Sequence record: OR062946.1
Length of the DNA stretch: 64,000 nt
Source of the DNA: Escherichia phage 310Ecol104PP
Strand: one strand, 5' to 3'
Part shown: one piece after another, positions 1 to 64,000 of the stretch
Numbering within the stretch: the stretch's first letter is position 1
How the letters are laid out: the number at the start of each line of letters is the position of its first letter
The notes under the pieces: generated by a model
Seen by the model: only the letters and a program-made list of their open reading frames with translations
Database searches by the model: none
Told to the model about the DNA's origin: nothing
Program-made: the position numbers and the translations under genes

Positions 1-983
1 CGTTGCTTCGTGAGATTTTTGACTTTTTCTTGTGCTTTTTCTAGCATCTTTTCAGCTTCTAACACTTCATTGGTCGCTTTAACGAGTTCATCATCTACTG
101 CCTTAAGAGACTTCTCAATCGCATCCGCGTGCCATTTTTCAACAGGTTTAAGACTCGGATTTTCAATAGGAAGAAAATTCGCTTTATTAAATTTCCATGC
201 ATCTTTATTACCTGAGCTATACATCCAAAATTTAGGATCGTTTGATGAGCAATTAGATAAATTTAAGTTATCTTGCACTTCCTGCTTTTTCTCTTGCGTG
301 ACTTCGTCTTTTCTCAAAAAATCATATTTAAATGAAACGATCATATCAAGTTCATATGTTGTTGTATGTTCCCAATTTCGCTCAAAACGAGGTAAAATCT
401 TAGACTGAACAGCGGCAACAACATCCATATACTTAAATGCTTCTGTCAACTGTGATTTAAGGCATTCACAAATTGAAAGAGAATTTTTTGTATTAGGTTT
501 AAAGCTAATTCGTGCAGTTCTATTATTTTCTTTTAACGGTCTTACTTCCATCTGAAGAGTATAACCATCAAATTTCAGATTCTTTAAGTTAATATCAGAG
601 CCTTTTAATCGACTAGCAGTAGACAAAATTTGCTTTAATTGTTTACGAAATAGAGCAATAAATCTCCATTCAATACGATAATGATTTGGATTAAAAAATC
701 CTGTTGATAAATCAACCTTACTCTGACCAACGCCTTGAACAAATAGAGGATTTTTATAATCAATAGTTTTACAGAAATCGGTGAGCTGCTCACGAGCAGT
801 CATTTGTGTAATATATCCCGCTTTACTAAAATGACGTAACCATTCACTGCTATTCATATACTTAAAGTGAATATCACGATTAACTTTATCAGGGTCTAAA
901 TTATTTTGGCACAAAAATGTCATAACATTACGGGTATAGCTGGCATTACGAACCATATCTTCGATTTGAGAACGAGTTTTCAT
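1..983 (-). CDS. hypothetical protein, partial (C-terminus lies beyond window start)
   Basis: ATG at 981-983 preceded by AAGGA; I checked every in-frame triplet down to position 3 and found no stop. Absent from ORF track because incomplete. N-terminus MKTRSQIEDMVRNASYTRNV. Confidence 0.5.
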   Translation of the reverse strand, partial: MKTRSQIEDMVRNASYTRNVMTFLCQNNLDPDKVNRDIHFKYMNSSEWLRHFSKAGYITQMTAREQLTDFCKTIDYKNPLFVQGVGQSKVDLSTGFFNPNHYRIEWRFIALFRKQLKQILSTASRLKGSDINLKNLKFDGYTLQMEVRPLKENNRTARISFKPNTKNSLSICECLKSQLTEAFKYMDVVAAVQSKILPRFERNWEHTTTYELDMIVSFKYDFLRKDEVTQEKKQEVQDNLNLSNCSSNDPKFWMYSSGNKDAWKFNKANFLPIENPSLKPVEKWHADAIEKSLKAVDDELVKATNEVLEAEKMLEKAQEKVKNLTKQ

Positions 984-991
984 GGTGTTCC

Positions 992-1900
992 TTAAGATTT
1001 AAGTAAATCAACAATTTTAATTAATTTTTCACGCTCAGATTTAGCTTTACTACTCAATCCAGATAGTCTGAAAATTTCATCGTCATACTGTTGAATAGAA
1101 ATATTCAGCTCTTCAATTTGCTTATTAAAATAATCAATTTGCTCAGAATGTTTTTCATTACTGCGAACTGGTACAGGTTTTGTAGGCAATTTAGTTAAAC
1201 TGGATTCATCCGGGCGATAAATTAAAATACAACTTGAACCAATCGGGCATTTAGCACCAGACACATATTCTAATGTTCCGGCTTCTTTTAAAACTTCAAA
1301 AGCTAAACAGAGATGATGCCCCATATTAACATAATCTGTAGAGCGAGCTCTGACGTAATAATCATCGCCGCGAATACTAAATTTAAAGCATTTAAGGTCT
1401 TCTGTATTATTGGTCTTAAAAATCATTTGTTTATCTAGACCTTTAGCTAATCGAGCGCCTAATGCTAATAATCGTCGTTGATTTTCCCACAAATCCGCAA
1501 TCATTTGATCGAATGATAATTTCGGCATTAGTCGACCATAAAGGTCATATCCTTTATTATAATTGCGAAGGATTTCACTCGCGTTAATACGAGACAACGC
1601 TCCAATTTTATTAAGGGCTTTCATGATGCGATTAGATAAACCCATTCCAGACCCGTTTGTTCGTTGTAAATGTTTATCTAATCCAAACCCAATATCAACT
1701 TTAAATTTATCTAAAATTTCAGCATGAACATCTCTGTCAATAACATTCAAATCCAAAGTTGGGTTAAATCTATGAAAAAATTTATCTGGCTCTCCACGAC
1801 GAAGTATAGTCCATTCATTCAATTTTTTATTAACTAAAGATTTAATTACTGCATTGACATTATTAATTACTACTGACATATTTTCCTCACTCAATTTCAA
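992..1900 (-). CDS. hypothetical early protein (302 aa)
   Basis: Long ORF in the co-oriented early gene array; tightly packed with neighbours; no motif recognised. Confidence 0.6.
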   Translation of the reverse strand: MKLSEENMSVVINNVNAVIKSLVNKKLNEWTILRRGEPDKFFHRFNPTLDLNVIDRDVHAEILDKFKVDIGFGLDKHLQRTNGSGMGLSNRIMKALNKIGALSRINASEILRNYNKGYDLYGRLMPKLSFDQMIADLWENQRRLLALGARLAKGLDKQMIFKTNNTEDLKCFKFSIRGDDYYVRARSTDYVNMGHHLCLAFEVLKEAGTLEYVSGAKCPIGSSCILIYRPDESSLTKLPTKPVPVRSNEKHSEQIDYFNKQIEELNISIQQYDDEIFRLSGLSSKAKSEREKLIKIVDLLKS

Positions 1901-2294
1901 TTTTACTAAATATACAGAATAAGATGGAACAGACTATATAAGCACCACACACAGATTGAACTAATACCATTCCAAAGAACCAAACAATATTATCAAACAA
2001 TGTCTGTTTTACGTCGAAAGGACGTAAACTTACAGTAATATTATCGCCTTTTTCTATTGATGAATACATCTCTGGTGAAATATATTCGCTAAATCTATAA
2101 CCGTCTTTGAGTTCATATACAGCAATAAACGATAAACTAGACCCCTTTCCTTGAGTTCCTGTAAAGGTATTAACTACAGTAACATCATAATCTTTATAAT
2201 GCATATAATCATTAATTGCGTAATAACTATATGCAACTACTACGCATAAACAACATATCAATAAATTCAATCTTTTAATTATCAACTGTTTCAT
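1887..2294 (-). CDS. small membrane protein (hydrophobic segments at N- and C-terminus)
   Basis: ORF with hydrophobic stretches LLICCLCVVVAYSYYAI and WFFGMVLVQSVCGAYIVCSILFCIF. Confidence 0.5.
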   Translation of the reverse strand: MKQLIIKRLNLLICCLCVVVAYSYYAINDYMHYKDYDVTVVNTFTGTQGKGSSLSFIAVYELKDGYRFSEYISPEMYSSIEKGDNITVSLRPFDVKQTLFDNIVWFFGMVLVQSVCGAYIVCSILFCIFSKIEIE

Positions 2295-2349
2295 AATAAT
2301 CTCAATTAAAAGGGCTTAGAACCATTATACCATCCTTGGTATAAAGCGG

Positions 2350-2877
2350 TTATGCGAGTACCGTCTTTAACCGTTCTTCAAACTTCCGAAGAGTATTTTG
2401 GCGTTCAGCTCTTTGCTTTTTGTAAGTTTCAATACGCTCTGAAATGAGAGTGTATCGTTCATTTACTGATTCTTTCATAAAATCAGGAATTTCACGAGAA
2501 GCTTTAATCTCATCAAATTTATCAATAACAGCTTGCTCTTCAGCAATTAAGTTATCATACATCAAAATATCTTTCTTGATGAACTCAATATCTTCTTGAG
2601 TTACACGAGATAATTTAGATGCTTTATCCTTTTTGTACTGTTCGTTAGTATCACGAGACCAGTGTAATGTACGATTTTTATTCGTATTCTTGTAAATTTC
2701 TACAATACCAATCTCATCGATAATAACGATCCAATTCCAACGAGATTTGTAAATTTGTCCTCCGTCAACCGTGATTTCACCTCCGATTGAGATGTCATTA
2801 AAGAACTTGCTTTGCGCTTCAGATTTAAATTTACCATCGTTGTAATTTACCAGGTTGAAAATATCTTTAGCGTTCAT
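2350..2877 (-). CDS. hypothetical early protein (175 aa)
   Basis: ATG at 2875-2877 (MNAKDIF) preceded by GGAGGAACAC; the longer track ORF translates the promoter leader. Confidence 0.55.
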   Translation of the reverse strand: MNAKDIFNLVNYNDGKFKSEAQSKFFNDISIGGEITVDGGQIYKSRWNWIVIIDEIGIVEIYKNTNKNRTLHWSRDTNEQYKKDKASKLSRVTQEDIEFIKKDILMYDNLIAEEQAVIDKFDEIKASREIPDFMKESVNERYTLISERIETYKKQRAERQNTLRKFEERLKTVLA

Positions 2878-2902
2878 TTTGTGTTCCTCCGTAGTTGATA
2901 GT

Positions 2903-2936
2903 TGTATAGTACCACAGAGGAACGGTCTTGTAAACA
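2903..2936 (-). promoter_or_regulatory. T4-type early promoter (minus strand; -35 GTTTAC, extended -10 TGnTACTAT) with conserved leader
   Basis: Plus-strand gtaaac near 2930 and tatagtacc near 2905; same module recurs upstream of many minus-strand genes. Confidence 0.5.
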
Positions 2937-2937
2937 A

Positions 2938-3252
2938 CTAAAAGAAACTTCTTTCACAATTTTTTCCACTGAACCACGCACTCACTGCTTTCTTAGTCTC
3001 AGGAGCAGTGTTATCCATAAACCATTCAAAGGCAGCCTTTTTATGATTCTGGAGGGCTTCTCGGGCTTTAATCTGCTCACGGTCTATTAACACTAACATA
3101 TGAGCCTTTCTTGTCACCAGGGGCTTCTTATGATTTTTTGAATACTCCCAATCATTTGTCCATCGCATCGTTGTTGCGAATTGAAGTACAGCTTCCTTAA
3201 TCTTAGTTTCGTAAATTTCACGAGCCTTTGAGTATAACATCACTACCTCCAT
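2938..3252 (-). CDS. hypothetical protein (104 aa)
   Basis: ORF in early array; no motif recognised. Confidence 0.45.
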   Translation of the reverse strand: MEVVMLYSKAREIYETKIKEAVLQFATTMRWTNDWEYSKNHKKPLVTRKAHMLVLIDREQIKAREALQNHKKAAFEWFMDNTAPETKKAVSAWFSGKNCERSFF

Positions 3253-3341
3253 TTACCAGTTTAATTCTAGTCATCTTTTTGATGGCAGTCCATATAATCT
3301 ATTTCTGAACTGCCTTTTTGTCATAGAAGTCCTCTTATGAA

Positions 3342-4310
3342 TTATTTCAGAAGAGTAACCTCAGCGATTTCTTCCCAACCGTTTTTGTCGGTCATAATAA
3401 AGTCAGCAAGATAAAGAGCAGTACGCAGTGAAACATTGCGTAAACGATTAACATTGAATTTCATCCATGATAATGCTTTATAAGTTTCTTCATCAGAAAG
3501 ACCGCGTTTTTGCATCATGTCAGTTGAAAGAATAACATCTTCAACCCTGACCATAATTTCTTCATTAGTGTGAACACCCAAATCCAAATAAACTGAGCGG
3601 GACACTAGCGCTTGTAAATGTGGAGCAAGTTTAGTACCACGGTCTAATTCGCGGTCAATGTCAACGTTTGTGATAAAAACAATCGTTCCTTTAAATTCAA
3701 ACTCACGGTCAATGCCTTTTTCTTCTAAGTAAGAAGATGCAGTGCTCCAGCAGACTTTACGGGTCTCTCCAGTGTCCAGAGCAGCTTTCAGAAGATTAAG
3801 AATGTCCATATCAGAGAAAACATCCACATCATCAATCAAAAGGACAGAATTCTCTTCACGATTATTCCAAAGCTGCTCATAAAGACCGATACCAGAGATT
3901 TTACCATTAATGCTTTTATACTCAATGTATCCAATATCATTTGCTTTATTCAAAGCTTTATCTAAAGAATACGTTTTACCAATACCTGCCGCACCAGAGA
4001 TAATTAATGAACGAATATTTCCGTTAATAATACCATTCGTCATCATTCCCATAACATTAAATCTTTTATTAATGCGGGTTTTCATATCTTCATATGATTC
4101 TTTAACTTCTTCAACTTTTACACCATCATATGAAATGTCTGATTTGTAAACCCAAACACCACGACGTTTACCATCAATTTCAACAAAAACTTTACCATCT
4201 CCTTGTGCATCTACCGGAGCATTATCTGGGAACCATTCGCCTAAGAGCTCAAAAGTTCCAGAGATTTCTTTACCGAAGTAGATACCCTTATTGATAGTTA
4301 CAGTTTTCAT
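3342..4310 (-). CDS. P-loop NTPase (AAA-like ATPase)
   Basis: Walker A SGAAGIGKT and Walker B-like VLLIDDVD in the 322 aa translation; ATG at 4308-4310 preceded by GGAG. Confidence 0.7.
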   Translation of the reverse strand: MKTVTINKGIYFGKEISGTFELLGEWFPDNAPVDAQGDGKVFVEIDGKRRGVWVYKSDISYDGVKVEEVKESYEDMKTRINKRFNVMGMMTNGIINGNIRSLIISGAAGIGKTYSLDKALNKANDIGYIEYKSINGKISGIGLYEQLWNNREENSVLLIDDVDVFSDMDILNLLKAALDTGETRKVCWSTASSYLEEKGIDREFEFKGTIVFITNVDIDRELDRGTKLAPHLQALVSRSVYLDLGVHTNEEIMVRVEDVILSTDMMQKRGLSDEETYKALSWMKFNVNRLRNVSLRTALYLADFIMTDKNGWEEIAEVTLLK

Positions 4311-4367
4311 TTTATTCTCCTTTGATTTGATAGGACTACTATAACATAGTCCTATCAGTTTGTATAC

Positions 4368-4568
4368 TTATTTTGACATTTCTTCGATGTCACGACGATA
4401 CCCGTCACGAACTTCACGAAGAGCTTCAAGGCCACACATAGGCTCGATACCAGTAATGTGAACTTGATTAATCTGATACTCTACATCTTCTAACTGAGCG
4501 AAAACATAACGACGTTCAGCTGCACAACCAGATTTAGCTTTACCGAAACGTTTATTCAAAGTAGTCAT
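4368..4568 (-). CDS. small hypothetical protein (66 aa)
   Basis: ORF directly downstream of an early promoter module. Confidence 0.4.
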   Translation of the reverse strand: MTTLNKRFGKAKSGCAAERRYVFAQLEDVEYQINQVHITGIEPMCGLEALREVRDGYRRDIEEMSK

Positions 4569-4605
4569 TTTGTATCTCCAATTTACTCATTTGTTTTGAT
4601 AGGTC

Positions 4606-4637
4606 TATAGTATCAACAACTACAGACCATGTAAACC
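4606..4637 (-). promoter_or_regulatory. T4-type early promoter (minus strand)
   Basis: gtaaac at 4631-4636 and tatagtatc near 4608 on plus strand. Confidence 0.5.
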
Positions 4638-4654
4638 GTTTTGTGAAAAATTTT

Positions 4655-4684
4655 TGAAATAAAAAAGGGAGCCCGAAGGCTCCC
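4655..4684 (-). terminator. rho-independent terminator (minus strand)
   Basis: GC hairpin gggagcccgaaggctccc followed on the minus strand by a T-run; immediately 3' of the nucleotidyltransferase gene. Confidence 0.6.
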
Positions 4685-4686
4685 TA

Positions 4687-5700
4687 TCATTTATAATAAC
4701 TTCGGTGGTTTTCAAGATAGACCTTCTCAAGGAAGTCATCCCAGAAACTCATGTCTACTGTTTTAGGCATACCGTTCTTAGAAGCTTCAGTAGATGCTGC
4801 TTCTACTTGATCGACCACATCTTCCAAAAACTCTTGAACTGTTTTAAATGGATGTTTACCCAACTTCACGTCGAGAATAAATGGAGCATCTTGAAGTGGA
4901 TAGACTAAGTCACCAGTTTTGTAAATTTCCAATAGTTGGAGTCCACCACGACAAGCATGACTTAGTGCTTTCCAATCAATGCCTTCATTGGCTTCGGCCT
5001 TACGAGCACGTTCACCGTATTCAGCATCTAATTTGTTCAGTGACTGCTTAAGCTCAATAAGAGAAAGCGTTGTCTGATATTTACGACCCAACACAGTGTA
5101 GAACGTTTGTGGGCCTGTTTTCTCATGATTATGGAACACCCATTCACAGAATTCGTTTTCTGGAAGACGATGCTTAATATCTTCAACTTTAGTACGACGC
5201 TGCTTAATGGAACCGTCTTCTTGGTAATCAACCCATTGCTCAGGGATTTGATTAACTACTTTCAATACATCACGTAATGCAGCCAAACGAGAACCCTTGA
5301 CGCCGTATTTAGAAGCTTGCTTGCGGACATATCCTAAATATGATTTCATGTTAGTCGTATAAAAACGAGAACGGTTGTCTTGAATAAACTTCCACACATC
5401 AGGCAAATCGGATTTAACCACTAGTTCAGGTGGAGTGTGAAGCATATCCAACGCTACAGTTTCACCATCTGCTGCTAATTTAAAGAAATATTTAAGACTG
5501 TATAGTTCATGGTCAATATCATCTTTAGTGTTTTTAGATGATGTATTGTTAGTATTTTTACTCATATGCTCTTTAACATTTCCGATAAGAATATCACGAG
5601 CAGGAGGAACAAAGATTTCTTTAAAATCTACATCAGATTCTGGGGTAGAAGTTCCATAAAGATGACTACCAAAATAGCTTTTCATTACTGTTTTCATCAT
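4687..5700 (-). CDS. Pol-beta superfamily nucleotidyltransferase-fold protein
   Basis: N-terminal motif YFGSHLYGTSTPESDVDFKEIF (GS ... DxD) with a downstream acidic residue (ALDML); 337 aa. Confidence 0.6.
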   Translation of the reverse strand: MMKTVMKSYFGSHLYGTSTPESDVDFKEIFVPPARDILIGNVKEHMSKNTNNTSSKNTKDDIDHELYSLKYFFKLAADGETVALDMLHTPPELVVKSDLPDVWKFIQDNRSRFYTTNMKSYLGYVRKQASKYGVKGSRLAALRDVLKVVNQIPEQWVDYQEDGSIKQRRTKVEDIKHRLPENEFCEWVFHNHEKTGPQTFYTVLGRKYQTTLSLIELKQSLNKLDAEYGERARKAEANEGIDWKALSHACRGGLQLLEIYKTGDLVYPLQDAPFILDVKLGKHPFKTVQEFLEDVVDQVEAASTEASKNGMPKTVDMSFWDDFLEKVYLENHRSYYK

Positions 5701-6158
5701 TCAGCCTTATATTCAATAACAGGACATACTTTAGCTTTACGAGCTTTTAAAAATTCAACGATAACCGATTTCTTGGGTTGAATAGGAGGTAAACCTTTAT
5801 ACGCCCTATCAATATTTTCTACGTGTAAAGCATAATCCTTTTTCCATTTATAATCTTTATATTTTTCACGCAAATGTGCAGGAATAACAAATGAACCGAT
5901 AATAAGTAAAACAACCAAAAGCGCAAGTATAAATGCTGATGGAAGCAAAGTCCATAAACTACCAAAAATAATCCAACGTTGTAGGCTTTCTGCACAAATA
6001 ATTGTTAGCCCTACGAGTATAGCACATCCAAAAATAGAAACGAAAAATGTAGGAATGGCAATAGACCAAAAATATGCGCACAGTGTCTTAGGTCGTTGCC
6101 ATTCATCGTTAAACAATTTGAATAATTTATAGTGCCAAGAGTTTTCATTAATAATCAT
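5697..6158 (-). CDS. two-pass transmembrane protein (153 aa)
   Basis: Two long hydrophobic helices (FWSIAIPTFFVSIFGCAILVGLTIICA; LLPSAFILALLVVLLIIGSFVIP); stop overlaps start of the nucleotidyltransferase gene. Confidence 0.55.
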   Translation of the reverse strand: MIINENSWHYKLFKLFNDEWQRPKTLCAYFWSIAIPTFFVSIFGCAILVGLTIICAESLQRWIIFGSLWTLLPSAFILALLVVLLIIGSFVIPAHLREKYKDYKWKKDYALHVENIDRAYKGLPPIQPKKSVIVEFLKARKAKVCPVIEYKAE

Positions 6159-6160
6159 AA

Positions 6161-6682
6161 TTATCCTTTCATTGAAGGCGTAACGGTTGTTAAATACTTA
6201 ATCATAGCTTCAGCTTCTGATTTTGATAGTGAAATTTCTTCACCGTTTTGGCGAATAGAAACAAAATCTGGATGACGATCACCACCAGCTTTTAAAACAC
6301 ACATATAAGTATCAGCTTCGCCTTCAATATTTGAAATGATTGAAGCAGTTCCACATGAATGCGGTTTTTGATAAATCAATACAGCTTTTCTTCCACCATT
6401 TGACTGTTCATAGGCTTTTAATACATCAAGCAAATCAGTTCTTTTATCAATAGCTAAGATGTTATTTTCATCTTCAATATTAAATCCTTCGGATACTTCA
6501 TAAAGAGTTACCCATAAATCACCGATGTCAATAACAGCATTTACTTTTCCACGGCTTTCAAGAGTATGACAAATTTTCTTGATTTCGTCATAACTCATTT
6601 TAATAATATCATCTCCTTGACTAAGGAAGATGTCATTTTTAAATTCAACACGAATTAAACCGCTTCCACTTGAAATAAACAT
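6161..6682 (-). CDS. hypothetical protein, paralog A (173 aa)
   Basis: C-terminus SKSEAEAMIKYLTTVTPSM resembles C-terminus of the adjacent ORF. Confidence 0.5.
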   Translation of the reverse strand: MFISSGSGLIRVEFKNDIFLSQGDDIIKMSYDEIKKICHTLESRGKVNAVIDIGDLWVTLYEVSEGFNIEDENNILAIDKRTDLLDVLKAYEQSNGGRKAVLIYQKPHSCGTASIISNIEGEADTYMCVLKAGGDRHPDFVSIRQNGEEISLSKSEAEAMIKYLTTVTPSMKG

Positions 6683-6688
6683 ATTTCC

Positions 6689-7243
6689 TCACTTTGAAAT
6701 CATAGTTGGAATAACAGAATCAAGATAAGTCTTTAGTGCAATAGCTTCGTCTTTGGTAAATGTGACAATATGTGCTCGAGAATCATCAATTTGACGAATA
6801 GTTAAGACATCTCCATCTTCATAACATTTTGATACGTTTAAAACAGTTTCATCATTCTGATTGCAAGCGTTAGTAATAATAGCATTGCAATTTTTAAACC
6901 ATTTTAAACTATGTTTTCTTTCATTAGAATAATAAAAATATTTAATCTTATCTATAAAACTATCCCAATGGATAACTGATAAGCATATTGACTCGCTTTC
7001 AATATTAAATCCTGGGCATGAAGAATAAAAATGAATTTTATGCTCATCATTAATGCTTACAATTTTATCAGTATAAGGATTTTCAATTTGGGTTAAATGA
7101 ATGATTTCACTAGGCGTAAAATATAACATATCGTCTTCTTGTGTCAAACGATACATATTATTTACTTTTTCTATAGCCAATTCACCAAAAAGTGAACTAA
7201 CTTCTAATACTAATCGTTTCATATTAATCCTTTTTATTGGCAC
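6689..7243 (-). CDS. hypothetical protein, paralog B (184 aa)
   Basis: C-terminus TKDEAIALKTYLDSVIPTM resembles the adjacent 173 aa ORF. Confidence 0.5.
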   Translation of the reverse strand: MPIKRINMKRLVLEVSSLFGELAIEKVNNMYRLTQEDDMLYFTPSEIIHLTQIENPYTDKIVSINDEHKIHFYSSCPGFNIESESICLSVIHWDSFIDKIKYFYYSNERKHSLKWFKNCNAIITNACNQNDETVLNVSKCYEDGDVLTIRQIDDSRAHIVTFTKDEAIALKTYLDSVIPTMISK

Positions 7244-7502
7244 GAATTTGTTCTAAAATTTTAGAGTATTCCTTTGTATCAGATTTACGTACAATCGATA
7301 CACTATACGGCATACTATCGGTGTCTTTTATAAAGCGTTCCAAATGACACTCTAATAAAATTTCTGGATTATAAATCGTGTACATCAAATTACCTGTTGC
7401 TCCACGATATTGACAGATTTCTACTGATTGAACACCATTCCATAATTTTGTTAAGACCAAATCACCTACTTCTAATTTAGGAAAGCCCATGTTATTCACC
7501 AA
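7224..7502 (-). CDS. hypothetical protein (92 aa)
   Basis: ORF in early array. Confidence 0.4.
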   Translation of the reverse strand: MVNNMGFPKLEVGDLVLTKLWNGVQSVEICQYRGATGNLMYTIYNPEILLECHLERFIKDTDSMPYSVSIVRKSDTKEYSKILEQIRANKKD

Positions 7503-7677
7503 TTAAAGTTTCAATATAAGAATCAAGATTTACTTTAGCTTCTTCCATAAGAGTTTTGTATTTAATCTTGTTAGCATGTCCGGAGAAAGCTGATTCATCA
7601 ATAACTGTTGATGTATGAACAGCTCTACTATACGTCTCAATTAATTCTCTTAATTTAAAAGCCTGCTCACTTGTCAT
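7492..7677 (-). CDS. small hypothetical protein (61 aa)
   Basis: ORF downstream of an early promoter module. Confidence 0.35.
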   Translation of the reverse strand: MTSEQAFKLRELIETYSRAVHTSTVIDESAFSGHANKIKYKTLMEEAKVNLDSYIETLIGE

Positions 7678-7808
7678 TACATACTCCTTTGAATCATATC
7701 AATAATATTGTTCACCAGATTATAGGTAAACATTGGGTAATTATATTGAATCATCACATATATAACAAACAAAACTTTCATTCTCTTCTCCTTGACAGTT
7801 GACAAGAT

Positions 7809-7840
7809 TACTATACCATAACCTTGCCAACTTGTAAACC
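7809..7840 (-). promoter_or_regulatory. T4-type early promoter (minus strand)
   Basis: gtaaac at about 7834-7839 and ctatacc near 7811. Confidence 0.45.
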
Positions 7841-8004
7841 GTTAAATGTTGTTTTCAATAAAATTCTGAAGCTTTGTGTGAGCATCAACCATGATTTTCA
7901 TTTCTTCCTTTGCGAAAGCTGTACCTCTTTCCCGAGCAGAATACTCATAGTCAGAAACTGCATTAGCATATTCTTCAATTAGCTTCATTAAAAACATCTG
8001 CTTT

Positions 8005-8199
8005 TCAGTTTTCATTATTCCACCTAATCATTTCAAGATATTGAACTAACTTAGCTTTAGATTTATCCAAATCCTTTTTAGCTGCTTCTATACCGTCGTA
8101 TGAATATCCTTCACAATGCTCAACTGCTAATTGATATGAATCTATTTCAATATCACGTGCTAATTTAATGATTTTTTCAAACTGTTCGCGTGTTAGCAT
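8005..8199 (-). CDS. small hypothetical protein (64 aa)
   Basis: ORF in early array. Confidence 0.4.
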   Translation of the reverse strand: MLTREQFEKIIKLARDIEIDSYQLAVEHCEGYSYDGIEAAKKDLDKSKAKLVQYLEMIRWNNEN

Positions 8200-8201
8200 A
8201 A

Positions 8202-8405
8202 TTAAACTCTCGTATTATGATCGATAATTTCATCAAGAAACATATCTAACGCTTCTAAAGCATTATCAACTTTAGTTTCAAAGTCTTTAATGCCTTTATT
8301 CGAAATACCCGATGAATACCAAGCAAAGTCAATCAGCTCTTCATCTGCTTTACGAATTGAAGCCACTAATTCCTTGATTTTATCTGCTTGCTCTATACTA
8401 ATCAT
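8202..8405 (-). CDS. small hypothetical protein (67 aa)
   Basis: ATG at 8403-8405 (MISIEQ) preceded by GGTGGAA. Confidence 0.4.
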   Translation of the reverse strand: MISIEQADKIKELVASIRKADEELIDFAWYSSGISNKGIKDFETKVDNALEALDMFLDEIIDHNTRV

Positions 8406-8593
8406 TATTCCACCACATATGACAGAGAGAATATTGCACACGCCATATGCGTTGCAGCTTCATCACACATATTATAACGTTTCTTCAAAACTTCAACAAG
8501 TTCTTCACTAGTAACTTCATCCATGTCGACGAAAAAATCACCATTAATGATGACGTAGATATTTCCTTCTTGATTGAGTGCTTCAATTTTCAT
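8405..8593 (-). CDS. small hypothetical protein (62 aa)
   Basis: ATG at 8591-8593 (MKIEALNQ) preceded by AGAGGAGAA; the longer track ORF translates the promoter leader. Confidence 0.4.
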
Positions 8594-8618
8594 GATGTTC
8601 TCCTCTTTATTCGATAGT

Positions 8619-8652
8619 TGTATAGTACCACAACTCAAACGGAAAGTAAACC
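8619..8652 (-). promoter_or_regulatory. T4-type early promoter (minus strand)
   Basis: gtaaac at about 8646-8651 and tatagtacc at 8621-8629. Confidence 0.5.
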
Positions 8653-8659
8653 GGTAAAA

Positions 8660-8684
8660 TGAAAAAAGTCTCCCGAAGGAGACT
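8660..8684 (-). terminator. rho-independent terminator (minus strand)
   Basis: Hairpin agtctcccgaaggagact followed on the minus strand by a T-run; 3' of the 128 aa ORF. Confidence 0.55.
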
Positions 8685-8688
8685 AATG

Positions 8689-9075
8689 TTATTCGAGGGA
8701 AAGAAGATACTTACTCTGGTAAAACATTCCAGTAATATCATCTATCGTGCTTTGAATGGCTGGAGGCATTTCTTTATAAATGCTGTTAGATTGGTCTAGT
8801 ATGCGATCAATCATTTTAATTGTGTCGGTAGGAAGTTTACTGGCATCTGGAATTGAAGGTGTGTATTTTCTACCAGAATACCCCAAATATTGCTCACCAA
8901 ATTTATCAATCAAATCTGGCAACTCGGAGAAAATAAAATCGTATGCTTTGTGTCTAGCATAACTTTTAGTTTCAAAATGTGCAGAATGAAAATAAGCTTG
9001 TGCAGCCATTAATAAACCTAAGTATTCATCTGCCTTTGAAGGTTTTCCACTTTGTGAAAAGTCGCTGAATTTCAT
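8689..9075 (-). CDS. hypothetical protein at the position of T4 rI.-1 (128 aa)
   Basis: Directly downstream of rI in transcription order; assignment by synteny only. Confidence 0.55.
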
Positions 9076-9365
9076 TCAGTCTCCAATTTAATGTTCATAA
9101 TTCTAGCGTATGATTGTGCCATCTCCGCGCCTCGTTCTATACATTCAAAATCAGAAGAGCACGGGTCATTTTTATAGGTCGTTCTCATAAAACTATAGAA
9201 TTGTTCAGACGATTCTACGCTTTTATTTTCAAAAAGCATATAAACATGTCTAATACCAGATTCCATAAATTTATCAAAATGAGGATCGACATTCGCTTCA
9301 ATCGATGGAGATAAAACAAATGACAATCCTAGCATGGCAAATAGTGCCGTTGCTTTTAAGGCCAT
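9072..9365 (-). CDS. rI: lysis inhibition regulator RI (membrane-anchored periplasmic protein)
   Basis: 97 aa with N-terminal signal-anchor MALKATALFAMLGLSFVLSPSIEA; adjacent to tk as in T4. Confidence 0.8.
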   Translation of the reverse strand: MALKATALFAMLGLSFVLSPSIEANVDPHFDKFMESGIRHVYMLFENKSVESSEQFYSFMRTTYKNDPCSSDFECIERGAEMAQSYARIMNIKLETE

Positions 9366-9377
9366 AAAGGCCTCCTA

Positions 9378-9590
9378 TCATTTTTGTCCTGTATTTACTT
9401 TATGCCGATGCACGGCCTTAACTTTATCAAGGTATTTTTCAAAATTTCGCAATCTAGTATAGTCTGCCGGAGATTGGTTGAGTGATACTTCTCGACGCAA
9501 AGCTGAAATAACATTTCCAACTTCCCTACGAATTTCATCTAATTGAAGCACAGTAAGATTGCGAAGTTGCTTTTCAGTTAATTGTAGCAT
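9378..9590 (-). CDS. small hypothetical protein at the position of T4 rI.1 (70 aa)
   Basis: ORF between rI and tk; synteny only. Confidence 0.45.
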
Positions 9591-9632
9591 ATATACCCCT
9601 TTAGTTAGATAAACCTATTTATAACTTTTGCA

Positions 9633-10214
9633 CTAACCGAGCTTTTTAGTTAATTCATTCCAATGTTTTCTACACAAAGAAACATAAATTTCATCACCAA
9701 TACAGATTTGATTACCTTCTTTAACTGGTGTTCCATCTTCCATTAATCGAGCTGTCATAATCGCTTTTTTGCCGCAATGACAAACTGCCTTTAGTTCAAT
9801 AAGTTTATCTGCAATCGCTAAAAGTTCTTTAGAACCTTCAAACAATTTTCCAGCGAAATCAGTCCTTAATCCATAAGCCATAACAGGAACATTATATGTA
9901 TCAACAATTCGGCTCAATTGATGTACTTGTTCAGTTTTTAAAAATTGGGCTTCATCTACAAATACGCAATGAATATCTTTTTGTGCTTCAGCCCATTTAT
10001 AGAACTCGAAAATATCCATATCATCTGTAATAATATTCGCTTCCTGTTTAATTCCAATGCGAGAAACGACTTCGCAGACAGAATCGCGAGTATCAATAGC
10101 AGGCTTAAGAACTAATACACTCATTCCACGTTCTTTATAATTATGTGCAGCAGTCAAAAGAGAAGCAGATTTTCCAGCATTCATTGCTGCATAAGTAAAA
10201 ATTAAACTCGCCAT
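9633..10214 (-). CDS. tk: thymidine kinase
   Basis: 193 aa with P-loop NAGKSASLL; recognised as T4 Tk-like. Confidence 0.95.
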   Translation of the reverse strand: MASLIFTYAAMNAGKSASLLTAAHNYKERGMSVLVLKPAIDTRDSVCEVVSRIGIKQEANIITDDMDIFEFYKWAEAQKDIHCVFVDEAQFLKTEQVHQLSRIVDTYNVPVMAYGLRTDFAGKLFEGSKELLAIADKLIELKAVCHCGKKAIMTARLMEDGTPVKEGNQICIGDEIYVSLCRKHWNELTKKLG

Positions 10215-10223
10215 ATCACCTTC

Positions 10224-10409
10224 TTAAAGCGTATTCACATAAGCTATTAATTCATTTTCTTTCTTATCAAACCGATCAGCAAATTCTTCCTGCTGTTCGG
10301 GAGATAGCGGGCCGTATTCATCATAAAAGGTGTTTGCTTCTATATGCTCATCTAGAAGTTCATGGATAAGCTCAAACAATTTATCTTTTTGTTCTTTACT
10401 CAGACTCAT
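10224..10409 (-). CDS. small acidic hypothetical protein (61 aa)
   Basis: ORF immediately downstream of tk. Confidence 0.4.
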   Translation of the reverse strand: MSLSKEQKDKLFELIHELLDEHIEANTFYDEYGPLSPEQQEEFADRFDKKENELIAYVNTL

Positions 10410-10575
10410 ATATTAATTTCCAGGAGTTTTAAAATAATTCGCTTTTGCTTAAATATTTCCATAGTTAAATGACCAGTATCTTTTTGACCGATTCCAATGG
10501 CAAAACCTTTATTAACAGCGAGTTCAATTAAATTATCAAGCTCACGTAACACTTCGTATTGTAACTCAAAACTAT

Positions 10576-10803
10576 TCATTTTGGTTTACCTTCTTTAACG
10601 AAATCAGGATAAGGATAAAATCCTGAATAAAATCCTTCACCTTTATGATTGATGCATCCTTTATTAGAACAATAGCACCAATAATCGAAATCACAAGCCA
10701 TTTCATCATTACATAAAGCAAAAACAACAGGCCATTTACACTTTTCACAATGGGCATGTTTAAGAATACTAGTTTGGCTCATAACCATGTAACCTTTAAG
10801 CAA
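10576..10803 (-). CDS. small Cys-rich protein, possible zinc-binding (75 aa)
   Basis: Eight-plus cysteines in CxxC-type spacing (CEKCKW ... CDFDYWCYCSNKGC). Confidence 0.45.
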   Translation of the reverse strand: MLKGYMVMSQTSILKHAHCEKCKWPVVFALCNDEMACDFDYWCYCSNKGCINHKGEGFYSGFYPYPDFVKEGKPK

Positions 10804-10991
10804 TATTCTTCTACATGTTGTTTACGACCTTTCTTATCAATAAAGGTATATTCAACGAATGTTCCAATGTAGTCTTTATCTACATCATGTGGACTATTAA
10901 TTGGACATTTAGTACGGCAAATGCGTTCCCATTGACGAATAATTTCCACTTTGTTTTTAGGATCAAACGGATGTGGGTAATGTACTTTCAT
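10779..10991 (-). CDS. small hypothetical protein (70 aa)
   Basis: ORF in tk-downstream array. Confidence 0.4.
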   Translation of the reverse strand: MKVHYPHPFDPKNKVEIIRQWERICRTKCPINSPHDVDKDYIGTFVEYTFIDKKGRKQHVEEYCLKVTWL

Positions 10992-11442
10992 AATCCACCA
11001 CTATTAAATCAATATCAGGAGTAAACATGTCGATTAATTTAGAAACCTTATCCCAATCGCCGCCAGCAATACCACAACCTATGCGTGGAATGTAAATTAC
11101 TGGTTTAAACAAAAGGGTTTCTGCCTGTAGATTTAATTCTATCATGCAGTTTACTAAAGCACCATAATCAAGATTAGGACCTGGTTCGTATTGCGTATAC
11201 AGGTTATAGCATATACCAAAACCATTAGGTTTATGTTTAAAAACAATAGACATATCGCCTAATTTATCACGAGAACCGTACTCAGTAGTGGTTTTATCTA
11301 TTTCTAAAATTTTGGGATAGGCTCTTGCTAATTGACCAGCTACACCTGAACCCATAGTATGAAAACAATTGCACCCGTGCGCAATAATATTACCTTGAAG
11401 AAATAGGGCGACAATATCGCCCTTGATATATTTTACAATCAT
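10963..11442 (-). CDS. macro domain protein, TARG1/OARD1-like (putative ADP-ribose hydrolase)
   Basis: Motifs KGDI, IIAHGCNCFHTMGSGVAG and IPRIGCGIAGGDWDKV parallel the TARG1 motifs LAHCISEDCRMGAGIA and MPRIGCGLDRLQWENV as I recall them; ATG at 11440-11442. Confidence 0.7.
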   Translation of the reverse strand: MIVKYIKGDIVALFLQGNIIAHGCNCFHTMGSGVAGQLARAYPKILEIDKTTTEYGSRDKLGDMSIVFKHKPNGFGICYNLYTQYEPGPNLDYGALVNCMIELNLQAETLLFKPVIYIPRIGCGIAGGDWDKVSKLIDMFTPDIDLIVVDYESTLPTSV

Positions 11443-11780
11443 CTAGTACTCAATCCTCGATTATAAGAATCTACCAAACGGTCAACCATTGAATGACAAG
11501 CGGCTTTATCTTTCTCCTCCGCAACTGAACATTCTAAGGTATTCCACTTTTTAGCATATCGTTTTAACAATGTATCATTTTTGTATCTGCTTGATTTATC
11601 TCTTTCTCCGTCTTTATATGCATATATTAATTTCTGCGCAAATTCAGCTTGGCATGCTTTATTTTTCCCGCAATAATCCGCTGCAGTACGGTTTACATAC
11701 TCTCTAATTTCAGTATATGATGTATCTGCTAACGCAGAAAATGAAATTAATCCTATACATAAAACCAAAATTTTAGTCAT
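11439..11780 (-). CDS. small secreted protein with signal peptide (113 aa)
   Basis: N-terminal MTKILVLCIGLISFSALA signal-like sequence; four Cys. Confidence 0.5.
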   Translation of the reverse strand: MTKILVLCIGLISFSALADTSYTEIREYVNRTAADYCGKNKACQAEFAQKLIYAYKDGERDKSSRYKNDTLLKRYAKKWNTLECSVAEEKDKAACHSMVDRLVDSYNRGLSTR

Positions 11781-12318
11781 TTACTATTTCCAAAAGTTTA
11801 TTATTTTTAAGGTAATTAGCCTTTTCTAGGACTTCAGAAGCATATTTAGAACCTGCTTTAACATTCCATCCCGAATTATAAGAGGATATTGCTTTTCTTA
11901 TATCGCCCTTATGTATATTTAACCAATAAGAAAGTTCAATGTACGCCCAGGAAGCTGAATTGGACCGTTTATTCAACATTCTTTTTATTTCAGCATCGGT
12001 CATATTATAACCAAGTTCCTTAACTCTTGCTCGCATAGTAGGCAAATAATTTTGGAACATTCCGTAGGCGTGATGCTTTGGTTTAGATTTTAAATTAACT
12101 CCGCCAGAGCTTTCTTGCCATAAAATAGCAGCCATTATATGACCTAATCCGCTCTTGTGGATATTTTTGTGTGTTTTATATTTTCCATCCTTAGAAAATT
12201 GTTCCCCGAATTGATACGCGTAACGCATGTTATCGAGTTGGACATTACTGAAAGTATGCTCGGAGCTATGTGCCATCATTGAAATGGCCAATAGACCAGC
12301 GAGTAGTGCTTTTCTCAT
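11773..12318 (-). CDS. periplasmic lytic transglycosylase-like (SLT domain) protein
   Basis: Signal peptide MRKALLAGLLAISMMAHS, then AILWQESSGG ... YGMFQ and SYNSG resembling SLT catalytic motifs. Confidence 0.55.
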   Translation of the reverse strand: MRKALLAGLLAISMMAHSSEHTFSNVQLDNMRYAYQFGEQFSKDGKYKTHKNIHKSGLGHIMAAILWQESSGGVNLKSKPKHHAYGMFQNYLPTMRARVKELGYNMTDAEIKRMLNKRSNSASWAYIELSYWLNIHKGDIRKAISSYNSGWNVKAGSKYASEVLEKANYLKNNKLLEIVND

Positions 12319-12325
12319 GCTTACC

Positions 12326-12787
12326 TCATTGAGTTTTAATTACTGCTTTAGAAGCCTTTCCTGGTAAACGACGACTGTTGATAATTGCCATCCTACATTG
12401 AAGTGACGGGTCTTTGAATTTCGCATTAGGTTTACAAACTGTAAATCCAAGCCAAAGATTTCCATCTGTGATTTCTAAACGTCCAGGACGATATTCAACC
12501 CCATCAATAAAATCCTCGTCAATGTCAGGACGCGGAGGCATACTCAGGAATTCATTAACTTCTAAAACATGGTCTTTTATTTTATGGAATAATTCAAAAA
12601 CATATGTCTCATCAATCTCCCGTTGAATTGCGCGATCAAGAAGATGCTGAGAATATTTTAGATGAAACGATGAGACCCCTGCTGCTTTTGATGCCTCACG
12701 AATCTCATTGTTAATTTGACGAAACTCCGACTCAAAGTGACGACGAAGCTTATTTCGACGGATAAAAACTTCTGTATTGATAGTCAT
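12326..12787 (-). CDS. regB: RegB site-specific endoribonuclease
   Basis: 153 aa starting MTINTEVFIRRNKLRRHFESEF, recognised as T4 RegB. Confidence 0.9.
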   Translation of the reverse strand: MTINTEVFIRRNKLRRHFESEFRQINNEIREASKAAGVSSFHLKYSQHLLDRAIQREIDETYVFELFHKIKDHVLEVNEFLSMPPRPDIDEDFIDGVEYRPGRLEITDGNLWLGFTVCKPNAKFKDPSLQCRMAIINSRRLPGKASKAVIKTQ

Positions 12788-12812
12788 GTTATTCTCCTCT
12801 TAACTGATAGAA

Positions 12813-12845
12813 AAATTATACCACAGTCAAGAGGAAAAGTAAACA
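12813..12845 (-). promoter_or_regulatory. T4-type early promoter upstream of regB (minus strand)
   Basis: gtaaac at about 12839-12844 and attatacc near 12815. Confidence 0.5.
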
Positions 12846-12846
12846 G

Positions 12847-13125
12847 TTATTCTTTAAATCTAATCAATTTATTCATAGACTTTGAAACTTCTGCATGAAC
12901 CTCATGTAAGTTTTTAAGCTGTTCAAGACGCTGTTCATAGTAAGCAATTTCATCTTCTTCGAGACAGTCCTGTGAATCTTCTTTAAGATAACGTGCATAG
13001 TCCTGAAAAGCTTTACGGACTACTTCCTGGAAGTCATCAAGACTTTGAATTTTCTTAGGAGCGGCAGATACACGACGAGGTGCAGTATAATACTCATAAC
13101 CAAACCCTGCGCTTAATTGAGCCAT
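12847..13125 (-). CDS. small hypothetical protein (92 aa)
   Basis: ATG at 13123-13125 overlapping stop of upstream gene. Confidence 0.45.
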
Positions 13126-13391
13126 TAGTATTTTTCCTCTGGTTGGAACACAGCACGGCAAGCCCACATACTTGCTTCTTTGAGTTTCGTTTTAGCAATA
13201 GTTAACTGATCGAGGCTTTCGGCGTAATTCTTCGCGAGTTCATCATCTTCACAGCTATCAAATGCTTCCCAAAATTCATCGTATAAAGCGTCAAAGATAA
13301 GTCCTAAACGAACTTCAGCGTCTTTGATAGCATTCACTTTACCGATTTTCTCTTCAGTATGCGGCTTATAACCCTTAATATCTTCAATCAT
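13125..13391 (-). CDS. small acidic protein (88 aa) at a position compatible with T4 vs.4 (Acb2); identity unverified
   Basis: Synteny only (second ORF after regB); sequence not independently recognised. Confidence 0.4.
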
Positions 13392-13605
13392 ATTTTACTT
13401 CCTCACCAGTACCTAAATCATATTCAACTAAACGAATAGGTTCATGAATGCCATATCCCTGAACAGAAATTTCTGTCGTAGGATAAATTCCATCAATATC
13501 ACCCATATTCCATGCTTCATTAAATTGCTGTTCGCCTGAATTACTAAACCATTCGGCGAAAGCATTTAGCACATCTTCAGAACCTTCAATAATTATCTTT
13601 GCCAT
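13384..13605 (-). CDS. small hypothetical protein (73 aa)
   Basis: ORF in the post-regB array. Confidence 0.4.
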   Translation of the reverse strand: MAKIIIEGSEDVLNAFAEWFSNSGEQQFNEAWNMGDIDGIYPTTEISVQGYGIHEPIRLVEYDLGTGEEVKYD

Positions 13606-13967
13606 TACAGACTCTCGGTAAAGGTACGAGCGATAACGTCGCGCTGCTGTTCCGGAGTCAGAGAGTTAAAGCGAACTGCATAACCGGATACACGGATGGT
13701 CAGCTGCGGATATTTTTCCGGATGCTTAACTGCATCTTCCAGAGTTTCACGACGCAGAACGTTTACGTTCAGGTGTTGACCACCTTCAATTTTAACTGTA
13801 GGTTGTGTTTCAATTTCAATTTCACGGGCATGTAAACCGTAGAAAATTTCTGGGTCTACAAAAGAGTCCTCTTTAAAGGTTTTAGAGACAATAATTCGTG
13901 CTTGAATACCGTCTTCAAAATAAATAGTACCTTTATGTGTGCCTTCAAGAATTTGATATGCTTTCAT
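13605..13967 (-). CDS. autonomous glycyl radical cofactor (GrcA/YfiD-like)
   Basis: C-terminal half ([60 protein letters not shown]) matches E. coli GrcA as I recall it, including the RVSGY glycyl-radical motif; host-like GC-rich codons. Confidence 0.9.
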
Positions 13968-13974
13968 ATAAACC

Positions 13975-14304
13975 TCAATTAGAAAATAAATTTATCCAAG
14001 ATTGTTCTTTAATTAAAAATGGCTCAGAATCATATGCCATTAAACTCTGTGTGATTAGTCCTTTAAAAGGCCCATCAATAAATTCCATGGTAAAATATGG
14101 AATTTTATTCATTAGCCGTGCATTAGGAGCAGTACATAAAACTCTGCATCCTTTGAATACACCTTTTTGTAATTTGTATTGCTTGGGATAAAATTCGCTC
14201 AAAATGTTGTTATTTGCCAAAATTTCAAAATGATTCACCAATTTATTTTTAATAGTTTTTGGCGAAAAATAAAGATATTCGAAAAGCTGTGTGTCTGTCA
14301 TCAT
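13975..14304 (-). CDS. hypothetical protein (about 109 aa)
   Basis: ATG at 14302-14304 overlapping stop of upstream gene. Confidence 0.4.
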
Positions 14305-14840
14305 TGCATTCCGATTACGAAAAACTGCGGACGAGTAATACCACCAATGCAACATTTACTATTACAGCAGTAGTGTACAGTGTCAATATGGACGCTATAA
14401 ATCTTATCCATATCAGGAGATTTGACAGGCTCATCGATTATATACAAAATTCGCGAAAGCGATAAACCTCTGAACTTACTTCCTTTATTACCAATAAAAC
14501 TGCGCACAGAATCAGTAAATAAACGAAAACGTATATCATCATTAGAATAACGCGAAAATTCCTTTTTAATGTTATTTGCAGAAATTTTAGCGTAAGCTGA
14601 AGTATTAGAAAGAACAATAACTGTTCCGCCATCATACAGCCAATTAGCAGCAAAGTTAGTCACAGCAATTGATTTACCGGATTGACGTCCACCATCTATA
14701 CGAAGTGTGCAGTACTGTTTAAGTAATTCTTCAAATGGCGGGATATATTCGTTTTTACAAATTTCTTCTACTCTAGCATCAGAATGGTGTGTAAAAGCAT
14801 TCATCAGGGATAGATACGGGCCAGTTAAAAATGTTCTCAT
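14301..14840 (-). CDS. small P-loop protein (about 179 aa)
   Basis: Walker A-like GGRQSGKS; ATG at 14838-14840 (MRTFLTGPY). Confidence 0.45.
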   Translation of the reverse strand: MRTFLTGPYLSLMNAFTHHSDARVEEICKNEYIPPFEELLKQYCTLRIDGGRQSGKSIAVTNFAANWLYDGGTVIVLSNTSAYAKISANNIKKEFSRYSNDDIRFRLFTDSVRSFIGNKGSKFRGLSLSRILYIIDEPVKSPDMDKIYSVHIDTVHYCCNSKCCIGGITRPQFFVIGMQ

Positions 14841-14981
14841 TTTATTCTCTCTAAATTTGGGCCATTCCATGGCGCATGAATTGTCCATTTCTGTATTTAC
14901 CCATTACCGCACTCAGGCTCGACCTTATTACAGGTTGGCGGGAATCCCTTATAGAATCATAAGGTCCAGGTTGTTCCCATA

Positions 14982-15455
14982 TTATTTGAATGATTTGACG
15001 TACTGAATAGAACCTTTACTATTCACAAAGGCAATTTTACCATTTTTGTTATACATGGTAGCAGTACGTTGATAACCATAAGTTTGTTTACCAGATTGAT
15101 AACCAACTAATGCAAAATTATCTTCACCCATTTTATTCTGCTTAGCGCGAATGCGTTCATGGCCATGTGCCATAAGAACCTTAGCATCACCCGTTGCAAT
15201 GGATCTACGAGTTTTTTCATCTTCAACTGTATTAACAAAGTCGTCAAATGAATCAAATTTAGCATGAGATTTATTATACAGTTTTCCATCTACTGCATAA
15301 TTATATCCTTGTACATCCATCTCAACTTCTGTACCGTCATCCAATACAGCAGTGATTTTCTGTCCTTTTTTAAATTTCAAAAGATCAGTAAAAGATTCAG
15401 CAATAATTTGAGAATTAATAGCTGCTTCAGTAATAAATTCTTGATATGTTTTCAT
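14982..15455 (-). CDS. internal protein candidate with capsid targeting sequence (157 aa)
   Basis: N-terminus MKTYQEFITEA matches the T4 internal-protein CTS (MKTYQEFIAEA-type); sits at the T4 ipII/ipIII position next to e. Confidence 0.65.
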   Translation of the reverse strand: MKTYQEFITEAAINSQIIAESFTDLLKFKKGQKITAVLDDGTEVEMDVQGYNYAVDGKLYNKSHAKFDSFDDFVNTVEDEKTRRSIATGDAKVLMAHGHERIRAKQNKMGEDNFALVGYQSGKQTYGYQRTATMYNKNGKIAFVNSKGSIQYVKSFK

Positions 15456-15471
15456 GTGTATCCTTTAATTT

Positions 15472-15789
15472 TTATTCTTTAGGGAAGTTTTTAGAATATG
15501 CATCATAAAGCTTATTTCCAATACGGCGGAAAACTCTAGCCGCAAAACGATTTTCTGGGTTTTTAATCATGATTTGCATCATATAAGTACCCGCGTCAGA
15601 AAGAGCTTCTTCATAGTACCCGTTAATTTCTTTAAGAGTCCTACGTTTACCACCAGGACCATCAACAGTGATTTTCCATTTACCTGTAGAAGTGCGACTT
15701 GGCGGCTCAACTTGTTCAATCCAGATATAACCACCTTCTACACGTTGTCCTGCAGCAGATTCTGCAATAAATTCTTTATACGTTTTCAT
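15472..15789 (-). CDS. internal protein candidate with capsid targeting sequence (105 aa)
   Basis: N-terminus MKTYKEFIAES; adjacent to the other CTS gene and to e. Confidence 0.65.
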   Translation of the reverse strand: MKTYKEFIAESAAGQRVEGGYIWIEQVEPPSRTSTGKWKITVDGPGGKRRTLKEINGYYEEALSDAGTYMMQIMIKNPENRFAARVFRRIGNKLYDAYSKNFPKE

Positions 15790-15823
15790 GTGTTTCCTTT
15801 AAATATTTTAATTAGTAACTGTG

Positions 15824-15857
15824 AATATACTATCACAGTTCTAGGAGAAAGTAAACA
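15824..15857 (-). promoter_or_regulatory. T4-type early promoter upstream of the CTS genes (minus strand)
   Basis: gtaaac at 15851-15856 and atatactatc near 15825. Confidence 0.5.
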
Positions 15858-15860
15858 ACT

Positions 15861-16391
<531 letters not shown>

Positions 16392-16847
16392 TTAAAAGAG
16401 GTTGTTCATTATTCGGTAAAGTGAAGGACCCATCACATATTGCCACTGAGTGCGAGGAATAAGAGCAAAAGCATCCATCTCTGGAATCATAACGCCATCT
16501 TTATTTTCAAAATAAGACTCGCAATGGCAATTTCTGAACATCTCATGCTCTACTGGAATCGTATAATAAAACAACTGTAGGTCTTTATTACTAGAATATT
16601 TAAATACACCTAGGTCTTCTAGAAGGTCTGGATTATAATTGCTAAAACCGGTCTCTTCTAAGCATTCTCTTCGTGCTGCATCTAATGCGCTTAAATCAGA
16701 ATTTTCTACACGGCCCTTTGGAATATCCCAACGATGTGCCATCATTCCAGGCTTACGAGAACCAGTAACCCGACCCATAAATAAATCTTTATCTTCTGTC
16801 ATAAAAATAATACCAGCTGATAATGTTTTCATTTTAATTTCCTGCAT
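16392..16847 (-). CDS. nudE: Nudix hydrolase
   Basis: Nudix box GRVENSDLSALDAARRECLEETGF; 151 aa adjacent to e as in T4. Confidence 0.8.
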   Translation of the reverse strand: MQEIKMKTLSAGIIFMTEDKDLFMGRVTGSRKPGMMAHRWDIPKGRVENSDLSALDAARRECLEETGFSNYNPDLLEDLGVFKYSSNKDLQLFYYTIPVEHEMFRNCHCESYFENKDGVMIPEMDAFALIPRTQWQYVMGPSLYRIMNNLF

Positions 16848-17317
16848 TCAGTGATAAAGTTATTTAAATTTTGAGTATATTTCTTTTCATCAAAAATCTT
16901 TTGCTGCCTACGTAACCGCCATGGCATTTCAATGAACACGCACCATATTCCTGATAGTACTGCTGCTGTAAAAATATTAACAAGTATAATTAAAAGAATC
17001 CAATCTTCCGTTCTGCCTACTGGACTTTCTCCAAAGAAGCAAAATACAAATGATGTCACAGGAAGACTAATGATATACCACAGAAGAACCTTCTTATCTG
17101 TGAACCAATCAGCATTCGTTAACTTAGCGCGACCATTTTGAATACACACGAATTTATCATCTGTTACAGTAAATGGCTTAGCTGCTTGATATCCCATTCT
17201 AAACTCCCTAATTAATCGCTTCTTTGTATCTTCAGAACAACCATTCCAGTCAACTCTATCAACTGGAATGCCATCATCCCCATCATCTAAATCATACCAG
17301 CGAGTTTTTAAAATCAT
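16829..17317 (-). CDS. membrane protein (about 162 aa)
   Basis: Hydrophobic segments (LLWYIISLPVTSFVFCFF; ILLIILVNIFTAAVLSGIWCVFI); track start is TTG, ATG at 17315-17317. Confidence 0.5.
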   Translation of the reverse strand: MILKTRWYDLDDGDDGIPVDRVDWNGCSEDTKKRLIREFRMGYQAAKPFTVTDDKFVCIQNGRAKLTNADWFTDKKVLLWYIISLPVTSFVFCFFGESPVGRTEDWILLIILVNIFTAAVLSGIWCVFIEMPWRLRRQQKIFDEKKYTQNLNNFITECRKLK

Positions 17318-17676
17318 CTGATTTTCCTGCAATCACTCACAAACTCTTTCATTGCTTCATTTTCAATATAAGAAATGTAGCTATTATATTCCTTTAATTG
17401 TATTTTGTAATCCTTTTTTCTTTGCCAATTTATTTTAAAATTATCATAATGAAAATATAAAATGATACCAAAGAATGAAAATAATGAAATAATTTTAGTA
17501 TAACAAAGCTCATTCCAAACTTCTGTTATATTTACTGTGCCGTCGATGTTTAAAATAAGACAGTCAATTAACAATCCAAAAAGACTACCCGCAAGAGCTG
17601 CAGCCAACGCCACAGCAAAAATTAAAAATGACTCAGAAAACGAATATTTGACTTTATTTAGTTTTGGCTTTTGCAT
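17314..17676 (-). CDS. membrane protein (120 aa)
   Basis: Two hydrophobic segments (FLIFAVALAAALAGSLFGLLIDCLIL; IISLFSFFGIILYF). Confidence 0.5.
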   Translation of the reverse strand: MQKPKLNKVKYSFSESFLIFAVALAAALAGSLFGLLIDCLILNIDGTVNITEVWNELCYTKIISLFSFFGIILYFHYDNFKINWQRKKDYKIQLKEYNSYISYIENEAMKEFVSDCRKIR

Positions 17677-18050
17677 CGTGATTCCTTAACAAATTTCATA
17701 ATTTCATTAAATTCATACTCAGCAAGTTTAAGCTGGTGTTCCTTTTTAATCTTTTTACACTGAGCTTTCCAATCGTGTACACGTTTACGATAATGTCTTC
17801 CTTGATACCAGTATCCTACCCAATTTACGGGTACTAATAAAAGTGGAACTACCAATGGAAGAATTAGCATTAACACAAGTATTTCGCCAGAATCAATATC
17901 AGTCATAACATCTAAAACACCTCCAATAATCAATAGAATTACAAATGATATAAGTATAACAGGACCTATTAATACATCAGTAGAAATTATCTGGTGCTTT
18001 GATTCATACTTCAAAGGTTTACTTGGAAGGTATAGTGATGGTTTTGACAT
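17658..18050 (-). CDS. membrane protein (about 130 aa)
   Basis: Hydrophobic segments (LIGPVILISFVILLIIGGVL; LVLMLILPLVVPLLLVPV); ATG at 18048-18050. Confidence 0.5.
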   Translation of the reverse strand: MSKPSLYLPSKPLKYESKHQIISTDVLIGPVILISFVILLIIGGVLDVMTDIDSGEILVLMLILPLVVPLLLVPVNWVGYWYQGRHYRKRVHDWKAQCKKIKKEHQLKLAEYEFNEIMKFVKESRCKSQN

Positions 18051-18624
18051 ATTCTCTACATTCCTTAACAAATTTTTCTAATAATAAATCGCTTTCAAAA
18101 TTGGGATTTTCCACGAATTTATCAAAAAGATCATCAACAATAGTTAAGATATTCTTTTTACTAAGAATACGTTTATTTTCATGCTTTGTTTCAGAATCAA
18201 CTATAAGAGTAAAGAAATATTTCTTTCCCTGAAATTTTACCGTAGTATCAATATAAAATAAATTTGACTTTTGTAAATTACGTTTAAACCATGCGTCACT
18301 TAAACTATAAACGCCAAGATAATCATAATCGTCGTTTAAATAACAAACCGTCCATTCAGGAGAAATGAAATCAGTAAATTCAACATCAAAATCACATGTC
18401 AATGAATGAATTGATTCAATACTTTTAATGAGTATTCCAGGACGTATTAAAGACTTTTTACCTTTATAAAATCCAGAAAGACTTTCATCAGTTTCATATG
18501 AAGACCCCCAATAGTAATTACGTCCTTCTGCCATGCGTTTAAGAGCATTTAGTAATTGGTCTGGAACATCAACCTGTCTTTGGAACTCTTCAAACATTGA
18601 ATTGAAATCACTTTGCATTTTCAT
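18019..18624 (-). CDS. hypothetical protein (201 aa)
   Basis: ORF in array between nudE and tRNA cluster. Confidence 0.5.
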   Translation of the reverse strand: MKMQSDFNSMFEEFQRQVDVPDQLLNALKRMAEGRNYYWGSSYETDESLSGFYKGKKSLIRPGILIKSIESIHSLTCDFDVEFTDFISPEWTVCYLNDDYDYLGVYSLSDAWFKRNLQKSNLFYIDTTVKFQGKKYFFTLIVDSETKHENKRILSKKNILTIVDDLFDKFVENPNFESDLLLEKFVKECREYVKTITIPSK

Positions 18625-18665
18625 TCCTATTTACTCCAAGTAATAGGGGCCGAAGCCCCTTATCA

Positions 18666-19259
18666 TTATTTCAGAGAATTAATATATTCCTGGACATCGG
18701 CAGAGGTAGTTTCAACCCCGGAAATATTACCGTTAAAGGTTTCAACTCGAGCAAGGGTATCTTCAATATCAACCTTAGTCAGTGCTGCAATTTCAACTAC
18801 ATCATCGGCAGTACTAATTCCAAGGGCATTTGCCGCACGAGTTTCACGGATATATTCCAATTTAACTGCAAGTTCTTGACGAGCATCATCTAACTCAACT
18901 ACTTTCTTGGCGATTTCAATTCGCATTTCAGCATAACCGTCAGCTTTAGTAGTCAATTGCTCAGATGTTCGACGATATAGTAAACCGAGTTTAGCATGCA
19001 TTGTTACATCTTGACCTTCGGAAAGAAGTTTACGAATTTCACGCTCTTTTGATTCGGCCTGTCGATTCTTTTCGATAACAAGTTCACGAATACGTTTTTC
19101 TTCATTAATAGATTTAACAGAAGCAGTTTTTAGATCTTTAATTTTATCAAGTAGTTTTGCTGCTGCAACAGTATACTGTTCTTCAACAGATAGATTTTTA
19201 GCCATAGCAGAACCAAGTTTAGTGCGAATAAACTCAACAATTTTCTTCAGTGTGTTCAT
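18666..19259 (-). CDS. alpha-helical coiled-coil protein (197 aa), PspA-like in composition only
   Basis: Charged heptad-like sequence throughout; homology not established. Confidence 0.45.
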
Positions 19260-19302
19260 AGTATTTCCTTAGGTTGATTAAGATTTAAAATCTGTGGAAG
19301 AA

Positions 19303-19833
19303 TTATATCCCATTATTTGAGAGATGTAAACTATTTTTAATTTTACAAATTCGTTCAGCTTCATCGATAGCAGCATTAATAATGCTTTTAGCTATAGGAG
19401 TACTAATACTAGTAGCTTTTACACTTAACACGATTTCTTTATTTTTACCAGGCCAACCCCACGATTTTTCACCGTGAGTGCCTTTAATTACAGCAGACAC
19501 CTCAAGTGAGCATCCATTATCACATGTTTTTACATTAACAACCCAAGGGTCACTTTTCTCAATCGGTTTCTCAATCGGTTTATCCCAGTAAATATTAAGA
19601 ATACGTGGAACATCAAATTTGGCAGGACAAATCTTAACCGTAAGACCTTCGCTTTCTAGCCAATTAATAAGAGGGCGTTCATACAGGCGACGATGTGGGC
19701 TTGGGATTCGACAAGCCTTATGTCCGTTGCTTGCGGCTTCACTAAGCTGTTCTAATACCTGCTTTTGCATTATTGATAAAATACCATCAAAAGATCTTTC
19801 GGAAGTTTCATTCAGTTCAGTATAAAGAGACAT
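19303..19833 (-). CDS. hypothetical protein (176 aa)
   Basis: ORF in early array. Confidence 0.5.
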   Translation of the reverse strand: MSLYTELNETSERSFDGILSIMQKQVLEQLSEAASNGHKACRIPSPHRRLYERPLINWLESEGLTVKICPAKFDVPRILNIYWDKPIEKPIEKSDPWVVNVKTCDNGCSLEVSAVIKGTHGEKSWGWPGKNKEIVLSVKATSISTPIAKSIINAAIDEAERICKIKNSLHLSNNGI

Positions 19834-19895
19834 AACAGTTTCCTCATGTCGGTATAATTAGATAATATCACGTTTCTAATAGATAGATTGTATAC

Positions 19896-20234
19896 TTATT
19901 CTTCATCTGAATTCAGCGTAATAAAGTCATCGATGGCCTCTATAATAGCATCGTTAATAGCCAGTAAAATAAAATCGTCGTCAGTACCTTTATAAGATTC
20001 TGAAGCATTGATATATGCTTGATTGACGAGTTCCCAAGCCTTTTTAAAATAAGGAGCTTCATCATCAGGACAAATATCCCGCACACCTTCAAAGATACGA
20101 TTGGCATAATCTAACACCCATTGTACAGGCATGTTTTGAGAACGTTCGTTAAACTCTTTAAATTCCTTAGATTCAAAAAGCTCTTCAGGATAATAATTTC
20201 GATTACAAAAAGCTTTACTAAAGTTACGTTTCAT
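19896..20234 (-). CDS. hypothetical acidic protein (112 aa)
   Basis: ORF in early array. Confidence 0.45.
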   Translation of the reverse strand: MKRNFSKAFCNRNYYPEELFESKEFKEFNERSQNMPVQWVLDYANRIFEGVRDICPDDEAPYFKKAWELVNQAYINASESYKGTDDDFILLAINDAIIEAIDDFITLNSDEE

Positions 20235-20289
20235 AATGTTCTCCTCAAGTTACAGGCTCATAATATCTCAATCATGAGCCTGTGTAAAC

Positions 20290-20553
20290 TTATTTCATAT
20301 TATTGAAATATTCTTCTGCGATTTCGTCGTTATCATGGTAAACTTTAGAAGACAGTTTAACATAACCTTCTGCTGTGAACATGTTAATCACAACCTTTAC
20401 AGTATACCACTGACCGTCTTCATTACCCATTACTGCGTAAGTTTCAAACATCGGATGATCAGGACCGATAACTTTAATATCATTCACTGTACGACCGAAA
20501 TCTTCTGAAACACATTTCATAAAGAAGTTGAACAGTTCGCCGTAATTATCCAT
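20290..20553 (-). CDS. hypothetical protein (about 87 aa)
   Basis: ATG at 20551-20553 (MDNYGELF) preceded by GGAGAACGAA. Confidence 0.45.
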   Translation of the reverse strand: MDNYGELFNFFMKCVSEDFGRTVNDIKVIGPDHPMFETYAVMGNEDGQWYTVKVVINMFTAEGYVKLSSKVYHDNDEIAEEYFNNMK

Positions 20554-20593
20554 TTCGTTCTCCAAGTTGTTTTCTGTATCAGTAGTTGATAGT

Positions 20594-20627
20594 TGTATAG
20601 TACCACGGAAAGACAAGGATGTAAACT
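20594..20627 (-). promoter_or_regulatory. T4-type early promoter (minus strand)
   Basis: gtaaac at 20621-20626 and tatagtacc at 20596-20604. Confidence 0.5.
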
Positions 20628-20754
20628 GTTTTGTGAAAATTTTTTAAAAAGTTTTGGGGAATTCTAGGGCAGGGAGGGGAAATCAAAGGATAGGATAATA
20701 TATTATAAAGGGTAGAAACTAAATGATGTCTAGAGAGGCCTGGAAAGGCCTAGA

Positions 20755-20786
20755 TGCCAAAAAGCCCCAACCTTTTGGTTAGGGCT
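20755..20786 (-). terminator. rho-independent terminator (minus strand), copy 2 of a duplicated hairpin
   Basis: ccaaaaagccccaaccttttggttagggct; near-identical to the hairpin at 21314-21344. Confidence 0.5.
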
Positions 20787-20793
20787 AAGAATG

Positions 20794-21267
20794 TTATTTG
20801 ATTTGTTTAGCAGACCAAATGCGGTCTTTAATAATCTTTTGGATGTCTTCAACATACTCTAGGTCATGAGCATGTGGATTATCTTTGAAACTATAGGCAC
20901 GGGCTAACTTTTGGCCTTCGGTTTTGATTACTAAAAGCTCTTTAAGGATAGCTTCATATTTAGCGATAATTCCTTTAACAATATTTTTTTCTTGTGCAGC
21001 TTTATGATCTGCTTTAGGAGCAGGTTTACCCGAAGCCTTTGCAAAAGCAGCGCCAGTAGCAACTAAACTTTTCCAGGCCATACTAACTGCATTTCCCGTA
21101 AATCCTTCTGCTTTCATGTCGCGAGCAAACTGGAATCGTGATTCGTCAGAAGCATCTTTATAGGAATATTTACCCGCTGCAATGGCTGCTTTTGCGACAG
21201 CTTGAATTTCGGTGCTAGATGCTTCATTTAACACCGCTTCATTTAAAAATTGAGCATATGATTTCAT
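20794..21267 (-). CDS. internal-protein-like gene with CTS-like N-terminus (157 aa)
   Basis: N-terminus MKSYAQFLNEA resembles the CTS; Ala/Lys-rich; ATG at 21265-21267. Confidence 0.55.
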   Translation of the reverse strand: MKSYAQFLNEAVLNEASSTEIQAVAKAAIAAGKYSYKDASDESRFQFARDMKAEGFTGNAVSMAWKSLVATGAAFAKASGKPAPKADHKAAQEKNIVKGIIAKYEAILKELLVIKTEGQKLARAYSFKDNPHAHDLEYVEDIQKIIKDRIWSAKQIK

Positions 21268-21306
21268 CTTATTTCCTGTTTTAATTCGTGATTTAATATA
21301 CTACTA

Positions 21307-21314
21307 TATTTATA
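21307..21314 (-). promoter_or_regulatory. T4 late promoter (TATAAATA on minus strand) for the CTS-like gene
   Basis: Plus-strand tatttata about 40 nt upstream of the ATG. Confidence 0.5.
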
Positions 21315-21317
21315 CCA

Positions 21318-21344
21318 AAAAGCCCCAACCTTTCGGTCGGGGCT
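21318..21344 (-). terminator. rho-independent terminator (minus strand), copy 1 of a duplicated hairpin
   Basis: ccaaaaagccccaacctttcggtcggggct; minus-strand hairpin followed by TTTTT. Confidence 0.5.
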
Positions 21345-21394
21345 AAGCCTTGCGGCAACCTTGTCGGGGTTCCACCTGCTAAGGCAAGTGTTTG

Positions 21395-21556
21395 TACGAA
21401 ACGCCGGGATTCGAACCCGGTTATTAAGTAGTTGACGCTACTTAATATTTTTAAAAGGCCATATCTCGACCATATCCGAACGTTCCGTCAAAAACGCTAC
21501 TCGGCTTACGGCAAAGATATTTCCTCGAATCGATAATTCGGTGCGCCGTTTCTGCT
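21395..21556 (-). ncRNA. candidate tRNA-like stable RNA (possibly analogous to T4 rnaC/rnaD)
   Basis: Canonical T-arm CCGGGTTCGAATCCCGG and acceptor-like pairing, but no standard cloverleaf or anticodon arm; lies just 3' of tRNA-Arg. Confidence 0.3.
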
Positions 21557-21655
21557 GTGATGTAAGAGGGCATCAACAAATCATAAAGATTTATTAACAC
21601 GATTCCTTACCCAGGGAACATCAGTCCGACGACTTACCGGTAGCGACCCGGTTTC

Positions 21656-22006
21656 TTAATATTCTTTTAAAGCATCAATCTGTTCACGGCGTAAACGCCA
21701 TAAATCAATTGCTTCATACGCAGATTCAGCATTTCGAATTAGCCGACATTTATATAAAGACTTATGATTTTGATATTGTGTAGATAACGGAATTTTATCT
21801 AAAAGGTCTTTACGTTCAAAATATTCGTAACCATCTAAACCAAATGAACGATTTTTAAGAAATTGCCAATGTCCAAATTCGTTTTCAACATAAACATAAT
21901 CTGCATGCTGATAAAGTAAATTAATTACACGTTCAGAAATAACAGTATCATTATGATTAAAATAGAATGTTAAATCATGAACTACTAAATAAACATTACC
22001 TTTCAT
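21656..22006 (-). CDS. hypothetical protein (about 116 aa) inside the tRNA region
   Basis: ATG at 22004-22006 (MKGNVYLVV) preceded by GAGGAAAA; the longer track ORF overlaps tRNA-Arg. Confidence 0.45.
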   Translation of the reverse strand: MKGNVYLVVHDLTFYFNHNDTVISERVINLLYQHADYVYVENEFGHWQFLKNRSFGLDGYEYFERKDLLDKIPLSTQYQNHKSLYKCRLIRNAESAYEAIDLWRLRREQIDALKEY

Positions 22007-22024
22007 ATTTTCCTCACTTATAAT

Positions 22025-22100
<76 letters not shown>

Positions 22101-22104
22101 GTAT

Positions 22105-22179
22105 TTGGCGGACGTGATAGGATTCGAACCTATAACCAATCGCTTAACAGGCGATCGCTCTGCCATTGAGCTACACATC
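22105..22179 (-). tRNA. tRNA-Asn (anticodon GTT)
   Basis: Cloverleaf GGATGTG-TA-GCTCAATGGCAGAGC; anticodon loop CTGTTAA; T-loop TTCGAAT; CCA encoded. Confidence 0.8.
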
Positions 22180-22183
22180 CAAA

Positions 22184-22270
22184 TTGGTGGGGAGTGATGG
22201 AGTCGAACCACCCGAGTCGCAATGACAATGGATTTACAGTCCACACCGCTACCTCTACGGGATAACTCCC
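22184..22270 (-). tRNA. tRNA-Tyr (anticodon GTA), long variable arm
   Basis: Acceptor GGGGAGT/ACTCCCC; anticodon loop CTGTAAA; T-arm GGTGG-TTCGACT-CCATC; D-stem imperfect; CCA encoded. Confidence 0.7.
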
Positions 22271-22279
22271 CAAATTAAT

Positions 22280-22354
22280 TTGGTGGCCCTGGGTGGAATT
22301 GAACCACCATCTGGCGATTATGAGTCGCTTGCTTGAACCTTCCAGCTACAGGGC
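22280..22354 (-). tRNA. tRNA with CAT anticodon (Ile2-type or elongator Met)
   Basis: Acceptor GGCCCTG/CAGGGCC; anticodon loop CTCATAA; at the position of T4 tRNA-Ile. Confidence 0.7.
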
Positions 22355-22355
22355 C

Positions 22356-22431
22356 TTGGTGCTGATTGACGGAATCGAACCGCCGACCTTCTCATTACAA
22401 GTGAGTTGCTCTACCTACTGAGCTAAATCAG
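22356..22431 (-). tRNA. tRNA-Thr (anticodon TGT)
   Basis: Acceptor GCTGATT/AATCAGC; D-arm AGCTCAGTAGGTAGAGC; anticodon loop CTTGTAA; CCA encoded. Confidence 0.8.
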
Positions 22432-22436
22432 CAAAA

Positions 22437-22526
22437 CTGGCGGAGGCGATAGGATTTGAACCTATGAGTCGCCGGAGCGACTGCCGGTTTTCAAGACCGG
22501 TGCATTAAACCACTCTGCCACGCCTC
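22437..22526 (-). tRNA. tRNA-Ser (anticodon TGA), long variable arm
   Basis: Acceptor GGAGGCG/CGCCTCC; anticodon stem CCGGT/ACCGG with loop CTTGAAA; CCA encoded. Confidence 0.8.
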
Positions 22527-22528
22527 CA

Positions 22529-22602
22529 GTCTCCATACAAGGATTTGAACCTTGGACCTCCTGATCCCAAATCAGGCGCTCTACCAAACTGAGCTACACG
22601 GA
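22529..22602 (-). tRNA. tRNA-Pro (anticodon TGG)
   Basis: Acceptor CTCCGTG/TATGGAG; anticodon loop TTTGGGA; T-loop TTCAAAT; CCA not encoded. Confidence 0.75.
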
Positions 22603-22612
22603 GTAAATTAAA

Positions 22613-22687
<75 letters not shown>

Positions 22688-22691
22688 AAAT

Positions 22692-22778
22692 TTGGTGCGA
22701 GAAGTGGGACTCGAACCCACAAGGAAATCATTCCGCAGCATTTTAAGTGCTGTGCCTTTACCAATTTGACCATTCTCG
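22692..22778 (-). tRNA. tRNA-Leu (anticodon TAA), long variable arm
   Basis: Acceptor GCGAGAA; anticodon stem CAGCA/TGCTG with loop CTTAAAA; T-loop TTCGAGT; CCA encoded. Confidence 0.8.
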
Positions 22779-22779
22779 C

Positions 22780-22852
22780 GCTGGGAATAAAGGACTCGAA
22801 CCTTTGCATCCTGGAATCAAAATCCAGTGCCTTACCAACTTGGCTAATTCCC
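22780..22852 (-). tRNA. tRNA-Gln (anticodon TTG)
   Basis: Acceptor TGGGAAT/ATTCCCA; anticodon stem CTGGA/TCCAG with loop TTTTGAT; CCA not encoded. Confidence 0.75.
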
Positions 22853-22950
22853 AATTATTAACAAAGGCTCTCTAACAAGAACCCTTGATGATAGAGGGTA
22901 TTAATCAGTGCGGTATGAGTTAATAATAACAAATAATTCTTAAAGCATAT

Positions 22951-23244
22951 TTACCATTTATGATGATACATACTTACGATGCATTCAAGACCCAAAGGAT
23001 TCTTGAAAATATCATATTCAAGAGGACCTTTTTCTGTTTCAATAAAGAAATCAAAATTTACTGTATTAAATTTACGGTCTTCCTTTACTAATTTAACTTG
23101 AGAAGATGAACGATCAATGTAAACCTTTTCAACTTCAAAACACGTTAAAATGCCATAATCATCGATCAAGGCTTTAGCTGCATCTTGATCATATTTATAT
23201 CCATTTTCAATGGATGATACTTTAGCATAAAGAATCATTATCAA
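22951..23244 (-). CDS. hypothetical protein (97 aa)
   Basis: ORF directly upstream of the tRNA cluster. Confidence 0.45.
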   Translation of the reverse strand: MIMILYAKVSSIENGYKYDQDAAKALIDDYGILTCFEVEKVYIDRSSSQVKLVKEDRKFNTVNFDFFIETEKGPLEYDIFKNPLGLECIVSMYHHKW

Positions 23245-23651
23245 CCTCTATCAACAATAGCATGAGTATGGGCATTTACGATTTGCCACCAGTCGAAACG
23301 ATTGGAACCATAATCTGGTTTATTTTCATTTTCTTTAATGATATCACGCAGCTTATCTTCTGTTTCAGCATACGCAATTAAATCATCATACCCACCACAA
23401 GGATAATAATTATCACCTGCGAATAAAAGAAAATTTACCTTAGATGGATTTACGTAATAATGGTCTTTAGGATATTTAGTTCCTCTCCAATCAGTTACTT
23501 CAACATAACGGTAAGAAAATCCATTTTTACTTTCAATCCAACTCCACGCTTCAAAAGGAGTATTAAAAACTTTATCAGGTATTAAATTACCTTCAAAATG
23601 AGAAGGATTTGCATAATCCCCGGCATAAACATAATATTCGTTAATACTCAT
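23241..23651 (-). CDS. hypothetical protein (136 aa), Tyr/Trp-rich
   Basis: ORF with overlapping stop/start to neighbours. Confidence 0.5.
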   Translation of the reverse strand: MSINEYYVYAGDYANPSHFEGNLIPDKVFNTPFEAWSWIESKNGFSYRYVEVTDWRGTKYPKDHYYVNPSKVNFLLFAGDNYYPCGGYDDLIAYAETEDKLRDIIKENENKPDYGSNRFDWWQIVNAHTHAIVDRG

Positions 23652-23837
23652 TTATTCACCTTTAGAAATTTTATCCATAACGATAGCGATTAAACCAATT
23701 AAAAATGCTACTACAAGTGAAAACACATTTTCTGCTGTAGTTAATAATCCGCATATAAATCCAGCAAACATTGAAAAACTAAAAGCGGAAGCAGAAATTG
23801 CAATAGCAACATTTCGAATTAATTCACAGCGTTTCAT
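23652..23837 (-). CDS. small two-TM membrane protein (about 61 aa)
   Basis: ATG at 23835-23837 (MKRCELIR); hydrophobic segments; the longer track ORF translates the promoter leader. Confidence 0.45.
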   Translation of the reverse strand: MKRCELIRNVAIAISASAFSFSMFAGFICGLLTTAENVFSLVVAFLIGLIAIVMDKISKGE

Positions 23838-23858
23838 TTTATTCTCCTCAGTAGTTGA

Positions 23859-23893
23859 TAGTGTAATAGTATCACAACTAAAACCGCATGTAA
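23859..23893 (-). promoter_or_regulatory. T4-type early promoter (minus strand)
   Basis: gtaaac at 23887-23892 and taatagtatc near 23861; near-identical to the module at 24868-24902. Confidence 0.5.
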
Positions 23894-23898
23894 ACAAT

Positions 23899-24123
23899 TT
23901 ATTCAACACCAGCGGCTTTCAAAAGTTTCTTAAGATTGGCAACACCTTGAGCAGAAAATGTGACCTTTCCACCTTTTTCACTGATAGAACCAACCAATTT
24001 AGCAAGTTTATCATTAGGAATTTTTTTAAAATCAGCCAATGTTCCATCAAAGGTTTTTGAAACAAAAGGCAGTTCATCTTCATGTCTTTTAGCTTCTACA
24101 ATAAATTTTTGATATGTTTTCAT
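23899..24123 (-). CDS. internal protein candidate with CTS (about 74 aa)
   Basis: ATG at 24121-24123 gives MKTYQKFIVEAK; Lys-rich small protein. Confidence 0.6.
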   Translation of the reverse strand: MKTYQKFIVEAKRHEDELPFVSKTFDGTLADFKKIPNDKLAKLVGSISEKGGKVTFSAQGVANLKKLLKAAGVE

Positions 24124-24156
24124 TTTAGTTTCCATTTAGATGTTTTGTTTTGATAG

Positions 24157-24191
24157 GGTAATAATATCACTACCCCATCTAAAAGTAAACA
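24157..24191 (-). promoter_or_regulatory. T4-type early promoter (minus strand)
   Basis: gtaaac at 24185-24190 and taataatatc near 24159. Confidence 0.5.
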
Positions 24192-24200
24192 GTTTATAAA

Positions 24201-24509
24201 CTATTTTATTCCGCGTGATGCAATTGTGTTCTGCCGTTTAACGCCAGTTTGTTTAAAGTCATGATTGTCGATTTGATCGGTACGAGCAACTCCGAATGAT
24301 GATTTGATTTTAGCCTTAGATCCTTTAGTTATAGAAATAAACATCTCGGAAGCCCCTTTCTTAAAGTCCGAGGCGATTACTTCAACGCCGTTCTTAGCAA
24401 GTGACTTCAGAATTGCCTCTGCATACTCATCGTCAAGACTCGTCTGAGTATTAATAACGAATGTCTTTGGCGCAGCCGCTTCATTGATAAATTCTTTAAA
24501 TGTTTTCAT
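24201..24509 (-). CDS. internal protein candidate with CTS (102 aa)
   Basis: N-terminus MKTFKEFINEA. Confidence 0.6.
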   Translation of the reverse strand: MKTFKEFINEAAAPKTFVINTQTSLDDEYAEAILKSLAKNGVEVIASDFKKGASEMFISITKGSKAKIKSSFGVARTDQIDNHDFKQTGVKRQNTIASRGIK

Positions 24510-24535
24510 TTTATTTTCCTAATTAATTTTGATGA

Positions 24536-24570
24536 GATAATAGTACCACAACCCTATTTAAAAGTAAACT
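24536..24570 (-). promoter_or_regulatory. T4-type early promoter (minus strand)
   Basis: gtaaac at 24564-24569 and taatagtacc near 24538. Confidence 0.5.
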
Positions 24571-24842
24571 CATTTTAAATAAATTGCGTATTTTTTATAA
24601 CCCGCTGACTCATGACGAAGACCCTTATCATTAGCAAAACGCTCAATGTTGTTAATTTGATTCTGGTCAAGTTCAGAGATGTCAAACACGAAAAAGTTAC
24701 GTTTGTTACCAACTGTTACATAGTCAGTTAAATCAATATCATATAGGTAATTGATGTCAGCAATCAAAGTCTTGACAGCTTTGCTAATTTTTACTTTTTC
24801 GTTAAAAGCAGCTTCAGCAATAAATTCTTGATACGTTTTCAT
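24570..24842 (-). CDS. internal protein candidate with CTS (90 aa)
   Basis: N-terminus MKTYQEFIAEA (canonical CTS); coordinates from ORF track. Confidence 0.6.
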   Translation of the reverse strand: MKTYQEFIAEAAFNEKVKISKAVKTLIADINYLYDIDLTDYVTVGNKRNFFVFDISELDQNQINNIERFANDKGLRHESAGYKKYAIYLK

Positions 24843-24867
24843 TTTATTCTCCTCAGTAGTTGATAGT

Positions 24868-24902
24868 GTAATAGTATCACTACCTCATCAGCATGTAAAC
24901 AA
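24868..24902 (-). promoter_or_regulatory. T4-type early promoter (minus strand)
   Basis: gtaaac at about 24896-24901 and taatagtatc near 24870. Confidence 0.5.
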
Positions 24903-24912
24903 CTTTGTGAAA

Positions 24913-25609
<697 letters not shown>

Positions 25610-25610
<1 letters not shown>

Positions 25611-26335
25611 TATAGTACCTTTAGTGTATTTTTAATTTTAGAAAAAAGTTCTTCAAGAGAACCATCGTTTGTAATTACTAAATCGCCATCACGAATTGGC
25701 AATCCAGCTTCTGTAATATGAGTATCATTGGATTTTTGACCAGGACGAACTACATGAATTACTGTAGCACCCATCGCCCTAGCCGCATCCATTTCATGAT
25801 CTTGACGAGTATCAGGAACGATATAATAATCATAACCTGAGTTAAATTTATCAAGATAATCTAAAGCAAATAATTTTACCCAGTACATGCGATCGAAGTT
25901 ATTAACAATCAAATCCGTACCTAGGGCTTGCATCAGACGACGGACTGACCATTGATCTTCAATATTATTTATAACGTCAATAATCTTGTTAAATGCTACG
26001 GAATTAACTGATTCTTGTCCTTCGTCATCAAAAACAAACACGCCTTTAATTGGGCTTTTACTATTAAGATAGCAAAATGCTTGTTCCATAATCGTGATTA
26101 CTTCTAATTTAGTCAGATTCAAATTAGTCTCACGATCATAGTCAATTCCTTCAAACTCTTTACGAGTTAAGCAAGAATAGTCAGTGTTTGCTGCGAATAC
26201 GCCCCATGCATAAGCCAATGCATCTTTAATAGGACCAGCAAGTTGATATTTAACTGCAGAATAATTATTCATGATAAAATCTGCGGTAGTATCTTTTCCA
26301 CTACGCTTTACACCACTTAAAAAGATTAGTTTCAT
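25610..26335 (-). CDS. 1: deoxynucleoside monophosphate kinase
   Basis: 241 aa with P-loop SGVKRSGKDT; recognised as T4 gp1. Confidence 0.95.
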
Positions 26336-26384
26336 ATGTTTCTCCTCAAATTTAGTTAAGATTATAACACATGAAACTTAAGCA

Positions 26385-26915
26385 TTAAACTTCTGCTATA
26401 ATTTTACCATCTTTTTCTACTTGAAAATACGTATAAGGAATCGTTGCTGTACATACTAAAGCTGGGTCTGAATCTTCAGTGTAGCTAAATTCTACTTCGG
26501 ACAGGTCAGAAACCCAAGGCTTATAAAAATTTATTGACATCACGATTTCAGTTTTACTATTATCTAAAATGTAAAGCGTAATGTATTCAGGACCTGTTTT
26601 TTGGGCAGTATTTTCGCCTGTAAGATAGTTACTAGTTCCTAGCATCCATTCATACATTCCTATCCATGACTTAAGCTCTTCATCAACTATAAATCTCACG
26701 ATGAGTGGGTCGTACTCAAATGTAACTCCTGGACGTTGTGCTCGGCCTAGTCCAAACGGCCCAGTCACGGTATCAGTAACAGGTATCCTAATTCCCGGAA
26801 TAGGAACTGACTGAGCATTTAAAGTAAAAGCAGATGTAGTATTACTATGCGGTATTGATACTACAAAGTTAGTTGTATTTGCTTGGTTAAAAATTTGTTG
26901 TAGCGCTTGCGACAT
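26385..26915 (-). CDS. 3: tail completion and sheath stabilizer protein gp3
   Basis: ATG at 26913-26915 (MSQALQQIFNQ) gives 176 aa, the T4 gp3 length. Confidence 0.85.
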   Translation of the reverse strand: MSQALQQIFNQANTTNFVVSIPHSNTTSAFTLNAQSVPIPGIRIPVTDTVTGPFGLGRAQRPGVTFEYDPLIVRFIVDEELKSWIGMYEWMLGTSNYLTGENTAQKTGPEYITLYILDNSKTEIVMSINFYKPWVSDLSEVEFSYTEDSDPALVCTATIPYTYFQVEKDGKIIAEV

Positions 26916-27021
26916 ATATTCCTCATAATGCTTTATAAGTGTTGGTGGTATAATGGGTCTAAGTCCCTTCCATTCAATTCCAATTAGAACAAACAATAGA
27001 AAAGAATGGAAGATAATAGAA

Positions 27022-27846
27022 TTAGATATTTGACCAGACTTTGTTTGCAGAGAAACGTTTTCCTTTTGAAACGAACTGCTGAAGTGGCATTAACACAACG
27101 TTCGCCCAGTCTTTCGGGGCGATTTCAACAAGGCTACCCATAATATTACCAGGTATATATGCCTTAATCATTTGGTCTGCACCCCTAAATCCTTTCACTT
27201 GACTCCAATCAATTTTTAATTTCGTTTTATTAGTAATAGTAGGTGTATTTGAATATTGCTTTAAAAGCTCTTCTAGAAATTGCTGACGAGCTTTAGGTGG
27301 AATATAGTGCAAGTTCAATCCGTACATTAAATTATGTTTACCTAAACCGAGGTAAATTATCAAAGGAAATTTATCCCAATAAGGAAGAGTTTCTTTGTGT
27401 TTAGCATCATAAGCAAAAGCATATATTCGTCCCGGCTGCGGGCGAACAACTTTATGTCCTTTTACTTGCTTAATAGTTTCAGCAAACCACTTTCTGGTTT
27501 TATTATTAATTGCTGCACCTTCATTACGAATTTTATCACGCAACGTTTGCCTGAATGAATTTATCATAAGCAGTTGTCTTTCTTGCTTATTGAGTTTATT
27601 CATTGGTTTTGATTCAAGCTTTTGAATCTTTTCAGCCGTTTTAATTCCTGAAGCATATTTTGACATTGCCGAAGTAAACGTAGAATATTTAATTCCTCTT
27701 TTTTCAGCAAATTGCTTTCCTGTCATTCCTTTTGCTTTGGCCTTTTTGTATTCAAGACCTATCTGAATCCATTTCTTTTCGTTTAATGATTGCTTAACCT
27801 TTGGAACTTGGGGAGTGCTTTCATTAATTATTTGAAAAATAGCCAT
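27022..27846 (-). CDS. 2: DNA end protector protein gp2
   Basis: 274 aa between genes 3 and 4, T4 order and length. Confidence 0.9.
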
Positions 27847-28298
27847 TATGCCCCCTTAAAGCCAAGAGCTCGTAATCCATCTTCTGTTAGAATTCTAAAT
27901 TTTATTCCACGCTTTTCAGCTAAAGCTTGAGCTGCTTTCCATTTATCAGTATTAACGGAATATGTATAAATTTCATTCATAAATCTTTTCTTCGCTGCAG
28001 TTGTTAGATGTGCCGGTTTAACTGGTGGTTGTGTTTCTTTTTTAGGTTTTATTTCAATAAAAAATTCTTGCCCAGAAGAATCTTTCATCCAAATATCCAT
28101 GAAGTATCTACGTTTTTTCCCTTCTGCATTACAAAAATAAGGAATTACTGCTGTTTCACTACCCCATGCAATAATTTCTGGATTTTTATCTAACCATTCA
28201 AAAAAGAATTTTTCCCAATTTGATCTATACGTAATTTTTTTAGGGTCACCTCTATATTTTGATATATTTTTAGGAACCCATTTTCCAGAATATGCCAT
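27846..28298 (-). CDS. 4: head completion protein gp4
   Basis: 150 aa divergent from gene 53, as in T4. Confidence 0.9.
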
Positions 28299-28309
28299 TG
28301 GATTCTCCT

Positions 28310-28317
28310 TATAAATA
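28310..28317 (+). promoter_or_regulatory. T4 late promoter (TATAAATA) for gene 53
   Basis: Exact TATAAATA about 29 nt upstream of the gene 53 ATG. Confidence 0.6.
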
Positions 28318-28345
28318 TATTATCTATTTATAAACAGGAGGGCCC

Positions 28346-28936
28346 ATGCTCTTTACATTTTTTGATCCGATTGAATATGCGGCCAAAACGGTGAATAAAA
28401 ACGCGCCGACTATTCCTATGACAGATATTTTTAGAAACTATAAAGACTATTTTAAACGCGCTCTTGCGGGATACCGCTTACGTACTTATTATATTAAAGG
28501 TTCACCACGCCCAGAAGAATTAGCAAATGCTATATATGGAAATCCGCAGTTGTATTGGGTTTTATTGATGTGTAATGATAATTATGATCCGTATTATGGA
28601 TGGATTACTTCGCAAGAAGCTGCTTATCAAGCATCTATACAAAAATACAAAAACGTAGGTGGAGACCAAATAGTATATCATGTGAATGAGAACGGTGAAA
28701 AATTTTATAATTTAATATCATACGATGATAATCCATATGTTTGGTATGACAAAGGCGATAAAGCTAGAAAATATCCTCAATATGAAGGAGCACTTGCTGC
28801 GGTCGATACGTATGAAGCTGCTGTTCTTGAAAATGAAAAACTTCGTCAAATAAAAATAATAGCAAAATCAGACATCAATTCATTTATGAACGACCTTATA
28901 CGTATAATGGAGAAATCTTATGGAAATGATAAGTAA
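28346..28936 (+). CDS. 53: baseplate wedge protein gp53
   Basis: 196 aa, first gene of the plus-strand baseplate block. Confidence 0.9.
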   Translation: MLFTFFDPIEYAAKTVNKNAPTIPMTDIFRNYKDYFKRALAGYRLRTYYIKGSPRPEELANAIYGNPQLYWVLLMCNDNYDPYYGWITSQEAAYQASIQKYKNVGGDQIVYHVNENGEKFYNLISYDDNPYVWYDKGDKARKYPQYEGALAAVDTYEAAVLENEKLRQIKIIAKSDINSFMNDLIRIMEKSYGNDK

Positions 28937-30647
28937 TAACCTTAATTGGTTTGTTGGTGTTGTTGAAGATAGAATGGACCCATTAAAATTAGGTCGTGTT
29001 CGTGTTCGTGTGGTTGGTCTGCATCCACCTCAAAGAGCGCAAGGCGACGTAATGGGTATTCCAACAGATAAATTACCATGGATGTCAGTTATTCAACCTA
29101 TAACTTCTGCAGCAATGTCTGGAATTGGAGGCTCCGTTACTGGTCCGGTAGAAGGAACTAGAGTTTATGGTCATTTTTTAGACAAATGGAAAACTAATGG
29201 AATTGTCCTTGGCACGTATGGTGGAATAGTTCGCGAAAAGCCTAATAGACTTGAAGGATTTTCTGACCCGACTGGACAGTATCCTAGACGTCTAGGAAAT
29301 GATACTAACGTATTAAACCAAGGCGGAGAAGTAGGATATGATTCGTCTTCTAATATTATCCAAGATAGTAATTTAGATACTGCGATAAATCCTGATGATA
29401 GACCACTATCAGAGATTCCAACTGATGATAATCCAAATATGTCAATGACTGAAATGCTTCGCCGTGACGAAGGATTAAGACTAAAAGTTTATTGGGATAC
29501 TGGAGGATATCCGACAATTGGTATTGGTCATCTTATCATGAAGCAGCCAGTTCGTGATATGACCCAAATTAATAAAGTTTTATCAAAACAAGTTGGTCGT
29601 GAAATTACCGGAAATCCAGGTTCTATTACAATGGAAGAAGCGGTAACTTTATTTGAACGTGATTTAGCTGATATGCAACGTGACATTAAATCACATTCTA
29701 AAGTTGGCCCAGTTTGGAAAGCAGTTAATCGTTCTCGTCAAATGGCATTAGAAAATATGGCATTTCAGATGGGCGTTGGCGGTGTAGCTAAATTTAACAC
29801 AATGTTAACAGCTATGTTAGCCGGAGATTGGGAAAAAGCATATAAAGCTGGTCGTGATTCATTGTGGTATCAACAAACAAAAGGCCGTGCATCCCGTGTT
29901 ACCATGATTATTCTTACAGGTAATTTGGAATCATACGGTATTGAAGTTAAAACACCAGCTAGGTCTTTGTCAGCAATGGCTGCTACTGTAGCAAAGTCTT
30001 CTGATCCAGCTGACCCTCCTATTCCGAATGATTCGAGAATTTTATTCAAAGAACCTGTTTCTTCATATAAAGGTGAATATCCGTATGTTCACACAATGGA
30101 AACTGAAAGCGGTCATATTCAGGAATTTGACGATACCCCGGGACAAGAACGATACAGATTAGTTCATCCGACTGGAACATATGAGGAAGTATCACCGTCA
30201 GGAAGAAGAACAAGAAAAACTGTTGACAATTTGTATGATATAACAAATGCTGATGGTAATTTTTTGGTAGCTGGCGATAAAAAGACTAACGTCGGTGGAT
30301 CAGAAATTTATTACAACATGGATAATCGTCTCCACCAAATAGATGGAAGCAATACAATATTTGTGCGTGGCGATGAAACTAAGACGGTTGAAGGTAATGG
30401 AACTATCCTAGTCAAAGGTAATGTTACTATTGTAGTTGAAGGTAATGCTGACATTACAGTTAAAGGGGATGCTACCACTTTAGTTGAAGGAAATCAGACT
30501 AATACAGTAAATGGAAATCTTTCTTGGAAAGTTGCTGGGACAGTTGATTGGGACGTTGGTGGTGATTGGACAGAAAAAATGGCATCTATGAGTTCTATTT
30601 CATCTGGTCAATACACAATTGATGGATCGAGGATTGACATTGGCTAA
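28920..30647 (+). CDS. 5: baseplate hub subunit and tail lysozyme gp5
   Basis: 575 aa starting MEMISNNLNWFVGVVED; internal lysozyme domain (EMLRRDEGLRLKVYWDTGGYPTIGIGHL) and C-terminal VxGxxxV beta-helix repeats. Confidence 0.95.
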   Translation: MEMISNNLNWFVGVVEDRMDPLKLGRVRVRVVGLHPPQRAQGDVMGIPTDKLPWMSVIQPITSAAMSGIGGSVTGPVEGTRVYGHFLDKWKTNGIVLGTYGGIVREKPNRLEGFSDPTGQYPRRLGNDTNVLNQGGEVGYDSSSNIIQDSNLDTAINPDDRPLSEIPTDDNPNMSMTEMLRRDEGLRLKVYWDTGGYPTIGIGHLIMKQPVRDMTQINKVLSKQVGREITGNPGSITMEEAVTLFERDLADMQRDIKSHSKVGPVWKAVNRSRQMALENMAFQMGVGGVAKFNTMLTAMLAGDWEKAYKAGRDSLWYQQTKGRASRVTMIILTGNLESYGIEVKTPARSLSAMAATVAKSSDPADPPIPNDSRILFKEPVSSYKGEYPYVHTMETESGHIQEFDDTPGQERYRLVHPTGTYEEVSPSGRRTRKTVDNLYDITNADGNFLVAGDKKTNVGGSEIYYNMDNRLHQIDGSNTIFVRGDETKTVEGNGTILVKGNVTIVVEGNADITVKGDATTLVEGNQTNTVNGNLSWKVAGTVDWDVGGDWTEKMASMSSISSGQYTIDGSRIDIG

Positions 30648-30657
30648 TATACTTCCA

Positions 30658-31176
30658 ATGAGCGCTGATTTAGGAGAATCCATGGAAGGTTCTTCTATCG
30701 ACGTCACCTTTACCGCTCAATTAGAAACAGGTGAAACGTTAGTATCTATAAATATAACTAGTTACGAAGAAACTCCTGGGGTTTTAGTAGAAGAAAATCG
30801 TTTATATGGAACGTATGAATCTGTATTTGGATTTGGAAATGATGCGTTGAAATATCGTTTAGATAATGAATTTAAAACCGCTGCTTCATGGGAAGACCTT
30901 CCAACTGATTCTAATACTCAGTTATATCTATGGAAAGCTCCTCAAAACCTCCAGAAGACATTCACTTACGAAGTAACATTAATATATGACTACCAAGAAC
31001 AAAGTGAATCTGGAGGTTCTGGCAGTAATTCTAGGTCATCTTCTGATACTACTGAACCAACGAATCCTCCAGCTCCAATAAGAAAAACTCTTGTTAAAAA
31101 TTACACAAAAACTATAGTTGGAAATTGGAGTCGTTGGGCTAATAAATTGAGAAGCTACGTGTATGAGAGGCCATAA
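30658..31176 (+). CDS. 5.1: hypothetical protein gp5.1
   Basis: ATG at 30658 after gp5 stop (track ORF starts at TTG inside gene 5); acidic Ser-rich. Confidence 0.6.
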
Positions 31177-31470
31177 ATGTCAGGATTAAGTTATGATAAA
31201 TGTGTTACTGCCGGCCATGAAGCATGGCCTCCAACAGTTGTGAATGCTACACAAAGTAAAGTATTCACTGGAGGAATTGCTGTTCTCGTAGCAGGTGATC
31301 CAATTACAGAACATACAGAAATTAAAAAGCCATATGAAACACATGGCGGAGTGACACAACCTAGAACTTCTAAGGTATATGTCACTGGAAAGAAAGCTGT
31401 TCAAATGGCTGATCCAATATCATGCGGTGATACAGTGGCTCAGGCATCATCTAAAGTATTCATTAAATAG
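31177..31470 (+). CDS. 5.4: PAAR-repeat spike tip protein gp5.4
   Basis: 97 aa between genes 5.1 and 6 with PAAR-like Gly/Val repeats ([12 protein letters not shown]). Confidence 0.85.
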
Positions 31471-31478
31471 GATTTAAA

Positions 31479-33461
31479 ATGGCAAATACCCCTGTAAATT
31501 ATCAATTAACAAGAACAGCAAATGCTATTCCCGAGATATTCGTCGGGGGTACATTTGCTGAAATAAAACAAAACCTCATTGAATGGCTTAATGGTCAAAA
31601 TGAATTTTTGGATTATGATTTTGAAGGCTCAAGATTAAACGTTTTGTGTGACCTTTTGGCTTATAATACATTGTACATTCAGCAGTTTGGTAATGCTGCC
31701 TTGTATGAAAGCTTTATGCGTACTGCTAATTTGCGTAGTTCAGTAGTTCAAGCTGCACAAGATAATGGATATTTACCTACTTCAAAATCAGCTGCTCAAA
31801 CTGAAATTATGCTAACTTGTACAGATGCATTGAATAGAAATTACATTACTATTCCTCGTGGTACTCGCTTTTTAGCATATGCAAAGGATACTTCCGTTAA
31901 TCCTTACAACTTTGTATCTACCGAAGATGTTATTGCTATTCGCGATAAAAATAACCAATATTTTCCGCGTTTAAAATTAGCCCAGGGGCGTATAGTAAGA
32001 ACTGAAATCATTTATGATAAATTAACACCTATTATCATTTATGACAAAAATATAGATAGAAACCAAGTTAAACTATACGTTGATGGAGCAGAATGGATTA
32101 ACTGGACAAGAAAGTCAATGGTTCATGCTGGTTCTACATCAACAATTTACTACATGCGTGAAACTATTGATGGAAATACTGAGTTTTATTTTGGTGAAGG
32201 TGAGATTTCTGTTAACGCGGCAGAAGGAGCATTGACCGCTAATTATATTGGAGGTCTTAAACCTACTCAGAACTCTACGATTGTTATTGAGTACATCAGT
32301 ACTAATGGTGCAGATGCGAATGGCGCAGTCGGATTTTCATATGCAGATACATTAACAAATATAACTGTCATCAACATTAATGAAAATCCAAACGATGACC
32401 TAGATTTTGTTGGGGCAGATGGCGGCGGTGATCCAGAAGATATTGAGCGTATTCGCGAATTGGGTACTATTAAACGCGAAACCCAGCAACGCTGCGTAAC
32501 TGCGACTGACTATGATACATTCGTTTCAGAGAGATTTGGTTCTATTATTCAAGCAGTTCAGACTTTCACTGATTCTACTAAACCTGGTTATGCATTTATT
32601 GCTGCTAAACCTAAATCAGGGTTGTATTTAACTACTGTACAACGCGAAGATATTAAAAATTATCTCAAAGACTATAATTTAGCTCCTATTACGCCATCAA
32701 TTATTTCTCCTAATTATCTTTTTATTAAGACTAATTTAAAAGTCACATATGCTTTAAATAAGCTGCAAGAATCCGAACAGTGGCTCGAAGGTCAAATAAT
32801 TGATAAAATTGATCGTTATTATACCGAAGACGTAGAAATTTTTAACTCATCTTTCGCTAAATCTAAGATGTTGACATATGTAGATGATGCAGATCATTCT
32901 ATCATTGGCTCATCAGCGACAATTCAAATTGTTCGTGAAGTACAAAACTTCTATAAAACGCCTGAAGCAGGTATTAAATACAATAATCAAATAAAAGATC
33001 GTTCTATGGAATCTAATACGTTTTCATTTAATTCCGGACGAAAGGTTGTAAATCCTGATACTGGTTTAGAAGAAGATGTATTATATGACGTTCGCATAGT
33101 ATCAACAGACCGAGATTCTAAAGGAATTGGTAAAGTTATTATTGGTCCATTTGCTTCTGGCGATGTTACAGAAAATGAAAACATTCAGCCGTATACAGGC
33201 AACGATTTTAACAAATTAGCAAATTCTGATGGACGCGACAAATACTATGTTATCGGTGAAATAAATTATCCAGCTGATGTGATTTATTGGAATATCGCTA
33301 AAATTAATTTAACATCTGAAAAATTTGAAGTTCAGACTATTGAATTATATTCTGACCCAACCGATGATGTTATCTTTACTCGCGATGGTTCACTGATTGT
33401 ATTTGAAAATGACTTACGTCCACAATACTTAACTATCGATTTGGAGCCTATATCACAATGA
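31479..33461 (+). CDS. 6: baseplate wedge protein gp6
   Basis: 660 aa in T4 order. Confidence 0.95.
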   Translation: MANTPVNYQLTRTANAIPEIFVGGTFAEIKQNLIEWLNGQNEFLDYDFEGSRLNVLCDLLAYNTLYIQQFGNAALYESFMRTANLRSSVVQAAQDNGYLPTSKSAAQTEIMLTCTDALNRNYITIPRGTRFLAYAKDTSVNPYNFVSTEDVIAIRDKNNQYFPRLKLAQGRIVRTEIIYDKLTPIIIYDKNIDRNQVKLYVDGAEWINWTRKSMVHAGSTSTIYYMRETIDGNTEFYFGEGEISVNAAEGALTANYIGGLKPTQNSTIVIEYISTNGADANGAVGFSYADTLTNITVININENPNDDLDFVGADGGGDPEDIERIRELGTIKRETQQRCVTATDYDTFVSERFGSIIQAVQTFTDSTKPGYAFIAAKPKSGLYLTTVQREDIKNYLKDYNLAPITPSIISPNYLFIKTNLKVTYALNKLQESEQWLEGQIIDKIDRYYTEDVEIFNSSFAKSKMLTYVDDADHSIIGSSATIQIVREVQNFYKTPEAGIKYNNQIKDRSMESNTFSFNSGRKVVNPDTGLEEDVLYDVRIVSTDRDSKGIGKVIIGPFASGDVTENENIQPYTGNDFNKLANSDGRDKYYVIGEINYPADVIYWNIAKINLTSEKFEVQTIELYSDPTDDVIFTRDGSLIVFENDLRPQYLTIDLEPISQ

Positions 33462-36400
33462 CAGTAAAAGCACCTTCAGTCACTAGTCTCAGAATTTCCA
33501 AGTTATCCGCAAATCAGGTGCAAGTACGCTGGGATGACGTTGGTGCTAATTTCTACTATTTTGTAGAAATCGCTGAGACAAAAACAAACTCGGGGGAAAA
33601 TCTCCCGAGTGATCAATATCGTTGGATTAATTTAGGGTATACAGCAAATAATAGTTTCTTTTTTGATGATGCTGATCCACTAACATCATACATCATTAGA
33701 GTAGCTACAGCTGTACAAGATTTTGAGCAATCTGATTGGGTTTATACAGAAGAGTTTGAAACTTTTGCTACGAATGCTTACACATTTCAAAACATGATTG
33801 AAATGCAATTAGCCAATAAATTCATTCAGGAAAAATTTACTCTTAACAATTCTAATTATGTCAATTTTAATAATGACACTATAATGGCTGCATTGATGAA
33901 TGAATCGTTTCAATTCAGCCCATCATATGTTGATGTTTCATCAATCAGTAATTTTATTATTGGTGAAAATGAGTATCATGAAATACAAGGTTCTATTCAG
34001 CAAGTATGTAAGGATATTAACCGAGTTTATTTGATGGAATCAGAAGGGATTCTATATCTTTTTGAGCGCTATCAACCCGTAGTTAAAGTATCCAATGATA
34101 AAGGACAAACCTGGAAAGCTGTAAAGCTCTTCAATGACCGCGTAGGATATCCTTTATCTAAGACTGTATATTACCAATCTGCGAACACAACATACGTTCT
34201 AGGATACGACAAGGTCTTCTATGGCCGTAAATCTACTGATGTTAGATGGTCAGCTGATGATGTCAGATTTAGTTCACAGGATATAACATTTGCTAAATTA
34301 GGAGACCAACTTCATTTAGGATTCGATGTTGAAATCTTCGCTACTTATGCTACTTTACCAGCGAATGTATATCGCATTGCAGAAGCTATTACTTGCACCG
34401 ATGATTACATTTACGTTGTCGCCAGAGACAAAGTTAGATACATAAAAACGAGTAATGCACCTATAGATTCTGATCCATTATCTCCAACATATTCGGAAAG
34501 ACTTTTTGAACCTGATACCATGACTATAACTGGAAATCCTAAAGCAGTATGCTATAAAATGGATTCTATCGGTGATAAAGTTTTTGCTCTTATTATTGGT
34601 GAAGTTGAAACATTAAATGCTAATCCTAGAACATCAAAAATAATTGATTCCGCTGATAAAGGAATATATGTTTTAAATCATGACGAAAAAACATGGAAAA
34701 GAGTTTTTGGTAATACCGAAGAAGAAAGAAGACGTATTCAACCCGGATATGCGAATATGTCAACTGACGGTAAATTAGTTTCTCTATCATCGAGTAATTT
34801 TAAATTTTTAAGTGATAATGTTGTTAATGACCCTGAAACTACAGCAAAATATCAGTTAATCGGTGCTGTTAAATATGAATTTCCTCGTGAATGGTTAGCT
34901 GATAAGCATTATCATATGATGGCATTTATAGCAGATGAAAAGTCTGATTGGGAAACTTTTACTCCTCAGCCGATGAAATACTATGCAGAACCATTCTTTA
35001 ACTGGTCTAAAAAATCTAACACACGTTGTTGGATAAACAACTCTGATAGGGTTGTAGTAGTTTATGCTGATTTAAAATACACTAAAGTTATAGAAAATAT
35101 TCCGGAAACATCACCAGATAGATTAGTTCATGAATACTGGGACGATGGCGATTGCACTATAGTAATGCCAAATGTTAAATTCACTGGATTTAAAAAATAT
35201 GCATCTGGGATGCTTTTCTATAAAGCCTCTGGTGAAATAATTTCTTACTATGATTTTAACTATCGTGTTAGAGACACTGTCGAAATTATTTGGAAGCCAA
35301 CTGAAGTATTTTTAAAAGCATTTTTACAAAACCAAGAGCATGAAACTCCTTGGTCGCCTGAAGAAGAGCGTGGATTAGCTGACCCTGATTTAAGACCATT
35401 GATTGGCACAATGATGCCTGATTCTTATTTGTTACAGGATTCGAATTTTGAGGCATTTTGCGAAGCATATATTCAATATCTTTCTGATGGATATGGAACT
35501 CAGTATAACAATTTACGAAATTTAATTCGTAACAAATATCCACGAGAAGAGCATGCATGGGAATATTTGTGGTCAGAGATATATAAAAGAAACATTTATT
35601 TAAATGCTGACAAACGTGATGCTGTTACAAGATTTTTCGAATCACGTAGCTATGATTTTTATTCTACTAAAGGAATTGAAGCATCATATAAATTTCTTTT
35701 TAAAGTTCTTTATAATGAAGAAGTTGAAATTGAAATTGAATCTGGGGCTGGTACTGAATATGATATAATCGTTCAATCTGATTCTTTGACTGAAGACTTA
35801 GTAGGACAAACGATTTATACAGCTACAGGAAGATGTAATGTTACTTATATAGAAAGAAGTTATTCTAACGGTAAATTGCAATGGACCGTAACTATTCATA
35901 ATCTTTTGGGAAGATTAATTGCCGGTCAAGAAGTTAAAGCAGAAAGACTCCCTAGTTTTGAAGGCGAAATTATTCGCGGGGTTAAAGGGAAGGATTTGCT
36001 TCAAAATAATATAGACTATATTAATAGAAGTCGATCATATTATGTAATGAAAATTAAATCCAATTTACCTTCTTCCCGCTGGAAATCTGACGTTATTCGT
36101 TTTGTTCATCCAGTAGGATTTGGATTTATAGCAATTACTCTTTTAACAATGTTTATTAATGTTGGTTTAACTCTTAAACATACAGAGACTATAATTAATA
36201 AATACAAAAACTATAAATGGGATTCTGGATTGCCTACTGAATATGCTGATAGAGTAGCTAAATTAACTCCAGCTGGTGAAATTGAACATGATCCAGTAAC
36301 AGGCGAAGCAATTTATGAACCTGGTCCAAAGGCTGGTGTAAAATATCCTCTTCCTGATGACTATAATGCTGAAAATAATAATTCAATATTTCAAGGTCAA

Positions 36401-36556
36401 TTGCCGTCTGAACGACGTAAATTAATGAGTCCTTTATTTGATGCATCTGGAACAACATTTGCGCAATTTAGAGATTTAGTTAATAAACGTTTAAAAGATA
36501 ATATAGGAAATCCAAGAGACCCTGAAAATCCAACACAGGTTAAAATAGATGAATGA
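33458..36556 (+). CDS. 7: baseplate wedge initiator gp7
   Basis: 1032 aa in T4 order. Confidence 0.95.
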   Translation: MTVKAPSVTSLRISKLSANQVQVRWDDVGANFYYFVEIAETKTNSGENLPSDQYRWINLGYTANNSFFFDDADPLTSYIIRVATAVQDFEQSDWVYTEEFETFATNAYTFQNMIEMQLANKFIQEKFTLNNSNYVNFNNDTIMAALMNESFQFSPSYVDVSSISNFIIGENEYHEIQGSIQQVCKDINRVYLMESEGILYLFERYQPVVKVSNDKGQTWKAVKLFNDRVGYPLSKTVYYQSANTTYVLGYDKVFYGRKSTDVRWSADDVRFSSQDITFAKLGDQLHLGFDVEIFATYATLPANVYRIAEAITCTDDYIYVVARDKVRYIKTSNAPIDSDPLSPTYSERLFEPDTMTITGNPKAVCYKMDSIGDKVFALIIGEVETLNANPRTSKIIDSADKGIYVLNHDEKTWKRVFGNTEEERRRIQPGYANMSTDGKLVSLSSSNFKFLSDNVVNDPETTAKYQLIGAVKYEFPREWLADKHYHMMAFIADEKSDWETFTPQPMKYYAEPFFNWSKKSNTRCWINNSDRVVVVYADLKYTKVIENIPETSPDRLVHEYWDDGDCTIVMPNVKFTGFKKYASGMLFYKASGEIISYYDFNYRVRDTVEIIWKPTEVFLKAFLQNQEHETPWSPEEERGLADPDLRPLIGTMMPDSYLLQDSNFEAFCEAYIQYLSDGYGTQYNNLRNLIRNKYPREEHAWEYLWSEIYKRNIYLNADKRDAVTRFFESRSYDFYSTKGIEASYKFLFKVLYNEEVEIEIESGAGTEYDIIVQSDSLTEDLVGQTIYTATGRCNVTYIERSYSNGKLQWTVTIHNLLGRLIAGQEVKAERLPSFEGEIIRGVKGKDLLQNNIDYINRSRSYYVMKIKSNLPSSRWKSDVIRFVHPVGFGFIAITLLTMFINVGLTLKHTETIINKYKNYKWDSGLPTEYADRVAKLTPAGEIEHDPVTGEAIYEPGPKAGVKYPLPDDYNAENNNSIFQGQLPSERRKLMSPLFDASGTTFAQFRDLVNKRLKDNIGNPRDPENPTQVKIDE

Positions 36557-37553
36557 TTCAAGTGTTATCTATCGTGCGATAGTTACTTCAAAATTTAGAA
36601 CAGAAAAAATGTTGAATTTTTATAATTCAATTGGAAGTGGTCCGGATAAAAACACTATCTTTATCACATTTGGAAGATCAGAACCGTGGTCATCAAATGA
36701 AAATGAGGCGGGCTTTGCCCCGCCTTATCCCACTGATTCTGTATTAGGTGTAACTGACATGTGGACGCATATGATGGGAACCGTGAAGGTTCTTCCATCT
36801 ATGCTTGATGCAGTTATTCCTCGTCGAGATTGGGGAGATACTCGATATCCTGATCCATACACATTTAGAATTAATGACATTGTAGTGTGTAACTCAGCTC
36901 CTTACAACGCTACTGAATCAGGCGCAGGCTGGTTAGTATATCGTTGTTTAGATGTTCCTGATACCGGAATGTGTTCAATCGCATCTTTAACTGATAAAGA
37001 TGAATGCCTTAAGTTAGGTGGAAAATGGACTCCTTCTGCTAGGTCAATGACTCCTCCTGAAGGTCGAGGAGACGCGGAAGGAACAATTGAACCTGGAGAC
37101 GGATATGTTTGGGAATATCTTTTTGAGATTCCGCCTGATGTGTCTATAAATAGATGCACGAATGAATATATCGTGGTTCCTTGGCCTGAGGAATTAAAAG
37201 AAGACCCGACTAGATGGGGATATGAAGATAATCTCACATGGCAGCAAGATGATTTTGGATTAATTTACCGGGTTAAGGCAAATACTATTCGTTTTAAAGC
37301 ATATTTAGATTCAGTTTATTTTCCTGAAGCTGCATTGCCGGGAAATAAAGGATTTAGACAAATATCAATAATCACGAATCCTCTTGAAGCTAAAGCTCAT
37401 CCAAATGACCCAAACGTTAAAGCTGAAAAGGATTATTATGATCCGGAAGATTTAATGAGGCATTCGGGCGAAATGATTTATATGGAAAATAGGCCACCTA
37501 TTATCATGGCAATGGATCAAACAGAAGAAATCAATATTCTGTTTACATTTTAA
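36549..37553 (+). CDS. 8: baseplate wedge protein gp8
   Basis: 334 aa in T4 order. Confidence 0.95.
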   Translation: MNDSSVIYRAIVTSKFRTEKMLNFYNSIGSGPDKNTIFITFGRSEPWSSNENEAGFAPPYPTDSVLGVTDMWTHMMGTVKVLPSMLDAVIPRRDWGDTRYPDPYTFRINDIVVCNSAPYNATESGAGWLVYRCLDVPDTGMCSIASLTDKDECLKLGGKWTPSARSMTPPEGRGDAEGTIEPGDGYVWEYLFEIPPDVSINRCTNEYIVVPWPEELKEDPTRWGYEDNLTWQQDDFGLIYRVKANTIRFKAYLDSVYFPEAALPGNKGFRQISIITNPLEAKAHPNDPNVKAEKDYYDPEDLMRHSGEMIYMENRPPIIMAMDQTEEINILFTF

Positions 37554-37556
37554 CTT

Positions 37557-37583
37557 AAGGGAGCCCATGGGCTCCCTTTTTCT
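37557..37583 (+). terminator. rho-independent terminator after gene 8
   Basis: Hairpin gggagcccatgggctccc followed by TTTTT. Confidence 0.65.
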
Positions 37584-37584
37584 T

Positions 37585-37592
37585 TATAAATA
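37585..37592 (+). promoter_or_regulatory. T4 late promoter (TATAAATA) for gene 9
   Basis: Exact TATAAATA about 25 nt upstream of the gene 9 ATG. Confidence 0.6.
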
Positions 37593-37616
37593 CTATAAAC
37601 TCATAAGGAAACCGCT

Positions 37617-38483
37617 ATGTTCATTCAAGAACCAAAGAAATTGATTGATACCGGCGAAATTGGTAACGCTTCTACTGGTGATATCTTATTCGACGGTGGT
37701 AATAAAATTAATAGTGATTTTAACGCAATTTATAATGCGTTTGGCGATCAGCGCAAAATGGCAGTAGCAAATGGCACTGGAGCAGATGGTCAAATTATCC
37801 ACGCTACTGGATATTATCAAAAACACTCTATTGCGGAGTACGCAACTCCAGTAAAAGTTGGCACTAGACATGATATTGATACCTCTACTGTAGGTGTTAA
37901 AGTTATCATTGAAAGAGGTGAACTTGGTGATTGCGTTGAATTTATTAACTCAAATGGATCTATATCAGTTACTAATCCTTTAACGATTCAAGCGATTGAT
38001 TCAATTAAAGGTGTTTCTGGTAATTTAGTAGTAACTAGCCCATATAGTAAAGTAACTTTACGTTGTATTTCATCTGATAATTCTACATCAGTTTGGAATT
38101 ATTCTATTGAAAGTATGTTTGGACAAAAGGAATCACCTGCTGAAGGTACATGGAATATTTCTACATCCGGATCAGTTGATATTCCACTATTTCATCGTAC
38201 TGAATATAACATGGCTAAATTGTTAGTTACATGTCAATCGGTAGATGGAAGAAAAATTAAAACGGCAGAAATAAATATTCTTGTGGATACTGTTAATTCA
38301 GAGGTCATTTCTTCTGAATATGCTGTCATGCGAGTTGGGAATGAAACCGAAGAAGACGAAATCGCTAATATTGCATTTAGTATTAAAGAAAATTATGTAA
38401 CGGCGACTATAAGTTCTCCAACTGTCGGTATGAGAGCAGCAGTTAAAGTTATCGCTACGCAGAAAATCGGGGTGGCTCAATAA
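37617..38483 (+). CDS. 9: baseplate wedge / long tail fiber connector gp9
   Basis: 288 aa in T4 order. Confidence 0.95.
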   Translation: MFIQEPKKLIDTGEIGNASTGDILFDGGNKINSDFNAIYNAFGDQRKMAVANGTGADGQIIHATGYYQKHSIAEYATPVKVGTRHDIDTSTVGVKVIIERGELGDCVEFINSNGSISVTNPLTIQAIDSIKGVSGNLVVTSPYSKVTLRCISSDNSTSVWNYSIESMFGQKESPAEGTWNISTSGSVDIPLFHRTEYNMAKLLVTCQSVDGRKIKTAEINILVDTVNSEVISSEYAVMRVGNETEEDEIANIAFSIKENYVTATISSPTVGMRAAVKVIATQKIGVAQ

Positions 38484-40291
38484 TGAAACAAAATATTAAT
38501 ATCGGTAATGTTGTTGATGATGGTACCGGTGACTACCTGCGTAAAGGTGGTATAAAAATAAATGAAAACTTTGATGAGCTTTATTACGAGCTTGGTGATG
38601 GAGATGTTCCATATTCAGCCGGTGCCTGGAAAACTTATGATGCTTCATCTGGTCAAACATTAAAAGCTGAGTGGGGAAAATCATACGCTATTAATACCTC
38701 TTCTGGAAGAGTGACTATAAATCTTCCAAAAGGAACTGTCAATGATTACAACAAGGTAATTAGAGCTAGAGACGTATTTGCTACATGGAACGTCAACCCA
38801 GTTACATTAGTAGCTGCTTCCGGCGATACGATTAAAGGGTCTGCAGTACCAGTTGAAATTAATGTTCAATTCAGCGATTTGGAATTAGTGTATTGCGCCC
38901 CAGGACGTTGGGAATATGTCAAAAATAAACAAATTGACAAAATTACCAGTTCAGACATTAGTAATGTAGCTCGTAAAGAATTTTTAGTCGAAGTCCAAGG
39001 ACAAACAGACTTTTTAGATGTTTTCCGTGGAACTAGTTATAATGTAAATAACATCAGAGTAAAACATCGTGGTAACGAATTGTATTACGGCGATGTATTT
39101 AGTGAAAACAGTGATTTTGGCTCTCCGGGCGAAAATGAAGGCGAATTAGTTCCTCTTGATGGATTTAATATTCGATTAAGACAGCCTTGTAATATTGGTG
39201 ACACTGTTCAAATTGAAACATTTATGGACGGTGTATCACAGTGGAGAAGTTCATACACAAGACGCCAAATTAGACTGTTAGATTCAAAATTAACGTCAAA
39301 AACTTCTTTAGAAGGAAGCATTTACGTTACTGATTTATCAACAATGAAATCAATTCCATTTTCAGCTTTTGGATTAATTCCAGGTGAACCTATTAATCCT
39401 AATTCTCTCGAGGTTCGTTTTAATGGAATTTTACAAGAATTGGCCGGAACAGTTGGAATGCCATTATTTCATTGTGTTGGTGCTGATTCAGACGATGAAG
39501 TAGAATGCGCTGTTCTAGGTGGAACTTGGGAACAGTCTCATACCGATTACTCAGTTGAAACTGATGAAAACGGCATACCGGAAATTTTACATTTCGATAG
39601 AGTATTTGAGCATGGTGACATTATCAATATCACCTGGTTTAATAATGATTTAGGTACATTATTAACAAAAGATGAGATTATTGATGAAACTGATAATCTC
39701 TATGTATCACAAGGACCGGGAGTAGATATTTCTGGTGATGTAAATTTAACAGACTTCGATAAAATTGGTTGGCCAAATGTAGAAGCAGTTCAATCCTATC
39801 AACGCGAATTTAATGCTGTTTCAAATATCTTTGATACGATTTATCCTATCGGAACTATATATGAAAACGCTGTTAATCCAAATAACCCTGTTACATATAT
39901 GGGATTCGGCTCATGGAAATTATTTGGGCAAGGAAAAGTTTTAGTTGGATGGAATGAAGATATTTCGGACCCTAACTTTGCTCTAAATAACAACGATTTA
40001 GATTCTGGCGGAAATCCTTCGCATACTGCAGGTGGAACAGGTGGTTCTACTTCTGTTACATTGGAAAATGCTAATCTTCCTGCAACTGAAACAGATGAAG
40101 AAGTTCTAATAGTTGATGAAAATGGATCAGTCATTGTTGGTGGGTGTCAATACGATCCAGATGAATCCGGTCCAATTTACACTAAATACCGTGAAGCTAA
40201 AGCATCTACTAACTCTACTCACACTCCGCCAACATCAATAACTAACATTCAACCATATATTACAGTTTATCGTTGGATAAGGATTGCATAA
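38483..40291 (+). CDS. 10: baseplate wedge subunit and tail pin gp10
   Basis: 602 aa in T4 order. Confidence 0.95.
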
Positions 40292-40950
40292 TGAGTTTAC
40301 TTAATAATAAAGCGGGAGTTATTTCCCGCTTAGCCGATTTTCTTGGTTTTAGACCTAAAACTGGCGACATCGATGTAATGAATCGTCAATCAGTTGGGTC
40401 AGTGACAATTTCTCAATTAGCGAAAGGATTTTATGAACCAAACATAGAATCAGCTATTAATGATGTTCATAATTTTTCTATAAAAGACGTTGGTACAATT
40501 ATTACTAATAAAACTGGTGTTTCTCCTGAGGGTGTTTCTCAAACTGATTATTGGGCATTTTCAGGAACTGTGACAGATGATTCGCTTCCTCCTGGTTCTC
40601 CTGTTACTGTATTAGTATTTGGTCTTCCAGTTTCAGCAACAACTGGAATGACAGCTATTGAGTTTGTCGCCAAAGTTCGTGTTGCACTGCAAGAAGCTAT
40701 TTCGTCATTTACTGCTATCAATTCATATAAAGACCATCCAACCGATGGTAGTAAATTAGAAGTTACTTATTTAGATAATCAGAAACATGTATTAAGCACA
40801 TATTCTACATATGGAATAACTATTTCCCAAGAAATTATTTCCGAATCTAAGCCTGGATATGGCACATGGAATTTGCTTGGTGCACAAACTGTAACTTTAG
40901 ATAATCAGCAAACTCCAATAGTACTTTATCATTTTGAGAGAACAGCATGA
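40291..40950 (+). CDS. 11: baseplate wedge subunit and tail pin gp11
   Basis: ATG at 40291 ([20 protein letters not shown]) overlapping gp10 stop; 219 aa; track ORF begins at an upstream TTG. Confidence 0.95.
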
Positions 40951-42530
40951 GTAATAATACATACCAACACGTTTCTAATGAATCTCGCTATGTAAAATTT
41001 GATCCAACTGGCACAAATTTTCCAGCAGAGATTACTGATGTTCAGGCTGCTATAGCAGCCATTTCTCCTGCTGGTGTAAATGGAGTTCCTGATGCATCAT
41101 CAACAACAAAAGGAATTTTATTTCTTGCTACAGAACAGGAAGTTATCGATGGAACTGATAATACAAAGGCAGTTACACCAGCAACATTGGCAACAAGATT
41201 ATCTTATCCAAACGCAACTGAAACTGTTTATGGATTAACAAGATATTCAACCAATGACGAAGCAATTGCGGGAGTTAATAATGAATCTTCTATAACTCCT
41301 GCTAAATTTACTGTTGCCCTTAATAATGCCTTTGAAACTCGTGTTTCAACTGAATCGAAGAATGGAGTTATTAAAATTTCATCTCTACCGCAAGCATTAG
41401 CTGGCGCAGATGATACTACTGCAATGACTCCATTAAAAACGCAGCAGTTAGCTATTAAATTAATTGCGCAAATTGCTCCTTCTGAAACCACAGCTACCGA
41501 ATCGGACCAAGGTGTTGTTCAATTAGCAACAGTAGCGCAGGTTCGTCAGGGAACTTTAAGAGAAGGCTATGCAATTTCTCCTTATACGTTTATGAATTCA
41601 TCTGCTACTGAAGAATATAAAGGCGTAATTAAATTAGGAACACAATCAGAAGTTAACTCGAATAATGCTTCTGTTGCGGTTACTGGCGCAACTCTTAATG
41701 GTCGTGGTTCTACAACGTCAATGAGAGGCGTAGTTAGATTAACAACAACGGCCGGTTCACAGAGTGGAGGAGATGCTTCATCAGCCTTAGCTTGGAATGC
41801 TGACGTTATCCACCAAAGAGGCGGTCAAACTATCAATGGAACACTTCGCATTAATAACACGCTTACAATAGCTTCAGGTGGAGCAAATATTACCGGAACA
41901 GTTAACATGACCGGTGGTTATATTCAAGGTAAGCGTGTCGTAACACAAAATGAAATTGATAGAACTATTCCTGTCGGAGCTATTATGATGTGGGCCGCTG
42001 ATAGTCTTCCTAGTGATGCTTGGCGTTTTTGCCACGGTGGAACTGTTTCAGCGTCGGATTGCCCATTATATGCTTCTAGAATTGGAACAAGATACGGCGG
42101 AAGCTCATCAAATCCCGGATTGCCTGACATGCGTGGTCTTTTTGTTCGTGGTTCTGGTCGTGGCTCTCACTTAACAAATCCAAATGTTAATGGTAATGAC
42201 CAATTTGGTAAACCTAGATTAGGTGTAGGTTGTACTGGTGGATATGTTGGTGAAGTACAGAAACAGCAGATGTCTTATCATAAACATGCTGGTGGATTTG
42301 GTGAGCATGATGATTCTGGGGCATTCGGTAATACCCGTAGATCAAATTTTGTTGGTACACGTAAAGGACTTGACTGGGATAACCGTTCATACTTCACCAA
42401 TGATGGATATGAAATTGACCCGGCATCGCAGCGAAATTCCAAATATACGTTAAATCGCCCTGAATTAATTGGAAATGAAACACGTCCATGGAACATTTCT
42501 TTAAACTACATAATTAAGGTAAAAGAATGA
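40947..42530 (+). CDS. 12: short tail fiber protein gp12
   Basis: 527 aa in T4 order. Confidence 0.95.
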
Positions 42531-43990
42531 CAGATATTGTACTGAATGACTTACCATTCGTTGACGGCCCTCCTGCAGAGGGCCAGAGCCGCATTTCCTG
42601 GATTAAAAACGGCGAAGAAATATTAGGAGCTGACACACAGTATGGAAGCGAAGGTTCAATGAATAGACCTACAGTTTCTGTACTAAGAAATGTTGAAGTT
42701 CTTGATAAAAACATTGGAATACTTAAAACATCTTTAGAAACCGCAAATAGTGATATTAAAACAATTCAGGGCATCTTAGATGTATCTGGTGATATTGAAG
42801 CTTTGGCCCAAATAAGTATCAATAAAAATGATATTTCTGACCTTAAAACGCTAACCAGTGAACATACAGAAATATTAAATGGGACTAATAGTACAGTTGA
42901 CAGCATTCTTGCTGATATTGGTCCATTTAACTCCGAGGCCAACTCTGTATACAGAACGATCAGAAATGATTTACTATGGATAAAGCGTGAACTTGGACAA
43001 TACACAGGTCAAGATATTAATGGTCTTCCTGTTGTAGGAAATCCTAGTAGTGGAATGAAGCATCGCATTATTAATAATACTGATGTCATTACTTCACAGG
43101 GAATACGTTTAAGCGAATTAGAAACAAAATTTATTGAATCTGATGTAGGTTCTTTGACTATTGAAGTTGGTAATCTTCGCGAAGAGCTTGGACCAAAACC
43201 ACCGTCATTTTCACAGAACGTTTACAGTCGTTTAAATGAAATTGACACTAAACAGACAACAGTTGAGTCTGACATTAGTGCTATTAAGACCTCAATAGGA
43301 TATCCAGGAAATAATTCGATTATCACGAGTGTTAATACAAACACTGATAATATTGCATCTATTAATTTAGAGCTAAATCAAAGTGGAGGTATTAAACAAC
43401 GTTTAACCGTTATTGAAACTTCTATTGGTTCAGACGATATTCCTTCGAGTATTAAAGGCCAAATTAAAGATAATACAACTTCAATCGAATCTTTAAATGG
43501 AATCGTCGGTGAAAACACTTCATCTGGTTTAAGAGCGAATGTTTCATGGTTAAACCAAATTGTTGGAACTGATTCTAGTGGTGGACAACCTTCTCCTCCT
43601 GGGTCTCTTTTAAACCGAGTTTCTACAATTGAAACTTCTGTTTCAGGCTTGAATAATGATGTTCAAAACCTACAAGTAGAGATTGGTAATAACAGCACAG
43701 GAATTAAAGGGCAAGTTGTAGCGTTAAATACTTTAGTAAATGGAACTAATCCAAACGGTTCAACTGTTGAAGAACGCGGATTAACCAATTCAATAAAAGC
43801 TAACGAAACCAACATTGCATCAGTTACACAAGAAGTGAATGCAGCTAAAGGCAATATATCTTCTTTACAAGGCGATGTTCAAGCTCTCCAAGAAGCCGGT
43901 TATATTCCTGAAGCGCCAAGAGATGGGCAAGCTTACGTTCGTAAAGACGGCGAATGGGTATTGCTTTCTACCTTTTTATCACCAGCATAA
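42527..43990 (+). CDS. wac: fibritin (whisker antigen control)
   Basis: 487 aa; C-terminal foldon [27 protein letters not shown]. Confidence 0.97.
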
Positions 43991-44021
43991 CATGGGGCCG
44001 CAAGGCCCCAAAGGATTTTAA

Positions 44022-45723
<1,702 letters not shown>

Positions 45724-45764
45724 TAAATATTATAAACTAATTAAAGCCCAGATTAGGAGAAATC

Positions 45765-48905
<3,141 letters not shown>

Positions 48906-48933
48906 TATTAAAGCATATTAAAGAGGATTAAAA

Positions 48934-50913
48934 ATGACTTTATTATCTCCGGGCATTGAGCTCAAAGAAACTACGGTTCAAAGCACCGTGGTTAATAACT
49001 CTACTGGTACAGCAGCTTTGGCCGGTAAATTCCAGTGGGGTCCTGCTTTTCAGATTAAACAGGTTACAAATGAAGTAGATTTAGTTAATACTTTTGGTCA
49101 ACCAACCGCTGAAACTGCTGACTATTTTATGTCTGCAATGAATTTCTTGCAATACGGAAATGATTTGCGAGTTGTGCGTGCTGTCGATAGAGATACCGCT
49201 AAAAACTCATCTCCAATTGCCGGTAATATTGAATACACTATTTCTACCCCAGGTAGTAACTACGCGGTTGGAGATAAAATCACGGTCAAATATGTTTCAG
49301 ATGCTATTGAAACTGAAGGTAAAATTACTGAAGTAGACACAGATGGAAAAATTAAGAAAATTAATATTCCTACTGCAAAAATTATCGCTAAAGCTAAAGA
49401 AGTCGGTGAATATCCAGAATTAGGTTCTAACTGGACCGCGGAAATTTCTTCATCTTCCTCTGGTTTAGCTGCAGTAATAACTCTTGGAAAAATTATTACT
49501 GATTCTGGTATTTTATTAGCTGAAATTGAAAATGCTGAAGCTGCTATGACAGAGGTTGGCTTTCAAGCAAATCTCGAAAAATACGGAATTCCAGGAGTAG
49601 TAGCTCTTTATCCGGGCGAATTAGGCGATAAAATTGAAATTGAAATCGTATCTAAAGCTGACTACGCAAAAGGGGCTTCTGCATTACTGCCAATTTATCC
49701 AGGCGGTGGTACTCGTGCATCTACTGCTAAAGCTGTGTTTGGATATGGACCACAAACTGATTCACAGTACGCTATTATAGTTCGTCGCAATGATGCTATT
49801 GTTCAAAGTGTTGTTCTTTCAACTAAGCGTGGTGAAAAAGATATTTACGATAGTAACATCTATATCGATGACTTTTTCGCAAAAGGTGGTTCAGAATATA
49901 TTTTCGCAACTGCACAAAACTGGCCAGAAGGCTTCTCTGGAATTTTAACTCTGTCTGGCGGATTATCATCAAATGCTGAAGTAACAGCAGGAGATTTGAT
50001 GGAAGCTTGGGACTTCTTTGCTGACCGCGAATCTGTTGATGTTCAGTTGTTTATTGCGGGTTCTTGCGCCGGCGAATCTTTAGAAACAGCATCTACTGTC
50101 CAAAAACACGTCGTTTCAATTGGTGATGCTCGCCAAGATTGCTTAGTATTGTGCTCACCGCCGCGCGAAACTGTAGTTGGAATTCCTGTAACTCGTGCTG
50201 TTGATAACTTAGTCAATTGGAGAACTGCGACAGGTTCATACACTGATAATAACTTTAATATCAGTTCAACCTATGCAGCAATTGATGGTAACTACAAGTA
50301 TCAGTATGACAAATATAATGATGTGAATCGTTGGGTTCCATTAGCAGCTGATATTGCTGGTTTATGCGCAAGAACTGATAACGTTTCTCAGACTTGGATG
50401 TCTCCAGCTGGTTATAATCGTGGCCAGATTCTTAACGTTATTAAACTTGCTATTGAAACTCGCCAGGCGCAGCGCGACCGTTTATACCAAGAAGCTATCA
50501 ACCCGGTAACCGGTACAGGTGGTGATGGTTACGTATTGTATGGTGATAAAACAGCTACTTCTGTTCCTTCTCCATTTGATCGTATTAACGTTCGTCGTCT
50601 GTTTAATATGTTGAAAACGAATATCGGACGTAGTTCAAAATATCGTTTGTTCGAATTAAACAACGCGTTTACCCGTTCATCATTCCGCACAGAAACTGCC
50701 CAGTACTTACAGGGAATTAAAGCTCTCGGTGGAATTTATGAATATCGTGTAGTTTGCGATACAACAAATAACACTCCGTCAGTAATTGATAGAAATGAGT
50801 TTGTTGCAACATTCTACATCCAACCGGCTAGAAGCATTAACTACATTACCTTGAACTTCGTAGCAACTGCTACTGGTGCAGATTTCGATGAGTTAACTGG
50901 TCTTGCAGGTTAA
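48934..50913 (+). CDS. 18: tail sheath protein gp18
   Basis: 659 aa in T4 order. Confidence 0.95.
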   Translation: MTLLSPGIELKETTVQSTVVNNSTGTAALAGKFQWGPAFQIKQVTNEVDLVNTFGQPTAETADYFMSAMNFLQYGNDLRVVRAVDRDTAKNSSPIAGNIEYTISTPGSNYAVGDKITVKYVSDAIETEGKITEVDTDGKIKKINIPTAKIIAKAKEVGEYPELGSNWTAEISSSSSGLAAVITLGKIITDSGILLAEIENAEAAMTEVGFQANLEKYGIPGVVALYPGELGDKIEIEIVSKADYAKGASALLPIYPGGGTRASTAKAVFGYGPQTDSQYAIIVRRNDAIVQSVVLSTKRGEKDIYDSNIYIDDFFAKGGSEYIFATAQNWPEGFSGILTLSGGLSSNAEVTAGDLMEAWDFFADRESVDVQLFIAGSCAGESLETASTVQKHVVSIGDARQDCLVLCSPPRETVVGIPVTRAVDNLVNWRTATGSYTDNNFNISSTYAAIDGNYKYQYDKYNDVNRWVPLAADIAGLCARTDNVSQTWMSPAGYNRGQILNVIKLAIETRQAQRDRLYQEAINPVTGTGGDGYVLYGDKTATSVPSPFDRINVRRLFNMLKTNIGRSSKYRLFELNNAFTRSSFRTETAQYLQGIKALGGIYEYRVVCDTTNNTPSVIDRNEFVATFYIQPARSINYITLNFVATATGADFDELTGLAG

Positions 50914-50948
50914 TACAGTGCATTCTAAAGGCCTGTTTCGACAGGCCA

Positions 50949-50956
50949 TATAAATA
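50949..50956 (+). promoter_or_regulatory. T4 late promoter (TATAAATA), distal of two upstream of gene 19
   Basis: Exact TATAAATA in the 18-19 intergenic region. Confidence 0.5.
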
Positions 50957-51009
50957 CACTATATCCTTAATTCTTTAATTCTATATGCCCTAGGTTAAAC
51001 ATAGGGATA

Positions 51010-51017
51010 TATAAATA
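51010..51017 (+). promoter_or_regulatory. T4 late promoter (TATAAATA), proximal, for gene 19
   Basis: Exact TATAAATA about 15 nt upstream of the gene 19 ATG. Confidence 0.55.
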
Positions 51018-51031
51018 CTACAGAGGCTAAT

Positions 51032-51523
51032 ATGTTTGTAGATGATGTAACACGAGCGTTTGAATCTGGTGATTTTGCTCGACCTAACTTATTCCAAGTA
51101 GAAATTTCTTATCTTGGACAAAATTTTACGTTTCAATGTAAAGCCACTGCTTTACCAGCTGGTATTGTAGAAAAAATTCCAGTCGGATTCATGAACCGTA
51201 AAATTAACGTAGCAGGCGATCGTACATTCGATGACTGGACTGTTACAGTAATGAACGATGAGGCACATGATGCTCGTCAGAAGTTCGTTGATTGGCAAAG
51301 CATTGCTGCGGGGCAAGGAAACGAAATTACTGGTGGAAAACCTGCAGAGTATAAAAAGAGCGCTATCGTTCGTCAATATGCTCGTGACGCTAAAACAGTA
51401 ACAAAAGAAATTGAAATTAAAGGTCTGTGGCCTACTAACGTGGGTGAACTTCAATTAGATTGGGATTCAAACAATGAAATCCAAACATTTGAAGTAACTC
51501 TTGCTCTCGATTATTGGGAATAA
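51032..51523 (+). CDS. 19: tail tube protein gp19
   Basis: 163 aa MFVDDVTRAFESGDF in T4 order. Confidence 0.95.
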   Translation: MFVDDVTRAFESGDFARPNLFQVEISYLGQNFTFQCKATALPAGIVEKIPVGFMNRKINVAGDRTFDDWTVTVMNDEAHDARQKFVDWQSIAAGQGNEITGGKPAEYKKSAIVRQYARDAKTVTKEIEIKGLWPTNVGELQLDWDSNNEIQTFEVTLALDYWE

Positions 51524-51555
51524 AATGAATGGGGAGAAATCCCCATCCTGCTTAA

Positions 51556-53180
<1,625 letters not shown>

Positions 53181-53181
<1 letters not shown>

Positions 53182-53387
53182 TGGAAGGTTTAATTGAAGC
53201 TATTAAATCAAACGACCTCGTAGCCGCTCGTAAATTATTTGCTGAAGCCATGGCTACAAGAACGATTGATTTAATTAAAGAAGAAAAAATCGCTATCGCT
53301 CGTAATTTCTTAATCGAAGGTGAAGAACCTGAAGACGACGAAGATGATGACGAAGACGAAGATGACGAAGACGAGGATGATGAATAA
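53181..53387 (+). CDS. 67: prohead core protein gp67 with poly-acidic C-terminus
   Basis: 68 aa between genes 20 and 68; C-terminal [21 protein letters not shown] tail. Confidence 0.85.
53322..53384 (+). repeat. GA-rich low-complexity codon repeat (Asp/Glu codons) at the gene 67 3' end
   Basis: gaagacgacgaagatgatgacgaagacgaagatgacgaagacgaggatgatgaa. Confidence 0.8.
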
Positions 53388-53812
53388 TGCTTCTGATCCC
53401 TGAAACTCATGAATTAGTTCTCGAGAATGTCGAAGCACTTATTCCTGAAGCACAGGGTCGCTTTGACGAATTGTCTTCTGCTTTAAATAAAGACGATATA
53501 AATACAATTGTCGAGAATATGCTTGATGATGAAACTGATTTAGCGGTTGCATTAGCTTCTATTAATGAAAATATGCCGTTAAATGAATTCATCGTTAAAC
53601 ATGTTTCCGCCCGTGGTGAAATTACTCGCACTAAAGACCGCAAAACGCGTGAACGTAATGCATTTCAAACCACTGGGCTGTCTAAAGCAAAACGTAGACA
53701 AATTGCTCGTAAAGCTACCAAAACGAAGATTGCCAATCCAGCAGGTCAATCTCGTGCTCAGCGTAAGCGTAAAAAAGCTCTTAAACGCCGTAAAGCATTA
53801 GGATTAAGCTAA
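53387..53812 (+). CDS. 68: prohead core protein gp68
   Basis: 141 aa in T4 order. Confidence 0.85.
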
Positions 53813-54450
53813 TGAATGAACCCCAATTACTAATTGAAACTTGGGGTCAACCTGGCGAAATTATTGATGGCGTGCCAATGCTTGAATCTCACGATGGAAA
53901 AGACTTAGGTTTAAAACCGGGTTTATACATCGAAGGAATATTCATGCAAGCGGAAGTTGTCAATAGAAATAAACGTCTTTATCCAAAACGCATATTAGAA
54001 AAAGCGGTAAAAGACTATATTAATGAGCAAGTTTTAACTAAACAAGCTCTCGGAGAATTAAATCATCCTCCACGCGCTAATGTTGACCCAATGCAAGCCG
54101 CTATCATTATAGAAGATATGTGGTGGAAAGGAAATGACGTATACGGACGAGCTCGTGTTATTGAAGGTGACCATGGTCCTGGAGATAAATTAGCAGCTAA
54201 TATTCGTGCCGGATGGATTCCAGGAGTTTCTTCTCGTGGATTAGGTTCATTGACTGACACAAATAAAGGTTATCGTATCGTAAACGAAGGATTCAAATTA
54301 ACTGTAGGTGTTGATGCAGTATGGGGTCCAAGTGCTCCAGATGCATGGGTAACTCCTAAGGAAATTACCGAATCACAGACGGCGGAAGCCGATACAAGTG
54401 CCGATGACGCCTATATGGCTCTCGCAGAGGCCATGAAAAAAGCGTTATAA
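53812..54450 (+). CDS. 21: prohead core scaffold protein and protease gp21
   Basis: 212 aa in T4 order. Confidence 0.95.
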   Translation: MNEPQLLIETWGQPGEIIDGVPMLESHDGKDLGLKPGLYIEGIFMQAEVVNRNKRLYPKRILEKAVKDYINEQVLTKQALGELNHPPRANVDPMQAAIIIEDMWWKGNDVYGRARVIEGDHGPGDKLAANIRAGWIPGVSSRGLGSLTDTNKGYRIVNEGFKLTVGVDAVWGPSAPDAWVTPKEITESQTAEADTSADDAYMALAEAMKKAL

Positions 54451-54453
54451 ATA
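54446..54453 (+). promoter_or_regulatory. T4 late promoter (TATAAATA) for gene 22
   Basis: Exact TATAAATA overlapping the gene 21 stop. Confidence 0.6.
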
Positions 54454-54480
54454 TTATTATCTAAACAACAGGACTACAAA

Positions 54481-55290
54481 ATGCTTAAAGAACAACTGAT
54501 TGCCGAAGCGCAGAAAATTGATGCTTCCGTTGCTCTTGATAGTATTTTCGAATCAGTTAATATTTCTCCGGAAGCAAAAGAAACTTTCGGCACTGTATTC
54601 GAAGCTACCGTCAAGCAGCACGCCGTTAAATTAGCTGAATCTCATATCGCTAAAATTGCTGAAAAAGCAGAAGAAGAAGTAGAAAAAAATAAAGAAGAAG
54701 CCGAAGAAAAAGCTGAGAAGAAAATCGCTGAGCAAGCTTCTAAATTCATTGACCATCTTGCGAAAGAATGGCTCGCTGAAAATAAATTAGCAGTTGATAA
54801 AGGCATCAAAGCCGAACTGTTTGAATCCATGCTTGGTGGATTAAAAGAGCTCTTTGTTGAACACAACGTTGTTGTTCCAGAAGAATCAGTTGATGTTGTG
54901 GCTGAAATGGAAGAAGAGCTGCAAGAACATAAAGAAGAATCAGCTCGTCTGTTCGAAGAACTCAATATGCGCGACGCATATATCAATTATGTGCAGCGTG
55001 AAGTGGCATTGAGCGAAAGTACTAAAGATCTGACTGAGTCTCAAAAAGAAAAAGTCTCTGCTCTGGTCGAAGGTATGGATTATTCAGATGAATTCTCAAA
55101 TAAATTGAGTGCCATCGTAGAAATGGTGAAGAAGTCTAATAAAGATGAAAGCACTATTACTGAGGGTATAAATACTCCTGATACTGAAGCAGCCGGACTG
55201 AATTTCGTCACTGAAGCTGTAGAAGATAAAGCTGCACCTGGTGCAGAAGATATTGTAAGTGTATATGCGAAAGTCGCATCTCGTTTCTAA
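54481..55290 (+). CDS. 22: prohead core scaffold protein gp22
   Basis: 269 aa acidic coiled-coil in T4 order. Confidence 0.95.
   Translation: MLKEQLIAEAQKIDASVALDSIFESVNISPEAKETFGTVFEATVKQHAVKLAESHIAKIAEKAEEEVEKNKEEAEEKAEKKIAEQASKFIDHLAKEWLAENKLAVDKGIKAELFESMLGGLKELFVEHNVVVPEESVDVVAEMEEELQEHKEESARLFEELNMRDAYINYVQREVALSESTKDLTESQKEKVSALVEGMDYSDEFSNKLSAIVEMVKKSNKDESTITEGINTPDTEAAGLNFVTEAVEDKAAPGAEDIVSVYAKVASRF
55167..55174 (+). promoter_or_regulatory. T4 late promoter (TATAAATA) for gene 23, inside the 3' end of gene 22
   Basis: Exact TATAAATA about 135 nt upstream of the gene 23 ATG. Confidence 0.55.
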
Positions 55291-55308
55291 TTTTAAAGGT
55301 TAACACAA

Positions 55309-56874
55309 ATGACTATCAAAACTAAAGCTGAACTTTTGAACAAATGGAAGCCATTACTGGAAGGTGAAGGTTTACCGGAAATTGCTAATAGCAAACAAGC
55401 GATTATCGCTAAAATCTTTGAAAACCAGGAAAAAGATTTCCAGACAGCTCCAGAGTACAAAGACGAAAAAATTGCTCAGGCATTTGGTTCTTTCTTAACA
55501 GAAGCTGAAATCGGCGGTGACCACGGTTACAATGCTACTAACATCGCCGCAGGTCAGACTTCTGGCGCAGTAACTCAGATTGGCCCAGCTGTTATGGGTA
55601 TGGTACGTCGTGCTATTCCTAACCTGATTGCTTTCGATATTTGCGGTGTTCAGCCGATGAACAGCCCGACTGGCCAGGTATTCGCACTGCGCGCAGTATA
55701 TGGTAAAGACCCAATCGCTTCCGGTGCTAAAGAAGCATTCCACCCAATGTATGGTCCAGATGCAATGTTCTCTGGTCAGGGTGCTGCTAAGAAATTCACA
55801 GCTCTGGCTGCTAGCACACAAACTACAGTAGGTGATATCTATACTCACTTCTTCCAGGACACTGGTACTGTGTATCTGCAGGCTTCTGCTCAAGTAACAA
55901 TTAGTTCTACTGCAGATGATGCAGCTAAATTAGATGCTGAAATTAAGAAACAAATGGAAGCTGGTGTACTGGTAGAAATCGCTGAAGGTATGGCTACTTC
56001 TGTCGCTGAACTTCAGGAAAGTTTCAACGGTTCTACCGATAACCCATGGAATGAAATGGGCTTCCGTATCGATAAACAAGTTATCGAAGCTAAATCTCGT
56101 CAGCTGAAAGCTGCTTACTCTATCGAATTAGCACAAGACCTCCGCGCTGTTCACGGTATGGATGCTGATGCTGAACTGTCTGGTATTCTGGCTACCGAAA
56201 TCATGCTGGAAATTAACCGTGAAGTTGTTGATTGGATTAACTACTCAGCTCAGGTTGGTAAATCTGGTATGACCCTGACTCCGGGTTCTAAAGCTGGTGT
56301 ATTTGACTTCCAGGATCCGATTGATATTCGTGGTGCTCGCTGGGCGGGTGAATCCTTTAAAGCTCTGTTGTTCCAGATTGACAAAGAAGCAGTTGAAATT
56401 GCTCGTCAGACTGGTCGTGGTGAAGGTAACTTCATTATCGCTTCCCGTAACGTAGTTAACGTTCTGGCTTCAGTTGATACCGGCATTTCTTATGCTGCAC
56501 AGGGTCTGGCTACCGGCTTTAACACTGATACTACCAAGTCAGTATTTGCTGGTGTTCTGGGTGGTAAATACCGTGTATATATCGACCAGTATGCTAAACA
56601 GGATTATTTCACTGTAGGTTATAAAGGTCCGAACGAAATGGATGCTGGTATTTACTATGCTCCATATGTAGCTCTGACTCCGCTGCGCGGTTCCGATCCG
56701 AAGAACTTCCAACCAGTAATGGGATTCAAAACTCGTTACGGTATCGGTATCAACCCATTTGCAGAATCCGCTGCTCAGGCTCCGGCTTCTCGCATTCAAA
56801 GCGGTATGCCTTCTATTCTGAATAGCCTTGGTAAAAACGCTTACTTCCGCCGTGTATATGTTAAAGGTATCTAA
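55309..56874 (+). CDS. 23: major capsid protein gp23
   Basis: 521 aa MTIKTKAELLNKWKPLLEGEGLPEIANSKQAIIAKIFENQEKDF; recognised as T4 gp23. Confidence 0.98.
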   Translation: MTIKTKAELLNKWKPLLEGEGLPEIANSKQAIIAKIFENQEKDFQTAPEYKDEKIAQAFGSFLTEAEIGGDHGYNATNIAAGQTSGAVTQIGPAVMGMVRRAIPNLIAFDICGVQPMNSPTGQVFALRAVYGKDPIASGAKEAFHPMYGPDAMFSGQGAAKKFTALAASTQTTVGDIYTHFFQDTGTVYLQASAQVTISSTADDAAKLDAEIKKQMEAGVLVEIAEGMATSVAELQESFNGSTDNPWNEMGFRIDKQVIEAKSRQLKAAYSIELAQDLRAVHGMDADAELSGILATEIMLEINREVVDWINYSAQVGKSGMTLTPGSKAGVFDFQDPIDIRGARWAGESFKALLFQIDKEAVEIARQTGRGEGNFIIASRNVVNVLASVDTGISYAAQGLATGFNTDTTKSVFAGVLGGKYRVYIDQYAKQDYFTVGYKGPNEMDAGIYYAPYVALTPLRGSDPKNFQPVMGFKTRYGIGINPFAESAAQAPASRIQSGMPSILNSLGKNAYFRRVYVKGI

Positions 56875-56888
56875 GATATAACCTTATT

Positions 56889-56920
56889 ATGGGAGACTTC
56901 GGTCTCCCATTCTTGTTTCT
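56889..56920 (+). terminator. rho-independent terminator after gene 23
   Basis: Hairpin gggagacttcggtctccc followed by a T-rich run. Confidence 0.6.
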
Positions 56921-56970
56921 ATACTACGCAATCTTAACTCGACGGTTGATGATATCACGGAAGTCAATAC

Positions 56971-56997
56971 GATTTTCTTGGATTTTCTTGGATTTTC
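56971..56997. repeat. 10-bp tandem direct repeat (gattttcttg x 2.7)
   Basis: gattttcttggattttcttggattttc at the 3' end of the small minus-strand ORF. Confidence 0.9.
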
Positions 56998-57190
56998 AGC
57001 CAGTTACCAGATTTGTCTTTGGTATGGGTAGAATATTCACCATTCCACCAGAAGTCAGTATGGTTTCATATTTCTTAACTAACGCATTCACTGCATTACC
57101 GTTAGGATTGGAACCATATTTTTCTACCAGGGCTTTAATGTCTTTATCAAGAGCGGAAAGAGTAGTACGAATAAAGTTTAACTTGTTCAT
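56996..57190 (-). CDS. small early-strand protein in the 23-24 intergenic region (64 aa)
   Basis: ATG at 57188-57190 with SD GAGGAG 7 nt upstream and an early promoter module; Lys-rich helical. Confidence 0.55.
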   Translation of the reverse strand: MNKLNFIRTTLSALDKDIKALVEKYGSNPNGNAVNALVKKYETILTSGGMVNILPIPKTNLVTG

Positions 57191-57216
57191 TTTAATCTCC
57201 TCATGTTTTTGATAGG

Positions 57217-57250
57217 TCTATAGTAACATGTGATAACCTTGCTGTAAACA
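57217..57250 (-). promoter_or_regulatory. T4-type early promoter (minus strand) for the 64 aa ORF
   Basis: gtaaac at 57244-57249 and tatagtaac near 57219. Confidence 0.5.
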
Positions 57251-57255
57251 ACTTT

Positions 57256-57263
57256 TATAAATA
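57256..57263 (+). promoter_or_regulatory. T4 late promoter (TATAAATA) for gene 24
   Basis: Exact TATAAATA about 29 nt upstream of the gene 24 ATG; back-to-back with the minus-strand early promoter. Confidence 0.6.
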
Positions 57264-57291
57264 AACATATACCCTCAATAAGGAAAGCGCA

Positions 57292-58575
57292 ATGGCTAAA
57301 ATCAACGAACTTTTGCGCGAATCAACCACAACGAATAGCAACTCAATCGGTCGCCCAAATCTCGTTGCTTTGACTCGCGCTACCACTAAATTAATATATT
57401 CTGACATTGTAGCAACGCAAAGAACTAATCAACCTGTTGCTGCTTTTTATGGTATCAAATACCTTAACCCAGATAACGAATTTACATTTAAAACTGGTGC
57501 TACTTACGCTGGCGAAGCTGGGTACGTAGACCGAGAACAAATCACAGAATTAACAGAAGAGTCTAAATTAACTCTCAATAAAGGCGATTTATTCAAATAT
57601 AATAATATCGTTTATAAAGTATTAGAAGATACACCATTTGCTGATATTGAAGAAAGCGATTTAGAATTAGCTCTTCAGATTGCAATTGTTCTTTTAAAGG
57701 TTCGTCTATTTTCTGATGCTGCAGTAACAAGCAAATTTGAAAACTCTGATAGCGAAATTGCGGATGCTAGATTCCAGATTAATAAATGGCAAACCGCAGT
57801 TAAATCTCGTAAACTTAAAACTGGCATTACAGTTGAATTAGCACAAGATTTAGAAGCAAATGGATTCGATGCTCCTAATTTCTTGGAAGATTTGCTTGCA
57901 ACTGAAATGGCAGATGAAATCAATAAAGATATTCTGCAATCTTTGATTACAGTATCAAAACGCTATAAAGTTACAGGAATTACTGATAGTGGATTCATCG
58001 ATTTGAGTTATGCATCTGCTCCTGAAGCTGGTCGTTCATTATACCGAATGGTATGTGAAATGGTTTCGCATATCCAAAAAGAATCAACTTATACAGCAAC
58101 GTTCTGTGTTGCTTCTGCTCGTGCCGCTGCGATTCTTGCTGCATCAGGTTGGTTAAAACATAAACCAGAAGATGACAAATATCTTTCGCAAAATGCCTAT
58201 GGGTTCTTAGCTAATGGTTTACCGCTTTATTGCGATACTAACAGCCCATTAGATTATGTAATCGTTGGCGTAGTAGAAAATATTGGTGAAAAAGAAATTG
58301 TCGGATCAATTTTCTATGCTCCGTATACAGAAGGTCTTGACTTAGATGACCCTGAACATGTAGGTGCATTTAAAGTTGTAGTTGATCCAGAAAGCTTACA
58401 ACCATCTATCGGTTTATTGGTTAGATATGCTTTATCTGCAAATCCTTACACTGTAGCAAAAGATGAAAAAGAAGCAAGAATAATTGATGGTGGAGACATG
58501 GATAAAATGGCGGGTCGTTCAGATTTGTCTGTTTTATTAGGTGTTAAATTACCAAAAATTATCGTTGATGAATAA
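57292..58575 (+). CDS. 24: capsid vertex protein gp24
   Basis: 427 aa gp23 paralog in T4 order. Confidence 0.95.
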   Translation: MAKINELLRESTTTNSNSIGRPNLVALTRATTKLIYSDIVATQRTNQPVAAFYGIKYLNPDNEFTFKTGATYAGEAGYVDREQITELTEESKLTLNKGDLFKYNNIVYKVLEDTPFADIEESDLELALQIAIVLLKVRLFSDAAVTSKFENSDSEIADARFQINKWQTAVKSRKLKTGITVELAQDLEANGFDAPNFLEDLLATEMADEINKDILQSLITVSKRYKVTGITDSGFIDLSYASAPEAGRSLYRMVCEMVSHIQKESTYTATFCVASARAAAILAASGWLKHKPEDDKYLSQNAYGFLANGLPLYCDTNSPLDYVIVGVVENIGEKEIVGSIFYAPYTEGLDLDDPEHVGAFKVVVDPESLQPSIGLLVRYALSANPYTVAKDEKEARIIDGGDMDKMAGRSDLSVLLGVKLPKIIVDE

Positions 58576-58578
58576 AAC

Positions 58579-58606
58579 AAAGGGACCGAAAGGTCCCTTT
58601 TTATTT
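58579..58606. terminator. bidirectional rho-independent terminator between gene 24 and rnlB
   Basis: Hairpin agggaccgaaaggtccct flanked by A-run and T-run. Confidence 0.6.
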
Positions 58607-59609
58607 AACTTACCAGTTCAATCCAAGCCGGACGAAGTACATCTTGTACCATTTTAACTAATTCCTTTTTAATCAAAGAAGGATTATCCGCTTGAGTTAG
58701 AGTAATACCTTCACGAGAAGTTTCTTCCAAAATATCTTGAACAGTTAGTCCCATCACCTTTCCAAAATCTTTTGGACCAATTTCGCCAATTTTAGAAATA
58801 ACGTTATTTACTCGGTTCAGTGTAACGTAGCAAGCTAAAATTCCCAGCAATTTATTATCAGCTTCTGACAGTTCAACTTTAGCTTTAATAGGCTTATCAG
58901 ACTTTTTCTTTTCGCTAAATTTAGAGTTCTTGCATTTAATAGCTACACGATTGCCATTAGGCATCCAAGAAGGATAACAAGGTTTCAATACATATCCTTC
59001 AGCAGTAAATACTTCGCCTTTTGCTTCGGCATTCCAAACGCATTTATTTGCATCAACTAATCCAGCATGGTCTACTGTAAAATTATAATCCTGGACGACA
59101 GAATCTAAATCATTTGGCAATTTAATAAGCTCTTCAAATTTACCGCGACCTAAAAGTGGAGCCATTTTAAATTTGAATGTATTACAGAATGATTCCAACA
59201 TATAATCATCGACATAAGTCACATCACCACTTTCGGTAGTAACAATAATGTCAAATACATAAAAATCTTTATCACCATAATCAACATTCTTCTGAATGCC
59301 AGGTCCAGCGAATTCGCCAAAGACTTGATAAGATACAACTGCCGAAGTTTCCATAATATCTTGTACTGCTTTAATGGAATCAGCGTAATTCTTTAGAATA
59401 ATTTCATACCCAAAGAAATCTTCAGCAGGAAGAATCGGTCCAGTACGTTTAGCACAAGTTGCTTTATCGCGTTCAATAATCAGTGAGAAATTTGTGCCAT
59501 GAATCTTTTCACGAGCTACCCATTCGCCGCCAGTCAATCCTAAGCTGTAAAGTTTTTCAATGAATTTAGAATTATAATGATTTTCAAGACTGCTATACTT
59601 TTTAAACAT
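58605..59609 (-). CDS. rnlB: RNA ligase 2
   Basis: 334 aa [23 protein letters not shown] ... EKIHGTNFS (lysine nucleotidyltransferase motif KxHG); recognised as T4 Rnl2. Confidence 0.95.
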
Positions 59610-59618
59610 AATTAATCC

Positions 59619-59897
59619 TCAAAATGTAATTTCTAACCAATCACCATCACGCTGATCACTATTGACTTTAAAGCTAAATCCTTCTTTTCTCAGCCAATCA
59701 CCAATTTCTTCAGTAATCAATTTATCGCGAGCAGTACAATAATAACTAAAATATGTTTTACCTTGTTCAGCTGCTTTATTAGCAAGTTCCGAAAAATCTT
59801 TAATAAAACACTCTAGCTTGAACTGTTTGCTTTTAAGTGCTTTTTCGCGTAATTGATTAGCAAAAGATTCATTTTCATAAAGATCATACTGTTCCAT
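59619..59897 (-). CDS. hypothetical protein at the T4 24.2 position (92 aa)
   Basis: Small ORF between rnlB and hoc; synteny only. Confidence 0.5.
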   Translation of the reverse strand: MEQYDLYENESFANQLREKALKSKQFKLECFIKDFSELANKAAEQGKTYFSYYCTARDKLITEEIGDWLRKEGFSFKVNSDQRDGDWLEITF

Positions 59898-60099
59898 TTT
59901 TCACCTTTTTATTAATATGTCTTTTTCTATAGACAACTTTTTCTCGAGTCTCAAATTTATTCTTAGCAGTCATAGCTCGAGCCCATAATACAGCCACTTC
60001 CTTTGCCTGTAAGTTCAATTCACGAGCAATTTCAATGAATGACTTTCCAGACTCATGGAGTGTAAACACCACAACCTCAGTTCTCATAATCAATCTCAT
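59884..60099 (-). CDS. hypothetical protein at the T4 24.3 position (71 aa)
   Basis: Small ORF between rnlB and hoc; synteny only. Confidence 0.45.
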   Translation of the reverse strand: MRLIMRTEVVVFTLHESGKSFIEIARELNLQAKEVAVLWARAMTAKNKFETREKVVYRKRHINKKVKNGTV

Positions 60100-60154
60100 G
60101 TTATCGAGTTGGTGCCATTATATACATCATTTTCTGAGTGTGTTTTGTGTGCTT

Positions 60155-60183
60155 TCAAAATGAAGAAAGGGGCCGAAGCCCCT
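60155..60183 (-). terminator. rho-independent terminator (minus strand) after hoc
   Basis: Hairpin ggggccgaagcccc followed on the minus strand by a T-rich run. Confidence 0.55.
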
Positions 60184-60187
60184 GAGA

Positions 60188-61606
60188 TTATGGATAGGTA
60201 TAGATGATACCAGTTTCTAAAGCAGTTTTATGAATGATGTATCCATTACGCGATTCTTGAACATCAACTTCTGGATAGTCTTTCATCATCTTCTGAAGAG
60301 TGTAACGATGCAGGTAGTATTTACTATCTGGATCTTCAGTTTTCCAATCTTTACCTTCTTCAGTCATTTTTTGGATTTCATCCATAACCCACCAACCGCA
60401 CCAGATGTAAGCTGAGCTACGGTGTGGAAGAGGATGAACATAAGGTAATTCACCTTCTGGTTCTGGAGCAACTTTATCAGTTACCTGAACTTGACCTGTT
60501 GTTTTAACTGTTTTGCTATCATAATCAGTTGCTGTAACGACAGCAGTAACTTCAATAGTTTGACTTCCAACAGATGAAGTATCAACGGTGTATACATTAG
60601 TTGACCCTTCTACAGGAGAAGAATCTTTCTTCCATGAATATTCAATTTGCGCTTCTTCTGGAGCACCAGTAACATTAGCAGTAAATGTAGCCGAAGCATC
60701 TTGTTGAACGTTAATAGAAGGAGGAGTCAATGTAACCTGTGGATTCATTGTCTTCTTATTAACCGTTAATGATACTTCATTCGAAGTAACTTCCTTTTCA
60801 TTGTAATTTTCTGCAGTTACTTGGGCTACGCATTTAATTCTTTTTACTCCACTTGTAGTTGGAGTATAGCTAAATGTAGAGTTAGTTTCTCCACTAATTT
60901 GAGAATCATCTACATACCATTTATATGTAGCAGACGCTCCATCAGGTTGAGAAACTAAAGCAGCAGTAAATTGAACCGGGGTTCCAATTACTCCTGCTGG
61001 AGGACTATCAGGAGTTACTGCCAAAGTAGTTGTCTGCTCCTTTTTATTAACAGTCAGTGATACTTCATTAGAAGTAACGCTTAGTGCATCATAATCTGTC
61101 GCGGTTACTTGAGCTACACACTTAATTTTTTTAACTCCGCTTGTGGCAGGAGTGTAATTGAATGTAGCGCTAGTTGCTTCGTCCACAGGAGAACCGTCAA
61201 CGTACCATTGATACGTAGCAGATGCACCTGATGGCTGTGAAGCTAAAGCGGCAGTAAATTCAATAGCTGTTCCGATTACTCCAGCATCAGGGCTACCAGG
61301 AGTTACGGCTAAAGTAGTTGTTTGTGTCTTATTTTGAATTGTGATAGTTGTACTAATTTCAGCTGTTTCGGGACTACTATCGGCAACTTGATTTGTTGCA
61401 ACTACTTTAATAGTCTTTTGACCGGCAGGTCCTTTTAGTACATAACTAAAAGTTGCTGACGTTTCTTCCTGTTGAACATTATCTACAGTCCAAGCATATG
61501 TAATAGGTCCATCTCCAGTTTGACCACTGGGTGTAGCAGTAAACTGCTGAGTCTGATCTATAACTCCAGTAGGTGTTTTAGGAGTTATATCAACTGTAAA
61601 AGTCAT
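60188..61606 (-). CDS. hoc: highly immunogenic outer capsid protein Hoc with an extra tandem Ig-like domain
   Basis: 472 aa; N-terminus MTFTVDITPKTPTGVID and C-terminus GWWVMDEIQKM ... IIYTYP as in T4 Hoc (376 aa as recalled); two tandem ~96 aa Ig-like copies. Confidence 0.9.
   Translation of the reverse strand: MTFTVDITPKTPTGVIDQTQQFTATPSGQTGDGPITYAWTVDNVQQEETSATFSYVLKGPAGQKTIKVVATNQVADSSPETAEISTTITIQNKTQTTTLAVTPGSPDAGVIGTAIEFTAALASQPSGASATYQWYVDGSPVDEATSATFNYTPATSGVKKIKCVAQVTATDYDALSVTSNEVSLTVNKKEQTTTLAVTPDSPPAGVIGTPVQFTAALVSQPDGASATYKWYVDDSQISGETNSTFSYTPTTSGVKRIKCVAQVTAENYNEKEVTSNEVSLTVNKKTMNPQVTLTPPSINVQQDASATFTANVTGAPEEAQIEYSWKKDSSPVEGSTNVYTVDTSSVGSQTIEVTAVVTATDYDSKTVKTTGQVQVTDKVAPEPEGELPYVHPLPHRSSAYIWCGWWVMDEIQKMTEEGKDWKTEDPDSKYYLHRYTLQKMMKDYPEVDVQESRNGYIIHKTALETGIIYTYP
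60755..61330 (-). repeat. tandem in-frame duplication (2 x ~288 bp) encoding two Ig-like domains inside hoc
   Basis: Protein copies QTTTLAVTPGSPDAGVIGTAIEFTAAL ... SLTVNKK and QTTTLAVTPDSPPAGVIGTPVQFTAAL ... SLTVNKK, about 75 percent identical by eye. Confidence 0.85.
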
Positions 61607-61615
61607 AAGTTATCC

Positions 61616-62296
61616 TTATTTTAATGTTACGAAAGAAGAATTGCGTGTTTCACGAATTAAAACTGATCCGTCACGGTTAATGTAATAAATTAAGCTAAAT
61701 AAAGTTTGGTGTGCTGACGCATGCTCAAAACTTGTTGGGTGAGATTTCCAATCCGGAGTTTCAGCAATCCATTGATAAATCCACCAAGGAACAGTGCAGA
61801 ATCCTGGATTTTTTCCAATCAGCTGAAGATTCGGACTAAAGTTTTCCGGAAGAGTAAATACAGACGGCTTTTCAGATTCAATAATCTCAGCTACAGCCTG
61901 TTCAAACTTTTCTTCAACAAAGGGAGTATCTTCAATCAAAACATCGGTATTTTCAGGAATTTTATCCGTTTCTACTACTTCAATTTTAATGTCAGATTTA
62001 ACCGGAGAATCAATCAGAAGTGCTGCTTCTGGATTGACTTCTTCATCGTCATATTTTAACCCCTCTGCAGCATCAGCAGCATCAATTAAGTCTTTAATAG
62101 ATAACCCATCAGTCTCCGGCATAGGTTCACTAGCGAGCTTCTGGAGGGCTTCTTCAATATCAACAACGATATTATCAAAAGATTTATTCTTTTTGACCTT
62201 TATACCAAACTGTTCAGCGTATTCAGCTAATTTAGCTTTAGCTTCTTTATTATCATCAAGAGCCTTCAGCTCTGCAATATAATCTTTATCTATCAT
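61616..62296 (-). CDS. inh: inhibitor of prohead protease gp21
   Basis: 226 aa between hoc and uvsW, T4 order and length. Confidence 0.8.
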   Translation of the reverse strand: MIDKDYIAELKALDDNKEAKAKLAEYAEQFGIKVKKNKSFDNIVVDIEEALQKLASEPMPETDGLSIKDLIDAADAAEGLKYDDEEVNPEAALLIDSPVKSDIKIEVVETDKIPENTDVLIEDTPFVEEKFEQAVAEIIESEKPSVFTLPENFSPNLQLIGKNPGFCTVPWWIYQWIAETPDWKSHPTSFEHASAHQTLFSLIYYINRDGSVLIRETRNSSFVTLK

Positions 62297-62309
62297 AATA
62301 TTTCCTCAG

Positions 62310-62317
62310 TATAAATA
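62310..62317 (+). promoter_or_regulatory. T4 late promoter (TATAAATA) for uvsW
   Basis: Exact TATAAATA about 30 nt upstream of the uvsW ATG. Confidence 0.6.
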
Positions 62318-62346
62318 TAGATATATTTATTACATGGTATTTAGAC

Positions 62347-63858
62347 ATGACTGACATTAAAGTACATTTTTATGATTTTAGTCACGTGAGAATTGATTGT
62401 GAAGAAAGTACATTTCATGAACTCCGTGATTTCTTTAGCTTTGAAGCTGATGGGTATCGTTTTAATCCGAAATACAAATATGGTCACTGGGATGGACGAA
62501 TCCGTCTTTTAGATTATAATCGTCTTCTTCCATTTGGCTTAGTCGGGCAAATTAAAAAGTTCTGTGATAACTTTGGCTATAAAGCCTGGATTGACCCGCA
62601 AATTAACGAAAAAGAAGAATTATCAAGAAAAGATTTTGATGAATGGCTTTCTAAATTAGAAATCTATTCAGGAAATAAAAGAATTGAACCGCATTGGTAT
62701 CAAAAAGATGCAGTGTTCGAAGGATTAGTTAATCGTCGTAGAATTCTTAATCTTCCAACATCCGCTGGTAAATCTTTAATTCAAGCTTTGCTTGCGCGAT
62801 ATTATTTGGAAAATTATGAAGGTAAAATTCTTATCATTGTTCCAACAACTGCTCTGACAACTCAGATGGCTGATGACTTTGTTGACTATCGTTTATTCAG
62901 TCATGCAATGATAAAGAAAATTGGTGGCGGAGCATCAAAAGATGATAAATATAAAAATGATGCACCAGTCGTTGTTGGTACATGGCAAACTGTAGTTAAA
63001 CAACCGAAAGAATGGTTCTCACAGTTTGGAATGATGATGAATGATGAATGCCATCTTGCTACAGGAAAAAGTATTTCATCTATCATATCAGGTTTAAATA
63101 ACTGCATGTTCAAATTCGGTTTGTCTGGTTCATTACGTGATGGCAAAGCCAATATCATGCAGTATGTTGGAATGTTTGGTGAAATATTTAAGCCAGTAAC
63201 GACTTCTAAATTAATGGAAGATGGACAAGTAACTGAGCTAAAAATTAATAGTATTTTTCTTCGCTATCCCGATGAGTTCACTACTAAATTAAAGGGAAAA
63301 ACTTACCAAGAAGAAATAAAAATTATTACTGGGCTCAGTAAAAGAAATAAATGGATCGCTAAATTAGCTATTAAGCTTGCGCAAAAAGATGAAAACGCTT
63401 TTGTCATGTTTAAACATGTATCGCATGGTAAAGCTATTTTCGATTTAATTAAAAATGAGTACGATAAAGTTTATTACGTATCAGGGGAAGTTGATACCGA
63501 AACCCGCAATATAATGAAAACCTTAGCTGAAAATGGTAAAGGAATAATTATAGTAGCTAGTTATGGTGTATTTTCTACTGGTATTTCAGTTAAAAATCTG
63601 CATCACGTTGTTTTAGCGCACGGTGTTAAATCAAAAATCATTGTATTACAAACAATCGGTCGTGTATTACGTAAGCATGGTTCTAAAACAATCGCAACAG
63701 TCTGGGACCTCATAGATGATTGTGGCGTTAAGCCAAAATCTGCTAATACGAAAAAGAAATATGTTCATTTGAACTATCTTTTAAAACACGGCATTGATCG
63801 TATTCAGCGCTACGCAGATGAAAAATTTAATTACGTAATGAAAACAGTTAATTTATAA
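62347..63858 (+). CDS. uvsW: UvsW DNA/RNA helicase (SF2)
   Basis: 503 aa; Walker A PTSAGKS and DECH box; recognised as T4 UvsW. Confidence 0.97.
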   Translation: MTDIKVHFYDFSHVRIDCEESTFHELRDFFSFEADGYRFNPKYKYGHWDGRIRLLDYNRLLPFGLVGQIKKFCDNFGYKAWIDPQINEKEELSRKDFDEWLSKLEIYSGNKRIEPHWYQKDAVFEGLVNRRRILNLPTSAGKSLIQALLARYYLENYEGKILIIVPTTALTTQMADDFVDYRLFSHAMIKKIGGGASKDDKYKNDAPVVVGTWQTVVKQPKEWFSQFGMMMNDECHLATGKSISSIISGLNNCMFKFGLSGSLRDGKANIMQYVGMFGEIFKPVTTSKLMEDGQVTELKINSIFLRYPDEFTTKLKGKTYQEEIKIITGLSKRNKWIAKLAIKLAQKDENAFVMFKHVSHGKAIFDLIKNEYDKVYYVSGEVDTETRNIMKTLAENGKGIIIVASYGVFSTGISVKNLHHVVLAHGVKSKIIVLQTIGRVLRKHGSKTIATVWDLIDDCGVKPKSANTKKKYVHLNYLLKHGIDRIQRYADEKFNYVMKTVNL

Positions 63859-63883
63859 GGGCTTCGGCCCTTTGGAGAAAAAG

Positions 63884-64000
63884 ATGTTACTAGAATTTAA
63901 ACAATTTCTTTATGAAGCTTCTATTGATGAATTTATGGGTAAAATTGCCTCTTGTCAAACATTAGAAGGTTTAGAAGAACTTGAAGCTTATTATAAGAAA
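63884..64000 (+). CDS. uvsW.1: small protein UvsW.1, partial (runs off window end)
   Basis: ATG at 63884 after a hairpin; MLLEFKQFLYEASIDEFMGK; open to window end. Confidence 0.55.
   Translation, partial: MLLEFKQFLYEASIDEFMGKIASCQTLEGLEELEAYYKK

Follow-up and report, generated by a model that had tools for sequence, protein, structure and literature searches.

The minus-strand genes at 6161..6682 and 6689..7222 of the window, which is the whole 64,000-nucleotide stretch of Escherichia phage 310Ecol104PP DNA (OR062946.1) that we analyzed, form a tandem pair of mobD.1-family paralogues. Taken as a whole, the observations are probably best explained by such a pair, by the loss of part of it in phage T4, and by an accessory protein role for paired structural units, which we put forward as a proposal. 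The first-pass annotation had described two adjacent paralogous open reading frames (ORFs) resembling each other in a C-terminal segment. Both ORFs are present on the minus strand, at 6161..6682 (173 aa) and 6689..7243 (184 aa from a GTG), they contain the peptides cited (SKSEAEAMIKYLTTVTPSMKG and KDEAIALKTYLDSVIPTMISK), and they are adjacent with 6 nt between them. The upstream gene, hereafter copy A, more likely starts at the ATG at 7222 (177 aa) than at the GTG at 7243, which would add seven codons, because this ATG lies 4 nt past the stop of the preceding gene, has an AAGGA motif on its 5′ side, and coincides with the start annotated for JLBYU31. The downstream gene, copy B (RB32ORF097c type), starts at an ATG, and its ribosome-binding site (GAGG at 6687-6690) overlaps the stop codon of copy A. 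Both copies are intact and each has a ribosome-binding site.

The similarity extends well beyond the C terminus. Pairwise alignment, proposed with the first-pass annotation as a check against insignificant full-length similarity, gave a significant match (BLASTP, residues 3-171 with 15-181, 27% identity, E=1e-11). In Smith-Waterman alignments tested against 1000 shuffles, the whole proteins scored z=17.2. The N-terminal halves taken separately still gave z=10.8 (with a BLASTP E value of 1.3e-7) and the C-terminal halves z=7.6 (E=4e-6), and no shuffle equaled the real score in any of the three comparisons. The C-terminal similarity first noticed is therefore real, but it is one part of a whole-length homology. 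Both proteins also match the same two Pfam families nearly end to end, i.e., T4_y05I_N (PF24449; 129.8 bits for A and 114.8 bits for B, gathering score 24.9, model positions 1-2 to 98 of 99) and T4_y05I_C (PF24448; 75.3 and 82.2 bits, gathering score 27, positions 1-2 to 69 of 69), as well as PHROG 1502 (E=1.3e-80 for A and 2.8e-66 for B). Only the shortness of the motif originally quoted speaks for a chance match between unrelated ORFs, and this extremely improbable reading is refuted by the full-length E value, the shuffles, and the common Pfam and PHROG membership.

Copy A is the mobD.1 orthologue, and copy B is an anciently diverged second copy. T4 MobD.1 (UniProt Y05I), which falls in the same Pfam models (PF24449, E=3.5e-43; PF24448, E=1.6e-20), shares 83% amino acid identity with copy A and, like it, lies upstream of the nrdC.11 side at the corresponding place. 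Copy B, at only 28% identity to T4 MobD.1, also consists of these two domains and matches both models over their full length. T4 differs in carrying one copy and in lacking the downstream membrane-protein gene, since mobD occupies that place. Copy B is the same gene as RB32ORF097c and RB14ORF98 (96-97% amino acid identity, same position), with no material difference. The paralogy is already known: it was noted by the RB32 and RB14 annotators, the RB14 GenBank record labeling the copy B gene "similar to mobD.1," and the two copies belong to one Pfam/PHROG family. Comparable sets of diverged duplicates adjoining a conserved gene occur elsewhere in T4-like genomes, namely alt/alt.-1/alt.-2 and motB/RB69ORF010c (Nolan et al. 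2006, PMC1524935), but these sets have known activities, e.g., the ADP-ribosyltransferase Alt, unlike the A/B pair. No functional study turned up in literature searches on mobD.1, y05I, nrdC.11, or the Pfam and PHROG accessions, which retrieved only a list of homing endonucleases, a paper on genome reduction, and an RlaP preprint. Neither NCBIfam nor PADLOC gave a match to copies A and B or to the tudor and membrane proteins described below.

The window belongs to a Tequatrovirus and is 100% identical to Escherichia phage JLBYU31 over positions 5600-7600; the pair lies in the variable tk-nrdC region of this genome type. All neighboring features considered here are on the minus strand. Immediately upstream of copy A is a Phage_tudor-domain gene (7224..7490; PF24144, E=2.3e-40). 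The gene corresponding to RB32ORF096c (5697..6158; PHROG 944 "membrane protein," E=1.2e-49) starts 2 nt past the copy B stop and is followed by nrdC.11 (4687..5700), which encodes an RlaP-family Pol-beta nucleotidyltransferase (Pfam RlaP, E=3.1e-11; PHROG 388), in line with the assignment of T4 NrdC.11 to the RlaP family (PMC12776372). We predict a transcription unit DUF7438-tudor-A-B-membrane-nrdC.11, which a sigma-70-like promoter candidate at 7810..7838 (TTTACA-17-TATAGT, extended TG) could drive; this candidate is a consensus match only, and promoter-like matches in the region are at chance level (28 versus 24 +/- 5.5 expected). The unit likely ends at an intrinsic-terminator-like hairpin at 4666..4685 (8-bp stem with 6 GC pairs, followed by a T-run), making nrdC.11 its last gene. 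From 5600 to 7900, the minus strand contains no match to the late-promoter motif (TATAAATA) or to a MotA box. A strong sigma-70-like match was also seen inside copy A (7147..7120).

Comparison with T4 shows where the reference phage departs from this arrangement. By blastn, homology to T4 falls in blocks at 7220..6664 (91% DNA identity) and 5701..4652, and together with the junction alignments these delimit a segment (5702..6663, minus strand) that is exchanged in T4 for the mobD HNH homing-endonuclease cassette. The replaced segment comprises copy B from codon 7 on and the entire membrane-protein gene. T4 still keeps an identical copy B ribosome-binding site, its ATG, and its first six codons; this remnant is a 23-codon ORF (MFISSG...) that runs into mobD-cassette sequence and whose TGA overlaps the mobD ATG. 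The two-copy arrangement is ancestral to the T4 state, in which the mobD cassette removed copy B after codon 6 along with the membrane-protein gene.

The distribution of the two arrangements points in the same direction. Copy B is found at ≥90% identity in about 428 phage records and T4-type mobD (≥95% identity) in only 47, and the usual arrangement in Tequatrovirus (about 430 phage records) is the pair followed by the small membrane-protein gene and nrdC.11, with A and B both full length and preceded by ribosome-binding sites in hundreds of genomes. RB27 and RB14 carry two copies, and RB69 and JS98 carry one. Within Tequatrovirus, copy B orthologues share 88-97% identity compared with 27-28% between A and B, which argues that the split is old. 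In a neighbor-joining tree of the C-terminal domains, copy B fell outside a 100%-supported clade of Tequatrovirus and Mosigvirus mobD.1, and the split therefore predates the divergence of these two genera. These results, with the same-strand, full-length homology, bear out the old divergence suggested in the first-pass annotation. Its description of the pair as accessory holds as well: T4 does without copy B, and T4 mobD.1 is dispensable since a T4 deletion spanning nrdC.11-mobD.3 is viable (PMC9825161).

An old tandem duplication is not the only origin that would produce this pattern. Copy B might instead be a xenologue, i.e., a distant homologue recombined in from another T4-like phage beside the resident mobD.1, which we judge to be an unlikely alternative. 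The distance between A and B (28%) is like that between the mobD.1 genes of different genera (34% for JS98 versus T4), the tree places copy B outside the clade formed by the T4-type and RB69-type genes, and allele replacement does occur at this locus, as the RB27 A allele is 50% identical with a dS of 1.04 between flanks with a dS of 0.09-0.18. However, a B-type gene was never found as the sole copy at this locus in any phage, the single-copy genera have other lineages, the copy B lineage was seen only in Tequatrovirus-type contexts, and no donor lineage was found. The outcome would be the same as that of an old duplication, and the two origins are inseparable by sequence alone. A further reading, in which the two genes are functionless and decaying passengers of a hyperplastic region and their similarity is only a historical trace, draws on the complete loss of copy B in T4, the viable T4 deletion, a frameshift in RB14 mobD.1 past residue about 127, the frequency of N-only and C-only fragments among database proteins (P0022-P0024, P0036, P0037, P0049, and P0050), and the T2 record AP018813, where both copies as well as the membrane-protein gene are split. 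Sequencing error may account for some of this fragmentation, and an apparent 56%-identical T2 allele of copy B proved to be a tblastn artifact across the AP018813 frameshifts, the fragments being nearly identical to copy B. The dN/dS values (0.11-0.16 for copy B and 0.34-0.43 for copy A) show that both copies are under purifying selection, and these values, the intact genes in the window and in hundreds of genomes, and the conserved position of the C-domain gene described below make decay quite improbable. A natural in-frame hybrid (P0021) joins the N-terminal part of A to the C-terminal part of B; on six contigs it sits, as one gene, with the tudor gene on one side and the membrane gene on the other.

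Beyond Tequatrovirus, the C-terminal unit has a conserved setting. We compared synteny in RB69, JS98, RB27, fHe-Yen9-01, Merlin, Klebsiella 15882-6-5, Aeromonas PS49, and Salmonella CGG4-1, and each of the eight Tevenvirinae genera covered shows the same order: a gene encoding the C-terminal unit (y05I_C), immediately after it the membrane-protein gene, and then nrdC.11. In other Tevenvirinae genera, this unit occurs as a stand-alone protein of 67-87 aa; such genes lie directly 5′ of the membrane-protein gene in Tegunavirus, Moonvirus, Jiaodavirus, Karamvirus, and Gelderlandvirus, and the tudor gene is found upstream of them in Karamvirus and Gelderlandvirus too. The membrane protein has a lysine-rich tail. 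This adjacency could be mere collinearity of Tevenvirinae genomes rather than functional coupling, and T4 has retained mobD.1 without the membrane protein.

Structure prediction, the other check suggested at first pass, was carried out with AF2, and DSSP assigned three beta4(-5)-alpha units to the models of both A and B. The N-terminal domain was modeled with a pLDDT of about 85-93 and the C-terminal unit with only 50-70. Unit 1 aligned with unit 3 by hhalign (E=7.8e-5), and the Jiaodavirus DUF7189 protein aligned to unit 1 (P=1.2e-4). DUF7189 (PF23819) gives a weak match to copy B unit 1 and to the stand-alone C-domain proteins, and its Jiaodavirus gene lies directly 5′ of the y05I_C gene. 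It consists of a single ~63-aa unit without the conserved YLxSVIPTM C terminus, and the relationship stands at a P of about 1e-4 only.

A similar architecture is known from the PUR repeat proteins (Pur-alpha; PF04845; PDB 8cht, 3k44, 5fgo, and 8chw), which likewise consist of three beta-beta-beta-beta-alpha repeats of similar length. There are also single-repeat relatives, which would have to dimerize. Foldseek matched model A locally to repeat III of Pur-alpha (5fgo, 8chw) with prob 1.0 and a TM(target) of 0.66-0.74 (rmsd 2.2-3.0 over 61-62 columns), at an E value of only 0.085-0.15. The C-domain profile aligned weakly by hhalign with PUR repeat I in structural register (score 23.3, P=0.0027; probability 3.9% in the full-length run), covering the G-x-h-h-x-I-x-[QE] strand and the Y-L helix; none of 100 column shuffles reached this score, and the reversed profile scored 9.5. 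Other comparisons gave no such signal: hhalign found none between N-domain units 1 and 2 and the PUR repeats, Foldseek retrieved no PDB structure at E≤0.001 with either model and no PUR protein among the top 50 PDB matches of model B, and the confident N-terminal domain did not retrieve the solved two-repeat PUR I-II domains (3k44, 8cht). Pfam PurA was not matched even at E≤10 by whole proteins or single domains, and a PDB sequence-profile search with the family alignment returned no PUR chain; neither sequence nor whole-domain structure yields a significant match between the two families. The models suggest at most a weak resemblance to PUR repeats, and since the beta4-alpha unit is a simple motif, its origin could be convergent. 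Several other matches were discarded. CsoS1D, the only hit of the PDB sequence-profile search, was at chance level (E=0.38); the top Foldseek matches to Ctf4, the Pob3/SSRP1 PH domains, sliding clamps, polo-box, and arylamine N-acetyltransferase were noise (TM<0.25); and P0069, a repetitive, beta-rich cellular protein of 1572 aa with eight weak C-domain matches, was spurious. Against viral predicted structures, Foldseek retrieved only family members and unnamed proteins.

Do these proteins then bind nucleic acid? The mobD.1 family could consist of PUR/Whirly-like single-stranded DNA or RNA binders, acting as the "putative transcription factor" of the Pfam family description or handling RNA together with RlaP, whose family has been linked to RNA repair; the three Pur-alpha-like units, the Foldseek matches to repeat III (and, more weakly, to MRP1/MRP2), the in-register profile match, and the tudor and RlaP neighbors all fit this idea. 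The composition of the proteins does not. PUR proteins are basic, whereas full-length mobD.1-family proteins are all acidic (pI 4.2-5.8, net charge -3 to -24), and the nucleic-acid-contacting K/R residues of PUR are not conserved in the family, whose conserved residues are mostly acidic or neutral (E18, Q28, D31, E39, N73, and E77) and which has E-D-G-D at the turn where PUR repeats have K/R-G-R-F. Pfam, NCBIfam, and PDB searches also detected no DNA-binding domain such as a helix-turn-helix, zinc finger, or ribbon-helix-helix, and there is no significant PDB match. Together, these observations leave nucleic acid binding of the PUR/Whirly type doubtful.

We return to the accessory protein of paired units. 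According to this proposal, each protein would consist of three ~55-70-residue beta-beta-beta-beta-alpha units, units 1 and 2 forming the confidently predicted N-terminal domain and unit 3 the C-terminal domain. Because a lone PUR-like unit would need a partner unit to complete a globular domain, the C-terminal unit may mediate homo- or heterodimerization (A-A, B-B, or A-B). New copies of the unit, arising repeatedly inside the gene, as neighboring genes, and as the A/B pair, would account for the diversity of the family. Two features guide our view of the role: every member is acidic, and translational adjacency to the gene for the lysine-tailed membrane protein is invariable. We accordingly favor an accessory factor that would be expressed early, be dispensable, and work with this membrane protein and the RlaP module by binding proteins (or by mimicking nucleic acid); a classical DNA-binding transcription factor role is disfavored. 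Taken jointly, these proposed steps are possible rather than probable. More speculative still, and rather unlikely, is that mobD.1/y05I is a phage-specific acidic offshoot of PUR-like proteins that forms, with the membrane, tudor, and RlaP proteins, a conserved Tevenvirinae module. The need of the unit to pair would then explain its repeated duplication within the gene, as the DUF7189 and y05I_C neighbors, and as the A/B tandem. If so, the module might serve, for example, RNA repair or counter-defense at the membrane, and it would have been overlooked because the mobD homing endonuclease displaced half of it from the reference phage T4.

As first stated, the finding of a paralogous pair adds nothing to public annotation, and the follow-up contributes three modest extras. 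The reference phage T4 is the exception at this locus, with copy B and the membrane-protein gene gone and the translation start of B left behind, and the insertion junction is now located for mobD, an endonuclease whose target is listed as unknown. The coupling of the C-terminal unit to the same membrane-protein gene in eight genera points to a conserved Tevenvirinae module. Finally, paired beta4-alpha PUR-like units offer a testable structural hypothesis for the mobD.1 family, for which the label "putative transcription factor" is doubtful.

The window comes from a Tequatrovirus genome that, over positions 5600-7600, matches Escherichia phage JLBYU31 with 100% identity and many T4-like coliphages with at least 97%. 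The two minus-strand ORFs reported by the first-pass annotation are present at 6161..6682 (gene B, 173 aa) and, immediately upstream, at 6689..7243 (gene A, 184 aa counted from GTG), and the C-terminal peptides quoted for them were found in both. Translation of A more probably begins at the ATG at 7222, giving 177 aa; this codon lies 4 nt past the stop of the preceding gene with AAGGA ahead of it, and it is the start annotated in the JLBYU31 record. The ribosome-binding site of B, GAGG, overlaps the stop codon of A. Paralogy and family were both already on record, since the RB14 record names the counterpart of A mobD.1 and that of B RB32ORF097c, with the annotators' note "similar to mobD.1", and since T4 mobD.1, which is 83% identical to A, matches both Pfam models of the y05I family (T4_y05I_N, PF24449, and T4_y05I_C, PF24448). 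The relationship between A and B is thus already covered by GenBank notes, Pfam, and PHROGs. The gene that follows B in the RB14 record, RB32ORF096c, is annotated there as "replaces mobD." The family has very few members: a set of 1.84 billion representative proteins, searched by profile, yielded 30 clusters, about half of which are stand-alone C-terminal-domain proteins of 67 to 87 aa, and all relatives whose genomic source was examined came from Tevenvirinae phages.

A shared C-terminal segment had been taken as the sign of an old duplication and divergence of an accessory gene. That similarity is real, but it is not confined to the C terminus: the proposed pairwise alignment is significant over the full length, with residues 3-171 of B aligning to residues 15-181 of A at 27% identity (BLASTP, E=1e-11). 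Local alignment scores compared with 1,000 shuffles gave z=17.2 over the full proteins; taken separately, the N-terminal halves gave z=10.8 (BLASTP E=1.3e-7) and the C-terminal halves z=7.6 (E=4e-6). Both proteins belong to PHROG 1502 and match end to end T4_y05I_N (114.8 bits for B and 129.8 for A; cut-off, 24.9) and T4_y05I_C (82.2 and 75.3 bits, respectively; cut-off, 27). The split between them is old, since B is only 26 to 33% identical to every mobD.1 lineage and, in a neighbor-joining tree of C-terminal domains, branches outside the 100%-supported clade joining the T4-type and RB69-type genes. Old duplication is therefore supported, although import of a distant homologue, rather than duplication in place, would fit the same identities and branching equally well. 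The accessory character of the gene is consistent with the viability of a T4 deletion spanning nrdC.11-mobD.3 (PMC9825161).

The suggested survey of T4-like genomes found B-type genes (at least 90% identity) in about 428 phage records and A-type genes in 728, the latter as several very different alleles (T4 type, at least 80% identity; RB27/RB69 type, about 45 to 50%; JS98 type, about 33%). RB27, RB14, and the window carry two copies, while RB69 (Mosigvirus) and JS98 (Dhakavirus) have one, ahead of the membrane-protein gene and nrdC.11. In T4, the HNH homing endonuclease gene mobD comes after the only copy, and T4-type mobD (at least 95% identity) was found in only 47 records; the T4 arrangement is therefore a minority state among these phages. 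In a DNA comparison, the window and T4 are collinear over 7220..6664, i.e., A and 25 nt beyond (91% identity), and again over 5701..4652, from the start of nrdC.11 (95.5% identity). The mobD cassette of T4 stands in place of the intervening 962 bp (5702-6663), which hold B from codon 7 and the membrane-protein gene. Base for base, T4 still carries the start of B, from the ribosome-binding site through the ATG to codon 6 (MFISSG). This remnant (L003, NC_000866, 8207-8275, corresponding to window 6664-6690) opens an unannotated 23-codon ORF, MFISSGTDMCYKCKAKLNETKNQ, which is fused to sequence of the mobD cassette and whose TGA overlaps the mobD ATG. Because T4 retains these elements of B, the two-copy arrangement is ancestral to that of T4. 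The overlap of TGA and ATG looks as if translation of mobD were coupled to the start of the gene that mobD removed. The T4 remnant also contains a late-promoter motif close to consensus, TATAAATG.

A and B are part of a predicted minus-strand transcription unit that starts at a sigma-70-like promoter candidate (7838-7810) and continues through a DUF7438 gene (7492-7677), a Phage_tudor gene directly upstream of A (7224-7490; PF24144, E=2e-40), A (6689-7222), B, the membrane-protein gene (5697-6158; PHROG 944), and nrdC.11, which encodes a RlaP-family nucleotidyltransferase, to a terminator-like hairpin (4685-4666). No late-promoter or MotA-box motif was found beside A and B. Two GC-rich perfect hairpins, at 4666-4685 after nrdC.11 and at 8667-8684 after rI.-1, resemble terminators that delimit transcription units; each has a T-run on the minus strand and a weaker tail on the plus strand. 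The region is richer in terminator-like sites than expected (9 seen versus 2.2 ± 1.7 expected). Upstream of A lies a second, larger set of tandem paralogues, four small minus-strand DUF7438 genes of 57 to 67 aa (7495-7677, 7845-8015, 8008-8199, and 8205-8405; Pfam E values of 1e-15 to 1e-17) equivalent to mobD.2a, mobD.3, mobD.4, and RB14ncORF101c, and a gene beside tk in related contigs also matches DUF7438.

In all eight genera examined (Tequatrovirus, Mosigvirus, Dhakavirus, Tegunavirus, Moonvirus, Jiaodavirus, Karamvirus, and Gelderlandvirus), a gene whose product ends in the y05I C-terminal domain directly precedes the homologous membrane-protein gene, with nrdC.11 a few genes on. In the last five, the y05I gene is a stand-alone C-terminal domain, preceded by a tudor gene in Karamvirus and Gelderlandvirus and by a DUF7189 gene in Jiaodavirus; T4 has no tudor gene directly upstream of mobD.1. 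The adjacency to the membrane-protein gene may reflect functional coupling or mere genome collinearity. The membrane protein, which has a lysine-rich C-terminal tail and matched no Pfam family, has a wider distribution (920 phage records) than the y05I family, and T4-like phages of Klebsiella, Salmonella, Aeromonas, and Serratia are among its carriers.

The dN/dS ratio was 0.11 to 0.16 for B and 0.34 to 0.43 for A, compared with 0.13 to 0.26 for the membrane-protein gene and 0.03 to 0.10 for nrdC.11. Between the window and RB27, dS reaches 1.04 in A versus 0.09 to 0.18 in flanking genes on the downstream side, so that the locus must have been swapped for another allele by recombination within the genus; the RB27 allele (L007, 2498-3040, versus window 6689-7222) is 50% identical to A and nearer to the RB69 gene (68%). 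Exchange between the paralogues themselves is shown by a natural in-frame hybrid gene (L010, 3001-3540), which joins the N-terminal 127 residues of A (5' 380 nt) to the C-terminal 50 of B (3' 150 nt) at the homologous position ...DET|DTYMC... On six contigs (among them Logan contigs L010-L012), it is the sole y05I gene at the locus, flanked by the tudor gene and the membrane-protein gene. A and B thus undergo unequal recombination, with a product that is at least tolerated. The genes also decay in places. RB14 mobD.1 (L002, 5584-6122) is frameshifted past about residue 127, after ...NDETV, and only its N-terminal 127 codons are annotated; fragments with only the N-terminal or only the C-terminal part are common in protein databases. 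Frameshifts divide A, B, and the membrane-protein gene of the T2 record AP018813 (L006, 1940-3481) into two or three ORFs each; either the whole module is truly decaying there or homopolymers were misread in sequencing.

Structure prediction, also proposed at the outset, gave three successive beta4(-5)-alpha units for both proteins (AlphaFold2 with the family alignment; mean pLDDT of 74 for each). The N-terminal domain, units 1 and 2, is confident (block means mostly 83 to 93) and the C-terminal domain, unit 3, is weak (about 50 to 70). Units 1 and 3 share a weak but detectable profile similarity (hhalign, E=7.8e-5), and the Jiaodavirus DUF7189 protein aligns weakly with unit 1 (P=1.2e-4).

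Neither model had a PDB match at E≤0.001 by Foldseek. Model A gave local matches to repeat III of Pur-alpha (5fgo and 8chw; probability of 1.0, TM(target) of 0.66 to 0.74, E of 0.085 to 0.15, and rmsd of 2.2 to 3.0 over 61 to 62 columns), and the y05I C-terminal domain aligned in structural register with PUR repeat I in an alignment of human Pur-alpha (identical to PDB 8cht) and its relatives (hhalign score of 23.3, P=0.0027), a score reached by 0 of 100 column-shuffled profiles and compared with 9.5 for the reversed profile. The top 50 matches of model B included no PUR domain, the confident N-terminal domain did not retrieve solved PUR I-II domains, and Pfam PurA gave no match even at E≤10. 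The link is therefore suggestive, not conclusive. Moreover, PUR repeats carry K/R-G-R-F where the y05I family has E-D-G-D, all members are acidic (full-length pI of 4.2 to 5.8; net charge of -3 to -24), and the conserved positions hold acidic or neutral residues. Together with the missing PurA match, these features make the database name "putative transcription factor" doubtful. Tentatively, and with less than even probability, an elementary beta4-alpha unit would pair with a second one, the C-terminal unit would mediate homo- or heterodimerization, and y05I proteins would act as dispensable early accessory factors, protein binding or nucleic acid mimicking, with the adjacent membrane protein and RlaP module. 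Binding of nucleic acid in the PUR manner is a somewhat less likely rival.

Several RefSeq/GenBank records call mobD.1, mobD.3-5, and their neighbors [quoted passage not shown] and the nrdC.x genes "putative thioredoxin." These proteins gave no molybdopterin or thioredoxin family match in our analysis, and the names evidently spread from the T4 symbols mobD and nrdC, not from homology. What is new for the family is modest: T4 retains a vestige of B and has an arrangement found in a minority of these phages, A and B have given rise to a hybrid gene in nature, the association with the membrane-protein gene is conserved, there is a weak PUR-like signal, and all members are acidic.

What the first reader, a model, noticed from the sequence alone, without database searches (positions are those of the whole stretch)
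10963..11442. Phage-encoded TARG1/DarG-like macro domain, candidate ADP-ribosylation eraser
The 159 aa protein shows the diagnostic TARG1-family motifs (HGCNCFHTMGSGVAG and PRIGCGIAGGDWDKV against TARG1 HCISEDCRMGAGIA and PRIGCGLDRLQWENV as recalled). The TARG1 family includes the DarG antitoxin macro domain that reverses DarT DNA ADP-ribosylation. A phage copy could counter host ADP-ribosyltransferase defences or tune T4 Alt/Mod-type ADP-ribosylation.
Basis: partly seen in the sequence, partly recalled or inferred. Interest (0 to 1): 0.65.

Follow-up and report, generated by a model that had tools for sequence, protein, structure and literature searches.

The report
T4 AdfM-type anti-DarT macrodomain allele

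Summary
The 159-aa ORF is real, on the minus strand (10963..11442), and both quoted motifs are present. The window is a Tequatrovirus. The protein is 100% identical to Bas39/FriedrichMiescher QXV78942 and is the syntenic ortholog (between tk.3 and vs) of T4 Tk.4, annotated "A1pp phosphatase motif" for years.

A 2025 preprint showed that deleting T4 tk.4 sensitises T4 to DarTG2 and renamed it adfM. The counter-defence idea is therefore correct and already published.

Two caveats apply. First, the catalytic Lys of DarG/TARG1 and the Asp of TARG1 are absent (invariant Gln84; Ala126). The active site instead matches SCO6735, a Gln-type macrodomain proven to cleave thymidine-linked ADP-ribose from DNA and dead as Q85A. 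However, it lacks SCO6735's long lysine-bearing loop. Second, this allele is only 57% identical to T4's, a gene-sized cassette swap in a 93-100% identical backbone, and I found no test of it.

Verdict: already known; modest residual interest.

The parts
10963..11442 (-). CDS, 159 aa: stand-alone macrodomain, ortholog of T4 tk.4 / adfM. 100% identical to Bas39 (FriedrichMiescher) bas39_0234.
   Evidence: ORF and translation; Pfam Macro; 57% identity over 155 aa to T4 Tk.4, E=1e-69; synteny between tk.3 and vs; 100% identity to QXV78942.1; AF2 pLDDT 94.7.
11335..11379 (-). aa 22-36, HGCNCFHTMGSGVAG: end of strand beta-2 plus the substrate-binding loop. Contains invariant His22 (= SCO6735 H24, TARG1 H32) and Asn25 (= SCO6735 N27, DarG N22, PhiKZ AdfM N23).
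   Evidence: Coordinates; residue mapping; invariance; mutational importance of the SCO6735, DarG and PhiKZ equivalents.
11191..11193 (-). Codon CAA = Gln84, at the position of the catalytic Lys of DarG (K80), TARG1 (K84) and PhiKZ AdfM (K78). Equivalent to the essential Gln85 of SCO6735.
   Evidence: hhalign and MAFFT agree and reproduce the published residue numbering. Q in 121/121 homologs. SCO6735 Q85A/Q85E are inactive.
11167..11190 (-). aa 85-92, YEPGPNLD: the short 'mobile loop'. It has 8 residues, as in TARG1/DarG, and lacks the +5-6 residue insertion and Lys89 of SCO6735/Bt_1257.
   Evidence: Alignment. Loop length is 8 in 94 of 121 family members and 10-12 in 27. SCO6735 loop description.
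11044..11088 (-). aa 119-133, PRIGCGIAGGDWDKV: phosphate-binding loop. Gly124 = SCO6735 G128. Ala126 sits where TARG1 has the catalytic Asp125.
   Evidence: the SCO6735 G128E mutant has reduced activity.
11296..11298 (-). Codon GAT = Asp49. Invariant in the phage family but Tyr in SCO6735/Bt_1257/DarG and Leu in TARG1. Role unknown.
11439..11442 (-). ATGA overlap: the stop codon of vs overlaps the start codon of this gene, suggesting translational coupling. An AGGA lies 13 nt upstream.
   Evidence: Sequence; ORF coordinates.
10940..11400 (.). Diverged DNA block relative to T4 (35-75% identity in most 40-nt windows) that coincides with the ORF. The flanks are 92-100% identical, so this is a gene-sized allelic cassette.
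   Evidence: Sliding identity; protein identities of neighbouring genes 93-100% against 57% for this gene.

Best explanation
The gene is an allelic variant of T4 tk.4/adfM. It encodes a single-domain macrodomain ADP-ribosylglycohydrolase made by the phage, probably early and co-translated with vs. When a host DarTG2 system is triggered, DarT2 ADP-ribosylates thymidines in single-stranded DNA at TNTC motifs and blocks phage replication. This enzyme binds the ADP-ribose in the macrodomain cleft and hydrolyses the ribose-thymine bond, restoring the DNA. The chemistry is most likely the SCO6735 type rather than the DarG/TARG1 type. Gln84, held in place by Asn25, positions the distal ribose and stabilises the transition state. 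An activated water then does the chemistry, in place of the lysine that DarG and TARG1 require. Shown here: ORF, fold, class, residue equivalences, synteny and family-wide conservation. Shown in the literature: the T4 allele is required for resistance to DarTG2, and Gln-type SCO6735 cleaves T-ADPr DNA. Inferred: that this 57%-identical allele does the same, that it acts by hydrolysis, and when it is expressed.
Against: I found no experiment on this allele in the searchable literature. It shares only 57% identity with the tested T4 protein. No biochemistry has been reported even for T4 AdfM; hydrolysis is only called 'likely'. The two lysines that position DNA in SCO6735 (K34, K89) are absent: Ser32 replaces K34 and the loop is short. 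DNA binding must therefore be organised differently. SCO6735 also inhibits DarT by direct interaction, so hydrolysis need not be the only route. I could not inspect model coordinates to confirm that Asn25 and Gln84 are in contact.
Confidence: 0.7

Rival explanations
1. The protein neutralises DarT2 mainly by binding and inhibiting the toxin, acting as an antitoxin mimic, rather than by hydrolysing ADPr-DNA.
For: Catalytically dead SCO6735 Q85A, DarG K80A and TARG1 K84A all still inhibit DarT in vitro, and SCO6735 does so most strongly. Other phage anti-DarT factors, AdfA and AdfB, are direct DarT inhibitors. A gene-sized allelic swap is what a protein-protein arms race would produce.
Against: The residues conserved in every family member are the active-site ones (H22, N25, Q84, the GxG of the phosphate loop, W130), not a surface patch. 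The protein lacks DarG's C-terminal DarT-binding domain. PhiKZ AdfM, the other phage macrodomain anti-DarT2 factor, acts enzymatically.
Confidence: 0.12
2. It is a small-molecule ADPr-derivative enzyme, as the legacy annotation 'phosphatase' implies. It would be a Poa1p-like ADP-ribose-1''-phosphate phosphatase or an O-acetyl-ADP-ribose deacetylase, serving RNA-repair by-product clearance or NAD/ADPr metabolism.
Against: The only phenotype recorded for the T4 ortholog is DarTG2-specific. Similarity to Poa1p is strong only in the N-terminal half, and by that alignment Poa1p has Ser where this family has its invariant Gln. T4's own RNA repair (Pnk/Rnl) leaves no 2'-phosphate, so there is no known source of Appr1p (established knowledge). 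Weak Appr1p phosphatase activity in vitro is common among macrodomains and is not diagnostic (own knowledge).
Confidence: 0.08
3. Its main substrate is another ADP-ribosylated macromolecule. Candidates are uracil-ADPr on RNA, Glu/Asp-ADPr on proteins, or marks written by the phage's own Alt/ModA/ModB enzymes.
For: TARG1, DarG and SCO6735 also reverse uracil-linked ADPr on ssRNA, and SCO6735 and TARG1 remove Glu/Asp-linked protein ADPr. The class is therefore promiscuous. Family members occur in about 2,770 phage records from many hosts, not all of which need face DarT2.
Against: No uracil- or Glu/Asp-directed ART is known in T4 infection. Alt/ModA/ModB make Arg-linked ADPr (established knowledge). 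CmdT's adenine-ADPr on mRNA is described as irreversible, and CmdTAC still defends robustly against T-even phages that carry this gene (abstract). tk.4 is dispensable on a plain K-12 host.
Confidence: 0.08

Closest known systems
T4 Tk.4 = AdfM (anti-DarT factor Macrodomain; HIDEN-SEQ preprint, bioRxiv 10.1101/2025.11.20.689424)
   Same: Same locus (between tk.3 and vs, with the ATGA overlap to vs), same length class, same fold, and the same invariant H22/N25/D49/N80/Y82/Q84/W130. The first 14 residues and the first 45 nt are identical.
   Different: Only 57% identical overall. The phosphate loop is GCGIAGGDW here and GAGIGKGNW in T4, and the C-terminus is four residues longer. The allele occurs in 318 phage records at ≥90% identity, against 224 for the T4 type. 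I found no test of it against DarTG2.
SCO6735 (Streptomyces coelicolor) and Bt_1257 (Bacteroides thetaiotaomicron), Gln-type ALC1-like macrodomains
   Different: Lacks their 5-6-residue longer 'mobile loop' with Lys89, and lacks Lys34 (Ser32 here). Has an invariant Asp49 where they have Tyr. Only about 26-29% identical.
DarG antitoxin macrodomain (T. aquaticus, M. tuberculosis; DarTG2)
   Different: The catalytic Lys80 is replaced by Gln. There is no C-terminal DarT-binding domain and no darT neighbour. The NCBIfam DarG equivalog scores 27.8 bits against a cut-off of 250.
Human TARG1 / OARD1
   Same: Top Foldseek hit (E=4e-10, TM 0.72/0.82). Shares the His (H32/H22), the PRIGCG...W loop and an identical loop length between position 84 and Tyr93. 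TARG1 also cleaves T-ADPr DNA.
   Different: The Lys84/Asp125 catalytic dyad is absent (Gln84/Ala126). TARG1 has Ser where this protein has Asn25.
PhiKZ gp104 'AdfM' (chimallivirus; Cell Rep 2026, PMC13309987)
   Same: A phage-encoded stand-alone macrodomain that counters DarTG2, with DNA de-ADP-ribosylation shown in vitro. It carries the same name.
   Different: A different lineage: a true DarG-type enzyme with Lys78. It scores E=1e-24 against Mtb DarG and 4e-39 against PADLOC DarG, compared with 2e-5 and 4e-7 for the window protein. BLASTP between the two proteins is barely detectable. The shared name hides two independent recruitments.
Yeast Poa1p (ADP-ribose-1''-phosphate phosphatase)
   Different: Poa1p has no Gln at the equivalent position (Ser by the alignment), and similarity in the C-terminal half is weak. 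There is no evidence for an Appr1p source in T4 infection.

Membership tests
Macro domain superfamily (Pfam PF01661) | Profile score above the curated gathering threshold | tested here: met
   33.1 bits against a cut-off of 22, E=6e-8, covering 116 of 118 profile positions.
Macro domain superfamily (Pfam PF01661) | Three-layer alpha/beta/alpha macro fold | tested here: met
ALC1-like / TARG1-like macrodomain class | Nearest structural and sequence neighbours all belong to this class, with a gap to the other classes | tested here: met
TARG1 (OARD1) | Lys84/Asp125 catalytic dyad | tested here: not met
   Gln84 and Ala126 occupy these positions in two independent alignments that reproduce the published numbering.
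DarG antitoxin (DarTG2) | Catalytic Lys80 in the P-T-K motif | tested here: not met
   The motif reads Y-T-Q, and Gln is invariant in 121/121 family members.
DarG antitoxin (DarTG2) | Conserved active-site Asn22 | tested here: met
   Asn25 aligns with it and is invariant.
DarG antitoxin (DarTG2) | C-terminal DarT-binding domain, and a score above the equivalog cut-off | tested here: not met
   The protein is a 159-aa single domain. NCBIfam NF048014 matches only model positions 2-142 of 338, at 27.8 bits against a cut-off of 250.
DarG antitoxin (DarTG2) | Encoded next to a darT toxin gene | tested here: not met
   The neighbours are the T4 genes tk.3 and vs, 93-97% identical to T4's.
SCO6735 / Bt_1257 Gln-type subclass | Gln at the catalytic-Lys position, with Asn27 and His24 partners and Gly128 in the phosphate loop | tested here: met
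   Q84, N25, H22 and G124 map onto them, and all four are invariant.
SCO6735 / Bt_1257 Gln-type subclass | Mobile loop about 5 residues longer, carrying Lys89, plus Lys34 for DNA positioning | tested here: not met
   The loop has 8 residues, as in TARG1/DarG. Ser32 replaces Lys34, and the family has A/S/G at that position.
SCO6735 / Bt_1257 Gln-type subclass | Hydrolysis of thymidine-linked ADPr on ssDNA | not testable with these tools
   This requires a gel-shift or AMP-Glo assay on a DarT2-modified oligonucleotide.
T4 Tk.4 / AdfM | Syntenic position between tk.3 and vs, with full-length homology | tested here: met
   57% identity over 155 aa, E=1e-69, with flanking genes 93-100% identical to T4.
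T4 Tk.4 / AdfM | Loss of the gene sensitises the phage to DarTG2 | not testable with these tools
   Shown only for the T4 allele. I found no DarTG2 data for BASEL T-even phages (Bas35-47, which include Bas39); they were tested against DarTG1.
PhiKZ-type AdfM (chimallivirus gp104) | DarG-type macrodomain with an N23/K78 active site and close homology to DarG | tested here: not met
   K78 aligns with Q84. PADLOC DarG scores 4e-7 here against 4e-39 for gp104. The best BLASTP segment between the two covers 33 aa at E=0.001.
Poa1p-like Appr-1''-p phosphatase | Poa1p active-site residues (H23, S30) and phosphatase activity | tested here: inconclusive
   H22 aligns with H23 and T29 with S30. The mutant structures in PDB show these residues were studied. 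Enzymatic activity cannot be tested here.

The most novel reading that the evidence does not exclude
The T-even AdfM clade is a third mechanistic subclass of TARG1-class hydrolases. It combines a Gln-type centre and a short TARG1-length loop with a family-specific invariant Asp49, and it has none of the DNA-positioning lysines of SCO6735. The gene-sized allelic cassettes that circulate in otherwise near-identical Tequatrovirus backbones would then be specificity variants. They would be matched to different DarT2 variants, to glucosyl-hmC DNA contexts, or to other thymine/uracil-directed ADP-ribosyltransferases.
Probability: 0.25. Interest if true: 0.5.

Novelty: already known. Interest (0 to 1): 0.3.

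Why it matters
It confirms that a tool-free reading of raw sequence correctly identified a real counter-defence gene. For the field, the useful points are narrower. T4-type AdfM is not a DarG copy but a Gln-type enzyme closest in its chemistry to SCO6735. Phages have therefore recruited macrodomains against DarT2 at least twice, the other case being the Lys-type PhiKZ AdfM. The gene is also exchanged as a discrete cassette among T-even phages, which marks it as an arms-race locus. These points suggest cheap experiments (allele swaps, Q84K/Q84A, D49A), but they do not open a new kind of biology.

Tried and rejected
I replaced that row with database homologs.

(2) I looked for model coordinates to measure Asn25-Gln84-His22 distances and to locate Asp49. 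None are exposed, so the spatial claims rest on alignment to published structures.

(3) I examined the genomic context of a bacterial homolog (Pelagimonas P0090) for an adjacent DarT-like gene. There was none; it is an orphan like SCO6735, which is uninformative.

(4) I checked the CmdTAC and Thoeris/N4-like papers for phage macrodomain roles. Their macrodomain mentions concern references or ThsA, not phage enzymes.

(5) I looked for DarTG2 data on Bas39 or other BASEL T-even phages carrying this allele. I found only DarTG1 data.

(6) The promoter and terminator scans around the gene did not exceed shuffled expectation for promoters (13 found against 16 expected). I therefore claim no dedicated promoter.

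(7) I considered and rejected the idea of tuning Alt/Mod ADP-ribosylation. The linkage chemistry is wrong (Arg-ADPr) and the T4 knock-out has no phenotype without DarTG2.

(8) I considered a degenerate or non-functional allele and rejected it. All family-invariant residues are intact, and the phosphate loop is closer to the family consensus than T4's.

Full report
OBSERVATION. The window holds an ATG-to-TGA ORF of 159 codons at 10963..11442 on the minus strand. The plus-strand reading of the same interval is full of stops. The human TARG1 sequence containing them matched PDB 2LGR residue for residue.

WHERE IT COMES FROM. The surrounding 3.5 kb is 99.6% identical to Escherichia phage FriedrichMiescher (BASEL Bas39, Tequatrovirus) and matches 757 T4-like phage records. 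The protein is 100% identical to Bas39 QXV78942.1, which is annotated 'hypothetical protein'. In the T4 reference the same slot, between tk.3 and vs, holds tk.4, annotated 'phosphatase; contains A1pp phosphatase motif'. The start codon overlaps the vs stop codon (ATGA), as it does in T4. The gene is therefore the syntenic ortholog of T4 tk.4, and its macrodomain nature has long been annotated.

FAMILY AND FOLD. Pfam Macro scores 33.1 bits against a cut-off of 22, and PHROG 335 ('phosphatase') gives E=1e-71. The best solved relatives by sequence are:
- Bt_1257, E=2e-10
- yeast Poa1p, E=1e-9
- SCO6735, E=8e-8
- M. tuberculosis DarG macrodomain, E=2e-5
- TARG1, E=8e-3

CATALYTIC RESIDUES. I assembled reference sequences for T. 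aquaticus and M. tuberculosis DarG, T. africanus DarG, PhiKZ gp104, TARG1, SCO6735 and Bt_1257 from PDB alignments and one paper. A profile-profile alignment (99.4% probability, E=2e-21) and an independent MAFFT alignment agree, and both reproduce every published residue number. These include DarG N22/K80, PhiKZ N23/K78, TARG1 K84/D125 and SCO6735 H24/N27/K34/Q85/K89/G128.

In the window protein the catalytic lysine position is Gln84, and the TARG1 Asp125 position is Ala126. Gln84 is not a quirk of this phage: it is present in 121 of 121 homologs down to about 39% identity. His22, Asn25, Asp49, Asn80, Tyr82, Gly122, Gly124 and Trp130 are likewise invariant.

WHY THAT DOES NOT KILL THE FUNCTION. 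SCO6735 from Streptomyces coelicolor, and its structural twin Bt_1257, have exactly this substitution. Hloušek-Kasun et al. (PMC9411070) showed that SCO6735 lacks the Lys and Asp of TARG1/DarG yet removes thymidine-linked ADP-ribose from DarT-modified ssDNA faster than either. It also rescues E. coli and S. coelicolor from DarT. Q85A and Q85E inactivate it completely, and N27S nearly so. The authors propose that Gln85, locked by Asn27, positions the distal ribose while an activated water performs the chemistry.

Window His22, Asn25, Gln84 and Gly124 map onto SCO6735 His24, Asn27, Gln85 and Gly128. The fit is not complete. The phage family lacks the 5-6-residue longer 'mobile loop' with Lys89 that defines the SCO6735/Bt_1257 subclass, and it lacks Lys34. 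Its loop has the 8-residue length of TARG1 and DarG. It also has an invariant Asp49 where the others have Tyr or Leu, and I cannot explain that residue. A family HMM scores Bt_1257 at 67.9 bits, TARG1 61.6, SCO6735 56.8, the DarGs 43-48 and PhiKZ gp104 31.8. The clade therefore sits between the SCO6735 and TARG1 groups and is further from DarG proper.

WHAT IS ALREADY KNOWN. LeRoux and colleagues noted that T4 lacking both adfA and adfN stays resistant to DarTG2, and they predicted a further factor. The HIDEN-SEQ preprint (bioRxiv 10.1101/2025.11.20.689424, Nov 2025) screened a T4 transposon library on a DarTG2 host. It found tk.4 as the single significant hit and confirmed that a clean deletion sensitises T4. 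The authors noted structural similarity to Mtb DarG and renamed the gene adfM. They considered enzymatic removal of ADPr from DNA 'likely' but did not test it.

Independently, Morgan et al. (Cell Rep 2026, PMC13309987) gave the same name to PhiKZ gp104 and showed DNA de-ADP-ribosylation in vitro. That protein is a genuine Lys-type DarG relative (E=1e-24 to Mtb DarG) and is barely alignable to the window protein. The two 'AdfM' proteins are thus separate recruitments of the macrodomain. Macro domains occur in about 41% of myoviruses, and relatives of this protein occur in about 2,770 phage records. Their presence in a T-even phage is unsurprising.

THE ALLELE. The window protein is only 57% identical to T4 Tk.4, whereas the neighbouring proteins rI.-1, rI, rI.1, tk, tk.3, vs, vs.1 and regB are 93-100% identical. 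At the DNA level the diverged block runs from about 10940 to 11400. This is essentially the ORF after codon 14, with 92-100% identity on both sides. The first 45 nt, including a hairpin, are identical to T4.

The window-type allele is found at ≥90% identity in 318 phage records. The T4 type is found in 224, with another 159 at 80-90%. This is a gene-sized cassette exchange, typical of arms-race loci. I found no report testing the window-type allele against DarTG2; BASEL T-even phages were tested against DarTG1 only.

MECHANISM AND RIVALS. My best explanation (confidence 0.7) is that the protein hydrolyses DarT2-installed ADP-ribose from thymidines of phage ssDNA using an SCO6735-like Gln/Asn centre. 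The rivals are:
- Toxin binding rather than hydrolysis (0.12). It is supported by SCO6735's interaction-inhibition of DarT. It is weakened because the conserved residues are active-site ones and no DarT-binding domain is present.
- The legacy Appr1p-phosphatase or OAADPr-deacetylase role (0.08). Poa1p similarity supports it, but there is no substrate source and the only known phenotype is DarTG2-specific.
- Another macromolecular substrate such as U-ADPr RNA or protein ADPr (0.08). The class is promiscuous, but no relevant writer is known. Alt/Mod make Arg-ADPr, and CmdTAC still restricts T-even phages that carry this gene.

VERDICT. The finding is already known: the macrodomain annotation is long-standing, the anti-DarTG2 role was reported in 2025, and Gln-type chemistry was described in 2022. 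Three points carry residual interest. T4-type AdfM has an SCO6735-like Gln centre combined with a TARG1-length loop and a unique invariant Asp49. It is a lineage distinct from PhiKZ AdfM. It circulates as discrete allelic cassettes. I score interest at 0.3.

LIMITS. No biochemistry or genetics can be done here. Residue equivalences rest on sequence and profile alignments validated by published numbering, not on inspection of model coordinates. Expression timing is inferred from T4 knowledge, not from this window.

Noticed in passing
window 10224..10803 (minus strand): The stretch between tk and tk.3 differs from T4. A 61-aa ORF is only 54% identical to T4 tk.2. A 57-aa ORF (PHROG 3452) and a Cys-rich 75-aa ORF (PHROG 2306; CEKCKWP...CNDEMACDFDYWCYCSNKGCINH) have no counterpart in the T4 tk-vs interval, and T4 tk.1 is missing. 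All are of unknown function. This is a second variable spot, right next to the adfM cassette.
   Followed up: partly
window 11405..11423: A perfect 8-bp GC-rich hairpin (AGGGCGATATTGTCGCCCT) lies 20-38 nt inside the ORF. The hairpin is conserved in T4, and the first 45 nt of the ORF are identical to T4; divergence from T4 starts just after the hairpin. It could be a recombination boundary, an RNA-processing or translation element, or chance.
   Followed up: partly
window 11296..11298 (Asp49 codon): Asp49 is invariant in all 121 phage-family homologs, but the aligned residue is Tyr in SCO6735, Bt_1257 and DarG, and Leu in TARG1. No role could be assigned without model coordinates.
   Followed up: partly
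window 10963..10991: The 3' end of this gene overlaps the start of the tk.3 homolog by 29 nt, whereas the overlap in T4 is 4 nt. The reason is that this allele is four codons longer.
   Followed up: no
window 22025..22853 (minus strand): A cluster of 10 tRNA genes: Arg, Asn, Tyr, Met(CAT), Thr, Ser, Pro, Gly, Leu and Gln. From my own knowledge T4 has 8, so Asn and Tyr appear to be extra in this phage. I did not compare this directly with T4.
   Followed up: no
window 13384..13605 (minus strand): The 73-aa ORF in the position of T4 vs.5 matches it over only 18 residues, while its neighbours vs.4 and vs.6 are 95-98% identical. This is another small replaced segment in the same early-gene region.
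   Followed up: no
literature, not the window: The name AdfM is used for two non-orthologous phage macrodomains: T4 Tk.4 (Gln-type, this family) and PhiKZ gp104 (Lys-type, a true DarG relative). GenBank labels for this gene also vary among 'phosphatase', 'Poa1p-like', 'macro domain protein' and 'hypothetical protein'.
   Followed up: yes

Follow-up and report, generated by a model that had tools for sequence, protein, structure and literature searches.

Two small ORFs of 88 and 92 aa lie on the minus strand beside regB in Escherichia phage 310Ecol104PP (OR062946.1), as read from the ORF list and the raw sequence of a 64-kb window, by which we mean the whole stretch of DNA analysed. Their place is that of vs.3 and vs.4 in T4, and they raise the question of which of them, if either, encodes an Acb2-type sponge for immune second messengers, and what the other one encodes. 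T4 Vs.4 acts as a cGAMP sponge, a hexamer that binds three cGAMP and antagonises type II CBASS (PMC10449767), and the studies of Jenson et al. 2023 and Huiting et al. 2023 on Vs.4/Acb2 are summarised in PMC10449767 and PMC10312549. The original prediction cited T4 Vs.4 as reported to be Acb2, and the literature confirms that the two belong to the same family (PMC10449767).

Gene order and coding status of the locus

The 88-aa ORF runs from 13391 to 13125 and the 92-aa ORF from 13125 to 12847, both on the minus strand and both from ATG to TAA. The gene for RegB follows directly downstream of vs.3 in the direction of transcription, and the gene order vs.6, vs.5, vs.4, vs.3, regB, vs.1, vs is the one annotated in T4 and RB14. 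The original prediction had placed small ORFs beside regB at the T4 vs.3/vs.4 position, and it was right in this respect, since its coordinates are exact and the order matches both T4 and RB14. The features of the locus are as follows.

12326..12787, minus strand: regB endoribonuclease, from its match to Pfam REGB_T4 (1.4e-68)
12815..12843, minus strand: promoter-like TTTACT-17-TATAAT with an upstream TG in the vs.3-regB spacer, from a consensus scan
12847..13125, minus strand: vs.3/tadIV-1, 92 aa, long form with R77H, from the 9WIW match, identity to T4 and RB14, and conserved residues
13125..13391, minus strand: vs.4/acb2, 88 aa, RB14-type allele, from 7UQ2, Pfam PF24729, AlphaFold2/Foldseek and conserved residues
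13136..13139, minus strand: Shine-Dalgarno-like GAGG within the end of vs.4, 10 nt upstream of the vs.3 ATG, read from the sequence
13401..13404, minus strand: Shine-Dalgarno-like GAGG, 9 nt upstream of the vs.4 ATG, read from the sequence

The DNA from 12300 to 13650 shares 98.3% identity with phage teqdroes and 98.1% with RB14, and is matched by 681 phage records, nearly all from T4-like phages that infect enterobacteria. Together with the gene order shared with T4 and RB14, this DNA identity indicates that the phage is a Tequatrovirus and that the two ORFs are orthologues of T4 vs.4 and vs.3. Codon differences in vs.4 are entirely synonymous against RB14 (10 synonymous, 0 non-synonymous) and mostly so against T4 (15 and 4), and vs.3 differs from its T4 counterpart by 7 synonymous and 4 non-synonymous codons. 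Among phage records, 1237 contain a homologue of vs.4 and 724 one of vs.3. Because of these codon-difference counts and the many phage homologues, vs.4 and vs.3 can be regarded as real coding genes under purifying selection rather than chance ORFs. Scans of Vs.4 and Vs.3 with PADLOC and NCBIfam returned nothing meaningful, the one Cas11f match being at chance level (E 0.004).

An in-frame, GTG-started version of the vs.3 ORF, extending to 13167 and encoding 106 aa, was set aside, since the 92-aa ATG form is annotated in T4, T2 and RB14; it is also disfavoured by the length of 92 aa given in the TadIV-1 paper and by the GAGG 10 nt upstream of the ATG. The overlapping plus-strand ORFs of 41 and 60 aa were without support and were likewise rejected.

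The stop codon of vs.4 and the start codon of vs.3 share a single base, 13125 (TAATG at 13123-13127), and no terminator-like element was found between the two genes on the coding strand. Their common strand, the one-base overlap and the lack of such an element suggest that vs.4 and vs.3 are likely to be co-expressed, through co-transcription and translational coupling. The same one-base overlap is annotated in T4, RB14, T2, WFK, FB, Entb_45, APCEc01 and RB69, and the pair is kept across five genera of Tevenvirinae, namely Tequatrovirus (T4, T2, RB14), Mosigvirus (WFK, APCEc01, RB69), Dhakavirus (FB), Kanagawavirus (Entb_45) and Gaprivervirus (CJ20, in an equivalent arrangement). Outside Tevenvirinae, no support was obtained for a Vs.3-like partner after acb2 in ZCKP1, A73, leE and RB16. 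The ORFs that follow acb2 in these four phages align among themselves with a mean column identity of 36% (18-26% to the first) and are absent from the listed Vs.3 matches, and thus look unrelated to Vs.3 from their mutual alignment and the hit list.

The promoter-like site at 12815..12843, which has an extended -10, marks the 3′ boundary of the vs.4-vs.3 unit, with the regB ribosome-binding site coming next, and may function as a promoter, judging from its agreement with the consensus. Between vs.3 and regB, the spacer has 100% identity to its counterparts in T4 and RB14, and within it the RegB target motif GGAG forms part of the regB ribosome-binding site, AAGAGGAGAA (12788-12800). At the other end of the unit, vs.5 (13384-13605, minus strand) encodes 73 aa as in RB14 and overlaps the start of vs.4 by 8 nt (13384-13391), whereas in T4 the annotated vs.5 is 58 aa long and is separated from vs.4 by a gap of 36 nt.

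Several other genes of the neighbourhood could be described. The product of vs.6 (13605-13967, minus strand) is a GrcA/YfiD-like autonomous glycyl-radical cofactor of 120 aa (Pfam Gly_radical, 2.2e-18). That of vs.8 (14301-14888, minus strand) contains a Walker-A-like GGRQSGKS and weakly matches a PHROG for the ATPase part of the terminase large subunit (7e-6); the listed start of vs.8 overlaps vs.7, and translation probably begins some 18 codons further in. Two minus-strand ORFs that lie between vs.8 and the lysozyme gene e (14982-15455 and 15472-15789) start with MKTYQEFITE and MKTYKEFIAE, respectively, and in this they are similar to the N-termini that target T4 internal proteins to the capsid. 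The counterpart of the 14982-15455 ORF is annotated as Ip4 in RB14, and T4 has denV, ipII and ipIII in this place. No homologue of denV (endonuclease V), which in T4 is located between vs.8 and ipII, was found anywhere in the 64-kb window in a tblastn search with T4 DenV, and RB14 and T2 also lack denV at this locus.

Identity of the two ORFs

The original prediction had offered either the 88-aa or the 92-aa ORF as the equivalent of Acb2. Its first option stands: the best match of the 88-aa protein among PDB sequences is 7UQ2 ('Vs.4'), a crystal structure of T4 Vs.4 with cGAMP, which it covers over the full length with 84 of 88 residues identical (E 1.7e-53), and in Pfam it falls into PF24729, the Acb2/Tad1 hairpin family (Acb2_Tad1_hairpin), at 8.2e-20, scoring 71.2 bits where the cut-off is 27. 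Its identity reaches 95% with T4 Vs.4 and is complete (100%) with RB14 Vs.4. PaMx33 Acb2 ('p26'; 8IXZ, 8H2J) was matched weakly over residues 4-85 (E about 0.05), so that the similarity to both T4 Vs.4 and PaMx33 Acb2 for which the original prediction called a search is present in the 88-aa ORF.

The predicted structure agrees with this assignment. In a single-sequence AlphaFold2 model, made for the monomer only as were all our models, the 88-aa protein forms two long helices at residues 10-45 and 50-81 (pLDDT 87, pTM 0.70). Searching the PDB with Foldseek, three chains of 7UQ2 were the only matches below E 0.001 (E 2e-9, TM 0.74), followed by PaMx33 Acb2 (8H2X/8H2J, TM 0.69-0.70). The rmsd of the monomer model to 7UQ2 is 6 Å, and the kinked conformation of the hexamer is not reproduced. 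The hexameric helical fold that had been anticipated is thus borne out as far as the helical hairpin, which retrieves 7UQ2 and 8H2X/8H2J; the prediction was confined to the monomer.

Residues known to matter for ligand binding are also in place. PaMx33 Acb2 requires Y11 and K26 to bind dinucleotides (PMC10312549), and T4 Acb2 no longer binds them when it carries the Y8A mutation, while its Phe82 stacks on the dinucleotide in the pocket (PMC12657218). PaMx33 Y11 and K26 align with Y8 and K23 of the 88-aa protein, whose dinucleotide pocket (Y8, K23, F82) is intact, and an alignment of 13 family members, drawn from seven genera plus PaMx33, contains seven invariant residues (G7, Y8, I16, K23, M75, R79, P84) that are all found in it. 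PaMx33 Acb2 additionally binds cyclic trinucleotides via R67/T74, whereas T4 Acb2, with D61/T68, binds cyclic dinucleotides (CDNs) and not cA3, and its D61R mutant is also without cA3 binding (PMC10312549). The 88-aa protein carries D61 and T68 at the PaMx33 R67/T74 positions, which is the T4 configuration and not the pairing of Arg and Thr that defines the trinucleotide-binding subclass. Having D61/T68 as in T4 Acb2, the Acb2 of 310Ecol104PP is therefore expected to lack cyclic trinucleotide binding. Its four differences from T4 Vs.4 (L44F, N46S, C50D, F52L) fall between residues 44 and 52 at the tip of the hairpin, where the family alignment is hypervariable, and at least 60 phage records carry the identical allele, RB14, RB3, RB5-10, RB18 and wV7 among them. 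On the strength of its sequence and of the modelled fold, the 88-aa ORF can be assigned as vs.4, encoding Acb2.

The second option of the original prediction did not hold, and the 92-aa ORF belongs to a different family. Its only strong match among PDB sequences is 9WIW (E 1.2e-37), the TadIV-1 of UPEC07 deposited under the molecule name 'Endoribonuclease', and it also matches phrog_2037 (1.2e-39). Identities are 96% to T4 Vs.3, 99% to RB14 Vs.3 and 74% to the UPEC07 protein of the crystal structure, and searches for Pfam Acb2 (at E<0.1) and for Acb2 in the PDB gave no match. T4 vs.3 has been found necessary and sufficient to block type IV Thoeris and was renamed TadIV-1 (PMC13243611, Nat Commun 2026). 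The T4 protein, of 92 aa, is a two-helix homodimer in which a disordered N-terminal loop forms the binding pocket; it sequesters the TIR-made signal N7-cADPR without degrading it, with a KD of about 216 nM, and is non-enzymatic in that intact N7-cADPR is released on denaturation (PMC13243611). Residues R17, R18 and K24 of T4 TadIV-1 matter for binding, and mutation of a basic patch including H74 impaired the UPEC07 protein (PMC13243611). R17, R18, K24/K25, K48, E49 and H74 are all present in the 92-aa protein.

Length is a further point of identity. Long TadIV-1 homologues (about 90 aa; >80 aa) are active and short ones (about 70 aa) are inactive (PMC13243611), and the N-terminus of the 92-aa protein aligns with the long forms of T4, CJ20, WFK and UPEC07, unlike the short ones of FB, Entb_45, APCEc01 and RB69. 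In the AlphaFold2 model, residues 1-28 are without secondary structure and are followed by helices at 29-50 and 57-91, with a mean pLDDT of 69.5 and values below 50 for most of residues 1-19. Foldseek retrieved no matches to this low-confidence model from a PDB copy reaching to 2026-04-08, days before the 9WIW paper. Four substitutions separate the 92-aa protein from T4 Vs.3 (V21A, N38K, T64E, R77H), of which R77H (CGT to CAT) occurs in none of the 724 phage records with a Vs.3 homologue, where the best identity is 98.9%. Taken together, these comparisons identify the 92-aa ORF as vs.3, encoding the long form of TadIV-1 and not Acb2.

Two other readings of the 92-aa ORF were weighed against this one. 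It could be the Acb2 sponge in place of its neighbour, or both ORFs could be Acb2 paralogues that arose by tandem duplication; they are adjacent, both products are two-helix proteins of about 90 aa, and pairwise BLASTP finds a short match between them at the hairpin turn (9/19 identical, E 0.035). Nevertheless, these 19 residues sit at the acidic tip of Acb2, a hypervariable stretch without conservation across the family, the 92-aa ORF has neither a Pfam Acb2 match at E<0.1 nor an Acb2 match in the PDB, and a profile-profile comparison by hhalign of 13 Acb2 with 8 TadIV-1 sequences gives a probability of 0.3% (E 0.21). TadIV-1 is moreover a dimer with another architecture and binding mode (PMC13243611). 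Neither BLASTP nor hhalign provided evidence of common ancestry of Vs.3 and Vs.4, and we rejected tandem paralogy on the hhalign result and the restriction of the BLASTP match to the non-conserved tip; the reading as a whole, exchange of roles included, appears extremely unlikely. Alternatively, the 92-aa ORF could be an endoribonuclease related to RegB, as it is labelled in many GenBank/RefSeq records ('endoribonuclease', 'endoribonuclease RegB domain-containing protein') and in the molecule name of 9WIW. This can be practically dismissed, because Pfam REGB_T4 matches the true regB alone (12326-12787, 1.4e-68) and not the 92-aa ORF, and because the paper of the 9WIW depositors describes the protein as a non-enzymatic sponge (PMC13243611). 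The endoribonuclease labels of vs.3 appear to have been carried over in annotation from the adjacent regB. Records also label vs.3 as 'pyrimidine dimer DNA glycosylase', a label that is unsupported.

Predicted sponge functions and their integrity

With the 88-aa ORF assigned to Acb2 and the 92-aa ORF to TadIV-1, it is very probable that the locus represents the conserved vs.4-vs.3 pair of T4-like phages and encodes two counter-defence sponges for immune second messengers. From the identity of 95% to 7UQ2, two-helix hairpins of Acb2 would be expected to assemble into an interlocked hexamer, and the hexamer could bind three CDNs (3′,3′-cGAMP and related molecules) in pockets formed by Y8, K23 and F82 of paired protomers. 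The CDNs would be captured and not degraded, so that CBASS effectors would stay inactive. TadIV-1, as a two-helix dimer, could capture N7-cADPR with its flexible N-terminal loop (R17, R18, K24), and the caspase-like effector of type IV Thoeris would then not be activated. We infer the oligomeric state, ligand binding and defence inhibition of both proteins by analogy with the published ones, to which they are 95-96% identical.

Whether these functions persist in 310Ecol104PP depends on the integrity of the two genes. One or both could have decayed, leaving the phage without protection from CBASS or type IV Thoeris; there is a precedent in T2, whose Acb2 has lost G7/Y8, an alteration of the N-terminus that probably disrupts the cyclic-dinucleotide binding site (Panoptes paper, PMC12657218), and TadIV-1 of 310Ecol104PP has the private R77H near a functionally important basic patch. 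However, its Acb2 retains an intact T4-type N-terminus and every invariant residue, and vs.4 differs from the RB14 gene by 10 synonymous and 0 non-synonymous codons. In TadIV-1, R17, R18 and K24 are intact and the histidine that replaces arginine is itself potentially basic, making decay very unlikely on balance. R77H lies one helical turn from H74 in the basic patch, and owing to this proximity it could reduce TadIV-1 activity; its effect is probably neutral. It is also conceivable, if even harder to credit, that the RB14-type Acb2 allele (F44/S46/D50/L52) or R77H reflects an adaptation in which ligands are bound or how tightly. If this were true, 310Ecol104PP would differ from T4 in the signalling defences that it evades or triggers, for example through a weaker capture of the Panoptes decoy 2′,3′-c-di-AMP with CBASS signals still being bound.

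Being intact, Acb2 should be inhibitory to CBASS. It should also set off the OptSE decoy system of Panoptes as T4 Acb2 does, which for 310Ecol104PP is an expectation by analogy. The window also encodes Acb1 (57B), an anti-CBASS enzyme that degrades cyclic oligonucleotides, at 24916-25371 on the minus strand, with 99% identity to the T4 protein over 152 aa. Judged by homology, 310Ecol104PP is equipped with three known tools against nucleotide signalling, Acb1, Acb2 and TadIV-1. This combination predicts a phage that evades cGAMP-type CBASS and type IV Thoeris and is sensitive to Panoptes, a prediction that could help in the choice of phage and host. T2 encodes a functional TadIV-1 and yet stays sensitive to type IV Thoeris (PMC13243611), thus the presence of tadIV-1 does not guarantee a Thoeris-evasion phenotype. 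The Acb2 and TadIV-1 families are already known, and the locus contains no new biology. What is gained is annotation, as the two genes are 'hypothetical protein' or wrongly labelled in most T4-like genomes and can confidently be renamed acb2 and tadIV-1.

Comparison with known systems

The closest known counterpart of the 88-aa protein is T4 Vs.4 (7UQ2), which it resembles in position, length (88 aa), sequence (95% identity), the Y8/K23/F82 pocket, the D61/T68 configuration and the predicted hairpin. With PaMx33 Acb2 (8H2J, 8H2X, 8IXZ) it shares the PF24729 family, the hairpin fold at a TM of about 0.7, and the equivalence of Y11/K26 with Y8/K23. Nevertheless, the two are only about 21-24% identical, and PaMx33 has R67/T74 where 310Ecol104PP has D61/T68. 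T2 Acb2 (NC_054931, 6594-6851, minus strand) lies at the same locus and equals the T4 allele from K9 on, but its N-terminus is rewritten to MKILRD-KPH without G7/Y8, in contrast to the intact T4-type N-terminus of the 310Ecol104PP copy.

For the 92-aa protein, T4 Vs.3/TadIV-1 is alike in position, in being the 92-aa long form, in sequence (96% identity) and in the residues R17/R18/K24/K48/E49/H74, while the UPEC07 TadIV-1 (9WIW) has an N-terminal loop nine residues longer than that of 310Ecol104PP and T4.

Follow-up and report, generated by a model that had tools for sequence, protein, structure and literature searches.

The window, that is, the whole 64,000 nt stretch of Escherichia phage 310Ecol104PP (OR062946.1) that we have analyzed, contains an open reading frame on the minus strand at positions 13605–13967. 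It starts with ATG, ends with TAA and codes for a protein of 120 amino acids. This is a vs.6 gene (Y06I-type), coding for a homologue of GrcA, as indicated by the open reading frame, Pfam, the 6owr structure, PHROG 1209 and synteny. Its neighbours correspond to a genome of the Tequatrovirus (T4-like) type: a tblastn search with RB51 proteins finds vs, vs.1, regB, vs.3, vs.4, vs.5, vs.6, vs.7, vs.8, Ip4, e and nudE in the same order as in RB51. The order vs.7-vs.6-vs.5 is kept, and the product of 13605–13967 is 100% identical to RB51 vs.6. The phrog_1209 family matches the product over its full length (residues 1–120, E-value 5.4e-63). A megablast search finds 756 phage records which match the vs.6 DNA, many of them annotated as "autonomous glycyl radical cofactor GrcA"; this GrcA annotation is found across hundreds of phage records. 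The exact DNA sequence is also present in other Escherichia phages, and an identical protein is on record as GrcA in members of Tequatrovirus. The gene and its function are already known: The T4 orthologue was characterized in 2001.

A GAGG sequence, which may be a Shine-Dalgarno-like site, can be read 5 nt upstream of the ATG (13973–13976, minus strand), where it overlaps the vs.7 stop codon. A scan of positions 12700–16500 for promoters and terminators does not reveal any usable transcription signal; 11 promoter-like sites are found, as compared with 14.5 in shuffled sequences.

Several other genes of the window differ from their RB51 counterparts. The vs.4 homologue (13125–13391, minus strand) matches the Pfam Acb2/Tad1 hairpin domain with an E-value of 8.2e-20, which corresponds to the family of anti-CBASS/Thoeris signal sponges. 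It is only 66.7% identical to RB51 vs.4, while the flanking vs.3 and vs.5 are 97–98% identical. Its features resemble those of an anti-defence gene with local hypervariability, situated two genes downstream of vs.6. The tk.4 homologue (macro/A1pp domain, 10963–11442, minus strand) shares only 56% identity with RB51 tk.4, in contrast to its neighbours vs and vs.1, for which identity is 100%. The denV gene (endonuclease V), which in RB51 sits between Ip4 and e, is not detected by tblastn in any part of the window. In its position we find a 105 amino acid open reading frame starting with MKTYKEFIAE, a leader of the internal protein type, beside an Ip4 homologue which is 99% identical (15472–15789 and 14982–15455, both on the minus strand). 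The region of the tRNA cluster is the most GC-rich part of the window (GC-rich segments in 21315–22644), and positions 22120–22274 show 83–90% megablast matches to tRNA-Tyr and tRNA-Thr genes on E. coli plasmid records of about 100 kb. A second region similar to lysozyme e is found at 29439–29936 (plus strand), with 43% identity over 161 amino acids. Judging by its position, it presumably corresponds to the lysozyme domain of gp5, a protein of the baseplate hub.

The vs.6 product is a small, stand-alone C-terminal glycyl radical domain, without the barrel of glycyl radical enzymes. The Pfam Gly_radical profile matches residues 60–101 with an E-value of 2.2e-18, and only positions 65–106 of the 106 in the profile are covered. 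The best match among solved structures is the NMR structure of E. coli GrcA (6owr), with an E-value of 4.6e-42 from residue 22 to the end of the protein; the next PDB match is PflB, limited to its residues 697–759 (E-value 4.8e-26). The glycyl radical motif RVSGY corresponds to residues 92–96 (13680–13694, minus strand). Its radical glycine is G95, whose codon is located at 13683–13685 and which is equivalent to G102 in GrcA and to G734 in PflB. The initial annotation had described a GrcA-like glycyl radical cofactor whose C-terminal 60 residues match GrcA, RVSGY included, and this description is borne out by the Pfam and 6owr matches: Residues 60–120 are identical to E. coli GrcA in 61 of 61 positions. 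Loss of the radical glycine was looked for in the GrcA alignment, and G95 is present. The T4 homologue which the initial annotation mentioned does exist. It is the biochemically characterized Y06I, which differs at 2 of its 120 residues. The GrcA equivalog model of NCBIfam, TIGR04365, gives 154.6 bits, below its cut-off of 170 bits, and only covers residues 20–120. The score falls below the cut-off because the N-terminal half has diverged. Given this score, it cannot be assumed that the N-terminal half behaves in the same way as that of GrcA.

The two halves of the gene have a different base composition. The 5' half has 33% GC, the 3' half 49% and the whole window 36%, while GC at third codon positions is 0.19 in the 5' half and 0.44 in the 3' half. 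The composition of E. coli grcA is uniform over both halves, which fits a transfer from host to phage. A 172 nt tract in the 3' half has 49.4% GC, which places it in the top 1% of the 172 nt segments of the window (z = 2.8), and its third position GC is above that of all 44 other long open reading frames in the window (mean 0.24, maximum 0.35). Its codons are those preferred by E. coli: All five leucines use CTG (8% in the genes of the window), all three prolines use CCG (16%) and ATC is used in two of two cases. It had been noted from the sequence that the DNA is more GC-rich than its surroundings and has host-like codons. Total GC, third position GC and codon counts, compared with the open reading frames of the window, confirm this for the 3' half. 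The composition is host-like there because the DNA is host DNA, as described below.

The tract comprises nucleotides 179–350 of the gene (13618–13789, minus strand; residues 60/61–116). In a codon-level alignment with E. coli grcA (allele L001), all 172 nucleotides are identical and dS is 0. A blastn search shows that grcA aligns to nucleotides 179–363 of the gene at 98.4% in all 5,426 complete E. coli genomes; 3009 of the 5426 are at least 99% identical to the tract. For every E. coli genome, the best match within positions 1–25000 of the window is this tract. Such a run of 172 identical positions is extremely improbable (P about 2e-12) for a per-site identity of 85.5%; values of about 85% are typical of other phage lineages. 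We have also compared the tract with the grcA genes of the 80 species closest to E. coli GrcA, a set which does not include K. pneumoniae. The closest grcA outside Escherichia is at most 92% identical, judging from the species representatives, and the donor was therefore Escherichia.

From nucleotide 179 to the end of the gene, the only differences from E. coli are three synonymous changes in nucleotides 351–357, ACC GAG AGT instead of ACT GAA AGC. They fall at the right end of the tract, which is followed by a phage-type tail (nucleotides 351–363; 13605–13617, minus strand) whose TAA overlaps the start of vs.5 (TAATG). This tail is shared with leB and Matisse. Since GAG AGT is common to these distant phages, the tail represents phage sequence that has been kept, and the host tract stops within the gene. 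The Matisse record annotates the GAG of the tail as the ribosome-binding site of the downstream gene. One may speculate that the tail changes have been kept because GAG is the ribosome-binding site of vs.5; T4 has a host-like GAA there. The left end of the tract coincides with the start of the conserved block coding for EGGQHLNV, where phage and host are similar enough for recombination.

The 5' half (nucleotides 1–178, residues 1–59; 13790–13967, minus strand) is AT-rich and diverged, and has no blastn match in the 5,426 complete E. coli genomes. Composition and profile comparison assign it to the N-terminal region of a phage GrcA lineage. The initial annotation had considered the N-terminal half as specific to phages. 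We have compared alignments of the phage and bacterial N-terminal halves with hhalign, leaving the radical domain out of both, and they are clearly related: The probability is 96.5% and the E-value 7.7e-10, over 62 columns with 26% identity. It is therefore a diverged homologue of the N-terminal half of GrcA itself. This half, including RE.EIE.QPTVK, is conserved in T4-like genera and can be recognized in homologues from T5-like, Aeromonas and jumbo phages. As the N-terminal halves are homologous, the gene was already a full-length GrcA homologue before the patch. Judging from these comparisons, vs.6 is homologous to GrcA over its full length, and its 5' half has drifted towards the composition of phage DNA. 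The acquisition from the host proposed in the initial annotation is correct as far as the 3' half is concerned, as its DNA is E. coli grcA itself. It does not correspond to a simple acquisition, as an older full-length homologue appears to carry a recent internal patch.

Phages without a fresh patch illustrate how the radical domain evolves. In leB, Matisse and IME-CF2, the block is 97–100% identical to host GrcA in amino acids, with 15–19% nucleotide differences. The radical block of leB differs from that of E. coli by 24 synonymous and no nonsynonymous changes. This pattern implies strong purifying selection on the radical domain in phages, while synonymous sites are free to change. Constraint, then, cannot explain the identity of 172 out of 172 nucleotides.

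Comparison of the window with three Mosigvirus genomes gives an indication of the age of the patch. In the tract, dS is only 0.05–0.13, as compared with 0.31–0.40 in the 5' half of vs.6, 0.9–1.2 in vs.7 and 1.6–1.8 in vs.5; the contrast of the tract is highly significant (Fisher p from 2.5e-6 to 9e-9). By this measure, the patch is much younger than the gene and the genomes which carry it. When the window is compared with T4, dS is about 1.1 in vs.5 (13384–13605, minus strand) and 0.18 in vs.7 (13975–14301, minus strand). The uneven divergence around vs.6 (loci L003 and L093–L095) suggests that vs.6 itself may have been exchanged between phage genera.

It should be noted that most Tequatrovirus and Mosigvirus alleles have a T at nucleotide 204, where the window has the A of E. 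coli. The tract of ST0, which contains SNPs specific to Mosigvirus, has a best E. coli match of 98.8%, as compared with 98.3% for the reference allele, and at most one SNP coincides. The E. coli tract could derive from a single acquisition followed by spread from phage to phage, or from several conversions with E. coli donors. The shared T at nucleotide 204 and the low divergence of the 5' half do not allow these two possibilities to be separated.

A matching patch is found in Klebsiella phages. The radical domains of the two hosts have a two-residue difference, LLDAVEH in Klebsiella and Raoultella GrcA and LEDAVKH in E. coli. Klebsiella phages of the Jiaodavirus and Slopekvirus genera carry LLDAVEH, while E. 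coli phages carry LEDAVKH. Of the phage records in the isolate collection, 114 reach at least 95% identity to the K. pneumoniae tract, the best one being KPV15 with 99.4%; those listed among the 114 all belong to phages of Klebsiella or Raoultella. For phages of E. coli and Shigella, identity to this tract is 86–89%, a value which corresponds to the divergence between the grcA genes of the two hosts. When Klebsiella phages are compared with the 80-species grcA set, in which K. pneumoniae is not included, the values are 90–92%. We have also considered vB_Kpn_AM_K5 (174 kb) as a third phage genus with a Klebsiella tract, and discarded it: It belongs to Jiaodavirus as well.

A metagenome scan with a 53 nt query from the Jiaodavirus tract finds 24 grcA genes of bacterial type, in contigs of up to 620 kb, with 56–57% GC in the loci that were checked. 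The protein coded by this bacterial allele is exactly K. pneumoniae GrcA. The same scan finds one contig with a full gene of phage type and one truncated gene with a phage-type ending. A contig of Jiaodavirus type (L106) has no mismatches to the K. pneumoniae allele over about 158 nt (approximately nucleotides 181 to 338), flanked by a phage-type 5' half and a phage-type tail. The Jiaodavirus tract, 99–100% identical to K. pneumoniae grcA, supports an independent conversion event. As the tracts in two genera are identical to the alleles that their hosts have today, co-divergence cannot explain them. Between two Jiaodavirus phages, KP179 and KPNOM02, identity is 93.6% over the tract, as compared with 96.6% over the 5' half. 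The tract is thus more variable than the 5' half, and several donors may have been involved; the KP179 tract, which reaches only 91% identity with K. pneumoniae, might come from another species of Klebsiella or Raoultella.

Conversion is not universal, as no host-identical tract is found in the homologues of Enterobacter phage PG7, T5-like phages and jumbo phages. The PG7 homologue (L005, 301–654) ends three residues early (...SRTFT*). It carries LSKETLEDAVQH, which corresponds neither to Enterobacter GrcA (LMDAVEH) nor to E. coli, so that matching to the host is not universal either. In two other phages, KPV15 (L128, 322–683) and vB-Eco-KMB39 (OR539219.1, 59730–60147), vs.6 is annotated as two coding sequences. 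The KMB39 match consists of two pieces which together span 418 nt, as compared with the usual 363. In some phages the gene could therefore be disrupted by an insertion, a frameshift or an error of sequencing.

Both E. coli YfiD and T4 Y06I are reported to restore, in vitro, the activity of oxygen-cleaved pyruvate formate-lyase (PFL) after installation of the glycyl radical by PFL-AE, according to Wagner et al. 2001 (PMID 11444864) as cited in PMC8683613. GrcA's N-terminal half (1–60), which is disordered, promotes both activation and the binding to cleaved PFL, and is not needed for catalysis (PMC8683613). The protein of the window would have the same PFL rescue activity, given its 98.3% identity to T4 Y06I, and by analogy its N-terminal half may act as that of GrcA does in activation and in binding to cleaved PFL. 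We have not found any in vivo fitness role for vs.6 in the literature examined.

These data suggest a possible sequence of events. The vs.6 protein would be made after infection from the vs.8-vs.7-vs.6-vs.5 gene run of the early region. The radical-SAM activase of the host, PflA (PFL-AE), would abstract a hydrogen from the Gly95 residue of the RVSGY loop. The C-terminal domain, whose amino acids are those of host GrcA and which is about 78% identical to PflB 697–759, would then insert into PFL that oxygen has cut at Gly734. Repaired PFL would again convert pyruvate to acetyl-CoA and formate, and the infected cell could keep making ATP and acetyl-CoA under fluctuating oxygen. As for the gene, it would be an old resident of T4-like phages, in which the DNA of the radical domain has probably been overwritten by homologous recombination (gene conversion) with chromosomal grcA. 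The converted segment would coincide almost exactly with the part in which the genes of phage and host are still similar enough for recombination. E. coli would be the donor in the Tequatrovirus/Mosigvirus lineage, which includes the window, and K. pneumoniae would have been, independently, the donor in Jiaodavirus. We consider this reading, an old phage gene for a stand-alone glycyl radical spare part with a radical domain overwritten by conversion from host grcA, as the most probable one, with a probability of about 85%.

Other origins of the tract may be considered. A single ancient acquisition, maintained by extreme nucleotide constraint (codon optimization or RNA structure) with no recent recombination, would agree with the high expression and strong codon bias of grcA and with the host-preferred codons of the tract. 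Nevertheless, in other phage lineages the amino acids have stayed the same at a nucleotide divergence of 15–19%, and Klebsiella phages match K. pneumoniae and not E. coli exactly at the sites where the hosts differ. As the hosts differ by about 12–13%, a lock-step co-divergence with no changes at all is not credible, and we regard this explanation as extremely unlikely. An assembly chimera or contamination with host DNA is a generic concern for any phage segment identical to its host, with nothing specific in its favour in this case. Both the T4 reference genome and over 740 independent phage records contain this in-frame mosaic, with junctions at homologous positions at the codon level within one open reading frame, which makes an artefact hardly conceivable.

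Different functions for the protein may also be proposed. A comparative paper published in 2006 (PMC1524935) suggested, from the shared Pfam Gly_radical match, a role with the phage anaerobic ribonucleotide reductase NrdD, so that vs.6 would be a spare part or accessory in nucleotide metabolism. T4-type phages do code for NrdD and NrdG. However, the C-terminal 221 amino acids of T4 NrdD have no detectable similarity to the vs.6 product (BLASTP E = 1.4), the RVSGY and RRTCGY regions do not align and the PDB search finds enzymes of the PFL class and no ribonucleotide reductase. As the amino acids of the radical domain are those of host GrcA, and PFL rescue is reported for Y06I in the work cited above, a role with NrdD appears very unlikely. 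The vs.6 protein might also be a decoy, which sequesters PFL-AE or occupies PFL and so re-routes or stops host fermentation. The N-terminal half has diverged strongly and lacks about 7 residues as compared with that of GrcA, this half governs binding and activation in GrcA (PMC8683613), and the score is under the equivalog cut-off: These points speak for a decoy. Against it, T4 Y06I is said to reconstitute active PFL (cited in PMC8683613), and strict purifying selection toward the host radical domain, including the glycine loop, is found in many phage lineages, something which a pure decoy would not need. We therefore consider a decoy as unlikely. Repair of PFL by a spare part with a converted radical domain is the reading that we retain.

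A more general suggestion is that T4-like phages keep the radical domain of GrcA matched to their current host by repeated overwriting with grcA; we give this an even chance. The sequence comparisons support at least two independent conversion events, in which the DNA came from E. coli and from K. pneumoniae. Conversion may be adaptive, or it may be a neutral by-product of homology. If the suggestion is true, it would be a host-tracking mechanism in strictly lytic coliphages which degrade host DNA, and it would imply a measurable and ongoing flow of chromosomal DNA from the host to virulent phages. In any case, the locus is an unusually clean and datable example of gene conversion from the chromosome to virulent phages, in two host genera. 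It could be used as a natural assay of the rate of recombination from host to phage, and the tract could mark the recent host history of T4-like phages (E. coli or Klebsiella). The E77L/K81E differences between E. coli and Klebsiella GrcA (phage numbering) also allow their effect on docking into the cognate PFL to be probed. In the searchable full-text literature, we have found no account of the host-identical patch in vs.6 or of its Klebsiella counterpart; the T4 genome review or the GrcA NMR paper might mention it.

The closest known system is T4 Y06I (vs.6, NP_049730), an orthologue of equal length located between vs.7 and vs.5, with 118 identical residues out of 120. The two differences are T54P and R73H, where T4 has the latter residues. 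T4 also presents the mosaic of a phage-type 5' half and an E. coli-type 3' tract, but its tract has two mismatches to E. coli grcA, while the window has none, and the right junction is ACT GAA AGT TTG in T4 and ACC GAG AGT CTG in the window. E. coli GrcA/YfiD (6owr, TIGR04365) shares with vs.6 the stand-alone radical domain, the 61 C-terminal residues and 172 nt of DNA. In contrast, the N-terminal half of vs.6 is only about 26% identical to that of GrcA and some 7 residues shorter, and the NSFWLLD segment of bacterial GrcA is missing. The short GrcA2 and GrcA3 proteins (NF008341 and NF038360) have the radical domain in common with vs.6, with E-values of 5.6e-27 and 5.7e-31. They are roughly 80 amino acids long and lack the N-terminal half, whereas vs.6 keeps a full-length, diverged N-terminal half and scores below their cut-offs.

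Finally, the psbA and psbD genes of cyanophages show a patchy G+C content and statistical evidence of segment exchange between host and phage (PMC1484495). They are likewise host-derived metabolic genes in T4-like phages with intragenic recombination, and this precedent means that recombination between host and phage within a gene is not new in kind. The gene, the hosts and the environment are different. In vs.6, the patch is a single clean tract, 100% identical to that of a named donor species, and two host genera correspond to two patches.

Follow-up and report, generated by a model that had tools for sequence, protein, structure and literature searches.

The interval between gene e and vs.8 in the 64,000-nucleotide stretch of DNA analysed here (the window) is one of the variable (hyperplastic) internal-protein loci of a T4-like phage (Tequatrovirus). 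We read it as a modular ip locus that carries an ip10-like gene and ip4, from which the denV module is absent and whose modules are exchanged by recombination, and we put the probability of this reading, its predicted consequences included, at about 85%. For a variable locus as well known as this one, the arrangement e-ip10-ip4-vs.8 without denV is ordinary, and many deposited genomes contain it, with identities of up to 99.7%.

The region is transcribed from high to low coordinates in the order nudE (16392-16847, minus strand, as are the features that follow), e, an ORF of 105 aa, an ORF of 157 aa, a spacer of 93-141 nt, vs.8, vs.7, vs.6 and onwards to regB. Gene e (T4 lysozyme; 15861-16355), which forms the left-hand conserved flank, was 97% identical to T4 e and matched Pfam Phage_lysozyme, and a motif scan identified the late-promoter motif TATAAATA as an exact match twice upstream of the gene, at 16389 and 16376. 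As the preliminary description of this DNA had stated, the two adjacent minus-strand ORFs start with a capsid targeting sequence (CTS), MKTYKEFIAES in the 105-aa protein (15472-15789) and MKTYQEFITEA in the 157-aa protein (14982-15455), and they adjoin the vs.8 region directly, with the latter ORF at 14982 and vs.8 below it.

The N-terminus of T4 IPII and IPIII is MKTYQEFIAE, and each CTS of the window differs from it by one substitution (MKTYKEFIAE and MKTYQEFITE). The rules for a CTS have been defined experimentally: Tyr4 and Phe7 serve targeting, and processing by gp21, which cuts after L/I-x-E, depends on Ile8 and Glu10 (PMC9026906). Y4, F7, I8 and E10 are present in both window proteins. 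At the DNA level, the CTS belongs to a 54-nt direct repeat, which together with the match to the first ten residues of IPII and IPIII indicates that the shared N-terminus is not due to chance. The e-vs.8 interval is one of two ip loci, the other lying between 57B and the tRNA genes, and both predicted mature proteins are small and basic. The gp21 prohead protease (gene 21, 53812-54450, plus strand; 100% identity over 212 aa to the prohead protease of phage FelixPlatter) is encoded within the window together with the adjoining gp22 scaffold and gp23 capsid protein.

The 157-aa protein matched Pfam DUF7412 (PF24183) with residues 1-157 on model positions 1-158 (E=6e-96; 319 bits, with the gathering score at 27). 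It was also assigned to phrog_3155, 'internal virion protein' (E=6e-102). It is 100% identical in amino acid sequence to the T2 protein encoded directly after e (AP018813), and the RB51 record names its gene Ip4, "similar to T2, RB70 Ip4". The predicted mature product is about 16.5 kDa with a pI of 9.1, and a second I-A-E site is found at residue 20. The T2 record AP018813 mis-annotates Ip4 as 'valyl tRNA synthetase modifier', and many more of its product names are clearly wrong. An NCBIfam search gave nothing above cutoff, and a literature search on Ip4, Ip7 and DUF7412 brought up inositol-phosphate papers only.

The 105-aa protein was assigned to phrog_3966 (E=6e-34), the Ip10 family, and is 70% identical at 100% coverage, CTS included, to 'Ip10 [Shigella phage SP18]'; at this full-length identity the SP18 protein is too divergent for a common target to be assumed. 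It also matched, at 99%, a cluster that bears the name 'IpII internal head protein'. The predicted gp21 cut after E10 would leave a mature product of about 10.8 kDa with a pI of 9.6. An exhaustive HMMER search of a representative library with mature Ip10 returned one further CTS-bearing relative (P0018, 52%). The remaining matches were to long repeat proteins; the strongest of them, at E=5e-12, summed up many weak FG-GAP repeat matches and was rejected as spurious. As far as these searches reach, the Ip10 family is tiny and confined to CTS-bearing phage proteins.

An alignment of the two CTS proteins with IPII and IPIII had been proposed. Once the CTS was removed, the similarity came to E=0.46 for Ip4 against T4 IPII and E=1.1 for the 105-aa protein against T4 IPIII, and T4 IPIII as query found no match in the window at E<=1e-3. 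Judged by these comparisons, Ip4 is not an orthologue of IPII, and the Ip10-like protein is not an orthologue of IPIII. The location at the ipII/ipIII position given in the preliminary description therefore holds for the slot between e and vs.8, which is the same as in T4, and fails for orthology. PDB profile searches for relatives of Ip4 and Ip10 with solved structures returned noise only (E of at least 0.2), and AlphaFold2 models on the Ip4 alignment (13 sequences; pLDDT 50) and the Ip10 alignment (4 sequences; pLDDT 48) were too poor for fold searches. The names ip10-like and ip4 are the appropriate ones for annotating these genes, in place of ipII/ipIII or "hypothetical".

The earlier observation that denV is missing was borne out throughout the window. 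TBLASTN with T4 DenV, the query being identical to the T4 record, gave a best E of 2.9 over all 64 kb. With the DenV of Shigella phage A2, a divergent allele, no protein match was obtained in the window (E limit 1e-3), and DNA remnants of denV did not rise above chance. A homologue elsewhere nearby, which the preliminary description had allowed for, was thus found in the 64-kb window with neither the T4-type nor the A2-type query. The two DenV alleles are 78% identical to each other, against 92-97% for flanking genes, and occupy different places: the T4 type (L003, 4440-4856) adjoins vs.8, and the A2/RB51 type (L002, 4598-5014) adjoins e. In the IMG/VR contig L017, a T4-type denV lies upstream of ipIII.

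These searches covered 64 kb of a genome estimated at 165-170 kb, to which no public record is equal, and denV might have moved to another variable region of the phage outside the window. The occurrence of denV at two different positions among relatives would agree with such a move. However, both known positions are inside the e-vs.8 interval, which is wholly within the window, and tblastn detected no DenV anywhere in the two complete genomes that are denV-less at the locus, FelixPlatter and T2 (AP018813). We consider a displaced denV very improbable. No paper stating that T2 is without denV was found in the literature search, and this point was established on the T2 genome directly.

It had also been proposed that the absence of denV is a T2-like trait. 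The label is a fair one in that T2 carries a 100% identical 157-aa protein at the locus and is without denV genome-wide. The window is not simply of T2 type, though, since T2 has no Ip10-like gene, and the denV-less state is common and not distinctive.

A neighbouring ORF, such as 14301-14888, could in principle be a highly divergent DenV, as the preliminary description had also considered. Nothing beyond its position would suit this, and the chance of it is close to nil: the ORF shares 92% identity with Vs.8 of T4, a phage in which Vs.8 and DenV coexist, it belongs to phrog_1488, and it has no match to the DenV-family Pfam Pyr_excise, only weak P-loop/terminase-like signals. We therefore rejected this candidate and assign the ORF to vs.8 (14301-14840, or to 14888 from an upstream in-frame ATG). 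The gene is annotated as vs.8 in FelixPlatter at the corresponding coordinates (L001, 3101-3640).

Between vs.8 and ip4 lies a conserved 93-nt segment (14889-14981, minus strand) that marks the right-hand boundary of the cassette in alignments with relatives. The right end of the cassette is always GGGAACAACCTGGACC..., whether ip4, denV, ipIII or the RB18 gene stands upstream, and T4 has this same boundary sequence after its denV stop codon. It is conserved in all the relatives examined and has a GC content of 45% versus 36%. A hairpin in it reads CCTTAT/ATAAGG in the window and FelixPlatter, CCTCAT/ATGAGG in most others and CCTCAT/GTGAGG in A2, T2 and RB18, a pattern equivalent to a single compensatory double change plus one wobble. 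The 93 nt matched no Rfam family, and the single-sequence fold had an energy that is not unusual (z-score 0.57).

In T4 this boundary (L003, 4339-4413; 14841-14952 of the window) is annotated as the first 25-40 or so codons of a 219-aa Vs.8. At the T4 Vs.8 start, the window has ATA for ATG, and an 8-nt indel shifts the frame; the vs.8 start is therefore most likely at 14840 (MRTFLTG...). This suggests that the 5' extension of T4 Vs.8 may be non-coding. In T2 vs.8 (L004, 5757-6400; AP018813), T4 Vs.8 was matched in three separate reading-frame pieces, which points either to a pseudogene or to sequencing errors.

The T4 order e-ipIII-ipII-denV-vs.8, with denV on the vs side of ipII, agrees with the preliminary description. 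The same description had looked for an empty denV slot between the ip genes and vs.8. The closest denV-positive relatives, A2 (98.3%) and RB51, instead have denV between e and the first ip gene, and the relevant empty slot is therefore the e-ip10 spacer (15790-15860, minus strand).

This spacer includes the ip leader AATTAAAATATTTAAAGGAAACAC. It also contains an early-promoter-like site, TTTACT (15855-15850), N17 and TAGTAT (15832-15827), with one mismatch in the -10 hexamer to the T4 early promoter consensus TTTACW-N17-TAYWAT. An 8-bp inverted repeat, AACTGTGA (15840-15833) and TCACAGTT (15824-15817), surrounds the -10 hexamer. The site resembles PeSLs (cassettes of an early promoter plus a stem-loop), which have been proposed to mediate shuffling in T4-type phages (PMC4122927); it was called by the T4-specific motif scan and not by a generic sigma-70/terminator scan. 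Compared with T2 and T4, the window spacer lacks 16 nt that are present there between two TTACT repeats. No promoter was found between ip10 and ip4, and the border of these two genes is marked by the leader and CTS repeat, not by a PeSL. Since the ip10 stop and the ip4 start are 16 nt apart and ip4 lacks its own promoter-like site, the two genes are probably co-transcribed.

The repeat search revealed two 54-nt direct copies, the upstream at 15754-15807 and the downstream at 15420-15473 (both minus strand; 83% identity, spacing 334 nt), which bracket the ip10-like gene and span the ribosome-binding leader and the CTS codons. Comparison of the spacers showed that the block before every ip gene at the locus reads AATTAAAATATTTA(CATTTA)AAGGAAACAYATG, followed by the CTS codons. 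Ahead of T4 ipIII, T2 ip4 and the window ip10-like gene, this leader has an identical sequence. The 3' end of denV in A2 and RB51, five codons and the stop (KNIYI*), is itself formed by the leader block, which means that the denV module is fused to this block in these phages.

Based on these features, we suggest the following scheme for the origin of the layout. Every ip module opens with one common block of roughly 54 nt, in which the CTS codons follow the leader AATTAAAATATTTA..AAGGAAACAYATG, and the cassette ends at the fixed GGGAACAACCTGGACC... sequence. denV would be an optional module, carried by relatives either at the e side (A2/RB51 type) or between ipII and vs.8 (T4 type). During mixed infections, homologous recombination between the repeated blocks would add, remove and swap modules, and such recombination would give every combination of denV and ip10, present or absent.

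All four combinations do occur and are common in public genomes. Junction-spanning queries were run against 50,697 phage records; the resulting counts are rough, as they include duplicate GenBank/RefSeq records and depend on the joining of BLAST pieces. The denV-ip10 junction was found in 28 records and the denV-ip4 junction in 165 (A2 type included). The e-ip10 junction was found in 57, again with the A2 type included, which leaves about 29 with the layout of the window, and ip4 lay within about 640 nt of e in 256. Individual layouts are equally varied. Besides T4, RB51 has e-denV-ip4-vs.8, A2 has e-denV-ip10-ip4-vs.8, T2 has e-ip4-vs.8, and RB18 has e, another 157-aa gene and vs.8. The IMG/VR contigs show e-denV-vs.8 (L015), e-denV-ip4-vs.8 (L016), e-..-denV-ipIII-vs.8 (L017), e-..-ipIII-vs.8 (L018) and e-ip10-ip4-vs.8 (L019). 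Recombination between common blocks is the most economical account of this pattern of presence and absence, and it fits the known shuffling of T-even variable regions.

The layout could also have arisen by a recent simple deletion of denV from an A2-type ancestor (e-denV-ip10-ip4), with no modular recombination. A2 is 98.3% identical to the window on both flanks, the difference is essentially the denV block of about 410 bp, and short repeats (TTACT; ATTTA) stand at its edges. However, the window leader AATTAAAATATTTAAAGG is the form found before T4 ipIII and T2 ip4, while the A2 form ends in ...TTTACATTTAAAGG and doubles as the 3' end of denV, which argues weakly against descent by deletion from an A2-type parent. 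Moreover, the window holds no denV remnant, and the fully populated two-by-two pattern fits repeated exchange. A simple deletion is thus rather unlikely, and we favour recombination between modules, for which the locus would be a clean textbook case of shuffling via a common leader and targeting-sequence repeat.

Phage FelixPlatter (Bas40, MZ501065; bas40_0230 to bas40_0233) has the same layout, vs.8-ip4-ip10-e, with 99.7% DNA identity over 2.2 kb. Both of its ip proteins are 100% identical to those of the window and are annotated there as hypothetical proteins only. Its other ip locus differs, with an ipI-like gene where the window has ip9-ip7-ip8, and overall the window is a different mosaic. 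The type represented by Shigella phage A2 and Escherichia phage JLBYU22 shares the two ip genes (99-100% aa identity) and the 98.3% identical flanks but carries a 417-bp denV between e and ip10, its last codons drawn from the ip leader. RB51 and RB70 (e-denV-ip4-vs.8), from which the name Ip4 comes, have the same ip4 gene and boundary but possess denV and lack ip10. T2 resembles the window in having e followed by an identical Ip4, the same right-hand boundary, a genome without denV and a common Ip7 (99%). It differs in that the Ip10-like gene is missing, the e-ip spacer is 16 nt longer and vs.8 is broken over three frames. T4 shares the slot, the CTS, the leader, the spacer after e with its early-promoter-like site and inverted repeat, and the right-hand boundary. 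The mature parts of T4 IPII and IPIII, in contrast, are unrelated to Ip4 and Ip10, and T4 has denV on the vs.8 side, 78% identical to the A2-type allele.

For the whole window, the best match over 25 kb had 98.2% identity at 95% coverage, and no identical public record was found. For the first 25 kb the nearest record is FriedrichMiescher (98.2%), for the last 25 kb it is KAW1E185 (97.2%), and at the e locus it is FelixPlatter (99.7%). Going by these matches, the source phage is an unsampled mosaic Tequatrovirus.

Several functional consequences would follow from the proposed layout. Without denV, the phage-encoded pyrimidine-dimer glycosylase would be missing, and the phage is expected to show T2-like, not T4-like, UV sensitivity. 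The Ip10-like protein and Ip4 would be synthesised with their CTS of ten residues, join the scaffolding core, be cut after Glu10 by gp21 acting in trans and be injected with the DNA. In the host they would most likely block specific nucleases. Type IV restriction enzymes of the GmrSD kind are the targets of T4 Ip1, Ip2 and Ip3, one variant for each protein, and Ip2 and Ip3 are missing from T2 and T6 (PMC12373910). Phage Bas37 has a non-homologous CTS protein, Bas37_0260, that acts as an inhibitor of McrBC (bioRxiv 10.1101/2025.11.20.689424). In a review of the T4 head, the internal proteins of T-even phages are presented as a varied defence set with the CTS alone in common (PMC3012670). No sequence similarity beyond the CTS was found between Ip4 or Ip10 and Ip1-3 or Bas37_0260. 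By analogy, Ip4 and Ip10 are probably anti-restriction factors with targets of the same kind.

It is conceivable, on the other hand, that the CTS-bearing proteins are scaffold helpers or DNA-condensing basic proteins without a host target and are not injected anti-defence factors. T4 IPIII mutants assemble heads more slowly and form more polyheads (PMC9026906), both predicted mature proteins are basic (pI 9.1-9.6), and Ip4 and Ip10 have no known target. Nevertheless, the internal proteins with an assigned function are so far all type IV restriction inhibitors, namely Ip1, Ip2 and Ip3 (PMC12373910) and Bas37_0260 (bioRxiv 10.1101/2025.11.20.689424), and rapid non-homologous replacement of the kind seen at this locus is typical of arms-race genes (PMC3012670). 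We regard a purely structural role as unlikely and keep to anti-restriction as the probable function. More tentatively, Ip4 and the Ip10-like protein might be specialised inhibitors, each directed at a different host defence for which no inhibitor has so far been assigned, such as an additional subtype of GmrSD or some other modification-dependent nuclease. If this is true, the combinations of denV and ip10 among relatives would constitute a natural near-isogenic phage set for target finding.

The second ip locus, from 57B to the tRNA genes, holds three further CTS genes in tandem at 23899-24842 (minus strand): ip9 (24570-24842; 95.6% to RB15 Ip9), ip7 (24201-24509; 99% to RB15 and T2 Ip7) and ip8 (23899-24123; 100% to RB15 Ip8), the last of which starts with MKTYQKFIVEA. 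An early-promoter-like GTTTAC-N17-TAYTAT site stands before each of the three genes. Together with the two genes at the e-vs.8 locus, this gives five internal proteins in the window and no T4-type ipI. Outside the window, FelixPlatter (L008, 40967-41131) and T2 (L011, 17859-18023) have a 54-aa ORF beside the primase gene with a CTS-like start, MKTYKEFIKED, and a low-complexity Lys/Glu-rich tail, which may represent a further packaged peptide. A second lysozyme-like stretch, 43% identical to gene e, is located in the window at 29439-29936 and is presumably the lysozyme domain of the baseplate hub protein gp5.
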